In this document: one piece after another, positions 1 through 64,000 of the stretch
How positions within the stretch are numbered: position 1 is the first letter of the stretch
Layout of the letters: every line of letters starts with the position of its first letter
Origin: a virus
Taxonomy: Duplodnaviria > Caudoviricetes
Virus record (IMG/VR): IMGVR_UViG_3300033075_001751
Span: 32,001 to 96,000 of that record
Reading direction: 5' to 3' (one strand)
DNA length: 64,000 bases
Notes under the pieces: generated by a model
What the model saw: only the letters and a program-made list of their open reading frames with translations
What the model was told of the DNA's origin: nothing
The model's database searches: none
Position numbers and translations under genes: made by a program

Positions 1-3000
1 GTCGATCCGTTGAAAGGATTGGTTTCCATCACATCATACTCGGGCTCCATGTGAAATCCGACCTGAGTAAAAATGGAACTGAATGTGTTGGCGACAGCTC
101 CCATCCCAAGTACTTGCTTACCAACGTTGTTGGATTCCTGCTTGTACATGTTGTAAGGAATCTCGTAAACCCTTGTTGGAGAAATCGTCTTTCCTCTTTC
201 GTTGTTCACGTTTGCCCGGGAGTCGTATTCTCTCAAGTTTGAAAGTTCATCAGCAACCGGCTTTACGATCGAAGTATCGTTCGGTGCAATGAGTGACACA
301 AAGTTGGAATCAAGTTCAAGAATAGATTTGATGCTCTGAAGAACGCGGTTCTCTGCGGACTTCATTTTATTTCCTTTGGTAACTATTTCAAACCATTCTT
401 CGAAGGTTTCATTGATTCCTTCTTCAGCCAACATTTCGTTCAGTTCCTCTTCAGTCCATTCGCCGAATACGGCTTCCATCAAGTTGTTGATAGGTTCGTT
501 ACCTTTATACCTATCAAGTTTATCTACAATGTTTCCATCTTCATCGCGAGATAAATTGCGTTGAAATTCTTTGTCGTTTACTTTTTTCCAAAGTTCGAAA
601 GCCTTGTCTCTGTCCAGATCTTTTGTAAAAATCACTTCTCCTGTATTTCTAAAGATAGATAAAGAAGGCATCAACGTTGTCATCTTGTCAATGTCAAAGT
701 CGGATCCTGCTTTTGCTACGATCTCAGCTGGCGGAATCAAAATGTTACCGGCAGACTCAGGAAGGAACTCATACACTTCCATGAATTCCATGGAGTTGTG
801 ACCTTGGACCGGAATACGTACACCGACCATGGTAATCAGTTGACGGTTTTTCTCAACCCAGGTAGTATCTTTCAACAACACATTCAATCGTGCAAGAGAA
901 CCTATGATGTTACCTTCATTGTCTTTGTGCTTCAGGAGTTTTTTGAAATCTCCCTGAAGTGCGATCTTGACTTTCATCGCTGAAGTCTTACCGTTGTTAC
1001 CTTGCGGGATATAGAAAGGTAAATCGGAAGTACCGTATCGGGCAAGCTCTTCAGGGGTAGCATTGCGCAACTTACCCTTCATGAACTCTTTGTTCTCATA
1101 GCCGGTATTTGCCACGAGAACCATTGCTTCACCTTTTGCTTTCTGCTTGATGATCCGCCGGGTCACAAGAGACGAAAGAATCTTCTCGACTTTTTCCGCA
1201 GAAGGTGATACATCCGCAGGATACAGAATATTTCCAGATGAATCGGTTGTGAAAAACTCACGCTCATGGTCGGACAAATCCTGATTGCGAAGTTCATCGG
1301 TAACCAGTTTGAGCATTGCTTCCATCGAACCTTTTACCAGCACACCGTCCTTGAACTCCCACCCTGCATCGTTGTACAGTTTCTCTTTGTGAAGACGGGT
1401 AAGCTCGTTGATGTTGTCAAAATACTCTTGTTGTATTTTGTACATCGGTGAAGTATCACGTCGCTTTTGTTCTGTCGCAACCGGGTCAACTTTTCCATCA
1501 GTCATCACAACGATTTTAGACCATGCAAGTTGTCTTTCGTCATCAGATGCTTTTTTCATGAAGTCTGCCGGTACACCAAATTCAGTAAGACCGTTTACAA
1601 TGAGCTTCCTCATTTGGGTGGGGAACGTGACTTTACCTTTAAAGTGTGTGCTCATTGCGAGCTGGTCTTTCAGGTACGGAATGTGAATGACATTTGGTGT
1701 AAACCTGAATCCTTCTTTAGAGAAAGCTGTGTCAAGTGTTGCACGGTCATCGTAGAACTTATCGACAATCCCATCTGAAGTAAGTGTTGCAACTTTCGAA
1801 CCAGACAAGAATAGAGAATAGTCGATTCCCTGTTCGACCATCCGGTTGTGCAAATCTTCGAGAGGGGTTCCTTCGATTACATTAGGGATCAAAGGAGCAA
1901 GTTCAAATTTGTGAAACGCCATTGCTGTAACTCCACCGGTACGGAGCGGTCCCCAGTATTGCATTTTCCGCACAGGGAAGAATTCAGAAAGATCGAATCC
2001 GCTGATGTCTTCTTTGCGCATGATCTTTTGATAAAGCTTTTCTTGCTCGACAGACCAGTCTCCCTGTGAGTCAGCTACCAACCGGTACGCATCAAAAGCC
2101 ATCCAGCCTTGACCGTCACCCTCTTTCATACCACTGTAATCAGCCAGCTTTTTAGTAGCTTTTTCCAGTGACATACCACTACGTACAAGCGCAGCAATGT
2201 AAGTTGGAAGATAACTACTTGTGGTCTTGGTATCTTGGTGCACAGAAGTGTTCAGCGTTTTTCCCCATGCTTGACGATCTGTGATTTTTTGTCCGTCAAA
2301 TTCTTGCGGACCTTTATACCAGGCACTTGACGCATAGGGTCTACCCATTACATCATTTGCATAACGGATGTAATCAGCATCGATACGGAAGAGCTCACCG
2401 GTAGAAGATATACCGGCGTTACGTTTATGGAATCCTTCATCAGCATGGTTGTAAATTGCAATGTCACCATAGAACATGACAGTGGACTCATAGTTGTGGA
2501 TCCATGAGTTTATGACAACTGCTTCGGTCGCCATGTTCATCATTGTATCCAATGACAACTTGCCGGCTTTGGTTTTGTCTACAATAATCTTTTGTACCGA
2601 ATCAGATATGAACGGTGTCCGGTCAAACATCTTTCGGTATTCTCTGGTCTTTGCGGTCCAGTACTTGTTCAAATCCCGGGTGATTGCCGCCAGTACATTT
2701 TTCTGATCTGTAGGAAGATTCATCCCTTCTTTACTTTCCAGCATCAGATATTCTGCAAGATCGAACCCTGGAATAGCAGCAAGACTCATCAGTTTATCGC
2801 GCAACGGTTTCGAAAGAATGTCATCGAACGTATTGAAACGCGCACCGGTTTGCTTATAGGTCTCACCAGTCTTTGCGTTTACAACCAGTTTGGCGGTGAC
2901 ATCATCAGAAGATGCATTCAACATGTACGAGATTCTCCTCATCTCTGAAGTGAGGTATCCCATCATCATTCTATTTGCCATCTTCCTACCCTGTGTCGGT

Positions 3001-6000
3001 ACAGATGGATCGACCGAGTGAAAGTTACTGACTCCGATGTAGGTTGTACCGTCACTGAAAGAATTGTAGTTACCGTTGGTATTGTACTCCAACCCATTCA
3101 TATAAGATGGACCGTAGAGATAGGTACTACCTTTATCGGCATGACGAGTACCTTCTGTAAAGCCGTTGTGCAGAATGGTGTGCAAATCCATGAGGATCTT
3201 GGTTGCACTGTCTGCTGTTGCGCTGGAAACACCGTGGGAATCTTCTCCTTCAATTGATCGGGCTCCCGAGAGATTCTTAAGATTAAGAATTACCGGGTTT
3301 CTTTCACTGTCAAGTTTCCGGTTTCCTTCCTCATCGAACATCATGTTGAACCAGGCTGACTCTTTTACAAAAAAATTGTAGCGAGGATCAAGGTATTCCA
3401 TGTGAGGCATTGCAATCAATTCCGCAACAGTGTTTGCGCGGTTGAGTGAATCCACCATCATTGAGAGTGTGGAATGAAGAGATGTCTCATACTGAGAGTT
3501 ACCTGTTGCATTTTGTGACGCGAAAGACCATGGTGTATTACCATGCTTCAGTTCTATCTCAAGCAACCAGTTAAGATTCTTACCTTCATTTGCAAAAACT
3601 GATTTTGCTTTGTTGCCGCTTGAAATCTCCGAGTGTTCTGTTGCCAGTACTGTAATCTTACCAAACTTGTCGGTTACTCTTTGCTCCAAAGGTTTGGTCA
3701 TTTCACTGAGCTTTGCAGTGATTTGTTTACGCAACAAAATTCCTTCCGGTGAACCAAGCTCCTTGATGACTCCTTCGCTGCTGGAAAAATTCAAACCCAG
3801 TTGGGACCAGAACCAAAAATGATTGTCCGGAAGACGTGCTGCTTCTTGCAAAAATGAAGGGATATCCAGGAACCTGCCTTTTTCAGATTCCTTGATGTGA
3901 GGATACATGTAAGGATTGGAAATAGATTGAAAATAGGAATTCCAATCCCGGCGCAATTTTGGTGTTGAACCTTGTGCGTTACCAAAGCGAGTACTGTGTA
4001 TTGTAGCTGCAGTATCCCAGGTACCATCAGGGTTTTGCTTTTTGTTTCCCCGGGTTGTTTCCATGATCAACTCGTTCAGCGGGATCCAAGCTTTATTGAA
4101 TGTCTGCCAGAACCGGGTTTGCATTTTGGTACTGTTGGTAGGATCACCCAACTTGTCAATGATTTGAGACAGGAAAGGATTTTCTCCTCTCAAGTTTTCC
4201 ATGATTTCAATCATCTCCCGGGGACTGTTCACGTTGAGAAGATTCTTTTGAAGAACTGCCCATACTGTTTCACGCTTCATTAGTTTGCGGAAACCGAGAC
4301 GATTGAGTACAGGTTTCCCTTCGCGGTCTACTTCAATGATCGAACCGACCATTTCAAGCACACCTTCTTTGGCAAGTTCTTGCATAGAACTTTCATTGCC
4401 GGCTCGATCAAATCCTTCGCGTGCAGTTACAGCTGCATCCTGACGATCGGATTCTTCCATCTCTTCCAAGATAGCTTTCCGGTCTGCAAAGCGTGATCTG
4501 ACGATATGGTACGAAGCAACTCCTTTCTTTCCGAGCCCGTTGAGATCTCCGAAGTTTTCTATCGTAGCATTGATCAACTCAAAATCCCGAGTGCGTAAAT
4601 TGAATTCATGACGAACCTGCTCGTCTTCTTTTTCATGAAGCTTTTCAGCAAGAGCGTTTACTTCTTGAGCGATTCGCAGACGTTGTGGGACCAGGCGTTC
4701 TTCTAAGATCCATTCGTATGCCAATTGTCGGATAGCAGGATTGCGCAGAACTACGTGTACGTTCATGTACCGGGTAGGGTACTTCATCGAAGGAGTATCT
4801 ATTTCTTCCCATTGGGAAGGATCCTCTATCAATCCACTTTCAACAGCGTTATAGAACTCAGTGTATTCAGCTATGAGTCCATCGATTGTTTCGACAATAA
4901 GCTTGGAATCTTGGGCACCCATTTCAGAGTGTCCTTCACCTGGCTCAATGAGGTCGATACCCTTTTCAAACACACCGTTAAATTGGGTTTCCTCATAAGA
5001 AGCAACCTTGAATTTTCCACTGTGGAGTTTTTGGTACATCTCGCGTACCATTGGGACTTCACCGACAAGTCCTTCCGCAACAGTGGCATCTGAGAAAAGA
5101 GCTTTAAGAATAGCCCAGATTTTTTGAAAAAACGTTTTGACAGGAGACAGCTCAGGTTCTTTCGCACCGCCGGTAAGAACATATTGGCGAAATCCTTCTG
5201 CCAACCATTCTTCAATTTCCAGATCATCTGCAACCCGGAAAGAGCGAGTCTTACCTTTATGAGTTTTGAATGTTCCGGATTGTTTCCGGACCGCATCGTA
5301 GAGTTTCTTCTTTTTGTTTCCAAGCACAAGCGTGGAAAATCCGTGCCAGGCTTCGTGGTAAATGTCTGTGCGGTCAGACCCTCTCCAAAGCACAATACCG
5401 TTGCGTGAGAATGTTGCAACTGCATTTGGATTGTCGGTACTTACCAGATCGTAAGCTTCTTCCAATGTGATTACTTTGGAAAGAGGACTTGCGTCAAACC
5501 ATCTTTTTGCTTCGTCTTGCTGTTCTTTTGATGAGAAATCGTTCAAGACTTTTTGAGCGCGTCCTTTTTCAAAAACTTGTTTTGTGCCGGCGGTGTACTT
5601 TTTTGCTTGTCCTTCAGTTTTTCCTTTTTCTTTATTCTCTTTCTTTTTTTCTTCTGACTTTGGTGTTTCGAATTTGAAAGAGAGATATGGATTCAACTGG
5701 ACAAATTTTCCTTCAGCATTTGTCTTGAGGTTTACAAACGAAACGGATTTGATCCATTCATTGTAACTGGTCTGCTTACCGGTTACAAGATCTCCTTCTG
5801 CATCAAAATGAAAAGGAGTGTATTTTCCATTTGCTTCCCGGGACTTCAGGTTGTATTGGACCTGGCGGACCCTTGTAAAAGTTTCTGTTTTGTTCCGCGT
5901 GCGTATCAAATCTCCTTGCTTTGCATTGTTTTCCCAGTCTTCAGTAGAATCCCAAATTCTAGCGGAACTTTCTCCGTTTGAAATTGCCTTTGCAAGTTTT

Positions 6001-7475
6001 CGAGCATTTGATTGAGACTCTTTGCTTCCTTCGACACGTTTTGAAAAGGCAGCTTTCAGCAGTACGTCCAAGCCGGCTGTGTCGTAAGGATAAGATGTAG
6101 TACCAATAACAACCGCATCCAAAGTAATATTCACTTTGGACATGGACTTGGGACCGAGCAAAACAATACTTTCAATCAGATCTTTCTTCTGTTTGATTGT
6201 GATTGGAATTTTACCCTTGTAGAGAATGAGCTTTACAACCCTGTCAATGTCTTCTTCGGACAGCGCATTCATCCAAAGCTTTTGTGACTGGGTTACTCCA
6301 GGGATGATGACAGACAGATCCATGACATCTCCAATTACACCAGCTTCAACTGTAATCTCACCAATCTGTACTTCTGACAGCTGTTGATTTTTGAATGTCG
6401 GTTCAATGAATCCTTCGGAACCACTTGTGATTTGAGCAGATACAGAATTGTTCGCCCGATCTTGATTGACATGCGCAACAGCATTTTCAACCATATCCGT
6501 CTGAGCTTCGATCAAAGCTCCGTACCTGTTTATCTTTACTTCCCGATCGATCGTATTGTCAGGATCATTGTCAGCAAGCTCATACGCGTTTTGCGCATTG
6601 TTCATTTTCGTAGAGCCTTCCCTTGCATACGGATCAAACCTTTCACCGGCAGCATTGCGAGTTTTGCGCATGGGAAAGTACAGCAAGCGTCCATCTGCTG
6701 AAACGTTACCGTCTTCATCAAACCTTACAATGTTACCTGCACGGTCTGTAATGACCATGACAACATCAGATTCCTCGTATGCTTTGTTTGCATCGGGATC
6801 TTGTATTTTGTCCCGGTCTGCTGAAGTGAGATCGTTTACATCAACTCTGTTGAAAGCAATTGCATTGAGTTTGAGTGGTCCGCCCAATCCCGGATACACC
6901 CAGTCATCGTTCTCTTTGCCGTTGGTAAGAGCAACAACCTTTTGAATCACTTTTGTGTGCAGTACCTTTTCAGGATCGGGAACATTCAGACTAGCTGGTA
7001 TCTCTTTTGTATCGATTGCTGTCTGACCGGTGGTACTCATGAAGTCTGCCGGTCTTGCAGTTGTCACTCGTCTTACCGCAAAAGGAGAAGGAGTTTCTTG
7101 TTGCGGCTGCGCTGCTTCCTCGATGTTTGGTTTTTCTTCTACAACTGGTTCTTCTACTTTGAAGAAGTCTTCTACTGCTTTGAGTCCTGCAACAGGATCC
7201 ATAAAAGAATCTTCAAGCGAGTAAATCTCATCAGAAGCTTTGGCGATTTCACGTTTTGCTTCTACAAAACCTGTAGCTTTTCCAATCTGAGCAGGAACCA
7301 TTGCTACTTGAGTATACACCCAGGCTTTGTCATCACTCACTTTGGAAAACAGCTCTTTCATCTTTTCCATGAAAGCCTTGACATCAAAAGCTTCACCTTT
7401 GGGATGAGCTTTGAGACGCTTATACACAATCTGGAATACCCGGCGTTCAGAAGAACTATCTATTGGACACTGCAT
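1..7475 (-). CDS. Virion-packaged DNA-dependent RNA polymerase (crAss-like, phi14:2 gp66-type) with N-terminal-region zincin domain; truncated by the window edge, >2490 aa
   Basis: Not in the ORF track, consistent with no stop before the edge. ATG at 7475 gives MQCPIDSSSERRVFQ. In the same frame I read YHEAWHGF (5340-5360), EEWLAEGFR (~5187-5213), GVRIPVQGHNSME (~790-825) and catalytic AGSDFDIDKM (681-710). Confidence 0.92.
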   Translation of the reverse strand, partial: MQCPIDSSSERRVFQIVYKRLKAHPKGEAFDVKAFMEKMKELFSKVSDDKAWVYTQVAMVPAQIGKATGFVEAKREIAKASDEIYSLEDSFMDPVAGLKAVEDFFKVEEPVVEEKPNIEEAAQPQQETPSPFAVRRVTTARPADFMSTTGQTAIDTKEIPASLNVPDPEKVLHTKVIQKVVALTNGKENDDWVYPGLGGPLKLNAIAFNRVDVNDLTSADRDKIQDPDANKAYEESDVVMVITDRAGNIVRFDEDGNVSADGRLLYFPMRKTRNAAGERFDPYAREGSTKMNNAQNAYELADNDPDNTIDREVKINRYGALIEAQTDMVENAVAHVNQDRANNSVSAQITSGSEGFIEPTFKNQQLSEVQIGEITVEAGVIGDVMDLSVIIPGVTQSQKLWMNALSEEDIDRVVKLILYKGKIPITIKQKKDLIESIVLLGPKSMSKVNITLDAVVIGTTSYPYDTAGLDVLLKAAFSKRVEGSKESQSNARKLAKAISNGESSARIWDSTEDWENNAKQGDLIRTRNKTETFTRVRQVQYNLKSREANGKYTPFHFDAEGDLVTGKQTSYNEWIKSVSFVNLKTNAEGKFVQLNPYLSFKFETPKSEEKKKENKEKGKTEGQAKKYTAGTKQVFEKGRAQKVLNDFSSKEQQDEAKRWFDASPLSKVITLEEAYDLVSTDNPNAVATFSRNGIVLWRGSDRTDIYHEAWHGFSTLVLGNKKKKLYDAVRKQSGTFKTHKGKTRSFRVADDLEIEEWLAEGFRQYVLTGGAKEPELSPVKTFFQKIWAILKALFSDATVAEGLVGEVPMVREMYQKLHSGKFKVASYEETQFNGVFEKGIDLIEPGEGHSEMGAQDSKLIVETIDGLIAEYTEFYNAVESGLIEDPSQWEEIDTPSMKYPTRYMNVHVVLRNPAIRQLAYEWILEERLVPQRLRIAQEVNALAEKLHEKEDEQVRHEFNLRTRDFELINATIENFGDLNGLGKKGVASYHIVRSRFADRKAILEEMEESDRQDAAVTAREGFDRAGNESSMQELAKEGVLEMVGSIIEVDREGKPVLNRLGFRKLMKRETVWAVLQKNLLNVNSPREMIEIMENLRGENPFLSQIIDKLGDPTNSTKMQTRFWQTFNKAWIPLNELIMETTRGNKKQNPDGTWDTAATIHSTRFGNAQGSTPKLRRDWNSYFQSISNPYMYPHIKESEKGRFLDIPSFLQEAARLPDNHFWFWSQLGLNFSSSEGVIKELGSPEGILLRKQITAKLSEMTKPLEQRVTDKFGKITVLATEHSEISSGNKAKSVFANEGKNLNWLLEIELKHGNTPWSFASQNATGNSQYETSLHSTLSMMVDSLNRANTVAELIAMPHMEYLDPRYNFFVKESAWFNMMFDEEGNRKLDSERNPVILNLKNLSGARSIEGEDSHGVSSATADSATKILMDLHTILHNGFTEGTRHADKGSTYLYGPSYMNGLEYNTNGNYNSFSDGTTYIGVSNFHSVDPSVPTQGRKMANRMMMGYLTSEMRRISYMLNASSDDVTAKLVVNAKTGETYKQTGARFNTFDDILSKPLRDKLMSLAAIPGFDLAEYLMLESKEGMNLPTDQKNVLAAITRDLNKYWTAKTREYRKMFDRTPFISDSVQKIIVDKTKAGKLSLDTMMNMATEAVVINSWIHNYESTVMFYGDIAIYNHADEGFHKRNAGISSTGELFRIDADYIRYANDVMGRPYASSAWYKGPQEFDGQKITDRQAWGKTLNTSVHQDTKTTSSYLPTYIAALVRSGMSLEKATKKLADYSGMKEGDGQGWMAFDAYRLVADSQGDWSVEQEKLYQKIMRKEDISGFDLSEFFPVRKMQYWGPLRTGGVTAMAFHKFELAPLIPNVIEGTPLEDLHNRMVEQGIDYSLFLSGSKVATLTSDGIVDKFYDDRATLDTAFSKEGFRFTPNVIHIPYLKDQLAMSTHFKGKVTFPTQMRKLIVNGLTEFGVPADFMKKASDDERQLAWSKIVVMTDGKVDPVATEQKRRDTSPMYKIQQEYFDNINELTRLHKEKLYNDAGWEFKDGVLVKGSMEAMLKLVTDELRNQDLSDHEREFFTTDSSGNILYPADVSPSAEKVEKILSSLVTRRIIKQKAKGEAMVLVANTGYENKEFMKGKLRNATPEELARYGTSDLPFYIPQGNNGKTSAMKVKIALQGDFKKLLKHKDNEGNIIGSLARLNVLLKDTTWVEKNRQLITMVGVRIPVQGHNSMEFMEVYEFLPESAGNILIPPAEIVAKAGSDFDIDKMTTLMPSLSIFRNTGEVIFTKDLDRDKAFELWKKVNDKEFQRNLSRDEDGNIVDKLDRYKGNEPINNLMEAVFGEWTEEELNEMLAEEGINETFEEWFEIVTKGNKMKSAENRVLQSIKSILELDSNFVSLIAPNDTSIVKPVADELSNLREYDSRANVNNERGKTISPTRVYEIPYNMYKQESNNVGKQVLGMGAVANTFSSIFTQVGFHMEPEYDVMETNPFNGS

Positions 7476-7476
7476 A

Positions 7477-10400
7477 TCAACAAGTTTTTTCGTCTTTCAT
7501 TTTTTGCAAAAGCTCATCTTCGGAAAGCTCGTCTGCTTCTTTGATAAGTTCGTCTATGTTATCTGCGGCAACTTGAGCTTGATACCCTTTGTTCGCAAGT
7601 GATTGGTCTTGAGGTGTTACTACCTCTTCCGAAACTGGTGTCAGTTCTTTTTCTTTCTGTTCAATCATTTCACTTATTTCGATAGATGAGACACCGCCAG
7701 TCGCTTCTGCGTCTCCTGTCGAGAACGCTTCCATAGCTTCCTGCTTTACTTCTGCAAGTTCGTCAAGTGAACCTGCATTTGCAACTTGTTCAGCGATAGA
7801 GTTTTCTCCAAGAGGAGAAAGCGTACTGCGCCGGTTAGCTTCCGCATTGAGAATAGCTTCCAAAGATACACCCGTAGTTTGCTTTACAGTCTTTTCAATC
7901 TCTTTGAGTTGATCGCGCAATGAGATTTTTCTGCTGTTGAGATCTCCGTAAAAAGTAGTATCGCTTTTACTGTTTACAGATCCTACGCCGGCAGGATAAG
8001 ACAAAATGAAATCTGCAATGGCATCTTCAATTTCACGTTCACTATTTCCTATACCTTCGTTGAGAAGACTGGCTGCTACACTGGATAAAGTGTCATTATC
8101 TTCATCGGCATTTTTGAAATACCGGTTCATCTGAGAAGTCACTTTGCTTTTACCAACATGACCTTCAAGACTTTTCTTGGATACTGTGATGCCGCCATCG
8201 GATACGATTTGAGCATGCACCGGATCAAGTAAGGTCAAGTCATCCAATTCTGCAAGTTCTTGTGTAATGCGAGCATGATCTTGAATAAGAATGTAAATAT
8301 CCCGAGGAGCTTCTTGTTCTTCTCCAGAAAAAGCTCCTTCGAATGGTTCTTCGATTTGAGTCTGAGGTTGGACCGGGGCAGTTTTCTTTTCTACAGGTTG
8401 ATTCGAGCGAACATCAGAAATAGCCTTTCTAATGAAAGCTTCCATTGCCGGTGTGAAATTCAATCTTGGAGCAAACGGACCTTGTGTTTTTGCTGCTTCT
8501 TTCCACCAGGTAATCAAAGCATCCGCATCGTCCGGTGACAGTTCTCCAGAAAGAATCTCAGCCTGTATTTTTACGCTTGTCTCTTTCGGGTCCAGCCCAT
8601 AGTTTTCAAACCTGCGGTACAGCTTTTCTCCAAGAGGAGCTCTTGCTTTGGCTTCTTCTATTTCTCTTGCCTGTTCTGCAAGACCATCCATGAAAGGATC
8701 ACTTGTAGGAATTTCAGCTACAGGTTCAACCGGTAATGGTTGTTCTTCGATTTGAGGTTCAGCTGCTTCTAATACTTTTGGATTGATTACTCGTCCTTCA
8801 ACATCATCTTTTGCAGTGAGACCAATCAGTTCAAGTCTTCCGTCGTCTTTGTTTTTGAGGATGTATGCTTCTTGAGTAGACATGTCTCCGGGTTCATACG
8901 ATACCTTGATCGGAATAATCGCAAGTTCTTGAGCAACTAGACCATGTGTATTTGCAAGCAGGATGCGGTAAAGAGAAAGCTGATCAGTGTGTTTTTCTCG
9001 GTTCGATCTCTTTCCATCAAAACGATAATCGTAGTAAGAAGCATCCGACGTTCCGACAGCTTGGGCTTCAAGTTGGTTTTTACGCATGGATTTCATGTCG
9101 TAAATACGAACCACACCCATGTTGTCTACGGTCATGATGTCAACAGTACCGGCAAGTTTAAGCTGATCGTTGTACAAAACGATACCGGATGACATAACCT
9201 GCTCGTTCCTTGACTCAAAGAATTTCTTCAGTTCTTGAAGATCTTTGATGAAAGAATTGAACGTTGCTTCAGACGTATCATTACCCTGATCATCTTTGGA
9301 TTGAATCTTGGGAGAGACAACAAAGTATTCTCCCAAACTCAAGTCCATGAGAATAGTACCGCTTGGTCCCTTTGCGGATATCCTATTAGGGGTATTACCC
9401 TTACCTTTGATAAAAGCGTTTACTATGAATTTGTCTCCTCTTCCATTTACAATCTCGGTACCTTCTTTGAGATTTTTTTGATTCTCGGCGGTTACTGGAA
9501 TCCGGTGTCTGTAGTTAGACCAGACCATGGGTTTACCGTCGAAGAAGTCCCTTGTGATTTCGTCAATTGAGTTTCCGATTGTACTTGCAGATGGTCCCCA
9601 TTCCTCACCAATACCTTTTCCATCAGATCCGACAGAAGTTACCCGGTCATACAGTTGACCTGTTCTTTGATTTACATACTTGCTAGTAGCCCATTTTTTG
9701 AAATGCTCATCGGTATGTTCAAGAATTTTATTTGTGATCAAATACTGAAGATAGTCATCTAACGCAGCTGCAAGAAGTTCATCTTCGCCAAGTTGTTCAA
9801 AAGTGAATGTACTTGAAAGAAGTGTAATAAACGAAGCATTCTCTTTTACTTCATTGATGACTTGTTGGACCGATCGATTGACAGGAACCGCAGGTACAGG
9901 AGTTGGTGTAGGTTTGGAATCTAATGCAGCAATTTCAGCATCATACTTATCATTGATTTCTTTTTCTAAAGCCTCATATTTCAATGCGTTATCAAACTGT
10001 TCTTTTGTAACGTGAGACAATCTTTCGTCTTCCCTAAGTTCTTTTATCAAGTCTTTATTACCTTGAGCATAAGCAACTGTTGTTCCATCGCGACGTATAA
10101 ACTCAGCTGTATAGACTGTATAATTATCCCCTTCAAAAGAACCCTTTACTATATAGTAAGGTACTTTTTCGTTTAGTTCTTTATACCTTCTTTCTTGAAT
10201 TGCTTCTATTTTAGCATCTTTTTCAGAAACAACTGTAGCTGGCTTCTCTTCTTGAACAACAGGTGGTTGACCAATGTGATAATCAGTTTCATCCAGCAAT
10301 GAGATCGGCGAGAGTGATCCCATCTTGTCATTGGGATCCACCGGTATAGCCCTGACGTATCCTCCTGTAAGATTACCCGCTTTATCCCGGACAGGTTTTA

Positions 10401-13400
10401 CTTCCTCGACTCGCATCTGTTTGGAGCCAGTAGGAAAATCCTCATCATCAGCAAATGGAGAAATGACAGTTACAATATCTCCTACTTGGGGAACATCTGT
10501 TTGTACAGAAGGTGTCGGCGGTGTTGGTGTAACAGGAGGAGCAGGTGGAAGTGGAACCGGTGTATTTTGAACTACTGGTACAGCAGTACCAAGTTCGGTC
10601 AATACAATTGCAGCCAAACCTGCAAGCAAAGGTTCGTCATTGACTACTCCGGCTCTTACCAAAATTTTCCTGAGTTCTCCTCCCTGTCCGTTTTTACCGA
10701 TAAGAACTTCTCGTTGCTTTTCAGGAGTAGCAGACTTGAACGTAGGTGTATTTTGCACAAGTGTAAACAGTGCAACAATATCTTTTATGACCTGTTCCCG
10801 TTTTGCTCTTGCTTGAGGATCTCTGGCAGCAAGTTCAGGTGAATTGAGTAATCTTACCAAAAGGACTTGCTCGAACGTAGGTCCGGAAGAACTTACTCGT
10901 TGTTGCGATACAGGTTGTGCGGCAGGTGCAGGAGTTACCGGTGGGGCGACTGGTGGTTGCAGTTGATTCAGCAGTGTTGTTGCTGTGGTGCTTTTCTTCA
11001 ACCATTCTTCGAAAGTAGGATAGTCTTTTTCAACTTCCGGATCAGCTACAATCGCTGCCATATAAGCATCACGTAATGCTTTTTCCGTAGCTGCAGTCAT
11101 CTGAACAGGTGGAGCAACAGGAGCAGCTACAGGAGCCTGGACAGGGGCAGCAACCCTACCTTCAGCCTGCATCCATTTGTCAATGATTTCAGCTGCTTTC
11201 TTGTGTTTAGGTGAATTCTTTGCAATAGGTTGATGTCCTACAGCGTCATAAAACGTTTCCGGAATTACATTCTTTTCCAGCATTTTAAGCATGGACTCAG
11301 GTTCGAAGTAAATTCCTTCAGCTGTAAGTAGCGAAATTAGTTCGTTGGTTGACTTCTTTTTCAACCATTTCTTCAAAGACTTTTCAATGTGCTTTGCACG
11401 GTTCTTGTGTATTTCACCAAGTGTTGCAGCATGTATTTGAGCAAGTCTGGTAAACGATTCCGGGTTGTGAAACTGATTGACTACGGTCGATAGTACTTGA
11501 GCATCTTCGGACAAGCGCAAAAAGTCTACGTATTGTTCAAAAGACTTTGCAACATTCTCATCCAAATTGAATGTACCCCATTTGGTAATTCGTTTCAGAT
11601 AAGCGTTGTACGATTTCTTCAGTGCTTTGTGGGCAAGCTTTGCAGCATTCTCATCAATCTTTTCTTCTTTGGTACCTTTCTCTCTTGCTTTTTCATTGCG
11701 AGCTTGTGCTGCAGCAAGCTCTTTCATTACTTTTTTGTAGTTGTCGCGCGCGGTGTGGAATTCGTTTAAAGCAACAAGTTTCTTTTTGAGTTTAGCTGCT
11801 TCTTTACGAGCTGCAGCATCACCTTGAGAAAGGACCGCAACTTGCTTGATAAGATTTTTCATTTCATCGCTGGCATTCTCTTCGTCAAAAATGAGAGAAT
11901 AGTCCAACGCATTCACATCGGTAAGACCGGCATTTCCCAATGCAGTATTGGAAATAGAATCCATACGCTCAAGAGCCTGGTCAAATGCACGCCGATTAAA
12001 CACAACTTGAAGTTGAGCTCCTCGCCAGCCATGAAAACCCATTACTTCTTGTTCGTATTCCGGTGTACCAGGTTTGTAAAGTTTCGGATCAAAAGGGTTG
12101 ACAAAGTTTTCATTGACTGCTTTGAATCGCGCAGTCATCTCTTTTACATCTGCAATACTTTTGTCGATACGCTGATAAAGATCGGTAGGATCATCAGCTT
12201 GCAATCCGAATGCTTCTTTGAGTTCTTCAGCTGTCAGGTCTTTGAGGGAAGCAAGTTGCTTGATAAGCAGATCGGTCTTACCGCTATGGAAAAGAGTATG
12301 GACGTGTTTAAGGAGAGCTTCATCTACTGTATCACGACCTACTTTTTGATCTCCTTCAACTTCGTTCATCAAAGTATGGACATCCAGTTGCTCGACCATT
12401 CCGTTAGAAATCGCATCAAAGTATTTTGCGGGATCTTTGTACAGATCGTTCATCGCGTTGAGAAGCTCTGTCTCGGCTTTCTCTTTTTGTTCGCGCATAG
12501 CCTTGAACTGTTCAGGCTTGGTGAACTTCATGTACTGACGGGTACTTTGATTTGCAATCCATTTTGGACCTTGCATCATTGTACCCATCAAAAAACCGGA
12601 AGCGAATACTTCAGCTCCTTCTGCGGAAAACTGCGAAGCTACTCCCTTGGAAACACTGTCCCACATGAGAGCACTGTTGAGCTTGGTACCCTCCCGGTCC
12701 GGATGTTCCATTTGGTTAAGGTAGTAGTTTTTGACCCCGACCTGAAGAGCTTCTTGAATTGATTCTTGGAAACCTTCTGCAAAGTTTGCTGCACTATACC
12801 GGAGGGAACCTTTTGCAATTGCTTTCGGAAGGTTTTGCCAGTAGGCTTTTGTGCCAAGGGCTTTCATTCCTTTTGCTGCAAACTCAAAAGGATCTTTACC
12901 CAGTTCTTTCCATCCTTTGTTTCGAATGATGTTTCTGGAAAAACCGGAAGATTCCAGCTCTTGCATTACTGCCCGAGGACCGATACCTCTTACTGCACGC
13001 TCAAGTACAATTTTGTTTGTGAGAAAGATTGCCGGCATGTTCAAGAATGCGGTTGCGCGTCCAGCTTGCTTTGCCTGACTTGCAATCATCTCGGCTTCTT
13101 TACCTTCAGGAAGTCTTCCGTTCTTTTCGTAAAAGTTACGAGAAAGTTCATCGTAAGTATCTGTCTCGGTAAATCCCCCTTCCAATTGGGATTCGGTTAA
13201 TACCGATCGCATCGCACGCAAGTCCCGGTAGAAAGCTCCTACTCCGTTTTTCATTTTTGCAAACTCGCTGATCGAATTTGCAGCACGCGCAGCGTCGGTC
13301 ATACCTGCAAGTTTGTCACCTTGCATCAGAAGTTTGGTTGTGTTTTCCATAGGATTCAAGACATTCAATGCTCCCTTACCTATTGTTTTTGCACTGTTCC

Positions 13401-14097
13401 AAAACGTTCTTGCGTCTTGTGCGGTATTGATTGCACGAAAAATATCCCGAGTATTGGAAAGAGTACGCCCCAATCTACCAAGCTGCATAGCATGTCGTGC
13501 TTCCATTGGACCGTGCAAAGGTGTACTGGCACCACCAGTCAATGCATCAAGTCCGACCAAAGCAGCTTCTTCCAACAGCATTTCACCAAGGATACCGAAT
13601 GTATAAGCACTGTTGCCGGCAAGGTTCGTAACAAATCCTCCTACACCACCACGAGACGAGTTTGCAATGGACATTGATTTTTCCATTGCCGCGGAAGCTT
13701 CTGTATTTCCGTCAGCAGTAAGATTGAAAAAACCGGTAGCATTGTCCCATGCTGCACGCCCAACCATCCCCGGAATCTCTTTTGCTGCACGCCAAAAGTC
13801 ATCTGTCCAGGATGAGTTTTCGTTGTATTTTGTTTCGTTGTCGATGTATGGATCGAAACCCAACTTTGAGAAAGAAGGATGCGAGTAGTATCGCTCAAAG
13901 TTTTGACCGCGATGATTCGTACCAAATGCATGCTCTTTTGCAAAGTGCATTTGATCTTGGGATCCTGCAGACTTGAGTTTTTGCTCAAAGTTGAAACCTG
14001 GTGCAGTAGCAGGTACCGGCGACATCAAAGGCTCGCCGGTAGTGACTGCTTGTTTGCTTTGGTAAAGACTTTCGATGGGTGACTTAACCTCTTCCAT
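7477..14097 (-). CDS. Giant virion cargo/ejected protein (RNAP-associated), 2206 aa, with internal PD-(D/E)xK nuclease-like domain
   Basis: Lies directly upstream of the vRNAP gene, as in crAss-like phages. Hydrophobic Gly/Ala-rich N-terminal helices with EGFQESIQ, Pro-rich linkers, and AGTVDIM...IYDMKS...QLSLYRILL. Confidence 0.8.
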   Translation of the reverse strand: MEEVKSPIESLYQSKQAVTTGEPLMSPVPATAPGFNFEQKLKSAGSQDQMHFAKEHAFGTNHRGQNFERYYSHPSFSKLGFDPYIDNETKYNENSSWTDDFWRAAKEIPGMVGRAAWDNATGFFNLTADGNTEASAAMEKSMSIANSSRGGVGGFVTNLAGNSAYTFGILGEMLLEEAALVGLDALTGGASTPLHGPMEARHAMQLGRLGRTLSNTRDIFRAINTAQDARTFWNSAKTIGKGALNVLNPMENTTKLLMQGDKLAGMTDAARAANSISEFAKMKNGVGAFYRDLRAMRSVLTESQLEGGFTETDTYDELSRNFYEKNGRLPEGKEAEMIASQAKQAGRATAFLNMPAIFLTNKIVLERAVRGIGPRAVMQELESSGFSRNIIRNKGWKELGKDPFEFAAKGMKALGTKAYWQNLPKAIAKGSLRYSAANFAEGFQESIQEALQVGVKNYYLNQMEHPDREGTKLNSALMWDSVSKGVASQFSAEGAEVFASGFLMGTMMQGPKWIANQSTRQYMKFTKPEQFKAMREQKEKAETELLNAMNDLYKDPAKYFDAISNGMVEQLDVHTLMNEVEGDQKVGRDTVDEALLKHVHTLFHSGKTDLLIKQLASLKDLTAEELKEAFGLQADDPTDLYQRIDKSIADVKEMTARFKAVNENFVNPFDPKLYKPGTPEYEQEVMGFHGWRGAQLQVVFNRRAFDQALERMDSISNTALGNAGLTDVNALDYSLIFDEENASDEMKNLIKQVAVLSQGDAAARKEAAKLKKKLVALNEFHTARDNYKKVMKELAAAQARNEKAREKGTKEEKIDENAAKLAHKALKKSYNAYLKRITKWGTFNLDENVAKSFEQYVDFLRLSEDAQVLSTVVNQFHNPESFTRLAQIHAATLGEIHKNRAKHIEKSLKKWLKKKSTNELISLLTAEGIYFEPESMLKMLEKNVIPETFYDAVGHQPIAKNSPKHKKAAEIIDKWMQAEGRVAAPVQAPVAAPVAPPVQMTAATEKALRDAYMAAIVADPEVEKDYPTFEEWLKKSTTATTLLNQLQPPVAPPVTPAPAAQPVSQQRVSSSGPTFEQVLLVRLLNSPELAARDPQARAKREQVIKDIVALFTLVQNTPTFKSATPEKQREVLIGKNGQGGELRKILVRAGVVNDEPLLAGLAAIVLTELGTAVPVVQNTPVPLPPAPPVTPTPPTPSVQTDVPQVGDIVTVISPFADDEDFPTGSKQMRVEEVKPVRDKAGNLTGGYVRAIPVDPNDKMGSLSPISLLDETDYHIGQPPVVQEEKPATVVSEKDAKIEAIQERRYKELNEKVPYYIVKGSFEGDNYTVYTAEFIRRDGTTVAYAQGNKDLIKELREDERLSHVTKEQFDNALKYEALEKEINDKYDAEIAALDSKPTPTPVPAVPVNRSVQQVINEVKENASFITLLSSTFTFEQLGEDELLAAALDDYLQYLITNKILEHTDEHFKKWATSKYVNQRTGQLYDRVTSVGSDGKGIGEEWGPSASTIGNSIDEITRDFFDGKPMVWSNYRHRIPVTAENQKNLKEGTEIVNGRGDKFIVNAFIKGKGNTPNRISAKGPSGTILMDLSLGEYFVVSPKIQSKDDQGNDTSEATFNSFIKDLQELKKFFESRNEQVMSSGIVLYNDQLKLAGTVDIMTVDNMGVVRIYDMKSMRKNQLEAQAVGTSDASYYDYRFDGKRSNREKHTDQLSLYRILLANTHGLVAQELAIIPIKVSYEPGDMSTQEAYILKNKDDGRLELIGLTAKDDVEGRVINPKVLEAAEPQIEEQPLPVEPVAEIPTSDPFMDGLAEQAREIEEAKARAPLGEKLYRRFENYGLDPKETSVKIQAEILSGELSPDDADALITWWKEAAKTQGPFAPRLNFTPAMEAFIRKAISDVRSNQPVEKKTAPVQPQTQIEEPFEGAFSGEEQEAPRDIYILIQDHARITQELAELDDLTLLDPVHAQIVSDGGITVSKKSLEGHVGKSKVTSQMNRYFKNADEDNDTLSSVAASLLNEGIGNSEREIEDAIADFILSYPAGVGSVNSKSDTTFYGDLNSRKISLRDQLKEIEKTVKQTTGVSLEAILNAEANRRSTLSPLGENSIAEQVANAGSLDELAEVKQEAMEAFSTGDAEATGGVSSIEISEMIEQKEKELTPVSEEVVTPQDQSLANKGYQAQVAADNIDELIKEADELSEDELLQKMKDEKTC

Positions 14098-17000
14098 TTG
14101 CTGTTTCTTTTTTGCTCATTCTCAACTGTCTGACCCTTGTCGCATTTTCCATGAGACTGGATTCGATCCCTTGTACCAAACCGGTTGTAGTAAAAGGCTT
14201 GGTAAATGTCGTAATTGGGATCTTGATAATTTGTCCATTGGGAGTTACGTCAAGACTATATCCTTCAACAACAAAACCGTTTGCTCCGCGATAAACGGAT
14301 ACCTTTCCTCCGTTAGGTTGATTAAGTACGATCGGATTCATTTGATTCGACATGTTCAACCGTGCATCTTCCGGGTCAGTTTGAATTTGACGTACAAGAG
14401 CAAGGTTTCCAGCGTCTCCTTTATTTGCGGTAAACGTAATACCGTTCATCAGTAGCTTTTCTTCTTTTTCAGTAAAAAGACCAGGTTTCGTTTTTGTTCC
14501 TTTGTTAGCAAGAATGAAAGCAGGGTCAGCGCGAAATGTGAATCCGACACTGTAGGGATCACCGCCGGTTATTCCAGACATTTCGAACTTACCTCTTGCT
14601 CGTCCGAGCTCATCATCTTTTGCAAGTCCCGGGTCTCTGAATACAGATCCTACTTTTTCCCAAAGCTGACGAGCTTCATCATCGTTTTCAAGCTCACCTT
14701 GACCGATTGTTTTAACTGAACCGAATTGATATTTTCCTTGGAGTCCTTGGCTGTTTGTCATCACTTCATGGATGGCAGTAAAGTCAGGATCAATGTAATT
14801 TGCCTGATCTACAGCATAGGTGCGAATACCTGCAGTTCCTCCGCCGGCTCCATTTCCCAACAACGGAGATCCGTTCCATTGTTTTGCTACTGCACCGGAA
14901 CCGTCTGGAGACTGGAAGTTTCCGTTGTATGTTTCGTAAAATTTGGAATTGATCTTGTCATATACGGAAGAAGCTGCTTTCATTTCGTTCTGTACTCGAA
15001 AATTGTGCAGATCGACCAATCCCGGCATAGAGAAATTTCCTGCTTCCTCTGGTTGACTTACAAGTCTATCGCGATATCTTTTCCATTGATACTTCCAGCT
15101 TTCTGCTGTTTGATCATGAGCAATGCGAGTTGAGGGATCCATTGAATTCAGTCTTGCAAGCATGTTGTCTGCAAGAGCAATTGCTTTGGATGTATATCCC
15201 GGTGCGTAAACGTTATTGTTTTGCTTTTGAAAACTTGCAAGTTGATCGTTGATTGTTTTTGTGTATTGTTCAAATTGATTGCGTTCAGGATTGATGTTTT
15301 TTGCAACAAACTCTTGACGGTCAATAATCTTTCCGTCTTGAACAAACATTGAAACTTTGTCAGCACCGACACCCTCCACTTTTCCTTGAATGTACTGCGC
15401 TACACTTTGGTTTTGACGCTTGCTGAAATCGTCAAAGCTTTTCCAATCGTTGTGAGCACGCTTTACCTGTTGGCTCTGTTGTTGATACTCCATCAGTTTA
15501 GCTTCAGGAACTTCCAGAATCTTACCTGAAGCTTTTACAGATGCATCAGCTTCAGCATAGGCTTTGCTACTGTTGCGCAAAGATTCCTGGGCTCTTTGGT
15601 AAATGGCTCCGGTCGATCCTTCATCGGAATCATAAAAGAAATTCTGCACTCCTTTTTCAAAGTGAAGTTTTTTCAATGCCACGACTACGTTTGCCTCTCC
15701 TCCAAGTTGAGCACTCATCTTGTTGAAGTATGCTTCGCCGACAATCTTTTTGATTTCACCCATTGCAACTTTGCGCTGCTCCGGAGTACTGCCATTTTCA
15801 AATGTCGAAACCAAAGTTGACATCCAATCGTTGGTCAAGGTGTTGGCTGCAGCTATGGCAGAAGCTTTTGAGGTTTCTACTTTCTTGTAGTTCTCTTCAT
15901 AGACCTTGTATTTCTCGGTATCGGTTGAATTACCTACACCTCCTGTTTCTATCGACATGGAAGGATGGTTTGATCCGCCGTTTCCTGTAGTCGTTGTCGA
16001 AGCTCCCCCGAATCCGGTAGGTTGCCCGGTACCAGGATAACCGGGTGCGGTTGTTGTACCTGATCCTTTACCTGATCCTGAAGACATCATCAGACGCATT
16101 GTTTTCATCTGATCGAATGCATCAGGAGAATGTGCATCAATTCCATACTTTGCGTATTCAAGAAACAAGTCTGTTTCAGCACGGGCTTTTATTTCCGACA
16201 TTTGGTTTGCGTGATTGACCGCAGCAAGAGCAAAAGGATCTGCTTCTGCTTCCTGTTCCATTGTCAGTTGAGAGTACGCTCTTGCTGCATGGGAAAGATC
16301 ATTCAACATAAGATAGTTTGCAGATGCACCGTCTACACGCATGCGTTTTGCGTCAAGATCAAGTTGACCCATTCCGCTTACGTTTACATGCTGGAGAATC
16401 GTTTCTGCATTTGCTTTGGTTGCAGATACAGCTTTTTCATCCATGTGAAGTTGAGCTGCAAGGTCAGCAATGTCTTTGTCCAACTCTGGATCGTAGGTAT
16501 AAGACTGCATTGCTTTTTCGGCAAGAGTTTTCTTTGCTGCGATCGATTCGAGTTTTGGTTGGGTTTGGGCAACAACTTCTTTTGCATCCATTTCCATTGC
16601 AGCAAGACTCATGTCAAGGTATGCTGCTTCTGCAAGTTCGGCTGAAGGATACTGATCCAGTGTAGAAGCTATCGCGTCTTTTCGAGTAAGGTATGCCTGG
16701 GTACGATACATCTCTTGGACCGCTGCATCATTTCCAAATACCGATAGAAATGTATCCCTCAGATCAGCTTCCATGGGCTGACCGTTTTTGGTAGTGATGA
16801 TGTAACCTCCTTCTTTGGAAGTAGTGGTCATTGACAACCCCATGTCTTTTGCCCACTTCATTGCTTTTTCTGCAACGTTGACGAAAGGAGTGTAGCGTGG
16901 TGCTTGCATGGTCAAAGACTTTTCACGCGGAGCTGCGGCAAAATCATCCACCTGATAAGTCAATGCTCTAATACCACCTTCCCAAAACTTTGGCTCCCCT

Positions 17001-17392
17001 TCTTTTGGAACAGTGTTACGCAAGGATTCAGCTCTTCCCAATTCAGCTTGAACCTGTTTGGTGAATGCGATATCCTTCATGATGAACGGATCATCTGAAA
17101 GAGGTTTGAATATTTTTTGAGCAGATGTGATGTTTTGTTCCAACGACAAGTCATAGCCGGCAAGCTTCTTGATGTCTGATTCGATTTTGTCGAAGTACTT
17201 GGATCGGGCTTCTTTGTTATCTTCCCTGATCATAGGGGAGTTGTAAAGTGATCCATATAATCCGCTAATCTTCTGATAGCCAGCTTGATACTGCGCTTCC
17301 TTCATGGAAAGGATTTGCTGATACGAAGTGAGGTCCGGTTGGAACTCAGGTACCGTCGGAACAAACGGTTGGGGATTATTGTAACTTGCCAT
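14084..17392 (-). CDS. Large virion cargo protein (~1100 aa)
   Basis: Long helical ORF and first of the three giant genes of the vRNAP cluster. Likely start is MASYNNP at 17392. Confidence 0.7.
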   Translation of the reverse strand: MASYNNPQPFVPTVPEFQPDLTSYQQILSMKEAQYQAGYQKISGLYGSLYNSPMIREDNKEARSKYFDKIESDIKKLAGYDLSLEQNITSAQKIFKPLSDDPFIMKDIAFTKQVQAELGRAESLRNTVPKEGEPKFWEGGIRALTYQVDDFAAAPREKSLTMQAPRYTPFVNVAEKAMKWAKDMGLSMTTTSKEGGYIITTKNGQPMEADLRDTFLSVFGNDAAVQEMYRTQAYLTRKDAIASTLDQYPSAELAEAAYLDMSLAAMEMDAKEVVAQTQPKLESIAAKKTLAEKAMQSYTYDPELDKDIADLAAQLHMDEKAVSATKANAETILQHVNVSGMGQLDLDAKRMRVDGASANYLMLNDLSHAARAYSQLTMEQEAEADPFALAAVNHANQMSEIKARAETDLFLEYAKYGIDAHSPDAFDQMKTMRLMMSSGSGKGSGTTTAPGYPGTGQPTGFGGASTTTTGNGGSNHPSMSIETGGVGNSTDTEKYKVYEENYKKVETSKASAIAAANTLTNDWMSTLVSTFENGSTPEQRKVAMGEIKKIVGEAYFNKMSAQLGGEANVVVALKKLHFEKGVQNFFYDSDEGSTGAIYQRAQESLRNSSKAYAEADASVKASGKILEVPEAKLMEYQQQSQQVKRAHNDWKSFDDFSKRQNQSVAQYIQGKVEGVGADKVSMFVQDGKIIDRQEFVAKNINPERNQFEQYTKTINDQLASFQKQNNNVYAPGYTSKAIALADNMLARLNSMDPSTRIAHDQTAESWKYQWKRYRDRLVSQPEEAGNFSMPGLVDLHNFRVQNEMKAASSVYDKINSKFYETYNGNFQSPDGSGAVAKQWNGSPLLGNGAGGGTAGIRTYAVDQANYIDPDFTAIHEVMTNSQGLQGKYQFGSVKTIGQGELENDDEARQLWEKVGSVFRDPGLAKDDELGRARGKFEMSGITGGDPYSVGFTFRADPAFILANKGTKTKPGLFTEKEEKLLMNGITFTANKGDAGNLALVRQIQTDPEDARLNMSNQMNPIVLNQPNGGKVSVYRGANGFVVEGYSLDVTPNGQIIKIPITTFTKPFTTTGLVQGIESSLMENATRVRQLRMSKKETANGRG

Positions 17393-17571
17393 ACTCGAAA
17401 TTACACGATCTTTTTTATACAAATGAATTATGAAACTTTATGATTATCAAGATGTACATTCTTGAAATCTATATATGCTGTTTTCACTTTCTTCAAAAAC
17501 AGAAAAATAATTGCAAAAACAAACAGAAAAATATAAATTGCAGTTGAAAACAGTAAAAATAAAGCTAGAAA

Positions 17572-17937
17572 ATGGAAAGTAAAGGAAAGAAAAAGAAAGA
17601 AAAGGAAATCGTACATGACTCCCCAATCGGCGTAGAGAATGTAACTCCTGCTGGTAAAAAAGCAACCAGAGAGTATGAGTATGTGATTTCAAGAATATCG
17701 AGTCTTGGTAAGGAGATCAAGATTAGTCCCAAATCTCATTGTACTGTAAACAAGTCAGGTTTCAAAACAGAATTTTACGTGGAGACTGTAAACGTCTGTA
17801 TTGGAATTGGAACGGATCACAGTGCTGATCTCATCATGACAGTAGATGCATGGGAAGCATTGAATGCAGGTGAACCTTTGAGTATCACAACCGCAAAGGA
17901 ATTTAATGATAGATACGTTTACACAAAAAAAGCATGA
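17572..17937 (+). CDS. Hypothetical protein (121 aa)
   Basis: Clean ORF after an AT-rich intergenic region, with an ATGA overlap to the next gene. Confidence 0.7.
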   Translation: MESKGKKKKEKEIVHDSPIGVENVTPAGKKATREYEYVISRISSLGKEIKISPKSHCTVNKSGFKTEFYVETVNVCIGIGTDHSADLIMTVDAWEALNAGEPLSITTAKEFNDRYVYTKKA

Positions 17938-18401
17938 TCTCACCAATTACGATAGCGATAGATTTTGATGGTACGTGTGTTACACATGAGTTTCCCATTG
18001 TTGGAAAAGACATTGGTGCAGAACCAGTATTGAAAAAATTGGTTGCCGCTGGTCATCAATTGATTCTTTGGACAATGCGTGCAGATGAAGATAGTCTGGC
18101 TTCAAGAGACTCTGGAGATCGTAAGATGTATCTTACCGATGCAGTCGATTGGTTCAAAGCAAGAAATATTCCTTTGTGGGGAACACAAACCAATCCTGAG
18201 CAAAAGTCTTGGACTAGTAGCCCGAAAGCATACGCTCAACTTTATATTGACGACGCTGCACTGGGTACCCCATTGACAAAGAAAGCTTTGCGCAGTTCCA
18301 TTTCTACAAAGGATTCTTACTGGACAATTCCAGCAAGACCCTATGTAGATTGGGTAAAAGTTGAAGAGATGCTAGTTGAGATGGGTCTTATTTCCCACTG
18401 A
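17934..18401 (+). CDS. HAD-superfamily hydrolase (BT0820-like, capless)
   Basis: Motif I IAIDFDGT, motif II LILWTMR, and KAYAQLYIDD (motifs III/IV). Confidence 0.85.
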   Translation: MISPITIAIDFDGTCVTHEFPIVGKDIGAEPVLKKLVAAGHQLILWTMRADEDSLASRDSGDRKMYLTDAVDWFKARNIPLWGTQTNPEQKSWTSSPKAYAQLYIDDAALGTPLTKKALRSSISTKDSYWTIPARPYVDWVKVEEMLVEMGLISH

Positions 18402-20970
18402 TCAATTTCAACAACACATCATCGGGGATGTGACTGTATTGGGGATCCGTCCGATACCTGTCATAAAGTTCGATCGGATTAGATGGAGTAGGGGTCAAGC
18501 TTTCAAGGTTTGACCCCTTTTTGAAATACATGCTACCGGCACGAGTAGGATCAATTTGGAAGTGAGGATTGACCATGTTCAAGTTATGAGCATCAGCACG
18601 GTTTCCGTACATCCTTGAGATTCTGGACATCACTGCTCCACGAGCTGTACGCTTATCCTGATCGTATCGCTCATTGGAAAGCACTGTATCATCGTATGCT
18701 TTCATCATGCTGTCCGCATTGTAGAATGCAGCGTTGTTCAGGATATCAGCTTTCTGACCTTCGAACTGATTGAAGACACCTACGTTCAGGTTACTGTACT
18801 TTCCGAGCACCTGAGCATTTTGCTGTGCGAGCTGACCCTGTACCGCAGATGATCTTGCGCTCAATGATTGTGGACCAGCGTAAGCAGACAGACCCGAGAT
18901 AATCTCAGATCCGCCAGCAAGGTTGGCTGCAATCTCCGACTGAGGAGAATACGGTACCGGTTGTGGAAGATAAGGTTGGACCCGGTTGCGCCATGGTAAT
19001 CTTTTGCGGATACCGGAATAGTCCATGAGGTTCGCACCGAGTCCGACAACATCCTGAAGAAAGAAACCTTCATCGGTATCATCCACAACTGGTGCTTCCA
19101 ATTCAGGAGCTTTCAGTTCTTCTTGTACGGGTACTTCCGGCGCAGGTACAGCGGGTATGTCTGCAAGTTCAAACTCAGCATCTCCTGGTGTTACCATTTG
19201 ACCGATCGAAGTGTTGCCCATAACAGCATCGACCCGGGAAATAGGTTTGTTTCCCCGTCTACCGGCATCATCGTCTTTACCTCGTGCACGGATATTTAAC
19301 CGCGCTACTTTTGGATCTCCTTTTTCTTGAAGATCGACAAGACCATAGTATCCTGCTTGAAATGCTGCAATGTCCTCTTCAGGTAAAGCATCTAATCCAA
19401 GCATACCCATTGTCTCTTGATACTTTTTGTTACGACCGTAACCACGATCCCAAGTAGTCCCTTCTGTGGTACCGAGTTTGTCAAACACTTCAGGTGTACT
19501 CCGTACAGCATACACCTGTTCTTGAGCTTTCATGAAGAGATCTTTCACCTTTGCCGGCGAATCATATTTCTTGAGGATCTTGTCCCGTTGTGCGACAACT
19601 TGCGGTACAGTGGAAGCATTGATGTTCTTTTTCCATTCTTCGTACCAGGATGCTTGCAGCTCTGGATCCGAAAGAATCCTATTTACGTATCCGTATGAGT
19701 CTTGAAGATTCTGGGCAATCTTTTCACCGGCGTACCTTTCAGCATCGGTAAGAGCTTCTAATTTCTTGGGAGCAACCATCTTCACTACCTCACCGTTCTT
19801 CACAGTGATCTTTTCAGTAGGGTGAGCTTTGGCGTACTCTTTCCAGTAAGTGGTAAACTGCTCTTCGGTTTGATCGGGTTTGCGTTCAAGTGTTACTTGT
19901 CCTCCGTCCTGAGCATACATGTGTTCAATTTCACCTCCTTCTGCATAGATTTCACCACCCTTGCGATTGATGTTTGGTTGATATCCGTAAAGATACTCTT
20001 TGAAGTTACCGCTGTTCACATCGTAGTTACCCCGATCGCTACGCGTTTTTGTTGCATATTGATTGGTGGACGAAAGCATCCGGCGAAGTTGGGGGAGCTG
20101 GTTTCGTTGGTTTCCAGTTTCAATTGCGCCTGTAATCAAATCCATGCCGGCAAGAATTGCACCTGCCGTTTGCGGTCCACCATACGCCGTACCGTATTTT
20201 GAATCCACTGTGGTTTTGGTCATACCACCAGGATTGTAACAAGGAGAAGTAGGGTCCATCATCTGCTCTTGGGTACAGGGAGCTTTGATCGACTGATTCT
20301 CTTTTGGTATCCACTGTTGGGTTTGATTGATGCCGCCGACAAATTCATTGTCTCCTGTCAAAGGAGTATTGTCCATTTCTCCACCTGGCTCAAACCAGAA
20401 TTGTCCGCCCATTCCATATTCTCCTTGCTCATCTCCATTCTGATCCATGGGCGAACCTTCATTCATTTCACCTACATACTCTTGAGCAACTTTGGGGATT
20501 CCTTGTGGAAACCCTTTCGTTGCTTCTTGGACCAATGCGAGCTTTGCAAGTTTTTCCTCGTAGTTTCCGATCATTCTTGCTGCGGTTTCTTTTTGCAACT
20601 TATCTGCAATCGGATTTGCAAATACTTCACGGAACTTGTTAATGTCGTAACGTTTTGCAATGTGCGCCGGCGTGCGAGGTTTTGTACCGGTTATGCCGAA
20701 TTCCTCAAGGAGTTTCTTATCCTTGATACGCATATCTTTTGTATCGGAAAAAATGAAAGCCTCTTCTGGAAGATTCAGCGGAGTGCCTCCTTCTGTGTGA
20801 CGTTTACCACCAACAGTATAGTGTGCAGGGTTACCGAGTTTGTCTTCGAGCAAAACAGACTCTCCTTTTTCCGCTTCCATGTTGGCGCGGGATTTCGGCA
20901 CCGGTTTCAGGAGCTTTCTTGCTTTTGGAGCCTTTTCACTTCCGTGAAGATATTGTTTTGACTTTAACAT
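18388..20970 (-). CDS. Virion cargo/internal protein (860 aa)
   Basis: N-terminal ANMEAEKGE...GGKRHTEGGTPLNLP..FIFSD block, as I recall from crAss-like cargo proteins; repeated xxxGG motifs; lies between the muzzle and RNAP cluster. Confidence 0.7.
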   Translation of the reverse strand: MLKSKQYLHGSEKAPKARKLLKPVPKSRANMEAEKGESVLLEDKLGNPAHYTVGGKRHTEGGTPLNLPEEAFIFSDTKDMRIKDKKLLEEFGITGTKPRTPAHIAKRYDINKFREVFANPIADKLQKETAARMIGNYEEKLAKLALVQEATKGFPQGIPKVAQEYVGEMNEGSPMDQNGDEQGEYGMGGQFWFEPGGEMDNTPLTGDNEFVGGINQTQQWIPKENQSIKAPCTQEQMMDPTSPCYNPGGMTKTTVDSKYGTAYGGPQTAGAILAGMDLITGAIETGNQRNQLPQLRRMLSSTNQYATKTRSDRGNYDVNSGNFKEYLYGYQPNINRKGGEIYAEGGEIEHMYAQDGGQVTLERKPDQTEEQFTTYWKEYAKAHPTEKITVKNGEVVKMVAPKKLEALTDAERYAGEKIAQNLQDSYGYVNRILSDPELQASWYEEWKKNINASTVPQVVAQRDKILKKYDSPAKVKDLFMKAQEQVYAVRSTPEVFDKLGTTEGTTWDRGYGRNKKYQETMGMLGLDALPEEDIAAFQAGYYGLVDLQEKGDPKVARLNIRARGKDDDAGRRGNKPISRVDAVMGNTSIGQMVTPGDAEFELADIPAVPAPEVPVQEELKAPELEAPVVDDTDEGFFLQDVVGLGANLMDYSGIRKRLPWRNRVQPYLPQPVPYSPQSEIAANLAGGSEIISGLSAYAGPQSLSARSSAVQGQLAQQNAQVLGKYSNLNVGVFNQFEGQKADILNNAAFYNADSMMKAYDDTVLSNERYDQDKRTARGAVMSRISRMYGNRADAHNLNMVNPHFQIDPTRAGSMYFKKGSNLESLTPTPSNPIELYDRYRTDPQYSHIPDDVLLKLISGK

Positions 20971-23900
20971 TTTTCGCCTCCCTTCTTGTAAAACTCGTTT
21001 GCGATTTTCAAACGATCTTCAACTGAACCGCCTTCCTTGAACTTTTTCGACAGTTGACGGTATTCATTTTCCCTACGGATCAACATCTGTTCTGTCTCAT
21101 CGATTGACATTCCGGGACGCATATTCGTCTGGGTTTTACTATCCTTTGAAACCAACGGTCTACGAAGATAATCATATTTGGAGACAATCTTTTTTGCTTT
21201 TCGTACACTAGCTGCTTTAGGATCATTTTTCGATTCGGGTGAATCCAAAAGATAATCGTATTTCTTCAGTGTTCTGCGAGCTTCAGCTAGACTCATTTCA
21301 CTACCGGGAGAAGTGCTACTGTGAACTGCCGGCGCATCTTCTTGATAAGGAAGTTCCTGACCACCTCCTATGTTTCCCATAAAAGGTATTGCTCCATCAT
21401 CCTCATAGGGAATTGTATAGTCAAGATTCACATGAGGACGAGCCCGATAAGGAGATTCGTCAATTTCCATAGACGGAACAGGTGCGTTTGGTCTTTGAGT
21501 ACTTGGTATATTTACCTGTGGTGTACTTGTACCCCGACCATAGGGTGTATAGAATTCATAGTGTTCGCTCTTCAGTCTACCTGTTTTTTTTCCAAAAATG
21601 TTGTTTCTGTAGTTTGCTGTATAGTTTGCAATGTGAGACTGATTCCAATCAATCGGAGCAATTACACCGGGATGATAAAGACCTTCAACCGGTCCTTCGT
21701 AATGGAGATCGATCGGTTTCTGAAGATTGGGAACAAATCCTCGCATACGGTTGCGCTTGATGTATGCCGGTACTTCAGCTCCGTTTTGTGCAGTTTGGAT
21801 CCGGGGATCAAAATCTTCAACTCTTACTTTGTCCCGTTGGGTTTGGTACGCTGATCCAAGAAGATTGTCGATTGCACTTTGAAAACCCGTAGTTGCTTGA
21901 CCCCAATGATCCTGGCTTTGTTGCGAGAGGTACATGTCAATAATCTCTTGCGGAACTTGTCCCCCGGTTTGAAAACTGTTCCGGTTGCTCATAAAGTAAG
22001 GTACTTCGTTGTTGCTACGCAGCGAAGAAGACACAACGTTTTGAGCAAATGAGTTTGTGTATTTGGGTTGGGTTTTAGTGACTTTTTGTTTCACTTGATC
22101 CAACAATCTGCGATCGCCGGCTAACTTGCTGTCAAGTACAACCAGTGTATCAGAATCAGGAAGAGCTTCATTGATCCGGGTATAGTCTTCGTCTGCTAAA
22201 TTTACACATCCCCAGGATGTACATTTCTTTTTGACATCGGATCCTTTGAGAGCCGCAAGACGACGGAGGTATTCGGAATCAAGAGGATTGTCAGTATTGT
22301 TGGAATACAACCTGTGCAAAGCTACATTTTCAATTTCAGCTTTGGACATACCCTCCATTTCAATTGGAGTCAAACCTCTCATTTGACCTTTGTAGTGTTT
22401 TTGCAAATACTCTGCGTAAGGTGTACCGTCGTCCATCAAAACATTCATATCCGGATTATTGATGTCCGGAGTGTTCATGATGTATCCGCCACGAGGTGTT
22501 ACTCTTGCATTTGGATTTCGATCTTTTTCCGCTTCGGACTTGCTTCCGTCGTTGCTGTCTTGGTTATAGCCGGTCAATACAGGAAACGATCCGGACTTTC
22601 CGTTTTCATTGTAGTAATACCCCGTGTTGGTTCTTTTGTCAATAACAACACCTGACCGCGGAATCTTCGCCAATTCTTTTTTTGAAGTATCTGCAACCGG
22701 TTTAGACGTATTGTTTTTTACCGGTGTTTGTTTCGAAGAATCTGCTTTTTGTGCAGAAGGTTTGTCACCAGCCATTGCTGTGGTGTAACGTTTACCGTTG
22801 AACTCGAATGTTGCATCCGGTCCCAACTCACGACGAGCTCTACTGAAAGCTTCTCCGAACGAAAGAGGTTTGCTACTTGCTCCTTCCGGTTCACCTCCTT
22901 GCTGAAGATACTCAAGTACATCCTCACCTTTTTCAGTAGGATATGAATCCATCGAAACTTTTGCTTTTTTCGCTGCAATGCGAGCAAGGGTATTCAGGAA
23001 TGCATTCTTATTCATCTCTCCTCCTTTACGGGCTGTATTTTGTGAAAAGGATTTTTCATTGCTCGCCATGTAATTCAACATGTTGAGTAGTGCACCTTTG
23101 CTTTTGCTTATTTCAATTAGATCGTTGATGTTGGTATTTTTACCGTCGTATTGTTTGAAAAAGTTGTCCAAAAATTTCTCGTCTACAACCTGATCGGGTT
23201 TAATACCGGCTTGTTTGCGAAGTACCATGATCCGGGAATGAACTTCGTCAGGATCCGCAATTTGATTGTAGTGATCCTTGTATTCTTGATTGGACATTTC
23301 ACTCTGAGATTTCACCTCATTGTTTACAATGTCGTTGTGTATAGTGCGCATGTATTCACCTGAACCATCACTATTCAGATAATGATTTTGCTCATGCGTT
23401 TTTACATAGTTTTCAGAACGAGGTGTAAGAAGAACTCTTTTGTTTTTTTCTTCATAACGACCTGTTATGTTCGGATCATCGGTTATTTTAACAACGTTTA
23501 CATAAGGAGCAAAGCTTTTTGCTTTTTCAAGATAAGCGGGTTTATCAAGCTCATAAGCTTCCTGAATGTAGTCATCCGGAATCTGTCTGTTTTCATACCA
23601 GTTTTTTAGAAAGGCTTGATGTTCATCCAACGATCCTCCATCTTGAAAAATCAAAGGTGTTCCTTTTGCAGGACTCACCATTCGCTTGGCTTTTTGTTCT
23701 GCTACTATTTTTCTTCCTTTTGCTTCCCATTCGGTTCCTCTGGCTTCCGGATGAGCTGCAAGAAATGTATCAAGCTTTTCTTGGGCTGTAGCTTCTTTGT
23801 GCTGTTGTACAGGTGTACCGTCATCCAGTAAAGCTTTGGGTTTACCTCCTCCTGGAAGTGTTCCGTTTGCAGCCATGTCTTGTGACATCAAAGCAAAAAG

Positions 23901-24098
23901 ACCTTTGACCGGAACTTCCGCAACCATAGGATTTGTAAACTGATGTTCCTCACCGGGAAACATGAGTTTTGTTTCAATACCGTCAGACCCCATAACAGGA
24001 TAGTCTACCTCAGACATACTGATTCGGTCTGAAGGTATCAGATTGAAAGGACGATTCCTATGAGGAGAGTCCCTGCGGTATCCTGTGCGAGAGATCAT
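20964..24098 (-). CDS. Modular virion protein (1044 aa): zincin-like metallopeptidase module plus L,D-transpeptidase (YkuD-like) module
   Basis: KTHEQNH...DPDEVHSRIM (HExxH...E). SFGEAFSRARRELG...FEFNGKRYTT small domain. VVIDKRTN...FPVLTG...TPRG...VALHR...TSWGCVNL (YkuD H...C signature). Confidence 0.75.
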   Translation of the reverse strand: MISRTGYRRDSPHRNRPFNLIPSDRISMSEVDYPVMGSDGIETKLMFPGEEHQFTNPMVAEVPVKGLFALMSQDMAANGTLPGGGKPKALLDDGTPVQQHKEATAQEKLDTFLAAHPEARGTEWEAKGRKIVAEQKAKRMVSPAKGTPLIFQDGGSLDEHQAFLKNWYENRQIPDDYIQEAYELDKPAYLEKAKSFAPYVNVVKITDDPNITGRYEEKNKRVLLTPRSENYVKTHEQNHYLNSDGSGEYMRTIHNDIVNNEVKSQSEMSNQEYKDHYNQIADPDEVHSRIMVLRKQAGIKPDQVVDEKFLDNFFKQYDGKNTNINDLIEISKSKGALLNMLNYMASNEKSFSQNTARKGGEMNKNAFLNTLARIAAKKAKVSMDSYPTEKGEDVLEYLQQGGEPEGASSKPLSFGEAFSRARRELGPDATFEFNGKRYTTAMAGDKPSAQKADSSKQTPVKNNTSKPVADTSKKELAKIPRSGVVIDKRTNTGYYYNENGKSGSFPVLTGYNQDSNDGSKSEAEKDRNPNARVTPRGGYIMNTPDINNPDMNVLMDDGTPYAEYLQKHYKGQMRGLTPIEMEGMSKAEIENVALHRLYSNNTDNPLDSEYLRRLAALKGSDVKKKCTSWGCVNLADEDYTRINEALPDSDTLVVLDSKLAGDRRLLDQVKQKVTKTQPKYTNSFAQNVVSSSLRSNNEVPYFMSNRNSFQTGGQVPQEIIDMYLSQQSQDHWGQATTGFQSAIDNLLGSAYQTQRDKVRVEDFDPRIQTAQNGAEVPAYIKRNRMRGFVPNLQKPIDLHYEGPVEGLYHPGVIAPIDWNQSHIANYTANYRNNIFGKKTGRLKSEHYEFYTPYGRGTSTPQVNIPSTQRPNAPVPSMEIDESPYRARPHVNLDYTIPYEDDGAIPFMGNIGGGQELPYQEDAPAVHSSTSPGSEMSLAEARRTLKKYDYLLDSPESKNDPKAASVRKAKKIVSKYDYLRRPLVSKDSKTQTNMRPGMSIDETEQMLIRRENEYRQLSKKFKEGGSVEDRLKIANEFYKKGGEKC

Positions 24099-27000
24099 CG
24101 TTTTGACTCAAGTGATTTCACCGTTGTCAATTTAAGCAACATCTTGATCTTCCCCGAATTTCTTTTTCGCAGGAAGAGACGGAGTATGTTGCTGCGTAGC
24201 TTTTTACGTTGGAATTGAGGCTTCTGGTAATTGACTGCAGCCGGATTGATCGAGAACGAGTATCCATTCAAATCAGTAATGAAGATCGGAATCTGAGCTC
24301 CCGAAAACTCTCCTCTGTCATTGACTACATCCCAAAATTGATTGAACCGGGTCTTGTTTTCTTCAATGTCAAAAAGAATCCTGATGCCGTTCAGGAGAAT
24401 GATAGGATACTGCAGTCTTGCTGCCACATTGTTTTTCGGTGTTGGTAACATTTGAAGCATCCCGGAACACTGTTCATTGTTGAACAGGATAGCTTCGTCA
24501 AACGCTACGTCTGGTACCGAAAACCAATCGTTGTTGGAATTATACAATCTTGTTTCCAATAGATATTCCACGCTGCGCACAGATTCTACAGCTGGTACGG
24601 AAGAAACATAACCAGCTACTTCCCATGGATACTGCGCTCCATAGTAATTGCAATAAAGATCTGTTCTTACGCCGTGTCTCCAAATAGTAGATCTTGCAAC
24701 CGATAGGAAATTATTCTTGGAGGCAACCAATAGTGTCGGATGCCAATCGTGATGGGATACCCAGTTTTTAGTCTTGGTATTGTAACTCAAAGTCCAGGAG
24801 GCATTGTCAAAATACCGTCCGTCTCCAAGAGCTACGTTGAATTGATTGTTAATCCTGAATTGATCGTCTTGCAACCAAACTACAGTCTCGGTAAGGTTCG
24901 GTTTGAGTTTCCAGTCTTTTTTGCAGATATAAAGTATCTCATCTTGATTGTCGTAGACACACTGGATACCGATACCGGAAACAGGATTACCCTGAAGTGA
25001 AAACGTCGGAAAGTCTTCAGTCAACCGATACGGAAGGTTTCGTTGCAACCACCATTTGATACCTCTGCGCGAAATCTCATCTGTTCCGCCGGCAATCTGA
25101 AAAATCTTTCCTTGGTTTTGACTGACCCAAAACAATCCAGCGGCAGTGTTGATTACCGAAAGCATATCCTGACATGATCCGTATTCATAGGAAATGTCTG
25201 CATTCATTACCGACTGCATCGGTTGAGAAAAAAGACCTCCGTCTCCTATAGTGACTTTTGTACCCAAATCCGTATTCAAAGTATCGACTCCTTGAAATTC
25301 TACCGGAGAATCCGATCGGAAAAGGATAAGAGCACCGCTTTTGTTTACTGGCTTGACCGCAACAGGAAAATTCATGAAGTCGCGGTAGTTGTTTGCAAGC
25401 CACACTTTCCAGTAGTCTTTGCGCGACTCCAGCTGATTCGGAAGCGAGTAGATGATTCTTTTCGGGTAATAGGTATAACAAGTCTGAGCTATGAGAGGAT
25501 CGTAGTCTCTTTCCTGTATGTTTCCCCATGAAAAGAAATTGTTGAACAACCTGGATACACTCAGGGATCGGTCGTACCGGTAGAAGTTCACATCCTTGAT
25601 GATCGGTACATCAAAAAGTGACCTGAGATCAGTGAATCCATACGGGTCATAATGCTTTTCTTGGGGAAGATCGCCCCAGTCACGTTGAGCAGTATTGATT
25701 TCAGACTCTACAAAGAAATCCCTTACCGCAGATTGAAACAGATAAAAGTATCTGTCCTTGACCCGAAAAGAAACTCCGTTGGTTATCGCGCTGAAAAGTC
25801 CTGTACCGTTAAACACGTCGCCATCAAGTCTTGCTTTTTTAGATGGTAGACCTGTCCACGCCGAACCTTGAAGAACCGCAAAGATTCCCTGCGTAAATTC
25901 AGCAGCTTCAAATTCTTGAAAGTCAGCCCAAAACCGAGGATACGTAATCATGTACCTCAACCGGTAATCGTATTCATATCCGTTCGGTTGCTGATAAAGC
26001 CAGTCCGAGAAATAGAAGAAGGTGTTTTTTTCAGTGTATCGAGTAATATAAGTGTCGCCGCCAAAGTAGACTTTGGTACGTGCAAGAGGTTGATTGTTGG
26101 TAAAAGCGGTTGTGAGTTCTTGTTGGGAAACATTAGTGATACAGCCCGCTGGCATTTGAAGGATGGAATCAAGCTGTCCGTATTGATTGGGTAAAGCAAC
26201 CTTGATTCCCGCATAGTAAGAACACGTAGTTGTCTTGAACGGAATTTCCGGTTTTTGAAAAGAAGGTCTCTGAGACCCGAATGGAAGTCCTTCGTTTGGA
26301 ATGAAACCCCCTCCATAGTTGGTGCTCACCCTTATTTGAGGGATGGTTCCACTTGCCGTACCGATAGTTTGAAGGGTAGTATCTTCAACGGAAGGATCCG
26401 AAAACGTACTGTTGATTTCTATCGCAACTGCATTTCCTCTGAAAAGATTATTGACCTTGCGCGTTGCTCCAAGATTTTCAATCGAATTGTCAATGTAGAT
26501 TGCATCGTTGATGCGACGACGGGTATTTCCTGCTAAAGCTCCTCCTTGTGCAAACCTGTTATTGAAACCATGAGAAATATATCTCATTGCATATTGGTTA
26601 AACGGCACCACAGCTTTGATAAGCTGAAGAGTAGAGTCCGCTCCCATGGACCAATAACTTGAGAAAATAGTAAACCCGCTCAAAACATTGGCTATGCTGC
26701 CAAGCTGACCATAGTCCGTAGCTTCTACAGATTGTTGATCTTCATTTGATTTTACACCTGGTATTGCAGACGCTCCTATGTCTACCCCTTTGCTGACAAT
26801 CTGTTCGTAAGCATCTGTACCGGCTAACAAAGATGCCAAGAGATTGGGAATGGGAATTGTCGTGTTACCAAGTTCAGCTGCAAGTTTTGCTCCTTTGTAT
26901 AAAGGAGCTGCACCGGCAAAGATCGCCCAGTCAGGATCTAAACCTGCTATAAGAGGAGCAATGTAACCTTCAGATTCAAAGCTGACATCTTTTCTATGAG

Positions 27001-29041
27001 ATGTCTTTTTTCCTTTGATTGCAATTGATGCACTACCGAAACCTATGAGAGCTGCGACAAAAAAAGCAATGTCCGACAACAACTTGTGTTTGGGATGCCC
27101 GGGGGACTTTTCAAAATTACCCAATACTTCTCCTGACATTTCCCCGAAAAGCTTTAGCTCCCGAGCTGCAAGTGTCGGTTTCCAGAATTGTGTTTCAGGT
27201 GAATGAAAAGTAAAATGAGACTGGGAGTATCGAAACAATTCTACGTTACCAGGCATCCCCACGGATTGATAACCTCCGTCGGTTTCTTGCCGGGTAAGGG
27301 ATGGATCCTTGTAGAGAGGATTGTACGGATAGTTTTGATACAGTCCGTCTTCACTGAAGGTGGGTTGCGCAGGATCAAGGTTGATGTCGTATTGACGCAT
27401 GTTATTGATCAACCCTTTTGCTATGACACTGCGTTGTCCTTCCCTTGAACCACGCAAGATTTCATATCCTACGATACCAGGGATTGGTACTCCGTCATTA
27501 TCCACTGGTACGCGGATACCTTCAAAGAAAACCCCGAGGATGAGGATGTTGCGGGACAGCGGACCCACATGGTTGGATGTAACATTGTCTGGCATCTTGT
27601 GGTGCCGGATCTTCTTTCCGCACAGGTCGTTGTCGAAGTTGATGACGGGATTGGACCACGGGTGTGCTGATCCGTTCCAGATGTCGGGTCTGTCCGAAGG
27701 ATATCTTTCGGTTGATTCCCAGTAGCCCATGACACCCATGTTATCAATCACACCTCCATCTGGAAGCACCCCTCCTATGTTGGGTATTGCACCTCCTGTA
27801 TTGTAAACCTGCCAGCGGGGTGTACCGAATCCTTCCAACACGTCATTGCCGGCTACGGGTTGAACATCGAATGCAGTCGGAGGTCTACCAGGAATGTGGT
27901 AAGAACTCGTTTTTTCGCCTGTGTCATAAATCCAGCGAATGAAAAACGAGTATACTTCGTCGCGCATGTATCCGACGTTGTGACCACCGTTTTCATAATA
28001 GGTTGCAGGGTAACGCACTTCCGCCCACTTTGCACGAATGTTGTTTGCAAGAGGCTGGTAGTTGAAATCAAACCTGGTACGCGGTCCAATCCGCAACAAA
28101 TAACCTCCCGTTTCTTGCATGATATCGCTGCGCTCGAATACCGGTGTTCTCAATGGTATGAGATTCAAGGGTATCTCTGCAAGCTGCTCGGCGATGTTTC
28201 CTATATCCACCCGAGTTTGATGCGTATCATACAAACCTATTTTGCGAGCTGATGTCTGATTGTCATTTACCCTTACGAGAACGAGTTCGAATTCTTCAAA
28301 ATGGTCAGTGTCAAGATTGGAAAATTCTACCAAAAGTGATCCTCCGGTATTGTTGTGAACGAACAAACTCTGCACATTGGATGGTGAAAAGTAATCTGTC
28401 ACCCTTTGACCGTTGACAGTGTATGCCACCAGTGCCATGTAAGAACCATTCTTTACAGAACCTCCTCCGTCTCCCTTGCGCAAATTCAAGCAAGGTGTAG
28501 AAATCAAAGGAGCAAGACGGATTTTTTCACAATCCAATTGAAGAGGAAGTACGTTGACACACTCGACGCATTGAGTGTTCGGATCATTTGGATTGACTAC
28601 TGTGTCAACGCATATCCAAGGAATCCGGCTAGTGTTCATTGTACGATCGGGATTCAGTCCGTCTGTCCAGTACACTTGCCAGGTGCAATCAAAATTTACT
28701 TTTACCTGACCTGTTATGAGATGATAGGTGCTGAAATTAAGACACCTGTCGTTTACCAATTTAGTATAGGTGCAAAGAGTTTCGTCGAAAATTCCAATCT
28801 CGGAATCAGTATTGTCAGTTGAAAACACAACCCACTTACCTGACTCTGCGTGCAAAAATCCTATTGAAATATACGGAAGTTGGACACAAAACTTATTTGC
28901 CGGCTCATTTCCTACCACACCAATATCACCGTCAGTGGAGTTGTCAACCCCATTGCGCATGTGCCACCAGCTACCTTCGGCAGGATAAAGATCGGACTGA
29001 TCCTTTATGAGTCCTTTGTTGTATGTATTTGGTTTTTCCAT
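24095..29041 (-). CDS. Tail muzzle / tail stabilisation protein (crAss-like), 1648 aa
   Basis: N-terminal KGLIKD...GNEPANKFC, GYMRDEVYSFFIRW, IRHHKMP, GYEILRG, FGGDTYI and C-terminal WTLSY...WVSHHDWHP; size and synteny fit. Confidence 0.8.
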   Translation of the reverse strand: MEKPNTYNKGLIKDQSDLYPAEGSWWHMRNGVDNSTDGDIGVVGNEPANKFCVQLPYISIGFLHAESGKWVVFSTDNTDSEIGIFDETLCTYTKLVNDRCLNFSTYHLITGQVKVNFDCTWQVYWTDGLNPDRTMNTSRIPWICVDTVVNPNDPNTQCVECVNVLPLQLDCEKIRLAPLISTPCLNLRKGDGGGSVKNGSYMALVAYTVNGQRVTDYFSPSNVQSLFVHNNTGGSLLVEFSNLDTDHFEEFELVLVRVNDNQTSARKIGLYDTHQTRVDIGNIAEQLAEIPLNLIPLRTPVFERSDIMQETGGYLLRIGPRTRFDFNYQPLANNIRAKWAEVRYPATYYENGGHNVGYMRDEVYSFFIRWIYDTGEKTSSYHIPGRPPTAFDVQPVAGNDVLEGFGTPRWQVYNTGGAIPNIGGVLPDGGVIDNMGVMGYWESTERYPSDRPDIWNGSAHPWSNPVINFDNDLCGKKIRHHKMPDNVTSNHVGPLSRNILILGVFFEGIRVPVDNDGVPIPGIVGYEILRGSREGQRSVIAKGLINNMRQYDINLDPAQPTFSEDGLYQNYPYNPLYKDPSLTRQETDGGYQSVGMPGNVELFRYSQSHFTFHSPETQFWKPTLAARELKLFGEMSGEVLGNFEKSPGHPKHKLLSDIAFFVAALIGFGSASIAIKGKKTSHRKDVSFESEGYIAPLIAGLDPDWAIFAGAAPLYKGAKLAAELGNTTIPIPNLLASLLAGTDAYEQIVSKGVDIGASAIPGVKSNEDQQSVEATDYGQLGSIANVLSGFTIFSSYWSMGADSTLQLIKAVVPFNQYAMRYISHGFNNRFAQGGALAGNTRRRINDAIYIDNSIENLGATRKVNNLFRGNAVAIEINSTFSDPSVEDTTLQTIGTASGTIPQIRVSTNYGGGFIPNEGLPFGSQRPSFQKPEIPFKTTTCSYYAGIKVALPNQYGQLDSILQMPAGCITNVSQQELTTAFTNNQPLARTKVYFGGDTYITRYTEKNTFFYFSDWLYQQPNGYEYDYRLRYMITYPRFWADFQEFEAAEFTQGIFAVLQGSAWTGLPSKKARLDGDVFNGTGLFSAITNGVSFRVKDRYFYLFQSAVRDFFVESEINTAQRDWGDLPQEKHYDPYGFTDLRSLFDVPIIKDVNFYRYDRSLSVSRLFNNFFSWGNIQERDYDPLIAQTCYTYYPKRIIYSLPNQLESRKDYWKVWLANNYRDFMNFPVAVKPVNKSGALILFRSDSPVEFQGVDTLNTDLGTKVTIGDGGLFSQPMQSVMNADISYEYGSCQDMLSVINTAAGLFWVSQNQGKIFQIAGGTDEISRRGIKWWLQRNLPYRLTEDFPTFSLQGNPVSGIGIQCVYDNQDEILYICKKDWKLKPNLTETVVWLQDDQFRINNQFNVALGDGRYFDNASWTLSYNTKTKNWVSHHDWHPTLLVASKNNFLSVARSTIWRHGVRTDLYCNYYGAQYPWEVAGYVSSVPAVESVRSVEYLLETRLYNSNNDWFSVPDVAFDEAILFNNEQCSGMLQMLPTPKNNVAARLQYPIILLNGIRILFDIEENKTRFNQFWDVVNDRGEFSGAQIPIFITDLNGYSFSINPAAVNYQKPQFQRKKLRSNILRLFLRKRNSGKIKMLLKLTTVKSLESKR

Positions 29042-29973
29042 TAGAGCGCATTGTCAATGGGCATTGTATCCAACCAGGTAGTACGAGACTTGAACATATC
29101 GTAGAATCGTGCATACTGGGCTCTACGATTCATAGCCCACAATTTTGCCATCTCCGAAAAGTTCGGCATCGTTACAAGACTGCGTGCTGCACGACGCGCC
29201 GGTACAAGACGGGCTTCGATAAGTTGTACAATTGCTTGATCAACCTGCTCTCCATTCAGAATTGCATTTTCAACAATTCTTTGTTTGAGAGCATATTCGG
29301 TATACTCATTCAAAATCTCATGATCCGGTACCAGAAGATTTCCTTCGGCATCTACCATCGATCCTTGGTAGTTGATGTAAAGTGTACCGGATTCAAAGGA
29401 TGTATCAACAAACCCGTCTTTGATTGACGCTGTATAGGGAGTGTTCCATCGCATTTTGACGTTGGGACAATCACAATCTATGTCTTTGGAATTGATGAAA
29501 CGCACCCGGGCAAAGTCTTTGTACTCTCTGCTCTGCCAGTTGAGATGCTGGATCAACTTGTATTCGGTCCCACACTTTGTAAGACATGTGCCGGTTACAA
29601 CCGGTGTCGGTTCGCACACAGGTTCTACCATACCGCAGTCCAGCAATTCTGGAATTTGCCGGTAAGGAGGAAGTACTGTTTCGATAATGTTGCCTTGTGC
29701 CGGCATGGTAATGACAGTATACTTTCCGCACAGAAAAGCATAGTTCAAAACAAAAAAGTCTTCGGGAAGACGAGCCCGGTAATTCCGTACTTCGATTGCT
29801 TGTTCTTTTGACTGAAGGATCCGCAGACCCATTTTGTAATTTGTCAGTCTTGCGACTTTGATAAGTTGTGCTGCGTCTATCTTTCCTTCCGCTGCAAAGT
29901 TGGGCATGTCGATCCTGATGTCGTCAAGGACAGACTCGAACGTTCGATAGCGGAGGGTGTAGTTCGCATTCAT
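29041..29973 (-). CDS. Tail ring / tubular protein
   Basis: Directly upstream of the muzzle gene; ARLPEDF...GTLYINYQG..VDAEGNLLVPD pattern. Confidence 0.7.
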   Translation of the reverse strand: MNANYTLRYRTFESVLDDIRIDMPNFAAEGKIDAAQLIKVARLTNYKMGLRILQSKEQAIEVRNYRARLPEDFFVLNYAFLCGKYTVITMPAQGNIIETVLPPYRQIPELLDCGMVEPVCEPTPVVTGTCLTKCGTEYKLIQHLNWQSREYKDFARVRFINSKDIDCDCPNVKMRWNTPYTASIKDGFVDTSFESGTLYINYQGSMVDAEGNLLVPDHEILNEYTEYALKQRIVENAILNGEQVDQAIVQLIEARLVPARRAARSLVTMPNFSEMAKLWAMNRRAQYARFYDMFKSRTTWLDTMPIDNAL

Positions 29974-29974
29974 C

Positions 29975-30613
29975 TTATTGTCTCAATACATTCATTTTAT
30001 CTGTGATTGCCTGGTCTACAGGAATCTGAGCAGCGATCATGAAATCGGCTTTTACCAAACGTTCCACTTCACCCATGATAAAGTCAGGAAAGGGTACATC
30101 TGAATCTTGCATTCTGGTACAGTCGTCACGGTTAGGATCCTCTTCGAAAATACCGTATACGGTAATCTGTTCCCATTCTACGTTAGGTGACCAGATTCTA
30201 CCGTTTTCGTACCAGTAGTATTTTGTCTTGTTGTATTTGAAAGAAGAGCTGCGAGTCATTGAAGCGTAACTCGTAGGGTTGGTGCGAGTCATTTCAATGC
30301 TGTTGTCTATGGATGACACAGCTTTGATGAGTGGACCAGCTGGACCTTCCATCGGTTTTGGAATTGTACGGACACTTCTTTTCAGTTTGACCAATCCCAT
30401 GCATTCGGATTTGTCCACTTCTTCCATCTCAAGACATTCGGTAGGTTTGAAGTAAAGCTCCATCTTCCAGGTAGGACCGAGTTTGTCTTTACGTTTCATA
30501 ACGGTTTTGGCGTAAAGCATCAACAGGCTCCAAATGGTCCTGTCTGTAACAAACGAATCCTCCATAAGCTTGAGGACTGTTCGCATTTGAGATATTGCTT
30601 CGCCAACTTTCAT
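29975..30613 (-). CDS. Tail ring protein
   Basis: 212 aa; ECLEMEEVD...KRS...IPK...YYWYENGRIW...VYGIFEEDP pattern; synteny. Confidence 0.65.
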   Translation of the reverse strand: MKVGEAISQMRTVLKLMEDSFVTDRTIWSLLMLYAKTVMKRKDKLGPTWKMELYFKPTECLEMEEVDKSECMGLVKLKRSVRTIPKPMEGPAGPLIKAVSSIDNSIEMTRTNPTSYASMTRSSSFKYNKTKYYWYENGRIWSPNVEWEQITVYGIFEEDPNRDDCTRMQDSDVPFPDFIMGEVERLVKADFMIAAQIPVDQAITDKMNVLRQ

Positions 30614-31182
30614 ACTTGCAGAGGATCGTATTTTTCTTTGTCGATGTAAGATGCTCGCTTTTCTCGGCTATATGCAAGAAATTCATCACTTATTTTTCCT
30701 GTCCGGGAAAGATAAACGTATTTTTCCCAATCTGTGCGATATCTTTTTGACAGTGTTCGAGTAAATTTACGACACCCTTTAAACGCCCACAACTGACGTT
30801 CTTCCCGCAGATATTTCAAATCATAGGTGGTGTACAGTATCTTACATTGGAATCCGCCGGTTCCGAGATTGGCAAGCTGTACCTCTTTTTCCTTATCGGC
30901 GTTAAAATTTACAGCTGCTCTCCAAGGTTTCCGGGAAGGTTCGACCGAAGCAATCATCAGAGTTCCCAACCAATGAGGCAGACTTACTCCGTTCCGATTG
31001 TCGATGATCTCTCTCATTACCTTTTCGTTGAACTTTTCTATGACTTCTTTCCAATCTGCAAACGAAAGCGGATTGCTTGCAGAAAGGCAATACCTTTCAT
31101 AAAAAGTGCGGGACGTGGTATTGACACGCTCTCGACGATGGCGCGGACCTTTATTCGGTAACAGTTTACGCGCTTCGCTCAT
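30610..31182 (-). CDS. HU/IHF-like DNA-binding protein
   Basis: Basic protein with a helix followed by GVSLPHWLGTLMI; crAss-like phages have an IHF-like gene at this position. Confidence 0.6.
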   Translation of the reverse strand: MSEARKLLPNKGPRHRRERVNTTSRTFYERYCLSASNPLSFADWKEVIEKFNEKVMREIIDNRNGVSLPHWLGTLMIASVEPSRKPWRAAVNFNADKEKEVQLANLGTGGFQCKILYTTYDLKYLREERQLWAFKGCRKFTRTLSKRYRTDWEKYVYLSRTGKISDEFLAYSREKRASYIDKEKYDPLQV

Positions 31183-31820
31183 CGTATCAATATCTTTTTC
31201 CTTGTGTTTGTTTCAACGTATACAACATTTTTGAGCAATTCTTCAAAGGGTATTTTTTTTGGATTGGTCCCCATGAGAATTTCTGTTAAAGGTTGATACC
31301 TTTTGATAGCTTCTTCTTCTTGATTAACACTTACTGTTTGTCCGCAAGTATCAAGATCCATGATAAAAGTATCGTACACCGTATGCTGCAAACCAGTGGG
31401 TTTACAGTAAAACATCACACTGTCCACCTGGTTTGAATCCCAATACATGCATACCTGGGTTTCTACCGGCACTTCTCCGTACATGTTGAATATACCCATC
31501 AGCGGTACAGAAAGCAATGCACAGGTGTCCCACAGCAAAAGATGACAGTCTGCTACCAACTGACATCCGATCATAGCAGATGAGGAATCAGAACATCCAA
31601 ATTGCATCAATCCTTCAAAACCTATTGCGCCTGCATAGGGGAGGGTCCAGCAATTGTACCTGTTTGCGTTATCACACGGCATAGGACAAAGACTGGTATA
31701 CGCTTCTCCGGTAGACCACAAAAAGTTGCCGGCAGGATTGTCGATTGATACGGTATCCTGCGGACATTGTGCGGCACACAGAAAAGGAATAAAAAACAAT
31801 ATGCAAACTAGATTTTTCAT
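31179..31820 (-). CDS. Secreted Cys-rich protein with Sec signal peptide and putative T9SS C-terminal sorting domain
   Basis: N-terminus MKNLVCILFFIPFLCAA-Q; C-terminus VSVNQEE...Y...ILMG...LLKNVVYV...TRKKILIR. Confidence 0.55.
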   Translation of the reverse strand: MKNLVCILFFIPFLCAAQCPQDTVSIDNPAGNFLWSTGEAYTSLCPMPCDNANRYNCWTLPYAGAIGFEGLMQFGCSDSSSAMIGCQLVADCHLLLWDTCALLSVPLMGIFNMYGEVPVETQVCMYWDSNQVDSVMFYCKPTGLQHTVYDTFIMDLDTCGQTVSVNQEEEAIKRYQPLTEILMGTNPKKIPFEELLKNVVYVETNTRKKILIR

Positions 31821-33007
31821 GAGCAGACAGCTATTGATGTCGAAGTTGCGAATACGTTATCCGGATTGTAAATGAATACTGAATCAGTAATTGCACAAAC
31901 CGTAGTATCAAGATCCCATCCCATCGGGAGTTCAACAAGGTTGCGACTGCAGTCAGTATACCAAACTGTTGCAGGTAGCGATCCATCTCCAGGATCAGCT
32001 CCGGTTATCAACTGATAGGTATTACAACCACAACAAGCACCGATTTCGGTTACATTGAATTCAGTTCCCGGTGTAGGTGTTGTCACCTGGCAAATTGTCA
32101 CGGTTGTCGTAATAGGCATCTGGTCGATTGTATCCAGCGTACCCATACAATCATTGTTGCTGAAAGTAGGGCAATTTTCCAGACCGGTAATATTTGCAGT
32201 TGCCTGTACAGGTGACCCGAGAGTAGGGGCAGGTAAAGTTGCAGTAGGGTATGCCTCGTAACCTGAACCTGCTGCGGTTACTGTAATTGATTTGACTTCT
32301 TGATCATCTGTATCGATGACATAGGTGAACAACGATCCTGCTCCAAGACCTGACAAATCAAGCGTCGCTCCTGCATCGGTGTATCCTGTTGAAGGAGTTG
32401 TTACGGTAACAACAACAATAGTTCCGTCACCATCAACAACAATTGTTGCTTTTCCACCGATCGCAACGGCAGCTTCAAGAATGTCTACACCGAGATAAGT
32501 TCCGGGAGTATATCCCGTTCCCCCTGTTGTGATTGCAATATTCTTTACTGAACCGGTACCGATAACAAGTGATGCTGCAGCAAGAGTTCCTGTACCGGTA
32601 ATGATTACGCCGGCAATAGGACTGAGCGAAACATCGTATCCAAAACCCGGATCTGTAATAGTAAATTCAGTTACTCCTCCGTTAAGACATTCGATTTCCC
32701 ATGCACGACACAAAGGAGTAATGACAAAAGGAAACGACCAGGCAACCCGACCTGTAGGGTCATCTTCGGTATAACATGCCGGTTGAATGTAACCTTCGTA
32801 TTCTTCGTTGGAACAAGATTCGGTATCAGGTACCGGAACACTTGCACAAGGAGTTGCCCCGATGGTAAATGTAAACACTTTTGGTGTTGCCAGTACATTC
32901 GCAGTACCATCTATCATGCAACAGTAATCGGTATCTCCAACCTTGCGGAAACAAATACGATGGTCTACATCGACCAACGGAGTGTATGTAATTGAAATTG
33001 TACTCAT
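31817..33007 (-). CDS. Structural (fibre/hub-like) protein with repeated 'ITxxGxGY' beta modules
   Basis: FTITDPGFGY, IAITTGGTGY, VTVTTPSTGY and ITVTAAGSGY repeats; Thr/Gly/Cys-rich. Confidence 0.6.
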   Translation of the reverse strand: MSTISITYTPLVDVDHRICFRKVGDTDYCCMIDGTANVLATPKVFTFTIGATPCASVPVPDTESCSNEEYEGYIQPACYTEDDPTGRVAWSFPFVITPLCRAWEIECLNGGVTEFTITDPGFGYDVSLSPIAGVIITGTGTLAAASLVIGTGSVKNIAITTGGTGYTPGTYLGVDILEAAVAIGGKATIVVDGDGTIVVVTVTTPSTGYTDAGATLDLSGLGAGSLFTYVIDTDDQEVKSITVTAAGSGYEAYPTATLPAPTLGSPVQATANITGLENCPTFSNNDCMGTLDTIDQMPITTTVTICQVTTPTPGTEFNVTEIGACCGCNTYQLITGADPGDGSLPATVWYTDCSRNLVELPMGWDLDTTVCAITDSVFIYNPDNVFATSTSIAVCS

Positions 33008-33507
33008 AAGGTTGTAACGATGATTGTGACACTATAGCAAGATCCTACGCTACAGGTAGTATTGACTTTGAAGTGATAGGTACTTCCTGAAGTAAGCGTA
33101 GAAATTGTTGCCGACAATGTAGACTGAGAAGGCAACAGTGTAAAAGAACCGGCTGATTCTTCTTTATATTCTACTTGATAAGATGTAGCCGAGGCAACTG
33201 CTTTCCAGCCGATCGATACGCTGGTTGCCGTTTTGGAAGTCATGAAAAGATAAGGGGTAGCTCCGCATGTTCCACCGGACAAACACGTTGGGTCTGTGGT
33301 AAGCAGAATCACCCGCTGCATCATTTCTGCAAACGTAGCATTTTCAGCAAGTCCGATTTCGTCAATCCCGAAGGTTTGAATCGTACACTGGGAACTTACA
33401 TACTCTTCGCATGCTGGTGAAGCAGCACATCCTATATTGTTACAAAGGTTGTCAACCGTTGTAACCGGCTGATCTTCACATCCACAATCGTTGTTTTTGC
33501 AGCTCAT
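33004..33507 (-). CDS. Cys-rich structural protein with C-terminal fibronectin type III domain
   Basis: TATSVSIGWKAV..ATSYQVEYK...TISTLTSGSTYHFKVNTTC matches FN3 consensus. Confidence 0.7.
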   Translation of the reverse strand: MSCKNNDCGCEDQPVTTVDNLCNNIGCAASPACEEYVSSQCTIQTFGIDEIGLAENATFAEMMQRVILLTTDPTCLSGGTCGATPYLFMTSKTATSVSIGWKAVASATSYQVEYKEESAGSFTLLPSQSTLSATISTLTSGSTYHFKVNTTCSVGSCYSVTIIVTTL

Positions 33508-33510
33508 AGT

Positions 33511-35049
33511 TTACAGGGTTCCGTCGGCTGATACCGAACTTGGTGCAATACAAGGAGTCGTAATGGTAGTTACCATATTCTGAGGACAAGTAGTAGTTAC
33601 ACCATTGATGGTCATGGACACTTGAATGATGTAGGAAGTACCAGAGGTAACATCAGGTGAATAGAAACCGCCTGATACTGGACCAACCGGCATATTCGAT
33701 TGCGTGATTGACGTAATCGGTACACCGTAAGAGCTGAGAAGCTGTACAGTGTAAGAAGCATTTGCGACTGTATTTGTGAATGACCACAAAATGTTGGTAG
33801 TAGAAGGAATGCTCAACAAGGATGGGCAAAGAGCTGTATTCCTAATGGTATAGCCATGTGAATCAGAACATTGTGATTGCGTCACTTGATCGAACAAACA
33901 GCTTTTAAGATCAAGAACCAAATCTGTTGACAGATTGAGACCTTTGCCGGCAAGGGATATTACAACAATACCGTTGATGTTTGCTTTGAGAGGTACAAAC
34001 GTTTGATAGATGTGACCGTAACCATCCGTAACCCGCAACAGTGATCCACTACCGCAATCCGAGAAAGAAGTCGGAATGGACCCAACCAAGTAAAGACTAA
34101 GGTTTTGCGCGATGGCATCAAGTGAAGCCGTCATGGTTACCGAAACAGATGCACAACCTCCGACACAGCAAGTTTCTTTGATATTTTTTACAGCTGCCCT
34201 CAAATCACAAAGCATGATGTAAATATTTCCTATTGCATGAGATGCATTGCTGAAAACATTTTGAGTAGTCCATCCTGCAAGACTACCCATATTTGCATTT
34301 GTAGCAAGAGCTTGCTCGGCATCGATTCCTACACATTGTTTGTTGATGGCTTTGAAAATCTCGTTTTCGTTACCCAACGCTTTTACAATGTTACACAGCT
34401 GAATCTCAGTTTTTTCTACCAGGTCTGCAATTGAGACTTGTCCGGGAACAAGACACTGAGAATTGACAAGGGGCAATTGGGGTGTAGAAGGAGATGTAGT
34501 TTCCAACTGCTTGATTCTCTTTTCATGAGACTCAAGTGCAGAATTCATTGAAGAAGCTTTTTGCACTAACTCGCAAACCTTTCTTCCGATCACCAATGCA
34601 TATTCTGAAATATCCATGGTAGTAACCATTACACCATTACTTTCATATTGAAAGCATGCTGCGATCGATACTTCACAGGTAGGACAATCTACTCCAACAC
34701 CCGGTCTAGCTTGTGGATCTGGATCGGGCAAGGGAAGATTATTGGGATCTCCTATCGGACCGGTTACAACAACATTGTTGATTGCACAAAGTTTGGTAAT
34801 GATCAATTGGATCAAACTGCTAAAGTCAGATGGTTTCGGACATTCCGCAGCAAGGCAAGACAAGTCGTAATTTGAAAGATTGAACATTTCCAACAAATTG
34901 CAAAGCTGTGTTGCAAGCTTAAATACAACATCGGAAATAGCATCTCCTTTACAAAGATTGATACAAGGGATGTCCGGTCCCTGCCAGATGACACAGTTCG
35001 AAGATGTCGGGGTACAACCCACTTGGACGCTTTTGTTCACCGGTACCAT
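33511..35049 (-). CDS. Cys-rich structural protein (coiled coil plus Ig/FN3-like C-terminus), probable fibre/hub
   Basis: SSNCVIWQGPDIPCINLCKGD N-terminus, LESHEKRIKQLE coiled coil, TSGTSYIIQVS FN3-like end. Confidence 0.6.
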   Translation of the reverse strand: MVPVNKSVQVGCTPTSSNCVIWQGPDIPCINLCKGDAISDVVFKLATQLCNLLEMFNLSNYDLSCLAAECPKPSDFSSLIQLIITKLCAINNVVVTGPIGDPNNLPLPDPDPQARPGVGVDCPTCEVSIAACFQYESNGVMVTTMDISEYALVIGRKVCELVQKASSMNSALESHEKRIKQLETTSPSTPQLPLVNSQCLVPGQVSIADLVEKTEIQLCNIVKALGNENEIFKAINKQCVGIDAEQALATNANMGSLAGWTTQNVFSNASHAIGNIYIMLCDLRAAVKNIKETCCVGGCASVSVTMTASLDAIAQNLSLYLVGSIPTSFSDCGSGSLLRVTDGYGHIYQTFVPLKANINGIVVISLAGKGLNLSTDLVLDLKSCLFDQVTQSQCSDSHGYTIRNTALCPSLLSIPSTTNILWSFTNTVANASYTVQLLSSYGVPITSITQSNMPVGPVSGGFYSPDVTSGTSYIIQVSMTINGVTTTCPQNMVTTITTPCIAPSSVSADGTL

Positions 35050-35070
35050 CTGATCTCAAATTTAGTATTT

Positions 35071-36753
35071 TTAGCAACACCCACAAGGGGTTTCATCATT
35101 ACATTCACCTGATGTAGGAAACCGCCCAAACTCTGCAAGCCTGAATCTTATTTCAGATACAGCCATTTGAATCAAAGGAGGTTTGACACTCATTATTCCC
35201 AATCTCTTCCACATCATTGTACGCTCCATAAGATTTGCGTAAGATGTAGCAGCTGTGACTTCACAGCTTGTCATCGTAGACTGGGAAAAGTCTTTAGCTA
35301 GTGTGTATCTTACTTGTTGATAAGGAGGAACGATCGGATCAGGAGCCGGCGTATCCAAACAACAATCACAGTCTTCCTTCGGTATTGTATCATAGTAAAG
35401 ATCTACACCGTTGAATTCTATGTCATGTGCAAAAGAACAACCCGTTTCAGCAATTTCTACAGACCAACACTGACAGTTTACAACTCCTTCTTCGACCTTG
35501 CATATCTTGATGATTTTACCGACAAAAAGTGCAAGAAGAGCGTTGGTTACAACATTTTGAATTTGGTTTTCACAATTGGTCAAAAGGTAACACACCTTTG
35601 ACTTACAATCAGAACAAGATCTGAGAGAATTTGTAATGATTACATCAGGAATGTATCCTATGCTTCCTATGCAATTGAAAAAAGAAGGAGTTACTTGCCA
35701 ACAACCGGGATGATCTACTAATGTTGGACCCGGACCCGTAACTTCTTGGAAAGAAACAACAGCTCCCACATAAGCAGAAAGATCTTCATCTGTATAAAAC
35801 GGAGCTTGGATTCCGTCACAATCAGTTAAAGTAAAACAGTTCACGACACCGGGATCCGGTGCAGCTATAATGTGGGAAACAATGTTGCCATTCAACAATG
35901 CTCGTTCTGTTCCTTCAAACCACTGGGACAACAAAAGCCCTTCGGAAAAAAGTACAGTTGATCCGTTAGTTGTAGAAATAGCAGTTATCGGTAATGCTCC
36001 TTCCATCATGGAGTTGCCTCGCACGATATCCCAACTTGCCCCGTTGTTACTACTTCGCGCAAGGGTTCCTCTGCTTCCGGACACCCACATATCCATGGGA
36101 CGACGCTTGTCAAAAGCCAGATCGGTAGACTGCAGCGAAAAGGTTTTGATAAACGTTACCCCAAAATCTCCTGATCTCCAGGTACCGTTTTCTCCTGCCG
36201 CTACAATCCAACCGTTAGCTTTGTTCAGATAAAGCCCAAAGATTTTACCGGGATAACCTTCTTCTCCGTAAAGTACTTCTCCTCCATTGAGAGCAGCCCA
36301 AGTTGATCCAGAATCTATACTTGCAAAAATCTTTCCGTCTGTTCCTGCAATACCTGACGTTCCATCAAAATAAAGAGAATACACCGGATTTCTGACGTTC
36401 CCGATAATATCCAGGTTTCCCGATGAATACCGGGCAATGATGCCGGAAGCGGTTGAAAGGATTGCTTCGATATAACCATCAAACGAAATAATCTGCCCCA
36501 CTGTCCACTCTTCCGTGAGAGACAGTGTTACAAATGTTCCAGTGGTGACATAGCTCCACGTTACACCAGCATCCAGTGTATAGATGACTGTATTTGCTTT
36601 ACATAGTCCAATTGCTACGTCAGTATTGCTGTCTGATACTGCAAGGTTGTTGATGACAATACCGGCAGGAATTGAACTTGTCATGTCTGTCCATGTCGCT
36701 CCGTTATCGGAAGACACAAACAAACTGTCAGCTGTGAGAGCGTATGTTTTCAA
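35071..36753 (-). CDS. BNR/Asp-box beta-propeller protein with Cys-rich C-terminal repeats; candidate receptor-binding protein
   Basis: Asp-boxes SSDNGATW, TLDAGVTW, SIDSGSTW, SGDFGVTF, SSNNGASW; two CxxLTxC...VGxxVx...CW repeats. Confidence 0.7.
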   Translation of the reverse strand: MKTYALTADSLFVSSDNGATWTDMTSSIPAGIVINNLAVSDSNTDVAIGLCKANTVIYTLDAGVTWSYVTTGTFVTLSLTEEWTVGQIISFDGYIEAILSTASGIIARYSSGNLDIIGNVRNPVYSLYFDGTSGIAGTDGKIFASIDSGSTWAALNGGEVLYGEEGYPGKIFGLYLNKANGWIVAAGENGTWRSGDFGVTFIKTFSLQSTDLAFDKRRPMDMWVSGSRGTLARSSNNGASWDIVRGNSMMEGALPITAISTTNGSTVLFSEGLLLSQWFEGTERALLNGNIVSHIIAAPDPGVVNCFTLTDCDGIQAPFYTDEDLSAYVGAVVSFQEVTGPGPTLVDHPGCWQVTPSFFNCIGSIGYIPDVIITNSLRSCSDCKSKVCYLLTNCENQIQNVVTNALLALFVGKIIKICKVEEGVVNCQCWSVEIAETGCSFAHDIEFNGVDLYYDTIPKEDCDCCLDTPAPDPIVPPYQQVRYTLAKDFSQSTMTSCEVTAATSYANLMERTMMWKRLGIMSVKPPLIQMAVSEIRFRLAEFGRFPTSGECNDETPCGCC

Positions 36754-36754
36754 T

Positions 36755-36967
36755 TTAGTTTTTCTGTACTCGATTTACAATCGGAGCCCTGGCATTACCC
36801 TGCAAAGGAGAATATCCGTTTGAATTCGGAACAGAGGTTCCTGTGTTCAATTGAGCTTCATAAACAGGAAGACAAAATGAACATACAGTTGCTCCGTTGG
36901 AAGCTGTTCTGATTTTTGCCCCTGAACAGGTTATACAAGCTTTGCAATTTGGACATTTACTAGCCAT
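36755..36967 (-). CDS. Small Cys-rich (zinc-finger-like) protein
   Basis: CPNC..CITC...VCSFC; tightly packed in the operon. Confidence 0.6.
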   Translation of the reverse strand: MASKCPNCKACITCSGAKIRTASNGATVCSFCLPVYEAQLNTGTSVPNSNGYSPLQGNARAPIVNRVQKN

Positions 36968-36981
36968 ATTCTTATCGTAGA

Positions 36982-37539
36982 TTAATTACAAACATCGTTA
37001 CACCCACAAATTTGCGCAATTCTGCGGATGTTTTTCAATGCAAAAGTATACATTTCCATACCTTTAGCCGGCTTGTGACATACTTCTACATTTGCTTTTG
37101 CTGCTTTCAACATCATTTCCCATTCTGACAACTCTCTCAATACCGACAGGATTTTTGGTTCAGGAAGGCAAGTACGCAAATCCAGACAGCAAAGAATCGA
37201 TCGGATGGATCGTAATGCATTTGTAATCCGCAGGTAATTGTATTCAACATACACCACATCGTTGGGTGACACACTCCATTTTACAACATAGACTCCATCT
37301 ACCAGACTCATCGGTGTATCACAGCCGGTTGTTTGTGAGCCCATGCTGCATGCAGTTACTACCAGCGAAAAATTCTTGTTCAATCCCTCCCACTTGGAAG
37401 CATTCACCCAACCTGGTGCTGTAATCTGAAGAGTTGCACATTCATAGGGTAAAATATCAGAATAGACTGACATGTCTCGCACCATCATGGCGCAAGTGTC
37501 AAGTGTATCAGGAATTTCAAGTGAGAGGAGATGTTTCAT
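36982..37539 (-). CDS. Tail hub/structural protein
   Basis: 185 aa; RDMSVY...LQITAPG...DGVYVVKWSVSPNDVVYVEYNYLR; follows the capsid-gene terminator. Confidence 0.6.
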   Translation of the reverse strand: MKHLLSLEIPDTLDTCAMMVRDMSVYSDILPYECATLQITAPGWVNASKWEGLNKNFSLVVTACSMGSQTTGCDTPMSLVDGVYVVKWSVSPNDVVYVEYNYLRITNALRSIRSILCCLDLRTCLPEPKILSVLRELSEWEMMLKAAKANVEVCHKPAKGMEMYTFALKNIRRIAQICGCNDVCN

Positions 37540-37546
37540 AATCTTG

Positions 37547-37578
37547 AAAAAAGGGGAGAGGCAAGACCCCTCCCCTTT
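37547..37578 (-). terminator. Rho-independent terminator after the capsid genes
   Basis: Minus strand reads AAGGGGAGGGG-TCTTG-CCTCTCCCCTT followed by a T-run. Confidence 0.85.
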
Positions 37579-37604
37579 CAGTGGGATTTTATTTCAAGGT
37601 TGAA

Positions 37605-39155
37605 TTACGCAGGGCAAGAAGCTCCGCAAGTGACTTCCTCAAGAGCAGGACAGTTCGAGCAGGTTTCCAACCAGTCATTCAAGAAAGTCTCCAACAGAGG
37701 CTCCTCGTTGTCAGTGATGATGCATACGCTGTACATCGTATTTTCTGATACGGAAGTAGGGTTACCACTTGCCGCAACAGTGTACTCGATGTAATAGCGG
37801 TAGTACGTTGATGAACGATTCACCACATCGCGAATGTCATTGCCGAGGGTGATTTCGCGGATACGAAGATCATCTCCCTGGTAGAACCTGTTGGTCTTGT
37901 AAGACTCTGTGACGATGATATCGCGCAAAACAGTTTCACCAAAACCGGTAGCCATGCGAGGAGCACATTCTTTGACGATGCACAATCCTTCGAAAGTACA
38001 GTTGTCACCCACAAAGTCCATCTCCTGTGCCTTGACTTCCACCGGATACCGCTCATAGTAATCCGAAGTGTAGAAAGTACAGTTGGAAAAAGTTGTGTCG
38101 GTGTAAGCACCAGTGAGTGTCATACCTGCACAGGCACCATCAACGTGACCTGGAGAAACGTAAGTGTCCCATTCGTCAACACCACCGTTTGTACCAGGGG
38201 CGTACCAAGGCAAACCACTTTCGTCATACACGACAATATCAAGGAAAGGAGAAACAACCACCGAACCAAGAAGGCTGTTCGCCCATCCGATAAAGACCAA
38301 GGTAGAATCGACAGGAGCAACCGGATCATCCACAGGGCAACATCCGGTCCAAGTAGCTGGATGGAAGTAACCGTTACGACCGACATAGCGCATCATCGGG
38401 CTACCTTGCACATCCACGCGCAACGTATAGGATTGGTTGCAAAGGAATTCTTTGCAACAACCGCTTGTCGATGCACGAACAGAATCAGTTGTGATTGTGC
38501 CGGCAAGAGTTCCCGGGATCTGTCCAGGACCAGAACCGATCGGAATCGTCAAAACTTCTGCTCCTACATAACCAGTACCGGGGTTGGTAATGGTGACCGA
38601 AGAAATGTCAAAAGAGCCGTTGACGACAATCGTAACAATCAAACCTGTCCCGTTTCCACCTGTCGGTACAATACCGGTGTAAGTACCGGGAGTAGTGTAC
38701 GTTCCTGGAGAAGCAATGCTCGTTGTCAATACAGCACCTCCAGCAGTGTATGCAGTAGAGCCTACATGCACAATGCTTGGATTTGCAGTACAAGGATCAA
38801 CCCTGTAAAAACGCGATACGCGCTTAGGATCGATCACTTTGCTTTTGAAAGACTCTTGGTAGCCACCATGGAACTTTCCGATTTTGTCTTTCGAAATAAT
38901 CGATGCACTTGCCAAAACCAAGGGGCAACAATTGCTCGGAGCTGTCGTGACGACCTCCCAGGTTTTTGGGTCAAAAAACCCAAAAGATCCTTTTCCGAGA
39001 GTTGCTCCAATCAAATCTTGCGTACCATAGGTACCGCCGGAGATGAACCCGCTATTGACGGATTGATTCGCGTTGTGTCCAGGTTGACCGAACGCTGGAT
39101 TCACCTTGTTTCCGAGGTGGATCGTCTGGAGAGCTGTGATACTATCTGATCCCAT
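37605..39155 (-). CDS. Auxiliary capsid / major structural protein (516 aa)
   Basis: Highly-expressed-style codon bias, followed by a terminator; KIGKFHGGYQESFKSKVI and FLCNQSYTLRVDVQGSP blocks; position in the head module. Confidence 0.65.
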   Translation of the reverse strand: MGSDSITALQTIHLGNKVNPAFGQPGHNANQSVNSGFISGGTYGTQDLIGATLGKGSFGFFDPKTWEVVTTAPSNCCPLVLASASIISKDKIGKFHGGYQESFKSKVIDPKRVSRFYRVDPCTANPSIVHVGSTAYTAGGAVLTTSIASPGTYTTPGTYTGIVPTGGNGTGLIVTIVVNGSFDISSVTITNPGTGYVGAEVLTIPIGSGPGQIPGTLAGTITTDSVRASTSGCCKEFLCNQSYTLRVDVQGSPMMRYVGRNGYFHPATWTGCCPVDDPVAPVDSTLVFIGWANSLLGSVVVSPFLDIVVYDESGLPWYAPGTNGGVDEWDTYVSPGHVDGACAGMTLTGAYTDTTFSNCTFYTSDYYERYPVEVKAQEMDFVGDNCTFEGLCIVKECAPRMATGFGETVLRDIIVTESYKTNRFYQGDDLRIREITLGNDIRDVVNRSSTYYRYYIEYTVAASGNPTSVSENTMYSVCIITDNEEPLLETFLNDWLETCSNCPALEEVTCGASCPA

Positions 39156-39189
39156 AATGGTAATACTTATTGTCTTTGTACTTTATTTT

Positions 39190-39888
39190 TTAATTACCGC
39201 GATCCGCGTCTTTTTCATTACGCTGACTTTGCGGCATGTTTTCAATATCTCCGGCGATAATCGCGCAAGCTTCTGAAATAATCAACTCCATGATGTCCTC
39301 CTTGAATTCAAGGGTAGATTCAACTGTAGAAGTTGCAAGGGTATAAGGGTCTGCACTTCCGACAACTTGCATTTTCCTTGGTACCCTGTAATAGGTAAGA
39401 TCGATGGAAGTTGCTGTAAAGTCATCTTTGAAAACCTTTGCTTTGTTTCCCGCAAGAGTTACAAAAGTTTCGGTCCAATCCCAACTAGGTTTTCTTTCAG
39501 AATCCCTGAGCAGTTGAGAAACGTTCAATTCTTCTGCAAGCCATACTTTGAAAGGTTGTGGTTTAGCACAACACTCTGATGTTGCAGCCATGTCGATCCT
39601 TTTGAAAGCAAGATAATCAACCGGCAACGCAGATTCATAAAATGTTTCTCTGTCAATGAACGGTAGAGACACGGTTTCCAGTAATACCTGAAGATCATCC
39701 ACTCTACGACGAGATTGTTCGTCTCCCTGTCTTTGTGGGTTTAGCGGAGTAAGTTGCCTTCTCACCCATTCGATCTGACCCTTGTTGACAGCTTCAACAA
39801 TTTGCCATGTTTCAAGATTGTCCATATCGAGACTGTCAAGCTTATTCAGCCTTTCTTTGATCTTCAATATGACTGTTCCATTCAACAT
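39190..39888 (-). CDS. Head-tail ring/adaptor protein
   Basis: Likely start MLNGTV at 39888; RLNKLDS...AVNKGQIEW...RRVDDLQVLL...KPSWDWTET...YYRVP. Confidence 0.65.
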   Translation of the reverse strand: MLNGTVILKIKERLNKLDSLDMDNLETWQIVEAVNKGQIEWVRRQLTPLNPQRQGDEQSRRRVDDLQVLLETVSLPFIDRETFYESALPVDYLAFKRIDMAATSECCAKPQPFKVWLAEELNVSQLLRDSERKPSWDWTETFVTLAGNKAKVFKDDFTATSIDLTYYRVPRKMQVVGSADPYTLATSTVESTLEFKEDIMELIISEACAIIAGDIENMPQSQRNEKDADRGN

Positions 39889-39942
39889 GTTATTCTTGGT
39901 TCGGAAGGGTTTCCCCTTCCTCCCCACTCATCTACGAAAATC

Positions 39943-40968
39943 TTACCTGTTCCACCGCTCCTGGTACATTTCCAGCAACCTTTTTGCGATCGATCCATTT
40001 GCAGGGTTTTCAACAAAAGCAAGAACTTCTTCTTTTGTCTTACCCATTGCCGTATCATCGTGCAGCAAGTAGAACTGCTTGTCTTCTTTTTGGATAATAC
40101 TTTTGCGAGCAAGAGCATCCATTGTGACGACATAGGAATTCAGCGCAGCATTTTCCATTTTGTGGAATTTGATGAACTCGGCAGATGCCTTGTAACCAGC
40201 TTTCTCAAAATCAGTTTGACCATGAATGAACTGGTCGAGATCGAGATAGATAGTTTCCTGCGGAGTATTCTTGTTGTAGAACGCAGTTTGATTTCGTGTT
40301 ACACGAATCGCAACTGCAATCAACGCCATTTTAGCAGGGTGCTTGTCTTTCAGCGTTTGGAGGATCGAGATTGCCTCGTTACGCAAAACGACCGGTGCGA
40401 TATCGAATACTGCTGTTTCCATCGCCTCATCAAGATAATACTTGTTAGGCTTTGCCACTGACTCCGCTTCCTGCTTGCTTCTGTGAATCAGCGAGAAACC
40501 ACCTGCTTTGATTGCGCAGATCACCAACAAATCCATTGGGTCAGAAGAATCCAACCCTTTTGAAAAGTTGTCAACCGTCACCCGCACAGTGTTCCAAAAC
40601 TTGGCATTGCCGGGTTTCAAATGCACAACTTTGTTCCAGAACTCTTTGTCTTCCACATCAAGAACGTTGCCGGTAAGGGCTTTTTCAATGATGGCGACAT
40701 TGGTACGGATCTGAAGTCTTGCAGTTGCCTGAGCAGTTTTTTCCATCCGCCTGATTTCAGGTGCTTCTTCATCAAGACCTGTAACGTACCTGAGAACTCC
40801 GCTACCGGGCATTGTTTCAATGCAGGTCAACTGTTCTACTTGATAAGTTCCTTCATGAAGGATCAAATCGTGACGTTCCAGACCCATGTTTGCTACACCT
40901 GGTCTCATGTAGGGACGGATGTAATAAAACCCCGCTTTACTTTCTTCTTTCCTTTTTGGTGCTTTCAT
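39943..40968 (-). CDS. Conserved head-module protein (portal-vertex/capsid-associated)
   Basis: 341 aa; ANMGLE...RYVTGLDEEAPE...IKAGGFS; located two genes after the MCP. Confidence 0.55.
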   Translation of the reverse strand: MKAPKRKEESKAGFYYIRPYMRPGVANMGLERHDLILHEGTYQVEQLTCIETMPGSGVLRYVTGLDEEAPEIRRMEKTAQATARLQIRTNVAIIEKALTGNVLDVEDKEFWNKVVHLKPGNAKFWNTVRVTVDNFSKGLDSSDPMDLLVICAIKAGGFSLIHRSKQEAESVAKPNKYYLDEAMETAVFDIAPVVLRNEAISILQTLKDKHPAKMALIAVAIRVTRNQTAFYNKNTPQETIYLDLDQFIHGQTDFEKAGYKASAEFIKFHKMENAALNSYVVTMDALARKSIIQKEDKQFYLLHDDTAMGKTKEEVLAFVENPANGSIAKRLLEMYQERWNR

Positions 40969-40985
40969 TTTCGTAGATGATAATA

Positions 40986-41939
40986 TTATAGAGAAACAAC
41001 TTCAAGAGCTGCGTTCACATCGATGTGCGAATCTACTGCAACAGTGTCAGTAGTCACAATACCAAGCATGTAAAATCCCGAAGCCGGAATTGCAAAATCT
41101 GCAGATGTCTTTGCAGTCATGCTGTCTGCACCAGGAGCACTGTGCAATACAGTAGATCCCGATACCACTGTTCCCAAACTATAAACGTTCAACCCTGTTC
41201 CTCCGGAAGAAGCTGGTCTCGTAACCGGATACAATCCAAAAGTAAAGTCACCAGTGGGTGCGACATCATTTACAGAAAGAATGGTTTTGACACGCATTGT
41301 TCGGGTCACTCCAGCAATTGCAGGATATTCTGTTGCAGTGATATACATCAGAGCAACCGGTGTAGCAACGCCAGTACCTGACTTTACTAAAGCATCTCCT
41401 TTTCCAATCATGTAGGTTCCTGCTGTTTCACCGGCAGTGATTGATCCAGAACCTTCTCCTATTGGAAAAAACGTTTTACCTGTATTGACAAGAACCGAAC
41501 CTCCAACAGCAATGAATGTTGCAGTAGTGGTACCTACTACAAAAGGATTTGTGAAGTCCAAGGAAAACAGGGAATTTCCGTTCACTGTTCCGTCAGCTAC
41601 AGTGAACAATCGTCCTTCCACGAACTCGGAAGCTTCATCCAAGTCTTCATCGCGTACCCATGCTCCAGTCTTTACGACATAAAGACCATTGTTTGCACCG
41701 GTAGATTGATCTTTGACCAAGACAAGATCTCCTGCTACCACAGCAATACCGTCAATAGTTTGAGTTCCTGCAAGTGTAATGTTCCGGGTTGTAGCTACCC
41801 TTGCATGAAGAGCGGGAGCAAGCTTGTTCAGCTCGTCCACAATCAAATTCAAGTGGGCGAACTGTGCCATTTTCAGATCCCCGCTGTGTTTAAGCAGCGC
41901 GGGATCTGGTACGGATTGGGGTGCTTTGAAGTATTTCAT
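40986..41939 (-). CDS. Head/tail fibre-like decoration protein
   Basis: RVATTRNITLAGTQTIDGIAVVAGDLVLVKDQSTGANNGLYVV..GAWVR is a widespread fibre N-terminal domain; lies directly after the MCP. Confidence 0.65.
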   Translation of the reverse strand: MKYFKAPQSVPDPALLKHSGDLKMAQFAHLNLIVDELNKLAPALHARVATTRNITLAGTQTIDGIAVVAGDLVLVKDQSTGANNGLYVVKTGAWVRDEDLDEASEFVEGRLFTVADGTVNGNSLFSLDFTNPFVVGTTTATFIAVGGSVLVNTGKTFFPIGEGSGSITAGETAGTYMIGKGDALVKSGTGVATPVALMYITATEYPAIAGVTRTMRVKTILSVNDVAPTGDFTFGLYPVTRPASSGGTGLNVYSLGTVVSGSTVLHSAPGADSMTAKTSADFAIPASGFYMLGIVTTDTVAVDSHIDVNAALEVVSL

Positions 41940-43579
41940 TACAAGTGTCCCCCGGTTACAGGATTCTTCATAACGATTTTCAAGACTTTCGTCGGGTCTT
42001 TCACCCAGATTGCCTGATGCGCTTGACGCATGTAAACTTTGTAACCGGAGAAGAGTCCGTTGGATTGGAAAGCACTTGGACGACCAAGGTAGTCACAGGT
42101 ACCGTTCTGATAGAACCAGCGCAAGTTGTGCTGTTCTGCACGCTTCAAGAGGAAGATGTTGTCGTTGGTGTTGTCAGTCACATCAAAGATGATGAACGAG
42201 TAGCTGGACAACGGGAAACCATCCACCAAAGGATTCTCAATCGAGTTGGTGTTGTAGTTGTCAAACGCAGGGTTGTATTCGAACACCAGATTTGCAACAC
42301 CGGGAATTGCGTAGCGGGTGAAAGTAGGAGTGATCCAACCCAACTCCAAACCTTGACCGGTAATAGAACCGATTTCCTTGGCGTTGATGACAAGACCAGA
42401 ACCCAAACCTTCTGCAGCAATTGCCTTGGAAACCATTTGAAGTCCACCACGTCCTGTTTGGATGTGAATCAGACGATTGGATTCCGGATAACGCATGTCT
42501 TCTTTGCCGGCAAAGAAGTTATAGATTTCCGTGCGGAAAAGATCCAACGAGAAAGCCGGTTTGATGTAGATCAACATCGAACTATTGTTCAACTGCGTCC
42601 ACAAACCGGTCGTCATACGCGATTCATCGATACCGTCATCGGTGATCTTGCCGCCCAATCCCCACATGAGATAGGTCTCAAGGTCAACGCCGATTTTGGT
42701 GATACAGGCAGCTTCCAGTTTCGTGAGGAAAGACGCAGAAAGCTTACCGTCAGCAATAGCTTTTTTCGTTCCGTCTTTTCCAAGAGCACCGGTCAATTGG
42801 TTCAGATTGACGATAGAAGGATCAAGCTTTTTGTAATCTGCGTATTGCCAGATTTCCATAATCGGAACTGTACCGCGACCAGTGAATCCGTAGGTACCGC
42901 GAATCAATTGGTCTGCACGCTCGGTGACGTGTTCCGAAACGTGAGCATCCGTGTTGCCGACATAGTTCATGAATTCACGGAAACCACTGCGGGTAACCAC
43001 GTCATCATACTTTTGGGAGAATTCTCCTTTGGCAGATGTTTTGCGGAAATACTTGGTATTGGGTTCCAAGAAGGCATTGTCCAGGAAACGGGTGCTGTCA
43101 TTGTTGACAAGGCGGCAGGTGTAGATCACACCGTCACCAGTGGGTTGAATGTCATCCCCGGTAATGTAAAGTTCCGCACCGGAATACTTGTCATACGAAA
43201 TGATGGCACCATGACCGAAATCACGACGGGACATCTTGATCCTGAAAGTCTGACCGTCGATACCTTTTGTGGTGTTCGAAGGTTCCATGTCTTCCACGAT
43301 AAACGGAAGATCGTTGACAATCGGCATTTGCCATTTGTATTCCCCATTGGGGTTGTCAACGGTAATCACGTTTTTGCCACCAAAATTTGCCATGGAATAA
43401 AGAGGCATTTCAACTTTTTGTTGAGCTGCCCAAATATCCACAGGACCCAAATCAGTCGGCTTGGGGTTACCAAGCTGTGTGCTGAGGTGAGCATACGTGA
43501 TTTGGTTTGAATTGATTGCGTACTCAGTGTCACGCATGAACAAACCATTATTCAGAACTGGTGTTCCTGTCGCTGCCAT
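41939..43579 (-). CDS. Major capsid protein (crAss-like, HK97 fold)
   Basis: 546 aa; gene order terL-portal-scaffold-MCP; strong codon bias; YLMWGLGG...GLWTQL, IQTGRGG and AIWVKDPTKVLKIVMKNPVTGG. Confidence 0.88.
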   Translation of the reverse strand: MAATGTPVLNNGLFMRDTEYAINSNQITYAHLSTQLGNPKPTDLGPVDIWAAQQKVEMPLYSMANFGGKNVITVDNPNGEYKWQMPIVNDLPFIVEDMEPSNTTKGIDGQTFRIKMSRRDFGHGAIISYDKYSGAELYITGDDIQPTGDGVIYTCRLVNNDSTRFLDNAFLEPNTKYFRKTSAKGEFSQKYDDVVTRSGFREFMNYVGNTDAHVSEHVTERADQLIRGTYGFTGRGTVPIMEIWQYADYKKLDPSIVNLNQLTGALGKDGTKKAIADGKLSASFLTKLEAACITKIGVDLETYLMWGLGGKITDDGIDESRMTTGLWTQLNNSSMLIYIKPAFSLDLFRTEIYNFFAGKEDMRYPESNRLIHIQTGRGGLQMVSKAIAAEGLGSGLVINAKEIGSITGQGLELGWITPTFTRYAIPGVANLVFEYNPAFDNYNTNSIENPLVDGFPLSSYSFIIFDVTDNTNDNIFLLKRAEQHNLRWFYQNGTCDYLGRPSAFQSNGLFSGYKVYMRQAHQAIWVKDPTKVLKIVMKNPVTGGHL

Positions 43580-43584
43580 TCTAG

Positions 43585-44748
43585 TTATCGATTACTATTG
43601 ATACTTTCAAATAAATTTCGCTGTACAGGGAGTTTCCTTGCACGGCTAGTACCCGTTTCTTCGGGTGATTTTTCGCTGTCGGAGGCAGTTTTTTCAGCTT
43701 CAGCTTGCTTCAATAACTTCCTGTTTTTCTCGGCTTCTGTGTTTGCTCCTGTCTGACGCACTTTTGCACGATATTCGTCTGGATTGCTCAGAAGATAAAG
43801 TGCTTCCATTACGAGAGGAAGATTAGGTTCGGTGCTTGTGTATTTCTCAAGCAACTTACCCATGAGGTTGGTTGGTTTGCCATTTGCTGCCTGATGGTTC
43901 ATTGAAACCAATCCTTCCACAAGGGAAGTTTTCATTTTGGGTTCAAGTTTGATACCGCTCAGTTCTCCTTTTTCAACAACCGCTTTGACAGCTGCTGTGA
44001 ATTTTGCGCGGTTCTCCGCCACTTTGCGGCTATATTCTTGCTGCTCTTTCAAATGGGCATCAGCCTCATCTTTCAGAATCTTATCCAACAATGGCTTGAC
44101 GATTTTTGCTTTTGCTTCCATCGATCCTTTGCGATCTTTGAGAGCAGCAACTTCAGATTCGATCAGTTCATCCGGTTCGTCTTTGAGAATCATGTAATTA
44201 CGAATGATCATTTCGTGATGATCCGGATTCGTAACGTCCAATTCGCGTTGTTCGCGTATCTGACCGAGCATTGCCAAAGTACCGGTAATGTCAGTACCTC
44301 CGTTTTTGACATAATCCCGAAGATATTCCATTTCTTCCGGCATGTCAGCAAATGCTTCATCGCGACCTTGGTTGCGTGCATCTTCCAGGTTTGCAAGAAT
44401 CAAGTCTTCAGTTTCTTTCTCGTCGTACTCTTCCGGTTTTTTACCGTCATCAAATGCAAAAAGAGCACCTCCTGCAATCAATTTAGATACAACGGTGAGA
44501 GGAGAAGATAAAGGAGTTGTTTTTGACTCGACTGTTTCTGTAACAACTTTTTCGAACAAAGAATCATCTTCTTTCTCTTCTTCTTTTTTATCCTCTTTAT
44601 CTTCGTCGAGGAAAGAAGTTTCAAGCTTTCTTGTAAAAGGAGTAACCGGAGGTTCCACTTTAGGTGTACCGGTAATACCTCCGAAGATCTCTGACATCAG
44701 AGATTCGTCGACTTCCTCCTTTACTATCGTTGTTTCTTGTACTGACAT
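43585..44748 (-). CDS. Putative scaffolding protein
   Basis: Acidic N-terminus and helical/coiled-coil body, between portal and MCP. Confidence 0.65.
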   Translation of the reverse strand: MSVQETTIVKEEVDESLMSEIFGGITGTPKVEPPVTPFTRKLETSFLDEDKEDKKEEEKEDDSLFEKVVTETVESKTTPLSSPLTVVSKLIAGGALFAFDDGKKPEEYDEKETEDLILANLEDARNQGRDEAFADMPEEMEYLRDYVKNGGTDITGTLAMLGQIREQRELDVTNPDHHEMIIRNYMILKDEPDELIESEVAALKDRKGSMEAKAKIVKPLLDKILKDEADAHLKEQQEYSRKVAENRAKFTAAVKAVVEKGELSGIKLEPKMKTSLVEGLVSMNHQAANGKPTNLMGKLLEKYTSTEPNLPLVMEALYLLSNPDEYRAKVRQTGANTEAEKNRKLLKQAEAEKTASDSEKSPEETGTSRARKLPVQRNLFESINSNR

Positions 44749-44772
44749 AACCTATTTCGTATTTGAGTGATT

Positions 44773-44780
44773 CGAAGATA
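44773..44780 (-). promoter_or_regulatory. Possible Bacteroidota-type -7 promoter element (TATCTTCG) for scaffold/MCP
   Basis: One mismatch to TAnnTTTG, inside the 90-bp gap upstream of the scaffold gene. Confidence 0.35.
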
Positions 44781-44838
44781 AGAAGTGTTCTTATGTAACT
44801 ATGAATACCTCTTATCTTTTATCTGATTACATAGCAAA

Positions 44839-47598
44839 CTATTTTTTCTTGGATGCCGGCTTTGGTTTTACATCAAATTTGTTTTTGTTCTGAACAGCTA
44901 TCTGCAATTGTTTATCGGCAATTCGCTCTTTGGAAGTCATTTCCTTTTCCTTGAGTGCAAGTTTGCGATTTTCAATAGACATCTTGTTCTGATCCCGGGA
45001 TTGCTCCAGGTTCATCTTCTGTTGATATTGACCTTCTTGTTGGATCCTTGCCATCGAGTCTTCGAAGTCACTACGCTTGTTTTGATCCAAGTCAACCAAT
45101 GCACCCATACCGGCAGACTTGATTTCAGCTGCAAGGATTGCAGTTTCGTTATCATCATCGTTGATCATTTTCTTGAACTCCCTTTCTGCATCCATCTCGG
45201 CTTTTTCTGCATCGAGTCTCATCTGTTCCAACTCTTTTTGATGAGCATATTCATCTTGCTTGAGTTTCATCTGCTTGTTTTCCATTTGCTTGAGCACATG
45301 TTGCATCTCAGGCAAGGAATCTGCAGTCATTACTTTTCCGATATCAAAGAGTGACGCGCCGACAGTATTATTTTCTATTGCAAGGTTTTGAAGTTTTTCG
45401 ACCAATGCGCGACTATTGGTATTGGTGACGCACACTACACCAAGATCGCGCAAAAGGAGTTCAGATCCTTGTACTTCAAACATTGCACGTTCAGCACGAT
45501 TGGTTACGTACTGCAGTTTGATCGAGGGTTTGGTAGAATTGTAATGTTGGGCAATATCAGTACGCATTGCATGGACCCGGGGCATCAAATGGTCGCAGTG
45601 GTTCATGAAGTATTTTTCCGTCTGTGCATGAGAATTGGACACAGCGAACCGGGTACCCGTTGCCGATTGACCCTCCACAATTTCTCCCATTCTTTCGGGA
45701 GTAATTCCGATGACTTCAAATGCTCCTGCTTTTGCAAATTTTGCAATTTCGATGCGAGAAAAGAGTCTGTTTGTTTGAGACAGATCCATGACTTGCGCAC
45801 CTGAAAATTGGGAAGGTCCGTTTTCCATGTTGGAAAGAGACTGGTCCACAGGAGCAATCTGAAAATTCTTCATTGCAACATAGAATTTGGCGTAGTTGTT
45901 TTTACCCCAATCTTCTCCCATGCTGTGCTGCGGAATCATGTTGTGATCTAACAGTAACACTTGTCCCAGTTCGTCCACCAACATATCAGATACTTGGTTC
46001 AAGCACAAGTTGTGCATGACCTGATACGGTTTCATCAAATCCACCAGGCATACTGACTTGGTGTTGCGATCGGAAAATACCGCACCTTCTACCGGCAGTT
46101 TACATCCATAAGGATTTGAGTCACCCTTGAACTGAAACTTTAGCGGTCCGATTTCATTTTGGTTGATTCCGAGATAAATCGGAGCAACCTTGGATTCATC
46201 GCCGGTACCCCAAAAAATGGGTCTGTGAGGTCCAATCTTTACTGCACCCCATACCTGATTCACCCAAATCCAATCAATGTGTTCACCGTAGACCAAATTG
46301 TCTGATTTCTTTTCTTTCAAAAGAGAAGTATCATACAAAGGTTTACAAGTGATTACGTAGGATTCATCGACAATGGTTTTGAATGTTTCCCCGTTGTCAT
46401 CGACTTTGGTCAAGTAACCAATCTTGCGTTGAGACTTCCAGTAGACAGTAGTAACCCGTAAACGACCCCACCGGTTGTTTCCATATCCGTCTTCAGAGTC
46501 AAGAAACATGTCTTCCACTACGTCAGTACGACCGATCGGGCTGTCGTAAAAAGAGTTGAACTGACGCATACCCAAACTTTGGCTGCGGTTCCATTCGTGA
46601 CTTTCTCCTTTGTCCCAAAAATTTCCGTCATTCATCAATCCGCCCATCGGGTAGATCGCTCCTTTGACCGGATAGATATTTTCGAGCACTTCCATTTGCT
46701 CTTGTGTCATTCTCCATCCGTAAGTATCGATCACATCCGCGACACTCATCATGTCAAATTTGCCGACCATGTTACCTTCGGAGATGTAACGCTTACCAGG
46801 TGACTTCTGGTAAAAAGTATAAAGAGGATTCCAGAGTTCGATTTCGTAATCGTCCTCTCCCATTTTAAAGTGCCAGAATTCACGGTCCGTGATCAAATAA
46901 TCCCGGAAAGCCATTTCTTCCATTTCATCCAAGCGAAACCGTTCGGTATCCATGGTAAGCTGATGTTCCGCCCAAGTCTCGGCAATGTCACGGTATCCTT
47001 GTTCAGAGGTAAAGAAGTCTTGTATTTCCGGGAGCTGCTTGATTTCTTCCGGGTCCATTGCTTGCTGAAACTCTTCAGAATTTTCATCCAGTCCTTGTCC
47101 GATGAGTCTTTGGGCATAGTCCTGTTGAGCGACAGACAAAAGCATTTCACCGATCATGTCGGTTTTTGCTTGCATCATGTCGTTGTATCCCCTTTCGTCA
47201 GTAGTCCGGAAGGTAACCCGGGTACTGCGTTTGGCAAATTCCGACACCATGGTATTGATGACTGGAGGAATGATCGGAAAGAATTTCAAATCAAACACAT
47301 TGGGATCGTCGGTATTCATCAAACCAATCAAGTCTCCCATTTCAGGATCATCGTCTTGAGGAAGATAGTCGTCCTTATCGATGATACCTTCTGCAAGTTT
47401 GTAATTTTTGGTAAGCCGGCGAGCATTACGAGTTACAAGCTCAAGACCCAAACGCTCATACCAGTCAACATTGGAAGTCTTCCACCATTGATCTTTTTCC
47501 TTCATTGGAAGGAATTGACGCGGTTGGGTAAGCGTTCCTAACCTGGGAGAACCAGGTTTCTTTCCATTTGCAAGTTGCTTTGAGCTGTATACTTCCAT
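44839..47598 (-). CDS. Portal protein
   Basis: 919 aa immediately after terL; LKFFPIIPPVINTMVSEFAKR, SVCLVDLMKPYQ, IGITPERMG; C-terminal coiled coil. Confidence 0.88.
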   Translation of the reverse strand: MEVYSSKQLANGKKPGSPRLGTLTQPRQFLPMKEKDQWWKTSNVDWYERLGLELVTRNARRLTKNYKLAEGIIDKDDYLPQDDDPEMGDLIGLMNTDDPNVFDLKFFPIIPPVINTMVSEFAKRSTRVTFRTTDERGYNDMMQAKTDMIGEMLLSVAQQDYAQRLIGQGLDENSEEFQQAMDPEEIKQLPEIQDFFTSEQGYRDIAETWAEHQLTMDTERFRLDEMEEMAFRDYLITDREFWHFKMGEDDYEIELWNPLYTFYQKSPGKRYISEGNMVGKFDMMSVADVIDTYGWRMTQEQMEVLENIYPVKGAIYPMGGLMNDGNFWDKGESHEWNRSQSLGMRQFNSFYDSPIGRTDVVEDMFLDSEDGYGNNRWGRLRVTTVYWKSQRKIGYLTKVDDNGETFKTIVDESYVITCKPLYDTSLLKEKKSDNLVYGEHIDWIWVNQVWGAVKIGPHRPIFWGTGDESKVAPIYLGINQNEIGPLKFQFKGDSNPYGCKLPVEGAVFSDRNTKSVCLVDLMKPYQVMHNLCLNQVSDMLVDELGQVLLLDHNMIPQHSMGEDWGKNNYAKFYVAMKNFQIAPVDQSLSNMENGPSQFSGAQVMDLSQTNRLFSRIEIAKFAKAGAFEVIGITPERMGEIVEGQSATGTRFAVSNSHAQTEKYFMNHCDHLMPRVHAMRTDIAQHYNSTKPSIKLQYVTNRAERAMFEVQGSELLLRDLGVVCVTNTNSRALVEKLQNLAIENNTVGASLFDIGKVMTADSLPEMQHVLKQMENKQMKLKQDEYAHQKELEQMRLDAEKAEMDAEREFKKMINDDDNETAILAAEIKSAGMGALVDLDQNKRSDFEDSMARIQQEGQYQQKMNLEQSRDQNKMSIENRKLALKEKEMTSKERIADKQLQIAVQNKNKFDVKPKPASKKK

Positions 47599-49784
47599 TA
47601 CCTCATGTGCTTGAAAGGGTTGCGGGTACCCTTGGTGCTTCTATTGTTTCCGCCCATGTGACGGAAAGGACTTGTTTGCAATTTAGCAAATTTTGACATG
47701 TCAACCTCTTTCTCTTTTGTTTTGTCAACCACTACCCTGCCACGGTGAGCTTCTTGTAGTGCGATCAATACCCTGAGAGCTGTGTACGAAACAAGGCGGT
47801 CTACGTTTATACCAGCACGGTATTGTTCCATTTCTGTAATGAGCATGATGTCTTTGATTTCTTCAATGCCCAATACGGTCTTGACAACTTTTGATCCGTC
47901 GCTAGTAAACTCTTGATTGGTGATTGTCCGGATATGATCCTTTAAATACTGCAACATGTTATCCCGGAAAATAGAACCGGTGTTTCTCCATCCGTAACCG
48001 GAGGTATCCATGTTTCCCCGAATATCAGCTTTGAAAATCATCTGGTTTGTCGGGACCAAATATTTTTGAAGATTCTTTCCGATCATGTGAGTAATGAAAC
48101 CTGATACGTTATTTTCTACAACAGTCCATGCTCCATACATTTCAATGATCCACTGAAGATAATTGTGAGTGTCATCCGGGTTGTCAAAACGACCGCACCA
48201 TGCTGCAACCATACCGGGTTCTTCAGATGTGACTTCCAGTTTTCCTTCACCGTTTAGCCGGCGAGTTTCGAATGCAGTTTTATGAACATAAATGGAACAA
48301 AGTGATTCCGATGTACGGGTTTTGCCTTTTTCTACCGGGTCAACACTTGCATAGTACGCACCGAAAGGAGGATTCTTTACAGGTCGCTCCCATACAACCA
48401 CACAGCCGCGCTTATCTACTGTTTTAGGCGAGATGGGAAAATCCGAGATAGGGTTACGAGTAGATTTGATATATCGCGGCTTACCATCAGTTTCATCAAT
48501 TTCAATGTCACAGTATTCTTTTGGATACTCTTTTTCTTCGATTCGCCGACGCTGTGCTGAAAGAAGATGTTTCGGAAATTCGGATTCTCCCCTAAAATCA
48601 AAAGCTTCTTTGATGTTGCGAGGTCTTTGCGAAATTTCGAATTGGTAATCATTAGGATCCAGAGTACGACGGAATTCATCATATAACTCTTCAAGTGCAG
48701 CCAATGCTTCTTTGACCAAGGAGTTTCCAAATTCATCAATGTAAGGTTCCATTGACCACTGTTCTGGAATGAACATTGCGGTTCTTCCGATGGTTCCTTT
48801 ATCATCAATAAGATTGGATTCGACTGAATAGAACCCATTATCGTCAGGGTTCATTACAAATTTCTTCAAGGGTTCACATTCTGTAAGTTCACCTACAGAA
48901 CCAGAAATAATGAAGATACCTGTTGTGAGCATTCCAAAGCGTAATGCCTGACGCATGTATCCGTAAGTTTTGTCAGCAGTTTTAGCAATACCTCCTTCTT
49001 CATAAAAGAAGATTTTACAAGGTCCACCTACACCGGTGTTTGGTTTACGTTCAAAAGTGAGAGCTATGAGTTTTCCCATATTACCCTTTTTGATCGTTTT
49101 ACCATCTATGGTTTCTTCATGTTTTTGCTGCCAGTTGCCCGTACCTCCAGGATTCATTTCCCGGTACCATGCTGTATGGGTGTTACGGAAGTTTCTACCG
49201 GCTTCAAGATATTCCCAAGTTCCTTGCTCGTCAACGTATCTTTTATCAGAAGCTCCCATTTTTAAAGTTGGACCCTTTTCAAACCAGAGTTGGTTTAAGA
49301 GCTTTGCTGCATGGAAATAGCTCATTGCTATCTGTCGCTTTTTTAGAATCGCTGCGTGCATTCCGTGAAGTTCCGCAAGCAATTCGTAAATAGAGACGTA
49401 GTATTGGGTGTCATATACGTTTACCCTGGAGAAATCATTTTTTACTTTGTCGTAGAGAGGATTGAAGTTGATCCAATCGTAGTAGTCCCGAGGTAAGTAC
49501 CAGGTATCGTTGTCACCATGGAATATAGCACCTTCCCTACATTTTTCCTTTTCAAATTCCCAATATTTAATACTGTCGAGCGTTCCTTCAGGATGGATGC
49601 AATAGTATCCATCTCTTTCGAAATTTCTCATCTGCTCATTGAACAGAAAAGCTGTTTTGTCAAAATTGCAAGTTCCCGGCTCTTTAAAAAGAGGTTTGAC
49701 AAAGGCTATGAAATCTTCCTTTGTAGCAAACTCTGTGTATGACCAAGAGCCATTTTTCCAAGTCGGGACTTTTTTGTAACTCAT
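47598..49784 (-). CDS. terL: Terminase large subunit
   Basis: Walker A-like LKKRQIAMSY, Walker B FFYEEGG, coupling motif GSVG, RNase H-like YYASVDPV, VVENN and NVDRLV. Confidence 0.92.
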   Translation of the reverse strand: MSYKKVPTWKNGSWSYTEFATKEDFIAFVKPLFKEPGTCNFDKTAFLFNEQMRNFERDGYYCIHPEGTLDSIKYWEFEKEKCREGAIFHGDNDTWYLPRDYYDWINFNPLYDKVKNDFSRVNVYDTQYYVSIYELLAELHGMHAAILKKRQIAMSYFHAAKLLNQLWFEKGPTLKMGASDKRYVDEQGTWEYLEAGRNFRNTHTAWYREMNPGGTGNWQQKHEETIDGKTIKKGNMGKLIALTFERKPNTGVGGPCKIFFYEEGGIAKTADKTYGYMRQALRFGMLTTGIFIISGSVGELTECEPLKKFVMNPDDNGFYSVESNLIDDKGTIGRTAMFIPEQWSMEPYIDEFGNSLVKEALAALEELYDEFRRTLDPNDYQFEISQRPRNIKEAFDFRGESEFPKHLLSAQRRRIEEKEYPKEYCDIEIDETDGKPRYIKSTRNPISDFPISPKTVDKRGCVVVWERPVKNPPFGAYYASVDPVEKGKTRTSESLCSIYVHKTAFETRRLNGEGKLEVTSEEPGMVAAWCGRFDNPDDTHNYLQWIIEMYGAWTVVENNVSGFITHMIGKNLQKYLVPTNQMIFKADIRGNMDTSGYGWRNTGSIFRDNMLQYLKDHIRTITNQEFTSDGSKVVKTVLGIEEIKDIMLITEMEQYRAGINVDRLVSYTALRVLIALQEAHRGRVVVDKTKEKEVDMSKFAKLQTSPFRHMGGNNRSTKGTRNPFKHMR

Positions 49785-50299
49785 TGGTCGTATGCTTTCT
49801 TCCTGTCACCTCTGACTCGGGTACTACCTTGCTCGTCTTGAAGTTCCCGGTATGCCTGTTTGTATGCTGCTGCGTATTCTTTCTGACCTTTCATGTAAGT
49901 ATTGATGGCTGCAGCATTTCCGTCTCTACCTGTTGTAATTTCTGTATCCGCAAGAAAAGTGGAAATCTTGTCGTACATTTTCTTTGCTCCGAGATAAGCT
50001 CTTTTTGTAGGAGTATCAAAAAGTATAGTGCAAAACTCAAGTGCTTCTTGCATTCCCTCATCTTCCGGTGAAAAATCCGACCGCAGAGAAGCCAGGATTA
50101 GCTCTTCCTTATCATTTTCAGGAGTGTTAAGAAAAGGATTTTTCTTTTCATCCATACAGGTCATATATTGCAGGTACGCATAACGATCAGTAAAATTATC
50201 CGGATACAGCTCCATGATAATTTTCAAAGGATCGTTGACGTAACAGTGACTTGTAGGTTTTACTACACCTTCTTCTATCGCAAATAGTTCGATTGACAT
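49781..50299 (-). CDS. Conserved protein upstream of terL (terminase small subunit candidate)
   Basis: 172 aa, helical, ATGA-coupled to terL, ends VRGDRKKAYDQ. Confidence 0.5.
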   Translation of the reverse strand: MSIELFAIEEGVVKPTSHCYVNDPLKIIMELYPDNFTDRYAYLQYMTCMDEKKNPFLNTPENDKEELILASLRSDFSPEDEGMQEALEFCTILFDTPTKRAYLGAKKMYDKISTFLADTEITTGRDGNAAAINTYMKGQKEYAAAYKQAYRELQDEQGSTRVRGDRKKAYDQ

Positions 50300-50361
50300 A
50301 TCTCTTTTTATTAGAACAACAAAGGGTTTGATGCTATCTCCCCCGTTGACTGTTGACCGGA

Positions 50362-50757
50362 TTATTTTTTCAAATCTCCCATGACACCGCGACTGATCCT
50401 GTCGTCAATACGTTCCTTGCAACAATCAAGAAACCCTTGCAAGTGAGCAAGTGCACGTTCATTGTTGTCGGAAGGAAACCGTGCATTCATTTTGGCAAGC
50501 CTGTCCATGAGGGCGATCACCAATTGCTCGGATTGCAAACCAGGTGTAACCGTACCGTCGTCAGCTTTCTTTACAAACTGTACTTGCTGCCAAGAATTGT
50601 CGTACTGGGTTTCTCCATTGCTGAAACCGAGACAATTTTGAAACGTGTAAAGATGAGCTCCACCTTTTCCGTAAAGATCATCGTTGTCGCTTGCCCATAC
50701 TGTCGTATCGGGTGAGGGGTAGACCTTGCCTACCGGTTCTCCTGTAACTGCTTTCAT
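50362..50757 (-). CDS. tad1: Tad1-like anti-defence sponge protein (anti-Thoeris; family also binds CBASS cyclic nucleotides)
   Basis: GKGGAHLY...VQF...GLQSEQLVIALMDRLAKMNARFPSDNNERALAHLQ...KERIDDRISRGVMG aligns by eye with recalled cbTad1 (GPGGAYHEY...IKFQ...GVIDSDLLEIVRDRL...FSSRENACALTH...RRVEDRIERNVLG). Confidence 0.8.
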   Translation of the reverse strand: MKAVTGEPVGKVYPSPDTTVWASDNDDLYGKGGAHLYTFQNCLGFSNGETQYDNSWQQVQFVKKADDGTVTPGLQSEQLVIALMDRLAKMNARFPSDNNERALAHLQGFLDCCKERIDDRISRGVMGDLKK

Positions 50758-50775
50758 AGTATTACTCAGATTAAT

Positions 50776-51141
50776 TTACAGAAAATACAACGCTGTCATG
50801 TTGCATACAACGTGGAAGATATTGTCAATGATGATCAGCAGCCAAACAGATAACCATGAAGGGGTATCTTCTGGAAATCCTGCGTTTCGGATGTCGAATG
50901 TGCCATTTTTGGCAGCGATGAACCATGCGACAATGTTGGTCCGGTCAATCAGGAAGTGAGTCCCGAAAATTACCAATACCGCAGGAATGCTCCCAATGAA
51001 AAGGAATGGCAAGGAGTAGCTTGCGCAGTGGATAAGACAAGCTTTGAATCCATAGGACCCTTTGATTTTTTTGTTTGCTGACATCCAATGGTTTTGAAGG
51101 ATGTAGTCGCCAATGAAATGTAACAATACTTGCATAATCAT
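50776..51141 (-). CDS. DUF3307-like membrane protein
   Basis: LLHFIGDYILQNHWM...HC..Y...HFLID...DNIFH signature with hydrophobic helices. Confidence 0.75.
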   Translation of the reverse strand: MIMQVLLHFIGDYILQNHWMSANKKIKGSYGFKACLIHCASYSLPFLFIGSIPAVLVIFGTHFLIDRTNIVAWFIAAKNGTFDIRNAGFPEDTPSWLSVWLLIIIDNIFHVVCNMTALYFL

Positions 51142-51935
51142 AGATTTTTTTTGTGTGCAATCATAGCCTGCACATGTGATTTTAAATAAGGTACTTCGAT
51201 AGAATCCACTCTCAGGACCACAGGATTCCCGTTTGCGTCCATTTTGATGTTGCGCTCTTTGAACTTTCCTTCCTCACCTTCGTCGAATATGACATGGTGA
51301 ATGATCATCTTACCAGGCTTGAGTTTCGGATTGTGGCGCAACACCATATACATATAGAGTGAAAGCTGCAGTGCATAGTGGATGAAGTTGCAGTCATCAA
51401 GATTGTCGATTGGTTTGAGCATTTTCTTTGAAATACCCTCATGATTGACAAATCCTTTTTTCTCGATGGTTTTGGAAGTTTTGTAATCGTCAATGTCGAC
51501 AATTCCGTTGCATACGGTTACGATGTCTCCTTGACCGCACAACGCAGCAGACTCCATGTAACAAAGGTGTTCCGGATAGATTCCATCTTTAAGGATTTGC
51601 GGCGGAGCAAGTTTGATTCCATCTTCCATCACCGGCGCAACTACCGGGATATGAACACCGCGTACCAACCCGCTTCCTTTGTCGTGAGCCTCGGTCTCTT
51701 TCATCAGGTGATACCAGTGACCTGTTTCAAGAGAAAGATCGGATTTTGTTTTCCAGTGTTTGCGAATTTCTTCCGGAGGAATACCATACCACGGAGAAGT
51801 TTTCTTCTTGGATACCAGCTCAGACATCTTTACAGCATCGAAAGGTTGTTTGAATTTGGAAATGAATGTCGTGACACCCATCCAATCAATACCTTTGCCG
51901 GTATAACTGTGATCTTTCTCGTCAAATTTTAGCAT
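51138..51935 (-). CDS. PD-(D/E)xK family exonuclease
   Basis: FDEKDHSY..GVTT...GHWYH...PEH...CGQGD...IDDYKT...HYALQLSLY. Confidence 0.85.
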   Translation of the reverse strand: MLKFDEKDHSYTGKGIDWMGVTTFISKFKQPFDAVKMSELVSKKKTSPWYGIPPEEIRKHWKTKSDLSLETGHWYHLMKETEAHDKGSGLVRGVHIPVVAPVMEDGIKLAPPQILKDGIYPEHLCYMESAALCGQGDIVTVCNGIVDIDDYKTSKTIEKKGFVNHEGISKKMLKPIDNLDDCNFIHYALQLSLYMYMVLRHNPKLKPGKMIIHHVIFDEGEEGKFKERNIKMDANGNPVVLRVDSIEVPYLKSHVQAMIAHKKNL

Positions 51936-52210
51936 GAGCTTGCCTCCCTCGGGTCATTTTCTCCCGATAATGTTTGTTTGATATCGTAGCTACCACCGGT
52001 ATAGCGATTTCCTTTGAAAGCATCTATATCCAACGGAACAAAAGGTTCGGGTTTACTACCATACGGAGGTAAACCGGTTAGAGATGAGATGATACCATGA
52101 CCATTACAAATACCACAGTTTACCATAAGCAACTTAGACGATTCTCGAATCTCTCTTACTGTCTTGTTGCCTTTACACAACGGGCATACTTCCCAGGTGC
52201 TCATATTCAT
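51929..52210 (-). CDS. Zinc-finger protein (DnaJ-type CxxCxGxG)
   Basis: CPLCKGNK...CGICNGHG. Confidence 0.65.
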   Translation of the reverse strand: MNMSTWEVCPLCKGNKTVREIRESSKLLMVNCGICNGHGIISSLTGLPPYGSKPEPFVPLDIDAFKGNRYTGGSYDIKQTLSGENDPREASSC

Positions 52211-52524
52211 TCTGTTGGATTGAAACCGATTTCATTGTAAACTTCTTCCTGCTCATCATCTGTCAGAATGGCTTTCCACTTCTTGTCATCGCACTCCGCA
52301 GCGAGACTTCGTGTTTTTAAAGCTAGTGAACATCCGCACAAACCGCAACAGGGTTGGGTCATCGGTACTTCACACAGGGTACCTTCCACGTCAATGTGAG
52401 GACAACTTGCGCAGATGCTCAAACGGTCCTGAGCTATTGCCTCTACAGAGTCGGTCTTGAAGAGATTGTTCTTCAGACCTTCAAATATCAACTTCCGGTT
52501 CTTCCAAAGCTTGAGTGCTTCCAC
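52207..52524 (-). CDS. Cys-rich zinc-binding protein
   Basis: RLSICASCP...C...CCGLCGCSLALKTRS...C...KW. Confidence 0.7.
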   Translation of the reverse strand: MEALKLWKNRKLIFEGLKNNLFKTDSVEAIAQDRLSICASCPHIDVEGTLCEVPMTQPCCGLCGCSLALKTRSLAAECDDKKWKAILTDDEQEEVYNEIGFNPTE

Positions 52525-52873
52525 TGTTTATTGCCCTCCTAAGTGCTCTTTTTTGTTCAAAAATTTTACGTTGACTCGTAATTTCGTACATGATAGACTC
52601 CAGTCTTTTCACAGTATCGTTTACATTCCTGGTACCATCCGGTCCAATTGCATCGGGATACTTTCTGAATGTACTCAGTCTTTTTTCAATAGCTTTTGGA
52701 ATCGCATCGAAACAACCCAAGTTTGGAATATAAACCTTGGCTCTGTTTCCTTTGTCCAGCTGGTCCTGAATCATCCCCCAGTATTGGTTGAGTATTGCCC
52801 GTACATGCGACTCATCCATACCCGCTTCTTTGGCGAATTCAGGTATAAGATCGTTTGCACGTTGAGGTGTCAT
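52481..52873 (-). CDS. HU/IHF-like DNA-binding protein
   Basis: LIPEFAKEAGM...VRAILNQY...KVYIPNLGCF matches the HU/IHF helix-helix-strand pattern. Confidence 0.65.
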   Translation of the reverse strand: MTPQRANDLIPEFAKEAGMDESHVRAILNQYWGMIQDQLDKGNRAKVYIPNLGCFDAIPKAIEKRLSTFRKYPDAIGPDGTRNVNDTVKRLESIMYEITSQRKIFEQKRALRRAINSGSTQALEEPEVDI

Positions 52874-53244
52874 TCTCTTCTTCCAAATTGATAGGTGAGT
52901 AAAATGTTACCCTCGCTTGCAATTTGAATCGTATTCGCCAATCTGAGAGTTTTCCGGTGTCCGATGTTGTCTTTTACCAGAATTCCTTCTTTTACAGCTT
53001 TATTCAATGCGCAACGGGCGGACATTTCATTTCCGTAAATGTCTTCGTCAAATGCCTCTCGACATATATCCAACAAAGAAACGGTTCCTCTTTGAGCAAT
53101 AATTGCCAAACATGAGCAAAGGGCTTTCGAAAGAATTTTTCCTTGCAAGAAAAAATGAATGTGCAGCTGAAGCTCTACGATTTCACGCAGCTCCAGCATG
53201 ATGCTTCCGGTCGGAGGATGTAGAACTCTGGTCAACTTAGCCAT
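52870..53244 (-). CDS. Putative winged-helix DNA-binding protein
   Basis: SARCALNKAVKEGILVK is a wHTH-like recognition helix and wing. Confidence 0.5.
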   Translation of the reverse strand: MAKLTRVLHPPTGSIMLELREIVELQLHIHFFLQGKILSKALCSCLAIIAQRGTVSLLDICREAFDEDIYGNEMSARCALNKAVKEGILVKDNIGHRKTLRLANTIQIASEGNILLTYQFGRRE

Positions 53245-53245
53245 G

Positions 53246-53458
53246 TCAAGCTTCTTTTTTGTGCAATGATGCCAGGTTTTCCTGTTCTTCGATCAGTCTT
53301 TCACGCATCTTGTTCAGCTGCATGATTTCAACTTCACATTTCAGATAATCACGGTATGGCGAAAGTAATTCAAGTTCTTGTTTGTAGAACTCTGCTTGCT
53401 CTTTCATTTTTTCCCGTCGTTTTGCAGCTGCTTCAGCGGTTTCTTTTTTCGTAGACAT
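53246..53458 (-). CDS. Small coiled-coil protein
   Basis: Likely start MSTKKE at 53458; charged helical sequence. Confidence 0.6.
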   Translation of the reverse strand: MSTKKETAEAAAKRREKMKEQAEFYKQELELLSPYRDYLKCEVEIMQLNKMRERLIEEQENLASLHKKEA

Positions 53459-53473
53459 CGTGTATATTTTTCT

Positions 53474-53481
53474 CAAATATA
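53474..53481 (-). promoter_or_regulatory. Bacteroidota-type -7 promoter element (TATATTTG)
   Basis: Exact TAnnTTTG match 15 nt upstream of the 53458 start. Confidence 0.5.
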
Positions 53482-53504
53482 CATAAAAGAAATTTACATG
53501 CAAC

Positions 53505-53948
53505 TTACATGATCCTCCACATGTCGCGCTCGTTACGACGTTGTTCCTGAAGATTGATTTGTTTCAAAAGAGACGGATAGACAATCCATCTTACCAAAAC
53601 AGCTCCCACAATGACACACACGACCTCATCCCAAAATGCCCGGTGTCCCCAGGGATTGATTCCCAACATTTGGATTACATCGATAGCTGCAAGAATGTTG
53701 ATGAAGTGTAAAAGTAATTTGGTTCGCAACCATTCAGGACCAAGTACAATCGGCTTGTAAACTTCAATCGGAATGCGCGTCCACAAAAAAAGTTGCAAAT
53801 ACTGAAAAAAAAAGCCCGACCAGGTATACCATAGGTCGGACTGCGGAAACAAAATTCCTTCAAAACATTCGTATGCTGAGAAGCCAAAGCCGCACAACCA
53901 GCCCATCAATCCTAGTAGGAATACTCTGACAAGGTTGATGTCACGCAT
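53505..53948 (-). CDS. Multi-pass membrane protein (lysis-module candidate)
   Basis: About 4 hydrophobic segments and a charged C-terminal tail. Confidence 0.55.
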   Translation of the reverse strand: MRDINLVRVFLLGLMGWLCGFGFSAYECFEGILFPQSDLWYTWSGFFFQYLQLFLWTRIPIEVYKPIVLGPEWLRTKLLLHFINILAAIDVIQMLGINPWGHRAFWDEVVCVIVGAVLVRWIVYPSLLKQINLQEQRRNERDMWRIM

Positions 53949-53949
53949 T

Positions 53950-54252
53950 TTATGTGGGTCTTACCACACGGATTGGTGCGCCGGGGGATCCTAGCTTCGG
54001 ATAACAAGAAAAATCATTCCATACTGCAGCAGCAAGAGTGTTAAATTCTACGGTTGTCATACCGTTCAGTTCTGCAGCAACTTGGTCCCGCCAAGACGAA
54101 CTGTGATCTGCTCCGGAACAATTTCCGTTTGGAACTATGATCACATCGTAAAGAAGAACCGGAGCGTCGGCAAGAACACAACCGTCAAATCCATTGAGAT
54201 ACGCTGCATCTGCTTTGGACAGTTCTTTGATTTTATTTTTCAGTGTAGCCAT
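53950..54252 (-). CDS. Hypothetical protein (100 aa)
   Basis: Tightly packed ORF in the operon. Confidence 0.6.
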   Translation of the reverse strand: MATLKNKIKELSKADAAYLNGFDGCVLADAPVLLYDVIIVPNGNCSGADHSSSWRDQVAAELNGMTTVEFNTLAAAVWNDFSCYPKLGSPGAPIRVVRPT

Positions 54253-54257
54253 AGCGA

Positions 54258-54524
54258 TCAGAATTTTGCTTTCAACTTGCTTTCGCCATTTCCTTCGTGA
54301 TCTCCTTGGTCAATTCGATTGACATCTTTTCGGAGGTATTCGATGTCTTTGTCACGTCTGGCATCCTCGATGTCTTTGAGATCGATTCTTTCCCGGAGCT
54401 TCTTAATTTGAGCAATGGCAAGACGCACCATAGCACCAAAGCTAGCAATAATGAGTAATATATCAAGCTTTCCATCTTTATAAAACTTCGTGAGTAACTC
54501 GGGTATAACTTCTAATATTTCCAT
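54258..54524 (-). CDS. Holin-like protein (1 TM plus coiled coil)
   Basis: ILLIIASFGAMVRLAI followed by a highly charged coiled coil. Confidence 0.45.
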   Translation of the reverse strand: MEILEVIPELLTKFYKDGKLDILLIIASFGAMVRLAIAQIKKLRERIDLKDIEDARRDKDIEYLRKDVNRIDQGDHEGNGESKLKAKF

Positions 54525-54599
54525 TGTGGCAAAATTTACGTTAGATAGTTCGACAAGTAGTGTGATTCTTAAAGATGATCTATTAACGTAATTTAAACT

Positions 54600-56165
54600 T
54601 TAAAGCGCAAATGTTTTTCGCTTATATTTTCCTTGAATCCGGATTGGACTATTTCCGCCAGTTTGATTTCCATGATTAGCCAGTTTAAACATGATACGTT
54701 CGCCTACACCTGTACGCGGAAGCGCACCAGAAACGTTCATTTGAGGCATTGCCGCAGGATTGACAGTATCTCCTGCATAATTCAATCCGGTGTTTTGCAA
54801 AGCAGCCAGCAAAGTAGCAGTTCCAGTTCCCGGTAAATGAGAATAAAATCCTGCCGGTGAAGCCATGGTGTATGCCGTACCTTGATAAAAAAGCAAACAT
54901 TCAAATTCCCAATAGCTGAAATACGTTCCCGCAATCGCAGGTACTATTTCAAATCCTCCTGTGATAGTCCATGCAAGATTGTTCAAAAGGTTAGCTGAAC
55001 TGAAATTGAGCTTGATATACTGATATCCGTCCAGTGTCCATGTCGGATAGGTCAAAGTTTCAGTACTCGTGTCATTTTCCGTGACATACATATCGGCAAT
55101 TGCCGTTGTAACTGTTTTTCCGGTAAACGATTTGAAACTTTCAACGTTAATGTTGATGAGGGATGCGCCAGCTGTTGTTACTGAAAATACAGAATTGATA
55201 CCGAGTTTTATTCCGGCAAACTGTGCTGTTGCAGCAGTTGTAACAAGCGTCAATGAAGATCCTGTTTTACATTCATGGTTGAAACAAAACGACACTGCGA
55301 TGTTAATAGCCAAAAACCTGCAATTGTCAAGTTTACAACCTGTATAGTTTGATCGACCCCACGGGAAATAATCAAACGGAGCAGCGGAATACCCCCATGC
55401 AAAAAGCGTATTGATCGCTTTTGTCAATCTCCAAAAATTTCCAAAATCATCGAATCTTGCTTGCAACCATCCGTTTGGAACATCGTATTCGATTGCGTTT
55501 GATGAACCGATGTACCCGGCTGTTGAGCTTTTCAAAAGCAATTGGTAAGCCGGCGAAACACCAGGCTCCGTTCCATCGGTAACTGTCGAGTCGACACATT
55601 GATATTGCCGGTGTCCCAAAGCGGCTGTTGCCCATATCACTACATCACCAGTAATTGTTTTGGATCCAACTACCGTAGCGTCACATGTAACACTACCGTT
55701 TCCTATGACATCTCCGATCAATGGTAAATTTCCTACTGTCGAATAAACAGTCATTGAATCAACGCCATTGTCGGAAATAATAATACCATTCCATCCGCTC
55801 GTGCCCGTCACAGCGTCGCCAACGGCAAACGTGCCGCCGTTAAGGTTGTTGTATGTAATCGTAAAGCCTTCAAGAGCGTTGTTCCAAATGCCGCTATTTG
55901 TGCCGCCGAAAACCACACCTGTTTCTGCTGCAACGCCAGTGTACACACCAACACTTTGCCAGTCGCAGTTCAAAAACAAACCGAATCCGTTTTGCGCTAT
56001 CTGTGAACTTGACGAACAGAACAACCATCCTCCCTCATCGCAAATATCAGTTACCAGTACCCATTTTCCGGCTGGCAAAGTTCCGTTTGACTGACTGGTT
56101 TGCAACTCGGTCAACGTCATTTCAATGGACGAAGGAGCAAACAGATTAACTGATGTAGTTGCCAT
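54600..56165 (-). CDS. Tail fibre/spike-like protein (521 aa)
   Basis: MTLTELQTSQSNGTLPAGKWVLVTD fibre-type N-terminus; Thr/Gly/Asn-rich beta-structured body. Confidence 0.6.
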   Translation of the reverse strand: MATTSVNLFAPSSIEMTLTELQTSQSNGTLPAGKWVLVTDICDEGGWLFCSSSSQIAQNGFGLFLNCDWQSVGVYTGVAAETGVVFGGTNSGIWNNALEGFTITYNNLNGGTFAVGDAVTGTSGWNGIIISDNGVDSMTVYSTVGNLPLIGDVIGNGSVTCDATVVGSKTITGDVVIWATAALGHRQYQCVDSTVTDGTEPGVSPAYQLLLKSSTAGYIGSSNAIEYDVPNGWLQARFDDFGNFWRLTKAINTLFAWGYSAAPFDYFPWGRSNYTGCKLDNCRFLAINIAVSFCFNHECKTGSSLTLVTTAATAQFAGIKLGINSVFSVTTAGASLININVESFKSFTGKTVTTAIADMYVTENDTSTETLTYPTWTLDGYQYIKLNFSSANLLNNLAWTITGGFEIVPAIAGTYFSYWEFECLLFYQGTAYTMASPAGFYSHLPGTGTATLLAALQNTGLNYAGDTVNPAAMPQMNVSGALPRTGVGERIMFKLANHGNQTGGNSPIRIQGKYKRKTFAL

Positions 56166-56503
56166 TACCGTGAAGTTGAAATTAACAATTCTGAAGCTTG
56201 GGGATCGAATACAACAGCATCAAGAGTTTCTCCGGGCAATGATGTACCCCAGGATACACCTTCTTTTGTTTTGACTACTGCTCCCTGCACGATAGCATCT
56301 GAACTACCTGTGTTTACAATTGACACTGCTTTTGCACCAGCAGCGATAGTTCCGGAACCAGAAACCCTTTGTAAAGTAGTAACAACGGTAACTGGAGTTG
56401 CCGGCGTTGCTCCTGAAAGCAAATCTTTAATTGCTTGCAAAAGACGGAATGCGTTGATTTCGAAGTTGAACGTACCAGCTTTATGAGGTGTTTTTGGTCC
56501 CAT
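56165..56503 (-). CDS. Small structural protein (fibre/decoration-associated)
   Basis: First gene of the minus-strand block, beta-rich, coupled to the fibre gene. Confidence 0.55.
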   Translation of the reverse strand: MGPKTPHKAGTFNFEINAFRLLQAIKDLLSGATPATPVTVVTTLQRVSGSGTIAAGAKAVSIVNTGSSDAIVQGAVVKTKEGVSWGTSLPGETLDAVVFDPQASELLISTSR

Positions 56504-56520
56504 CGGTGCACTATTTTTGC

Positions 56521-56599
56521 CGAATATACTTGAACAGGTTGAATTGCAATGGATTTTGAAGATTGAAAATTCAAAAATGTTTTGTACTAAGTATATTTG
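56521..56599. promoter_or_regulatory. Divergent promoter region: TATATTCG (- strand, 56521-56528) and TATATTTG (+ strand, 56592-56599)
   Basis: AT-rich strand-switch gap with TAnnTT(T/C)G elements facing each flanking gene. Confidence 0.55.
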
Positions 56600-56622
56600 A
56601 AAAGTGTATATTTATGAAATAT

Positions 56623-57030
56623 ATGAAAAAAGAACAGTTTGAAAAAGTATTGGATTTGATCAATGGAGACCCTGCCGAGAGAGCTCTTGCTTTTGAAATG
56701 ATGTCAAATTTTACATTGGGTGACATTTTTGATTTGCTCAAACGGGTTTTTATCAAAGGATTCAACTTTACATGGAAGCACTTGGGTATAGAATTAGATG
56801 CCCGGAATTGGTTTATCTTCCGTTTTTTCAATCTTCCAGAAGGTTACCATCAAAGTACTTTCCGATGGGCTTACTGGGACATCTCGACAATAAGGTGGAT
56901 CAATCAAAATCGAGATCGGAAGCCTGACAGGACTGTTCCCTTTGTCATCGGTCATGAAGGATATTGGGTGAGTCAAAATGAATTTGACGTATTTATCAAA
57001 AACAGCAATGAAAAAGGAATACCCCGTTGA
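56623..57030 (+). CDS. Paralog array member 1
   Basis: MKKEQFEKVLDLINGDPAERALAFEMM. Confidence 0.75.
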   Translation: MKKEQFEKVLDLINGDPAERALAFEMMSNFTLGDIFDLLKRVFIKGFNFTWKHLGIELDARNWFIFRFFNLPEGYHQSTFRWAYWDISTIRWINQNRDRKPDRTVPFVIGHEGYWVSQNEFDVFIKNSNEKGIPR

Positions 57031-57418
57031 TAAAATCAAAGAGATGCTGCTCAGTGAAAGTGAAGCAGAACATACCCTGGCTGTTTGCATGATCAAGCAG
57101 TACATGAAGTTGGGAGAAGCTGTAGAGGTGCTGAATGTTACCAGACCTTCCTACTCCGACAGTGATCTTTCAAGGATCTGTGTAATTCTTTCAATCTATC
57201 CGTTGCCTTACCGAATGGTAAAATGTGTTCCTTTTTGGAACGAACTTGTAATGTGGGCGGCAAAGTCTCCTAATAAAAGAGCATCCAAAAGCGATGCCAG
57301 TAAACGGTTATGTGAAAGAGCTGTTCGCCGGTTTATCAGATTACAGATCCACACTCGTGAAACAAAAGAAAGACTTCTTCGGATTGTATCACTTCCTTTA
57401 GAACCGACACATGGCTGA
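57008..57418 (+). CDS. Paralog array member 2
   Basis: MKKEYPVDKIKEMLLSESEAEHTLAVCMI. Confidence 0.75.
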   Translation: MKKEYPVDKIKEMLLSESEAEHTLAVCMIKQYMKLGEAVEVLNVTRPSYSDSDLSRICVILSIYPLPYRMVKCVPFWNELVMWAAKSPNKRASKSDASKRLCERAVRRFIRLQIHTRETKERLLRIVSLPLEPTHG

Positions 57419-57746
57419 TCCACAAAAAATAATTGAACTATTGGAATCTTCCGATCCTGACGAATGTAGGCTTGGGTTGAAACTTCATGCGCAACTTGAA
57501 TGTAAGGGAGGATTGTTGATGACAATGGCTGAGAATAGAGCTAACGCTACAATAGAGTTTGCGGAAATGTCTCTTGCTGACAGAATGAAACCGTTGCAAC
57601 ACTTCCTCAATAAGACCATGTATGGTATTGAAGACAAATTTCATACGATCATTACAGGGAAGAAAGGTCTTCAAAACATACGCGATTTACTGAAAAAGGA
57701 GATTGACAATGAAACAAGAAATACAGAAGATAATCGAGCTGATTGA
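57411..57746 (+). CDS. Paralog array member 3
   Basis: MADPQKIIELLESSDPDECRLGLKL. Confidence 0.8.
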   Translation: MADPQKIIELLESSDPDECRLGLKLHAQLECKGGLLMTMAENRANATIEFAEMSLADRMKPLQHFLNKTMYGIEDKFHTIITGKKGLQNIRDLLKKEIDNETRNTEDNRAD

Positions 57747-58203
57747 TGCTCGTAATCCTACTGACAATGCGCTTGGTAAGCTTTTGATGCAACAGCTTAC
57801 CCTTTCCGAAGCTTGGATAGTGTGCAACAACACGATCAAAGCCCGCAAGATCAATACGGTTAGGTTTCTTTTTGACATGTTCGATCCCCGGACTTATCCG
57901 TTTAACCGGAGCAAACATATCTTGCAGTGGTCCAAAATCGGTGAATGGGTTCAGGAGAATCCCGACCAGAAAGCATGTCTACGTCAAGACCGGAAATGGG
58001 ATTTGTCAACCGAAGTGAAGTATAAGGTTTGCAAAATGGTAACCAATACCCGCGAACCTCATCTTGGAGAACAGATGATTTTGGCTCAGTACGGCAAGTT
58101 TGTAAAAGAGACCCGGGATTTTTACGTGTTCGATGCAGGGAAAGATGGAGTGTTTAAAGTAGGAAGGGTTACATTGATATCTATTGATCCGGTAAAACCA
58201 TGA
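57709..58203 (+). CDS. Paralog array member 4
   Basis: MKQEIQKIIELIDARNPTDNALGKLLM. Confidence 0.8.
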   Translation: MKQEIQKIIELIDARNPTDNALGKLLMQQLTLSEAWIVCNNTIKARKINTVRFLFDMFDPRTYPFNRSKHILQWSKIGEWVQENPDQKACLRQDRKWDLSTEVKYKVCKMVTNTREPHLGEQMILAQYGKFVKETRDFYVFDAGKDGVFKVGRVTLISIDPVKP

Positions 58204-58583
58204 CAGAGCAAGAAAGAAAAATACTTGATCTGGTGTTTTCAGACGACTTGGATGAAATGGTACTCGGCGTGCAGATGCTCAAACCTTTGACCTGCAAGGA
58301 ATGTTGGTTGTTTTTGAATCACCTGTGGTTGGAGTATCCCTGGTGTTCCAAATCGGAACGAGCCAAACGAATCATCTGGTCGCTGTATCCCAACGATTTT
58401 TCAGGTGACAGCAAACTTTTACTTGATGCAATGGGATGGGATGACCAGGTAAAAACGTGGGCTTTCAAAAATCCAGATCTGAAACATGATCCTGTTTGGA
58501 AATTTTGTGTACCCGCTTGGTTGAGTCCAGATGATACTGCGGAATATAGACGATTGAGAGTCAATGTCGATATAAAAATATGA
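58200..58583 (+). CDS. Paralog array member 5
   Basis: MTEQERKILDLVFSDDLDEMVLGVQML. Confidence 0.8.
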   Translation: MTEQERKILDLVFSDDLDEMVLGVQMLKPLTCKECWLFLNHLWLEYPWCSKSERAKRIIWSLYPNDFSGDSKLLLDAMGWDDQVKTWAFKNPDLKHDPVWKFCVPAWLSPDDTAEYRRLRVNVDIKI

Positions 58584-59104
58584 TTGATACACAGAAAATT
58601 CGTGAGTTGCTGATAAGCGATTCCGAAAGCGACGTAAAACTTGGTTTGCAGATCATGGCGAATCGCGATCACACATCTGCTTTTCGAGACCACAAGCCGG
58701 AGCTGTGGTTAGCGGGTAAAAAAGATGTACTGTGCGACCGAATATTGTACGGTAAAAACGGAGTCTTTATCAATTCCTGTTTTGTCCAGTTTCATGAACA
58801 TGACGTTACTATCGGATCTGAGCCTGATTGGTGGATTGTAGAGGAACGTACCGGCAAAGTCATTGAAAAGTACGATGTTATTGATTTGCACGAAGGATAT
58901 GCTCTTAGTCATGACACTGAAATTCATCTTGACTTTTGGAGTAGAATACGAGTTTTGTTTGGAGCCAGGTTTTTTATGAAACATGAATGCAGTACCGATA
59001 AGATGGTCTGTGTGAGTAAAGGCAAGGCAACAATTACAATCGGTAAACCTAAACGAATGATTCATCAGATGGAAAGTTTCAATCAATCAGGACCACAGTC
59101 ATGA
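58580..59104 (+). CDS. Paralog array member 6
   Basis: MIDTQKIRELLISDSESDVKLGLQIM. Confidence 0.8.
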   Translation: MIDTQKIRELLISDSESDVKLGLQIMANRDHTSAFRDHKPELWLAGKKDVLCDRILYGKNGVFINSCFVQFHEHDVTIGSEPDWWIVEERTGKVIEKYDVIDLHEGYALSHDTEIHLDFWSRIRVLFGARFFMKHECSTDKMVCVSKGKATITIGKPKRMIHQMESFNQSGPQS

Positions 59105-59550
59105 AGAAAGAAGACGTTGATAAGATCATTGAAATGCTGGACTCTCGTGATACAGACCAAATCGCATTGGCAAGATTAATGCTGGAACAGGTTTTGCCGA
59201 CACTTCCTAAATTCAGTCAAGAAATGATGACGGGTCATAAAGATTGGTTGGTGATTACGGTATTTCAAGATCATAAAAAACTTTGGTGTGTTGCAAAAAA
59301 TCAGATTTGGTTTGCTGATACTAAATTAAATGATCAACCTCTCTTGTACATGGAAAAAAAACCTTATACAAATCAAGGTAATGCCCTTGAAATATATCCT
59401 GCAATAGAATTTGATGCGAGTGGAATTTGGGTGAAAAATCCAACTCGCACTGGCGATATTACAATGAAAAGTATACATCCTAAGCCTCTGCTTCAATCCC
59501 ATAGATTTACAATCTTGGATTTTTCCGAGGATAATATTACCAAGATATGA
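59101..59550 (+). CDS. Paralog array member 7
   Basis: MKKEDVDKIIEMLDSRDTDQIALARLML. Confidence 0.8.
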   Translation: MKKEDVDKIIEMLDSRDTDQIALARLMLEQVLPTLPKFSQEMMTGHKDWLVITVFQDHKKLWCVAKNQIWFADTKLNDQPLLYMEKKPYTNQGNALEIYPAIEFDASGIWVKNPTRTGDITMKSIHPKPLLQSHRFTILDFSEDNITKI

Positions 59551-59858
59551 ATGATCAATTGCAAAAGATACATGATCTTTTAGAATCAGAGAATATTGAT
59601 GAAAGAAGGTTGGGAAAACAACTAATTAGAACTTATTTACAAACTGCTGATAAGCCTGATGTGAGCATGTTGGTTGTCGGAGCAGCCTATGATGTTACAG
59701 GTGTTGTGTGGGAAAAAGGTGTAATACCTTGCATCAAAACCGCAACTAGAATATTTAAAGGATTCTCAGCAAACGGACAACTTATTACTTTCAATACTTC
59801 TGAAGGTTTTTTTGTTGATCGTATCTTATCAATTTCACCTGCATCAAGTGTTGTATGA
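59547..59858 (+). CDS. Paralog array member 8
   Basis: MNDQLQKIHDLLESENIDERRLGKQLI...LVVGAAYDV...ILSISP. Confidence 0.8.
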   Translation: MNDQLQKIHDLLESENIDERRLGKQLIRTYLQTADKPDVSMLVVGAAYDVTGVVWEKGVIPCIKTATRIFKGFSANGQLITFNTSEGFFVDRILSISPASSVV

Positions 59859-60202
59859 ACGAACAATTAGTCAAGATAGAAGAACTCTTGAGAGCAAATG
59901 AGTCTCGTGATTTGGGACAAAGATTGCTCAAGATGTACATGGATCAGATGACATTGTTGGATTTCAAGTCATTTGAGATTGGAAAGAAATACAATCTGCT
60001 TATTGGAATGAATCCTGATACATTAGGTTTCGATATTTATTGCCACCCTCTTATGCGGTTTGAGTATTACCGAAAATTCACGAACAGTGAACATGTCATG
60101 TTGACATTTACCTCACCAGATAGTAAAGTTCACTTTATACGACTGGATACTATTCTTGCTATCAAGGAAGTTCCGACTAACACATTTGTACCTATAGGAT
60201 GA
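59855..60202 (+). CDS. Paralog array member 9
   Basis: MNEQLVKIEELLRANESRDLGQRLL...FEIGKKYNL...ILAIKEVP. Confidence 0.8.
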   Translation: MNEQLVKIEELLRANESRDLGQRLLKMYMDQMTLLDFKSFEIGKKYNLLIGMNPDTLGFDIYCHPLMRFEYYRKFTNSEHVMLTFTSPDSKVHFIRLDTILAIKEVPTNTFVPIG

Positions 60203-60453
60203 AAGAGCAGCTTGACAAGATTATTGAAATGCCGTATGAACAGCGTCAACTAGCTCACGATCTGCTCAGGATTATTGTTCGTAATAATCGACCTGTTTCC
60301 ATGGGAGAGTTGTCACGCGCAAGAAGATATCGGTTTTATATGATCAGTCATAATCAAGGATTATTAACTGTTAATGTAATGGATTGTAATCCTTTTGCTC
60401 TTAGTGCCCCTTTTGGTGTAGAATGGATCATTATTCACGCAGAAGAAATATGA
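60199..60453 (+). CDS. Paralog array member 10
   Basis: MKEQLDKIIEMPYEQRQLAHDLL...IIIHAEEI. Confidence 0.75.
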   Translation: MKEQLDKIIEMPYEQRQLAHDLLRIIVRNNRPVSMGELSRARRYRFYMISHNQGLLTVNVMDCNPFALSAPFGVEWIIIHAEEI

Positions 60454-60770
60454 AAGAACAACTTGAAAAAGTAATAGAGATGCTCAATTCTTCGAATCAT
60501 AATGAGAAATTACTGGGTATTCAATTTATTGAAAACTTGAGAGCTACACTGAACTCCACTGTATTTGTACCGGTTCGATATCGTTTGTATTACATAACAT
60601 CATTTACGTTTCTTAGACAGCATAGCGGTAAAGACTACGATCAAACGATATTGGCGGTGAGCTGTACAGAAGCTCAATGGTCTGGATGGAAGACAAGTTC
60701 CCTTACAGGAGATCGTGAACCTATTTTTAATACAACTGTAACCGGTGTCATAGCCGCAGAAAGAATATGA
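60450..60770 (+). CDS. Paralog array member 11
   Basis: MKEQLEKVIEMLNSSNHNEKLLGIQFI...VIAAERI. Confidence 0.8.
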   Translation: MKEQLEKVIEMLNSSNHNEKLLGIQFIENLRATLNSTVFVPVRYRLYYITSFTFLRQHSGKDYDQTILAVSCTEAQWSGWKTSSLTGDREPIFNTTVTGVIAAERI

Positions 60771-61087
60771 AAGAAGAGTTTGTCAAGATATCTGAACTAC
60801 TGCGTTCTAAAAATGTTGCAGATGTAGAGTTAGCCTGGCTTTTGATCAACAATTATACTGCTGCTCATCGTCCCTCGGCTATCTCTTTGGAAGAAGATAA
60901 ATCTTATCTTATTACTCGGGCAAGCATGGAAGGAAAAATATATCGCGATGAACAGATTTACAAAAGTCGAGAAAAGCTCAATTTCGTAAATGTGCTTCAT
61001 ATAATAAACCCTTCTTCTAATACACACTGGTACATTAGAGAGCACTGGATACTGGAAATCGTACCTCATGATTTGGAAACACAATGA
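60767..61087 (+). CDS. Paralog array member 12
   Basis: MKEEFVKISELLRSKNVADVELAWLLI...LEEDKSYLI...ILEIVP. Confidence 0.8.
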   Translation: MKEEFVKISELLRSKNVADVELAWLLINNYTAAHRPSAISLEEDKSYLITRASMEGKIYRDEQIYKSREKLNFVNVLHIINPSSNTHWYIREHWILEIVPHDLETQ

Positions 61088-61548
61088 AAGAACAATTTAA
61101 AAAAATAGAAGAGCTGCTTCGATCTGAAGATATTAACTCAAGACAACTTGGGAGACAAATGATAAGAAATTATCGAGCCGAATATCCTCTTTTAGAACTA
61201 AAAGTAGGAAAAAGATACAACATTGTTTGGGTTAGTGGTCAATACAGACCTAATTTACAAAGTATGGATAGGCTGACTTTCAGTTCTACGGTTTGCGATC
61301 CTTCGACACACTGGAATAAGGTTGTATGTTTTACCGACGTTCATAGAGGAGTACACAAGTTTTTATTGAGTTCACTCTTAGATATCACTCATGAAAGAAG
61401 AATTCAAAAAAAATGGATGATCTGCTTCAGTCCCGAGATCCTTCCGAAAGGGGGTTGGGATTGCAATTGGTCCGGAGCTACATCCAAGAAAACAAGCCTT
61501 GTAATGTCAATCTTGAGAAAGGCAAGAACTACAAGGTCACCTGGCTAA
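61084..61548 (+). CDS. Paralog array member 13 (C-terminal extension probably caused by the A8 slip; would otherwise end at ~61420)
   Basis: MKEQFKKIEELLRSEDINSRQLGRQMI...LKVGKRYNI...LLDITH. Confidence 0.75.
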   Translation: MKEQFKKIEELLRSEDINSRQLGRQMIRNYRAEYPLLELKVGKRYNIVWVSGQYRPNLQSMDRLTFSSTVCDPSTHWNKVVCFTDVHRGVHKFLLSSLLDITHERRIQKKWMICFSPEILPKGGWDCNWSGATSKKTSLVMSILRKARTTRSPG

Positions 61549-61706
61549 GAGAGATGGGCTCGTTGAAAAACATAATTCAATATACCCAAATAGACTTTGA
61601 AGGAAGATTTACCCATTATGAGCAAACTCGTAGGAAATATAGAGTCTTGCGATTCATGAATACCAGTATCCGTTCTGATGATGTACTTGAAATTGTACCG
61701 GTATGA
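61391..61706 (+). pseudogene. Paralog array member 14, frameshifted at A8 (61406-61413); in-frame restart possible at 61413
   Basis: ATG at 61391 reads MKEEFKKNG*. Removing one A gives MKEEFKKMDDLLQSRDPSERGLGLQL, which fits the consensus. Confidence 0.7.
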
Positions 61707-62008
61707 ACCAAGAGATGATAGACAAGATCAACGAAATGCTCGGCTCAAAAAACAAATCAGAAGTGGAACTTGGTCGGCAAATGATTCGAACCTGGGTAGA
61801 AGAGAACCAACCCTGCAACGTACCGTTGGTGGAAGGTCAAAAGTATCTCGTTACCTACTTGAGTATGGATCGATGGATAGAAAGATATGCATTTAGATTC
61901 AAAAGAAGGGTCTGGGAATGGTATCAACAACAGGAAAAAGCCATGCTCCAGTTTGAATACAATACTCAAATCTCGGTAAACAGGATTGTGAAAATTGTAC
62001 CAGTTTAA
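61703..62008 (+). CDS. Paralog array member 15
   Basis: MNQEMIDKINEMLGSKNKSEVELGRQMI...LVEGQKYLV...IVKIVPV. Confidence 0.8.
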   Translation: MNQEMIDKINEMLGSKNKSEVELGRQMIRTWVEENQPCNVPLVEGQKYLVTYLSMDRWIERYAFRFKRRVWEWYQQQEKAMLQFEYNTQISVNRIVKIVPV

Positions 62009-62018
62009 ACGCAAAACA

Positions 62019-62330
62019 ATGAAAGAAGAATTCATTAAGATGAAAGAGATGTTGTTGTCCGGTGATCCCGAAACGATAAGTCTGGGCAAGCAGTTGATCG
62101 CAAATCATATCCGTAGACGCAAGCTCATGAAATTGGAGGAAGGAGTAACTTACATGTTCACCTGGTGGAATGAGTTTACCGGCATCTATTGTCGTGAAAA
62201 GCTTTATCTCGGAGAGTACGCAGGTCTCGGACCAAGACGAATAAGGTTGCAAAGCTTCATGGCGGAAACCACATTGAAAAGAGAGTTAATTTTGGATGTC
62301 GTAACAATTGACGAGTTTAACGAAACGTAA
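62019..62330 (+). CDS. Paralog array member 16
   Basis: MKEEFIKMKEMLLSGDPETISLGKQLI...LEEGVTYMF...ILDVVT. Confidence 0.8.
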   Translation: MKEEFIKMKEMLLSGDPETISLGKQLIANHIRRRKLMKLEEGVTYMFTWWNEFTGIYCREKLYLGEYAGLGPRRIRLQSFMAETTLKRELILDVVTIDEFNET

Positions 62331-62331
62331 A

Positions 62332-62637
62332 ATGAAAACAGAGCTACTCAAAATAAAACAGTTGTTTGAATCAGACAATCCCGATGATCAAGAATTGGCT
62401 ATAGTGATATCCAAGAGATACATCCAGATAAATCAGCCGGCAGAGAAAGAGTTGGAAATAGGTAAAAAGTACATCGTTACTTTCATGAGCCAACTTGAGA
62501 AAACAGTAAAGCAATACGAAGAGCTTTTTGAAGGTATGATAACGTCTAATGGAATGGAACTCTTCAACTGGAACAACCCAGATTTTGGAAGAATACGACT
62601 TGCAAAATGGAGGATCTTGGACATTTCACCAATTTAA
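62332..62637 (+). CDS. Paralog array member 17
   Basis: MKTELLKIKQLFESDNPDDQELAIVI...LEIGKKYIV...ILDISPI. Confidence 0.8.
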   Translation: MKTELLKIKQLFESDNPDDQELAIVISKRYIQINQPAEKELEIGKKYIVTFMSQLEKTVKQYEELFEGMITSNGMELFNWNNPDFGRIRLAKWRILDISPI

Positions 62638-62642
62638 ACGCA

Positions 62643-62822
62643 ATGAAGGAAAACAAAAAGAAACCGCTGTGTACGATATGCGATGATAAAGGATGGATAT
62701 GGGAGCATCGCTACTCTAGTATAAGTAAACCTTGTCCCTGTTGTCACCATGGAGTACCAAACGTATGGAAGGAGATCAGGATAGCGCAGATTCTCACCGG
62801 TTTGAAATTTCCAAAATTGTAA
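62643..62822 (+). CDS. Small zinc-finger protein
   Basis: CTICDDKGW...PCPCC. Confidence 0.65.
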   Translation: MKENKKKPLCTICDDKGWIWEHRYSSISKPCPCCHHGVPNVWKEIRIAQILTGLKFPKL

Positions 62823-62958
62823 AAAATTTTGGGGATGAAATTTTAGAGTGTGTTTCTGTCTCTGTGGAGTCTTCCATTGCACCTCCCCCGCCTCTCCGAA
62901 AATCCGAACCACCCCCGGTCAAGTTATGAACCCCTTTACGAATTGAAAAGCATGTCTT

Positions 62959-63150
62959 ATGGATAATTTCTTTGTATCATTCATGATGTTCATTACAGCG
63001 TTCTTCTTGGTATGTGCGATCATCTTCGTTCATATCATCCAGACTCATGATCTTATCTCTCACATTTTGTTGGGAGTGTTTGGTCTCATGATGTCTATTG
63101 CATTAATGGGCATTAGCACCTTTGCAATCGAGGAGGAAATGGGGCATTAG
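62959..63150 (+). CDS. Small two-TM membrane protein
   Basis: Two hydrophobic helices and an acidic tail. Confidence 0.6.
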   Translation: MDNFFVSFMMFITAFFLVCAIIFVHIIQTHDLISHILLGVFGLMMSIALMGISTFAIEEEMGH

Positions 63151-63194
63151 CCCCTATTCCTTTGAATCGCATGAGAGAACCCCTTTCAAAGCGC

Positions 63195-63383
63195 ATGGAA
63201 ACAACTACGTGTGTGAATCCACGCTACAAGGTAGTGATGGAGATTGTCAAACCTGAAGGTTTGAAGGATATGCAAGCCAAGATCAACCAATGGATCACAA
63301 CCAAGCAGTTGGTCAAGGTTGAGACTCAGCCCATGTTCGATGGTTCGATCTTCTTTAAGATCATCCAACTGAAGCAGGAGTGA
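63195..63383 (+). CDS. Hypothetical protein (62 aa)
   Basis: ATG 3 nt after the AACCCCTTTCAAAG repeat; METTTCVNPRY... Confidence 0.65.
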   Translation: METTTCVNPRYKVVMEIVKPEGLKDMQAKINQWITTKQLVKVETQPMFDGSIFFKIIQLKQE

Positions 63384-63446
63384 TCCTACTTCTTTGTATC
63401 GAACAAAACCCCTTTGTGAGGTTGCGCAAAATAACGCGCTAGAAAT

Positions 63447-63632
63447 ATGGAATACGCTGTATGGTACACATGTGTGACAATGATGCATCCAAGAGGACGC
63501 ACCAATAGGACTTATTTTCGTTGGTCTGAGGCATTCGGAAGACCTGTTGCGGTCACCAGAATGACTGAAAAGGAATACAACAAGGTTCCTTATGAGTCAG
63601 GTATGCTCAAGAAAACACTGTATGTGAATTAA
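63447..63632 (+). CDS. Hypothetical protein (61 aa)
   Basis: ORF between two copies of the repeat. Confidence 0.55.
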   Translation: MEYAVWYTCVTMMHPRGRTNRTYFRWSEAFGRPVAVTRMTEKEYNKVPYESGMLKKTLYVN

Positions 63633-63687
63633 GATAAGGGCGTTTGCCCCTATTCTTTACCATCGTAAAAAACCCCTTTCAAAGACC

Positions 63688-63801
63688 ATGAAAAAGATCA
63701 TTCTGATTGTCATTGCCCTGGTGGGTAGTGCAGTCCTTGCTCAATACTTGTCGTCGACCATCGTCCGACATGATCTCACCATCTATCACAACATGAAATG
63801 A
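63688..63801 (+). CDS. Small single-TM/signal-like peptide (37 aa)
   Basis: MKKIILIVIALVGSAVLAQYLSSTIVRHDLTIYHNMK; ATG 3 nt after AACCCCTTTCAAAG; below the ORF-track length cutoff. Confidence 0.55.
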   Translation: MKKIILIVIALVGSAVLAQYLSSTIVRHDLTIYHNMK

Positions 63802-64000
63802 AGTTCGATCCATGGGGTACCACCGGAGCTCTGATTACGATCGGAGCTGTGCTGGTCGCAGTCATTCTGGCTGTCTTGCAGAGTTGAGTACCTTCGGGTA
63901 TTCCTCTTTGTATCGTAACAATTCCTAGGTAAGTTCGATACGGAGATATGTCCGTCGAGACAACCCCTTTTCAATCTTGTAAGTTTTCCGAAAGGGACAC

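Follow-up and report, generated by a model that had tools for sequence, protein, structure and literature searches.

A tandem array of small paralogous proteins sharing an N-terminal helical hairpin in a distant crAss-like phage

The window analysed here, a stretch of 64,000 nucleotides from the genome of a distant crAss-like phage, carries at positions 56623-62637 a series of 17 consecutive plus-strand ORFs of 84-174 aa each, which share an N-terminal motif approximating KIxELLxSxDxxxxxLGxxhL. Small, presumably cytoplasmic proteins of this type, encoded by at least 35 genes, appear to form a phage-specific multigene family of which the array is the biggest block; each member would keep a two-helix hairpin of about 34 residues followed by a C-terminal part that diverges fast. 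We tentatively propose, at a likelihood approaching but not reaching an even chance, that the family is a diversifying set of small putative binders with a role in host takeover or anti-defence. Judging from the database searches reported below, the family is undescribed so far. The crAss-like phages count among the most abundant viruses that infect Bacteroidota, and for most of their non-structural genes no role is known; in the present phage, about one gene in five belongs to a single undescribed family.

Organization of the array and spread of the family

The 17 plus-strand genes listed in an earlier note on this DNA, with lengths of 84-174 aa, were all recovered at the same coordinates, and exactly ten of their junctions are ATGA overlaps, the number given there. 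The other junctions, described in the earlier note as overlaps or short gaps, are overlaps of 8, 23, and 38 nt and gaps of 1 and 10 nt, to which one more overlap has to be added, an apparent one of 136 nt between g13 and g14. This last overlap arises because of an A8 homopolymer (61406-61413, plus strand) that leaves a 9-codon stub at 61391-61420, lengthens g13 (61084-61548; 154 aa as read, about 110 aa with 7 A in the tract), and shortens g14 (61413-61706; 97 aa counted from an internal ATG); the g14 start is intact in the orthologs P0017 and P0020. A single upstream TAnnTTTG element had also been noticed, and TATATTTG is indeed found at 56592-56599 on the plus strand, 14-23 nt 5' of the first ATG, as a Bacteroidota-type -7-like element upstream of g01. 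Since the TAnnTTTG pattern shows no enrichment in the window (33 seen versus 49 expected by chance), TATATTTG is only a plausible candidate for the operon promoter. We detected no convincing internal terminators in the array. Together, this result and the ten ATGA junctions suggest that the array is one translationally coupled operon; it lies among replication-type genes, on the strand opposite to the structural module.

The array opens with g01 (56623-57030, with an alternative ATG at 56614; 135 aa), in which the hairpin is joined to a distinct C-terminal domain and which is 59% identical to its ortholog P0015/r01. It continues with g02 (57008-57418; 136 aa; orthologs P0009, P0011, and r02), g03 (57411-57746; 111 aa; ortholog r03), g04 (57709-58203; 164 aa), g05 (58200-58583; 127 aa), g06 (58580-59104; 174 aa; orthologs r07, P0063, and P0064), and g07 (59101-59550; 149 aa; orthologs r08 and P0046). 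The remaining genes that do not belong to the barrel class described below are g10 (60199-60453; 84 aa), where the motif loop is shortened, and g11 (60450-60770; 106 aa; ortholog r15/P0018).

The earlier note had described the motif as a property of the array, and it is present in all 17 array genes, but it also occurs in about 18-21 genes in other parts of the genome, giving 35-38 motif-bearing genes among approximately 179 ORFs in 133,958 bp. All but one of the copies outside the array are on the plus strand, and the dispersed members sit amid replication and repair genes. Some form a mini-array whose immediate downstream neighbours are a DUF2201/VWA gene and a MoxR-like AAA gene, followed by a gene with an internal copy of the motif. 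The sister phage L009 has a syntenic array of 19 members, with nine colinear ortholog groups plus slots that are not shared; L013 is missing g10, and in the AT-rich lineage L014 a separate array of 8-9 genes is present. A search with TerL retrieved one IMG/VR relative of 9 kb, and motif ORFs are absent from that 9 kb; metagenome scans with g01 as the query gave no match. The gene contents of L009, L013, and L014 indicate that the family evolves by birth-and-death, with rapid gain and loss between relatives.

The N-terminal hairpin and selection on its sequence

The earlier note had claimed a constant N-terminus on diverging C-termini, and a helical hairpin of 34 residues is constant in all 17 array members. 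In a leave-one-out HMM test over the first 34 residues, with shuffled sequences for comparison, a check which the earlier note had asked for, scores were 12.8-48.7 bits for the members and did not exceed 9.9 bits for any of 200 shuffles. With the full HMM, the 17 members scored 34-58 bits and the next of the 729 six-frame ORFs of the window 3.9 bits. All of the 53 sequences compared have the same lysine at one hairpin position, and most ortholog pairs have a hairpin that is better conserved than the remainder of the protein. The AlphaFold2 model of g15 (61703-62008; 101 aa) contains an antiparallel two-helix hairpin (helices 3-13 and 18-35) with pLDDT >90, and the same antiparallel hairpin is seen in the g04 model with pLDDT of about 75-79. 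Each protein has one hairpin followed by a barrel or another domain, and two copies are found in only one gene.

We compared codon usage and substitution rates among family members. At the conserved K, I, and L positions, synonymous codons are scrambled among members, and identity is 0.37 at third positions versus 0.66 at positions 1 and 2. The two closest ortholog pairs, g09 (59855-60202; 115 aa) against L013 and g11, gave dN/dS of 0.12 and 0.17, respectively. The codon scrambling and the dN/dS values indicate purifying selection on the protein, and the codon analysis rules out a reading at the RNA level in which the 5' coding block is conserved for translational coupling.

The hairpin had been compared with a HEAT repeat. 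None of the HEAT, HEAT_2, HEAT_EZ, and HEAT_PBS families of Pfam matched the 17 members at E up to 1 or 20 dispersed members at E up to 0.1, and the proteins have a single hairpin and no solenoid, so that of this claim only the likeness to a helical hairpin stands. Among 1.84 billion protein representatives, the sole HEAT protein matched was a NACHT-HEAT protein, hit repeatedly over 13 profile positions only. A resemblance between the hairpin and the N-terminal domain of L7/L12 was considered and dropped, as no such Pfam match was found.

The statement that no described family has this architecture was borne out, with no family match in Pfam, PHROGs, NCBIfam, or PDB sequences. Neither the array nor the dispersed members matched any Pfam family, and catalytic or DNA-binding families were not among the results. 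The best PHROGs match was phrog_527 (function unknown; E 1e-4), for one member only; NCBIfam gave no match below E 0.02, the N-terminal and full profiles retrieved only chance-level rows from the PDB sequences, and DNA and protein searches of a phage GenBank collection gave no match. A literature search likewise found no description of such a family. The hairpin profile had 47 matches among the 1.84 billion representatives, nearly all of them small ORFans, and longer or fused forms of the family were looked for and not found. Because its matches are this few, the profile is a useful and highly specific marker for finding arrays in metagenomes.

C-terminal domains and the predicted barrel fold

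The strong C-terminal divergence reported by the earlier note is seen with BLAST and hhalign, by which the C-terminal parts are unrelated, with the exception of ortholog pairs and of a barrel common to g08 (59547-59858; 103 aa), g09, g12 (60767-61087; 106 aa), g13, g14, g15, g16 (62019-62330; 103 aa), and g17 (62332-62637; 101 aa), the final member of the array. For nine array members and most dispersed members, the C-terminal part was assigned to no fold. Compared with the barrel class, g04 gave an hhalign E of 0.006; its low-confidence model, built with four orthologs, reached pLDDT 54.8, which did not suffice for a fold search, and shows the hairpin, additional helices, and, at the C-terminus, a probable barrel. 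ESM Atlas yielded no model of and no match to g06.

The model of g15 (pLDDT 93.6, pTM 0.80) consists of the helical hairpin and a five-stranded barrel (strands within residues 47-100). Compared with the PDB, the best matches were the WYL domains of BrxR, PafBC, CapW, and DriD (Z 7.1-7.8), with Z 7.8 and rmsd 2.0 over 63 residues for 7qfz and Z 7.2-7.6 for 6sj9, 9c5g, 7t8k, and 8tp8, followed by Hfq/Sm proteins (Z about 6). ESM Atlas matches to WYL regions had TM 0.68-0.71 over 86-97 residues, hairpin included. Foldseek against the PDB and BFVD gave no match at E 0.001 or better. The eight-member class is thus predicted to have a WYL/Sm-like fold from one confident model, at Z values below 8 that small barrels often reach. 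Since the hairpin lies within a compact fold and the whole resembles WYL-domain units, the model speaks for the hairpin as an integral structural element, at least in the barrel class.

At the sequence level, Pfam WYL (PF13280) was not matched at E up to 1 per protein, nor genome-wide at E up to 10. An hhalign comparison of A4 with 14 Bacteroidota WYL regions gave a weak, colinear profile-profile signal with a score of 24.5 (P 0.0012, probability 19%, 97 columns), against 13 for the reversed control and at most 18.5 for 40 block-shuffles, with a doubtful register in mid-alignment. The N-terminal HMM failed to pick up the helix that precedes the barrel at host WYL loci, and a 'KIK.vL' likeness between the hairpin and the host WYL helix (hhalign 14.4 versus 12.5 for the reversed control) was not significant alone. 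Neither wHTH nor WCX domains were matched in these members of 84-174 aa.

Possible roles and comparison with known systems

In the explanation that we favour, the family would have originated by repeated tandem duplication, and the array would be transcribed divergently from the virion module as a single coupled operon. The members, including the eight distal ones with their putative WYL/Sm-like five-stranded barrel and no HTH or effector domain, would bind a ligand, nucleic acid, or protein and be non-enzymatic. They may act in host takeover or anti-defence, for instance by sequestering the signals of host WYL-type sensors or the partners of these sensors, and duplication with divergence would give a broader target set. 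In this scheme, the existence of the family, the selection on it, its fold, and its spread come from the results above; binding, expression timing, and a function in anti-defence are putative. The pI of the family ranges from 4.9 to 9.8, with net charges of -9 to +8 and many acidic members, and this broad pI range fits varied targets. The modular plan, one class with a confident fold, purifying selection, and rapid gain and loss form the pattern expected at a phage-host interface.

The invariant lysine could hint at a shared partner, which would suit a docking tag better than a set of binders. As a tag, the hairpin would bind one hub (host RNA polymerase, a protease or chaperone like the phage MoxR-type AAA/VWA pair, or a phage scaffold) and deliver the C-terminal modules. 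We regard this as possible but unlikely: the hairpin is the only element common to at least 35 members, sits on unrelated C-termini, and exceeds the rest of the protein in conservation in most ortholog pairs, and the position of the mini-array next to the DUF2201/VWA and MoxR-like AAA genes, with the motif inside the following gene, points the same way, but the g15 hairpin is packed into the fold with the barrel, and the whole unit superposes on WYL-containing proteins, so it is not a free tag there. We know of no cellular or phage protein with a receptor matching the hairpin. That the members are instead the phage's own regulators, Sm/Hfq- or WYL-type nucleic-acid binders or ligand sensors that tune phage transcription, translation, or replication, seems improbable to us, since 35 paralogs far exceed the needs of a regulatory circuit, many are acidic, and turnover between sister phages is fast, even though the barrel is similar to Hfq/Sm and to the WYL domains with which DriD and CapW bind ssDNA, and dispersed members occur among replication and repair genes.

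Tight ATGA coupling would also give equimolar subunits for a hetero-oligomer, or a solenoid formed in trans, assembling through the hairpins into one complex, and helical hairpins and Sm-type barrels frequently oligomerise. Such overlaps are frequent in compact phage operons, however, many members lie outside the array, and a fixed complex would not tolerate the variation in copy number and membership between close relatives, which makes this highly improbable. Hardly to be expected at all is that the hairpin is a packaging or ejection signal of virion cargo. CrAss-like virions do carry cargo proteins, and a constant N-terminal segment on diverse small proteins is formally like the capsid-targeting sequence of T4 internal proteins, but the array lies on the strand opposite to the structural module, with a host-type promoter-like element and replication-type neighbours, and a folded hairpin of 34 residues integrated with a barrel is unlike a short cleavable signal. 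T4-type capsid-targeting proteins have a short N-terminal signal cleaved by the prohead protease and are encoded with or near head genes.

The WYL likeness raises the question of whether the ligand-sensing switch behind many bacterial defence systems is a target of phage interference. We give a low probability to a more far-reaching reading, in which the phage would carry a library of sensor decoys, made up of HTH-less copies of the WYL sensing unit plus other cargo on the hairpin, that titrate ssDNA or nucleotide signals or subunits of host WYL-type regulators of BREX, CBASS, and similar systems, or in which the hairpin would be a universal handle for one hub. If true, a decoy library or universal handle would be a new counter-defence principle based on a modular, expandable array.

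The WYL domains of BrxR, CapW, PafBC, DriD, and PIF1-WYL helicases share with the phage proteins an Sm-like five-stranded barrel placed after helices. The phage proteins differ in being about 100 aa long without wHTH and WCX, in having two helices before the barrel rather than the three helical segments of the sampled Bacteroidota WYL regulators, and in forming tandem arrays, whereas WYL regulators are single and lie beside defence operons. In Sm/Hfq proteins, too, an N-terminal helix precedes a small bent barrel of five strands, but there is only one such helix, and no sequence relation to the phage barrel was found. The Atlas model of g08 fell on YolD-like clusters (PF08863) with low scores (TM about 0.6 over 77-86 residues), with neither a sequence match nor a Y-family polymerase neighbour. 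HEAT and HEAT_PBS repeats resemble the hairpin in being helix-turn-helix hairpins with an LLxSxD-like turn, but are tandem hairpins in a solenoid, and the LL-to-LG spacing of the phage motif is presumably shorter than that in HEAT_PBS. At a more general level, lineage-specific multigene families of viruses include the ankyrin, BTB, and F-box families of giant viruses and poxviruses and the accessory-gene arrays of large phages. As in those, there are many tandem paralogs with a constant module, a variable part, and fast turnover; here, however, the constant module is an undescribed hairpin of 34 residues, there is no known counterpart to a hub such as a ubiquitin ligase, and the host is a bacterium.

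The array and its genome

The window spans bases 32001-96000 of a virus record that is 133,958 bp long and is rated complete. The long minus-strand block of the window carries three marker genes, encoding a crAss-type major capsid protein (PF23898, E 3.6e-28), a portal (phrog_6547, E 8e-87) and a large terminase of 728 aa (phrog_6681, E 2e-51), along with giant ORFs, the longest of 3480 aa. DNA and protein searches revealed no similar phage in GenBank. Judged by sequence, these markers and the absence of a GenBank relative identify the genome as that of a distant crAss-like phage.

The array (plus strand, window 56623-62637) starts about 100 nt past the last minus-strand gene and runs in the opposite direction. 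All 17 ORFs described in the earlier note are present (g01-g17, 84-174 aa), as are the ten ATGA overlaps reported there. The remaining junctions comprise three overlaps (8, 23 and 38 nt), two gaps (1 and 10 nt) and an apparent overlap of 136 nt. No convincing internal terminators were found within the array. The upstream TAnnTTTG element was also recovered, as TATATTTG located 14-23 nt upstream of the first start codon, but this pattern is not enriched in the window and a promoter at this site is therefore only plausible. A 71-aa ORF (window 62607-62822, plus strand) that is zinc-ribbon-like, with two CxxC pairs, and lacks the family motif shares 31 nt with the end of g17 and appears to close the operon. 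Downstream of the array, at 62929-64000, the gene layout shifts to short units with hairpins between them. An A8 homopolymer at window 61406-61413 leaves a nine-codon stub (61391-61420) with a normal family start, making g13 longer by about 43 codons and truncating g14. The start is uninterrupted in the relatives P0017 and P0020, as seven A would yield at this position. The A8 tract may come from an error in the assembly, or it may be genuine length variation.

Conservation, copies and spread of the hairpin

We used a leave-one-out HMM to compare the first 34 residues of each member, which form the common two-helix hairpin, with 200 shuffles of its own N-terminus. Members scored 12.8-48.7 bits and the best shuffle at most 9.9 bits, while with the full HMM the 17 members reached 34-58 bits and the best-scoring other ORF among the 729 six-frame ORFs of the window reached 3.9 bits. 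Members thus score clearly above shuffled and unrelated N-termini, and the shared start withstands the comparison on which the earlier note had staked it. Conservation of the motif acts on the protein and not on the RNA; the invariant lysine is encoded by AAA in 9 genes and AAG in 8, all six leucine codons are in use, and across the core block third codon positions are 0.37 identical, versus 0.66 for positions 1 and 2.

A family-profile search of the whole genome followed by an iterated N-terminal HMM detected 35 motif copies at E < 0.001 plus 3 weaker ones, and the family thus makes up about a fifth of roughly 179 ORFs. Some 18-21 further motif genes lie outside the window, as singletons and as mini-arrays at genome positions 7.2-9.0, 110.9-114.2, 119.3-120.6 and 124.3-125.7 kb; their coordinates are L005:7161-8982 and 11526-12578, L007:11034-18161, and L008:3334-4603, 8333-9698 and 14250-14567. 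One gene outside the window contains two motif copies, and a 350-aa ORF has an internal motif at about residue 213. All copies are on the plus strand, with the exception of one weak case. The dispersed copies neighbor replication-type and repair-type genes (PD-(D/E)XK nuclease, C5 methylase, WGR-ligase, SNF2 helicase, DUF2201/VWA and MoxR-like AAA genes). Directly downstream of a five-gene mini-array, L005:8988-11526 encodes a DUF2201 protein (metallopeptidase-like and VWA-like) and a MoxR-like AAA ATPase, a pair that is a possible hub for the family.

The family profile matched only 15 proteins among 5.8 billion sequences, and a 38-position hairpin profile gave 47 matches among 1.84 billion representatives. 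Of the 47, about 43 are 73-222 aa long and carry the motif at residue 1; the others are repeat or low-complexity proteins, among them one NACHT-HEAT protein matching profile positions 5-17 only. Homology of the hairpin to HEAT repeats, to which the earlier note had likened it, is not supported. The only clearly cellular carrier among the matches found is a bacterial (Cytophagales-like) 222-aa protein in which the same N-terminal motif is joined to DUF6272 (L012:10001-10669), on a contig that also carries LRR, CHAT, nSTAND-like and bpMoxR genes.

The 44-kb contig L009 of a sister phage shows the same order of terminase, small genes and then a divergent array, here of 19 members, with nine colinear ortholog groups and several slots not common to both phages. 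Two members are fused in frame without an intervening stop in this array, which is elsewhere interrupted by a motif-less 85-aa ORF (13889-14620 and 15912-16169). The sister large terminase (1082 aa; L009:2298-5546) has homing-endonuclease/Hint domains, indicating a putative intein; the 728-aa terminase of the window is free of these domains. On contig L013, g08-like, g09-like and g11-like genes are adjacent and g10 is absent. Contig L014 (28% GC) consists over positions 187-2206 entirely of 8-9 overlapping tandem genes of 93-101 aa that start with the related motif M..ELI/LL.S.D.E...LG.KLL. It represents an independent array of a different lineage. Orthologs usually resemble each other more closely within the hairpin (0.42-0.76) than outside it (0.27-0.59), and dN/dS in the two closest ortholog pairs is 0.12 and 0.17. 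Together, the spread, synteny, ortholog identities and dN/dS values show that the duplications are old, that each member is under purifying selection, and that genes continue to be gained and lost.

Fold and putative function

The earlier note had described a constant N-terminus followed by strongly divergent remainders. The hairpin is indeed common to 17 of 17 members, but eight genes also share a barrel; a barrel HMM recognizes only g08, g09 and g12-g17 (the distal class). In g04 additional helices may be followed by a barrel, and the remaining array C-termini show no mutual similarity. The AlphaFold2 model of g15, built from a 21-sequence alignment, has a mean pLDDT of 93.6 and a pTM of 0.80, with helices at residues 3-13 and 18-35 and five strands within 47-100.

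The observed features fit a diversifying family of small binder proteins without enzymatic activity that would act where phage and host meet, given a specific and selected hairpin, C-terminal parts that are unrelated or diverge fast (pI 4.9 to 9.8), no catalytic or DNA-binding domains in family members, quick turnover, and tandem, translationally coupled expression as predicted from the gene arrangement. The earlier note had proposed that the hairpin is a constant docking or oligomerisation tag, for example for a shared hub. The hairpin may be such a tag, a reading less likely than the binder family. Its invariant lysine, and its being the sole element common to all members, speak for a tag, but in the one good model (g15) the hairpin is built into the fold. 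For the binder family, the WYL-like barrel suggests binding of a ligand or of single-strand nucleic acid. According to solved-structure titles, bacterial WYL sensors govern BREX, CBASS and DNA-damage regulons (background in PMC13622015), which makes it attractive to propose that the family might act as decoys or sponges.

Foldseek with the g15 model returned nothing significant in PDB or BFVD. With an exhaustive structural aligner, WYL domains ranked first (BrxR 7qfz, Z 7.8; PafBC, CapW and DriD, Z 7.1-7.6), followed by designed SH3 barrels and Hfq/Sm, both with a Z of about 6. An Atlas search aligned 86-97 residues, including the hairpin, with WYL regions, both those of PIF1-WYL helicases and those of stand-alone WYL proteins (TM 0.68-0.71). 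Small barrels frequently attain Z and TM values of this size, and the relation was therefore also tested at the sequence level. The Pfam WYL model had no match in the whole genome at E 10. Profile-profile comparison with 14 bona fide WYL regions, taken from five genomes of Bacteroidota, was colinear over 97 columns (score 24.5, P 0.0012), compared to 13 for reversed controls and at most 18.5 for 40 block-shuffles, and the hairpin profile alone did not detect the helix upstream of these 14 barrels. With mid-range structural scores and these profile results, we call the distal class WYL/Sm-like in its predicted fold, and possibly, not demonstrably, derived from WYL domains.
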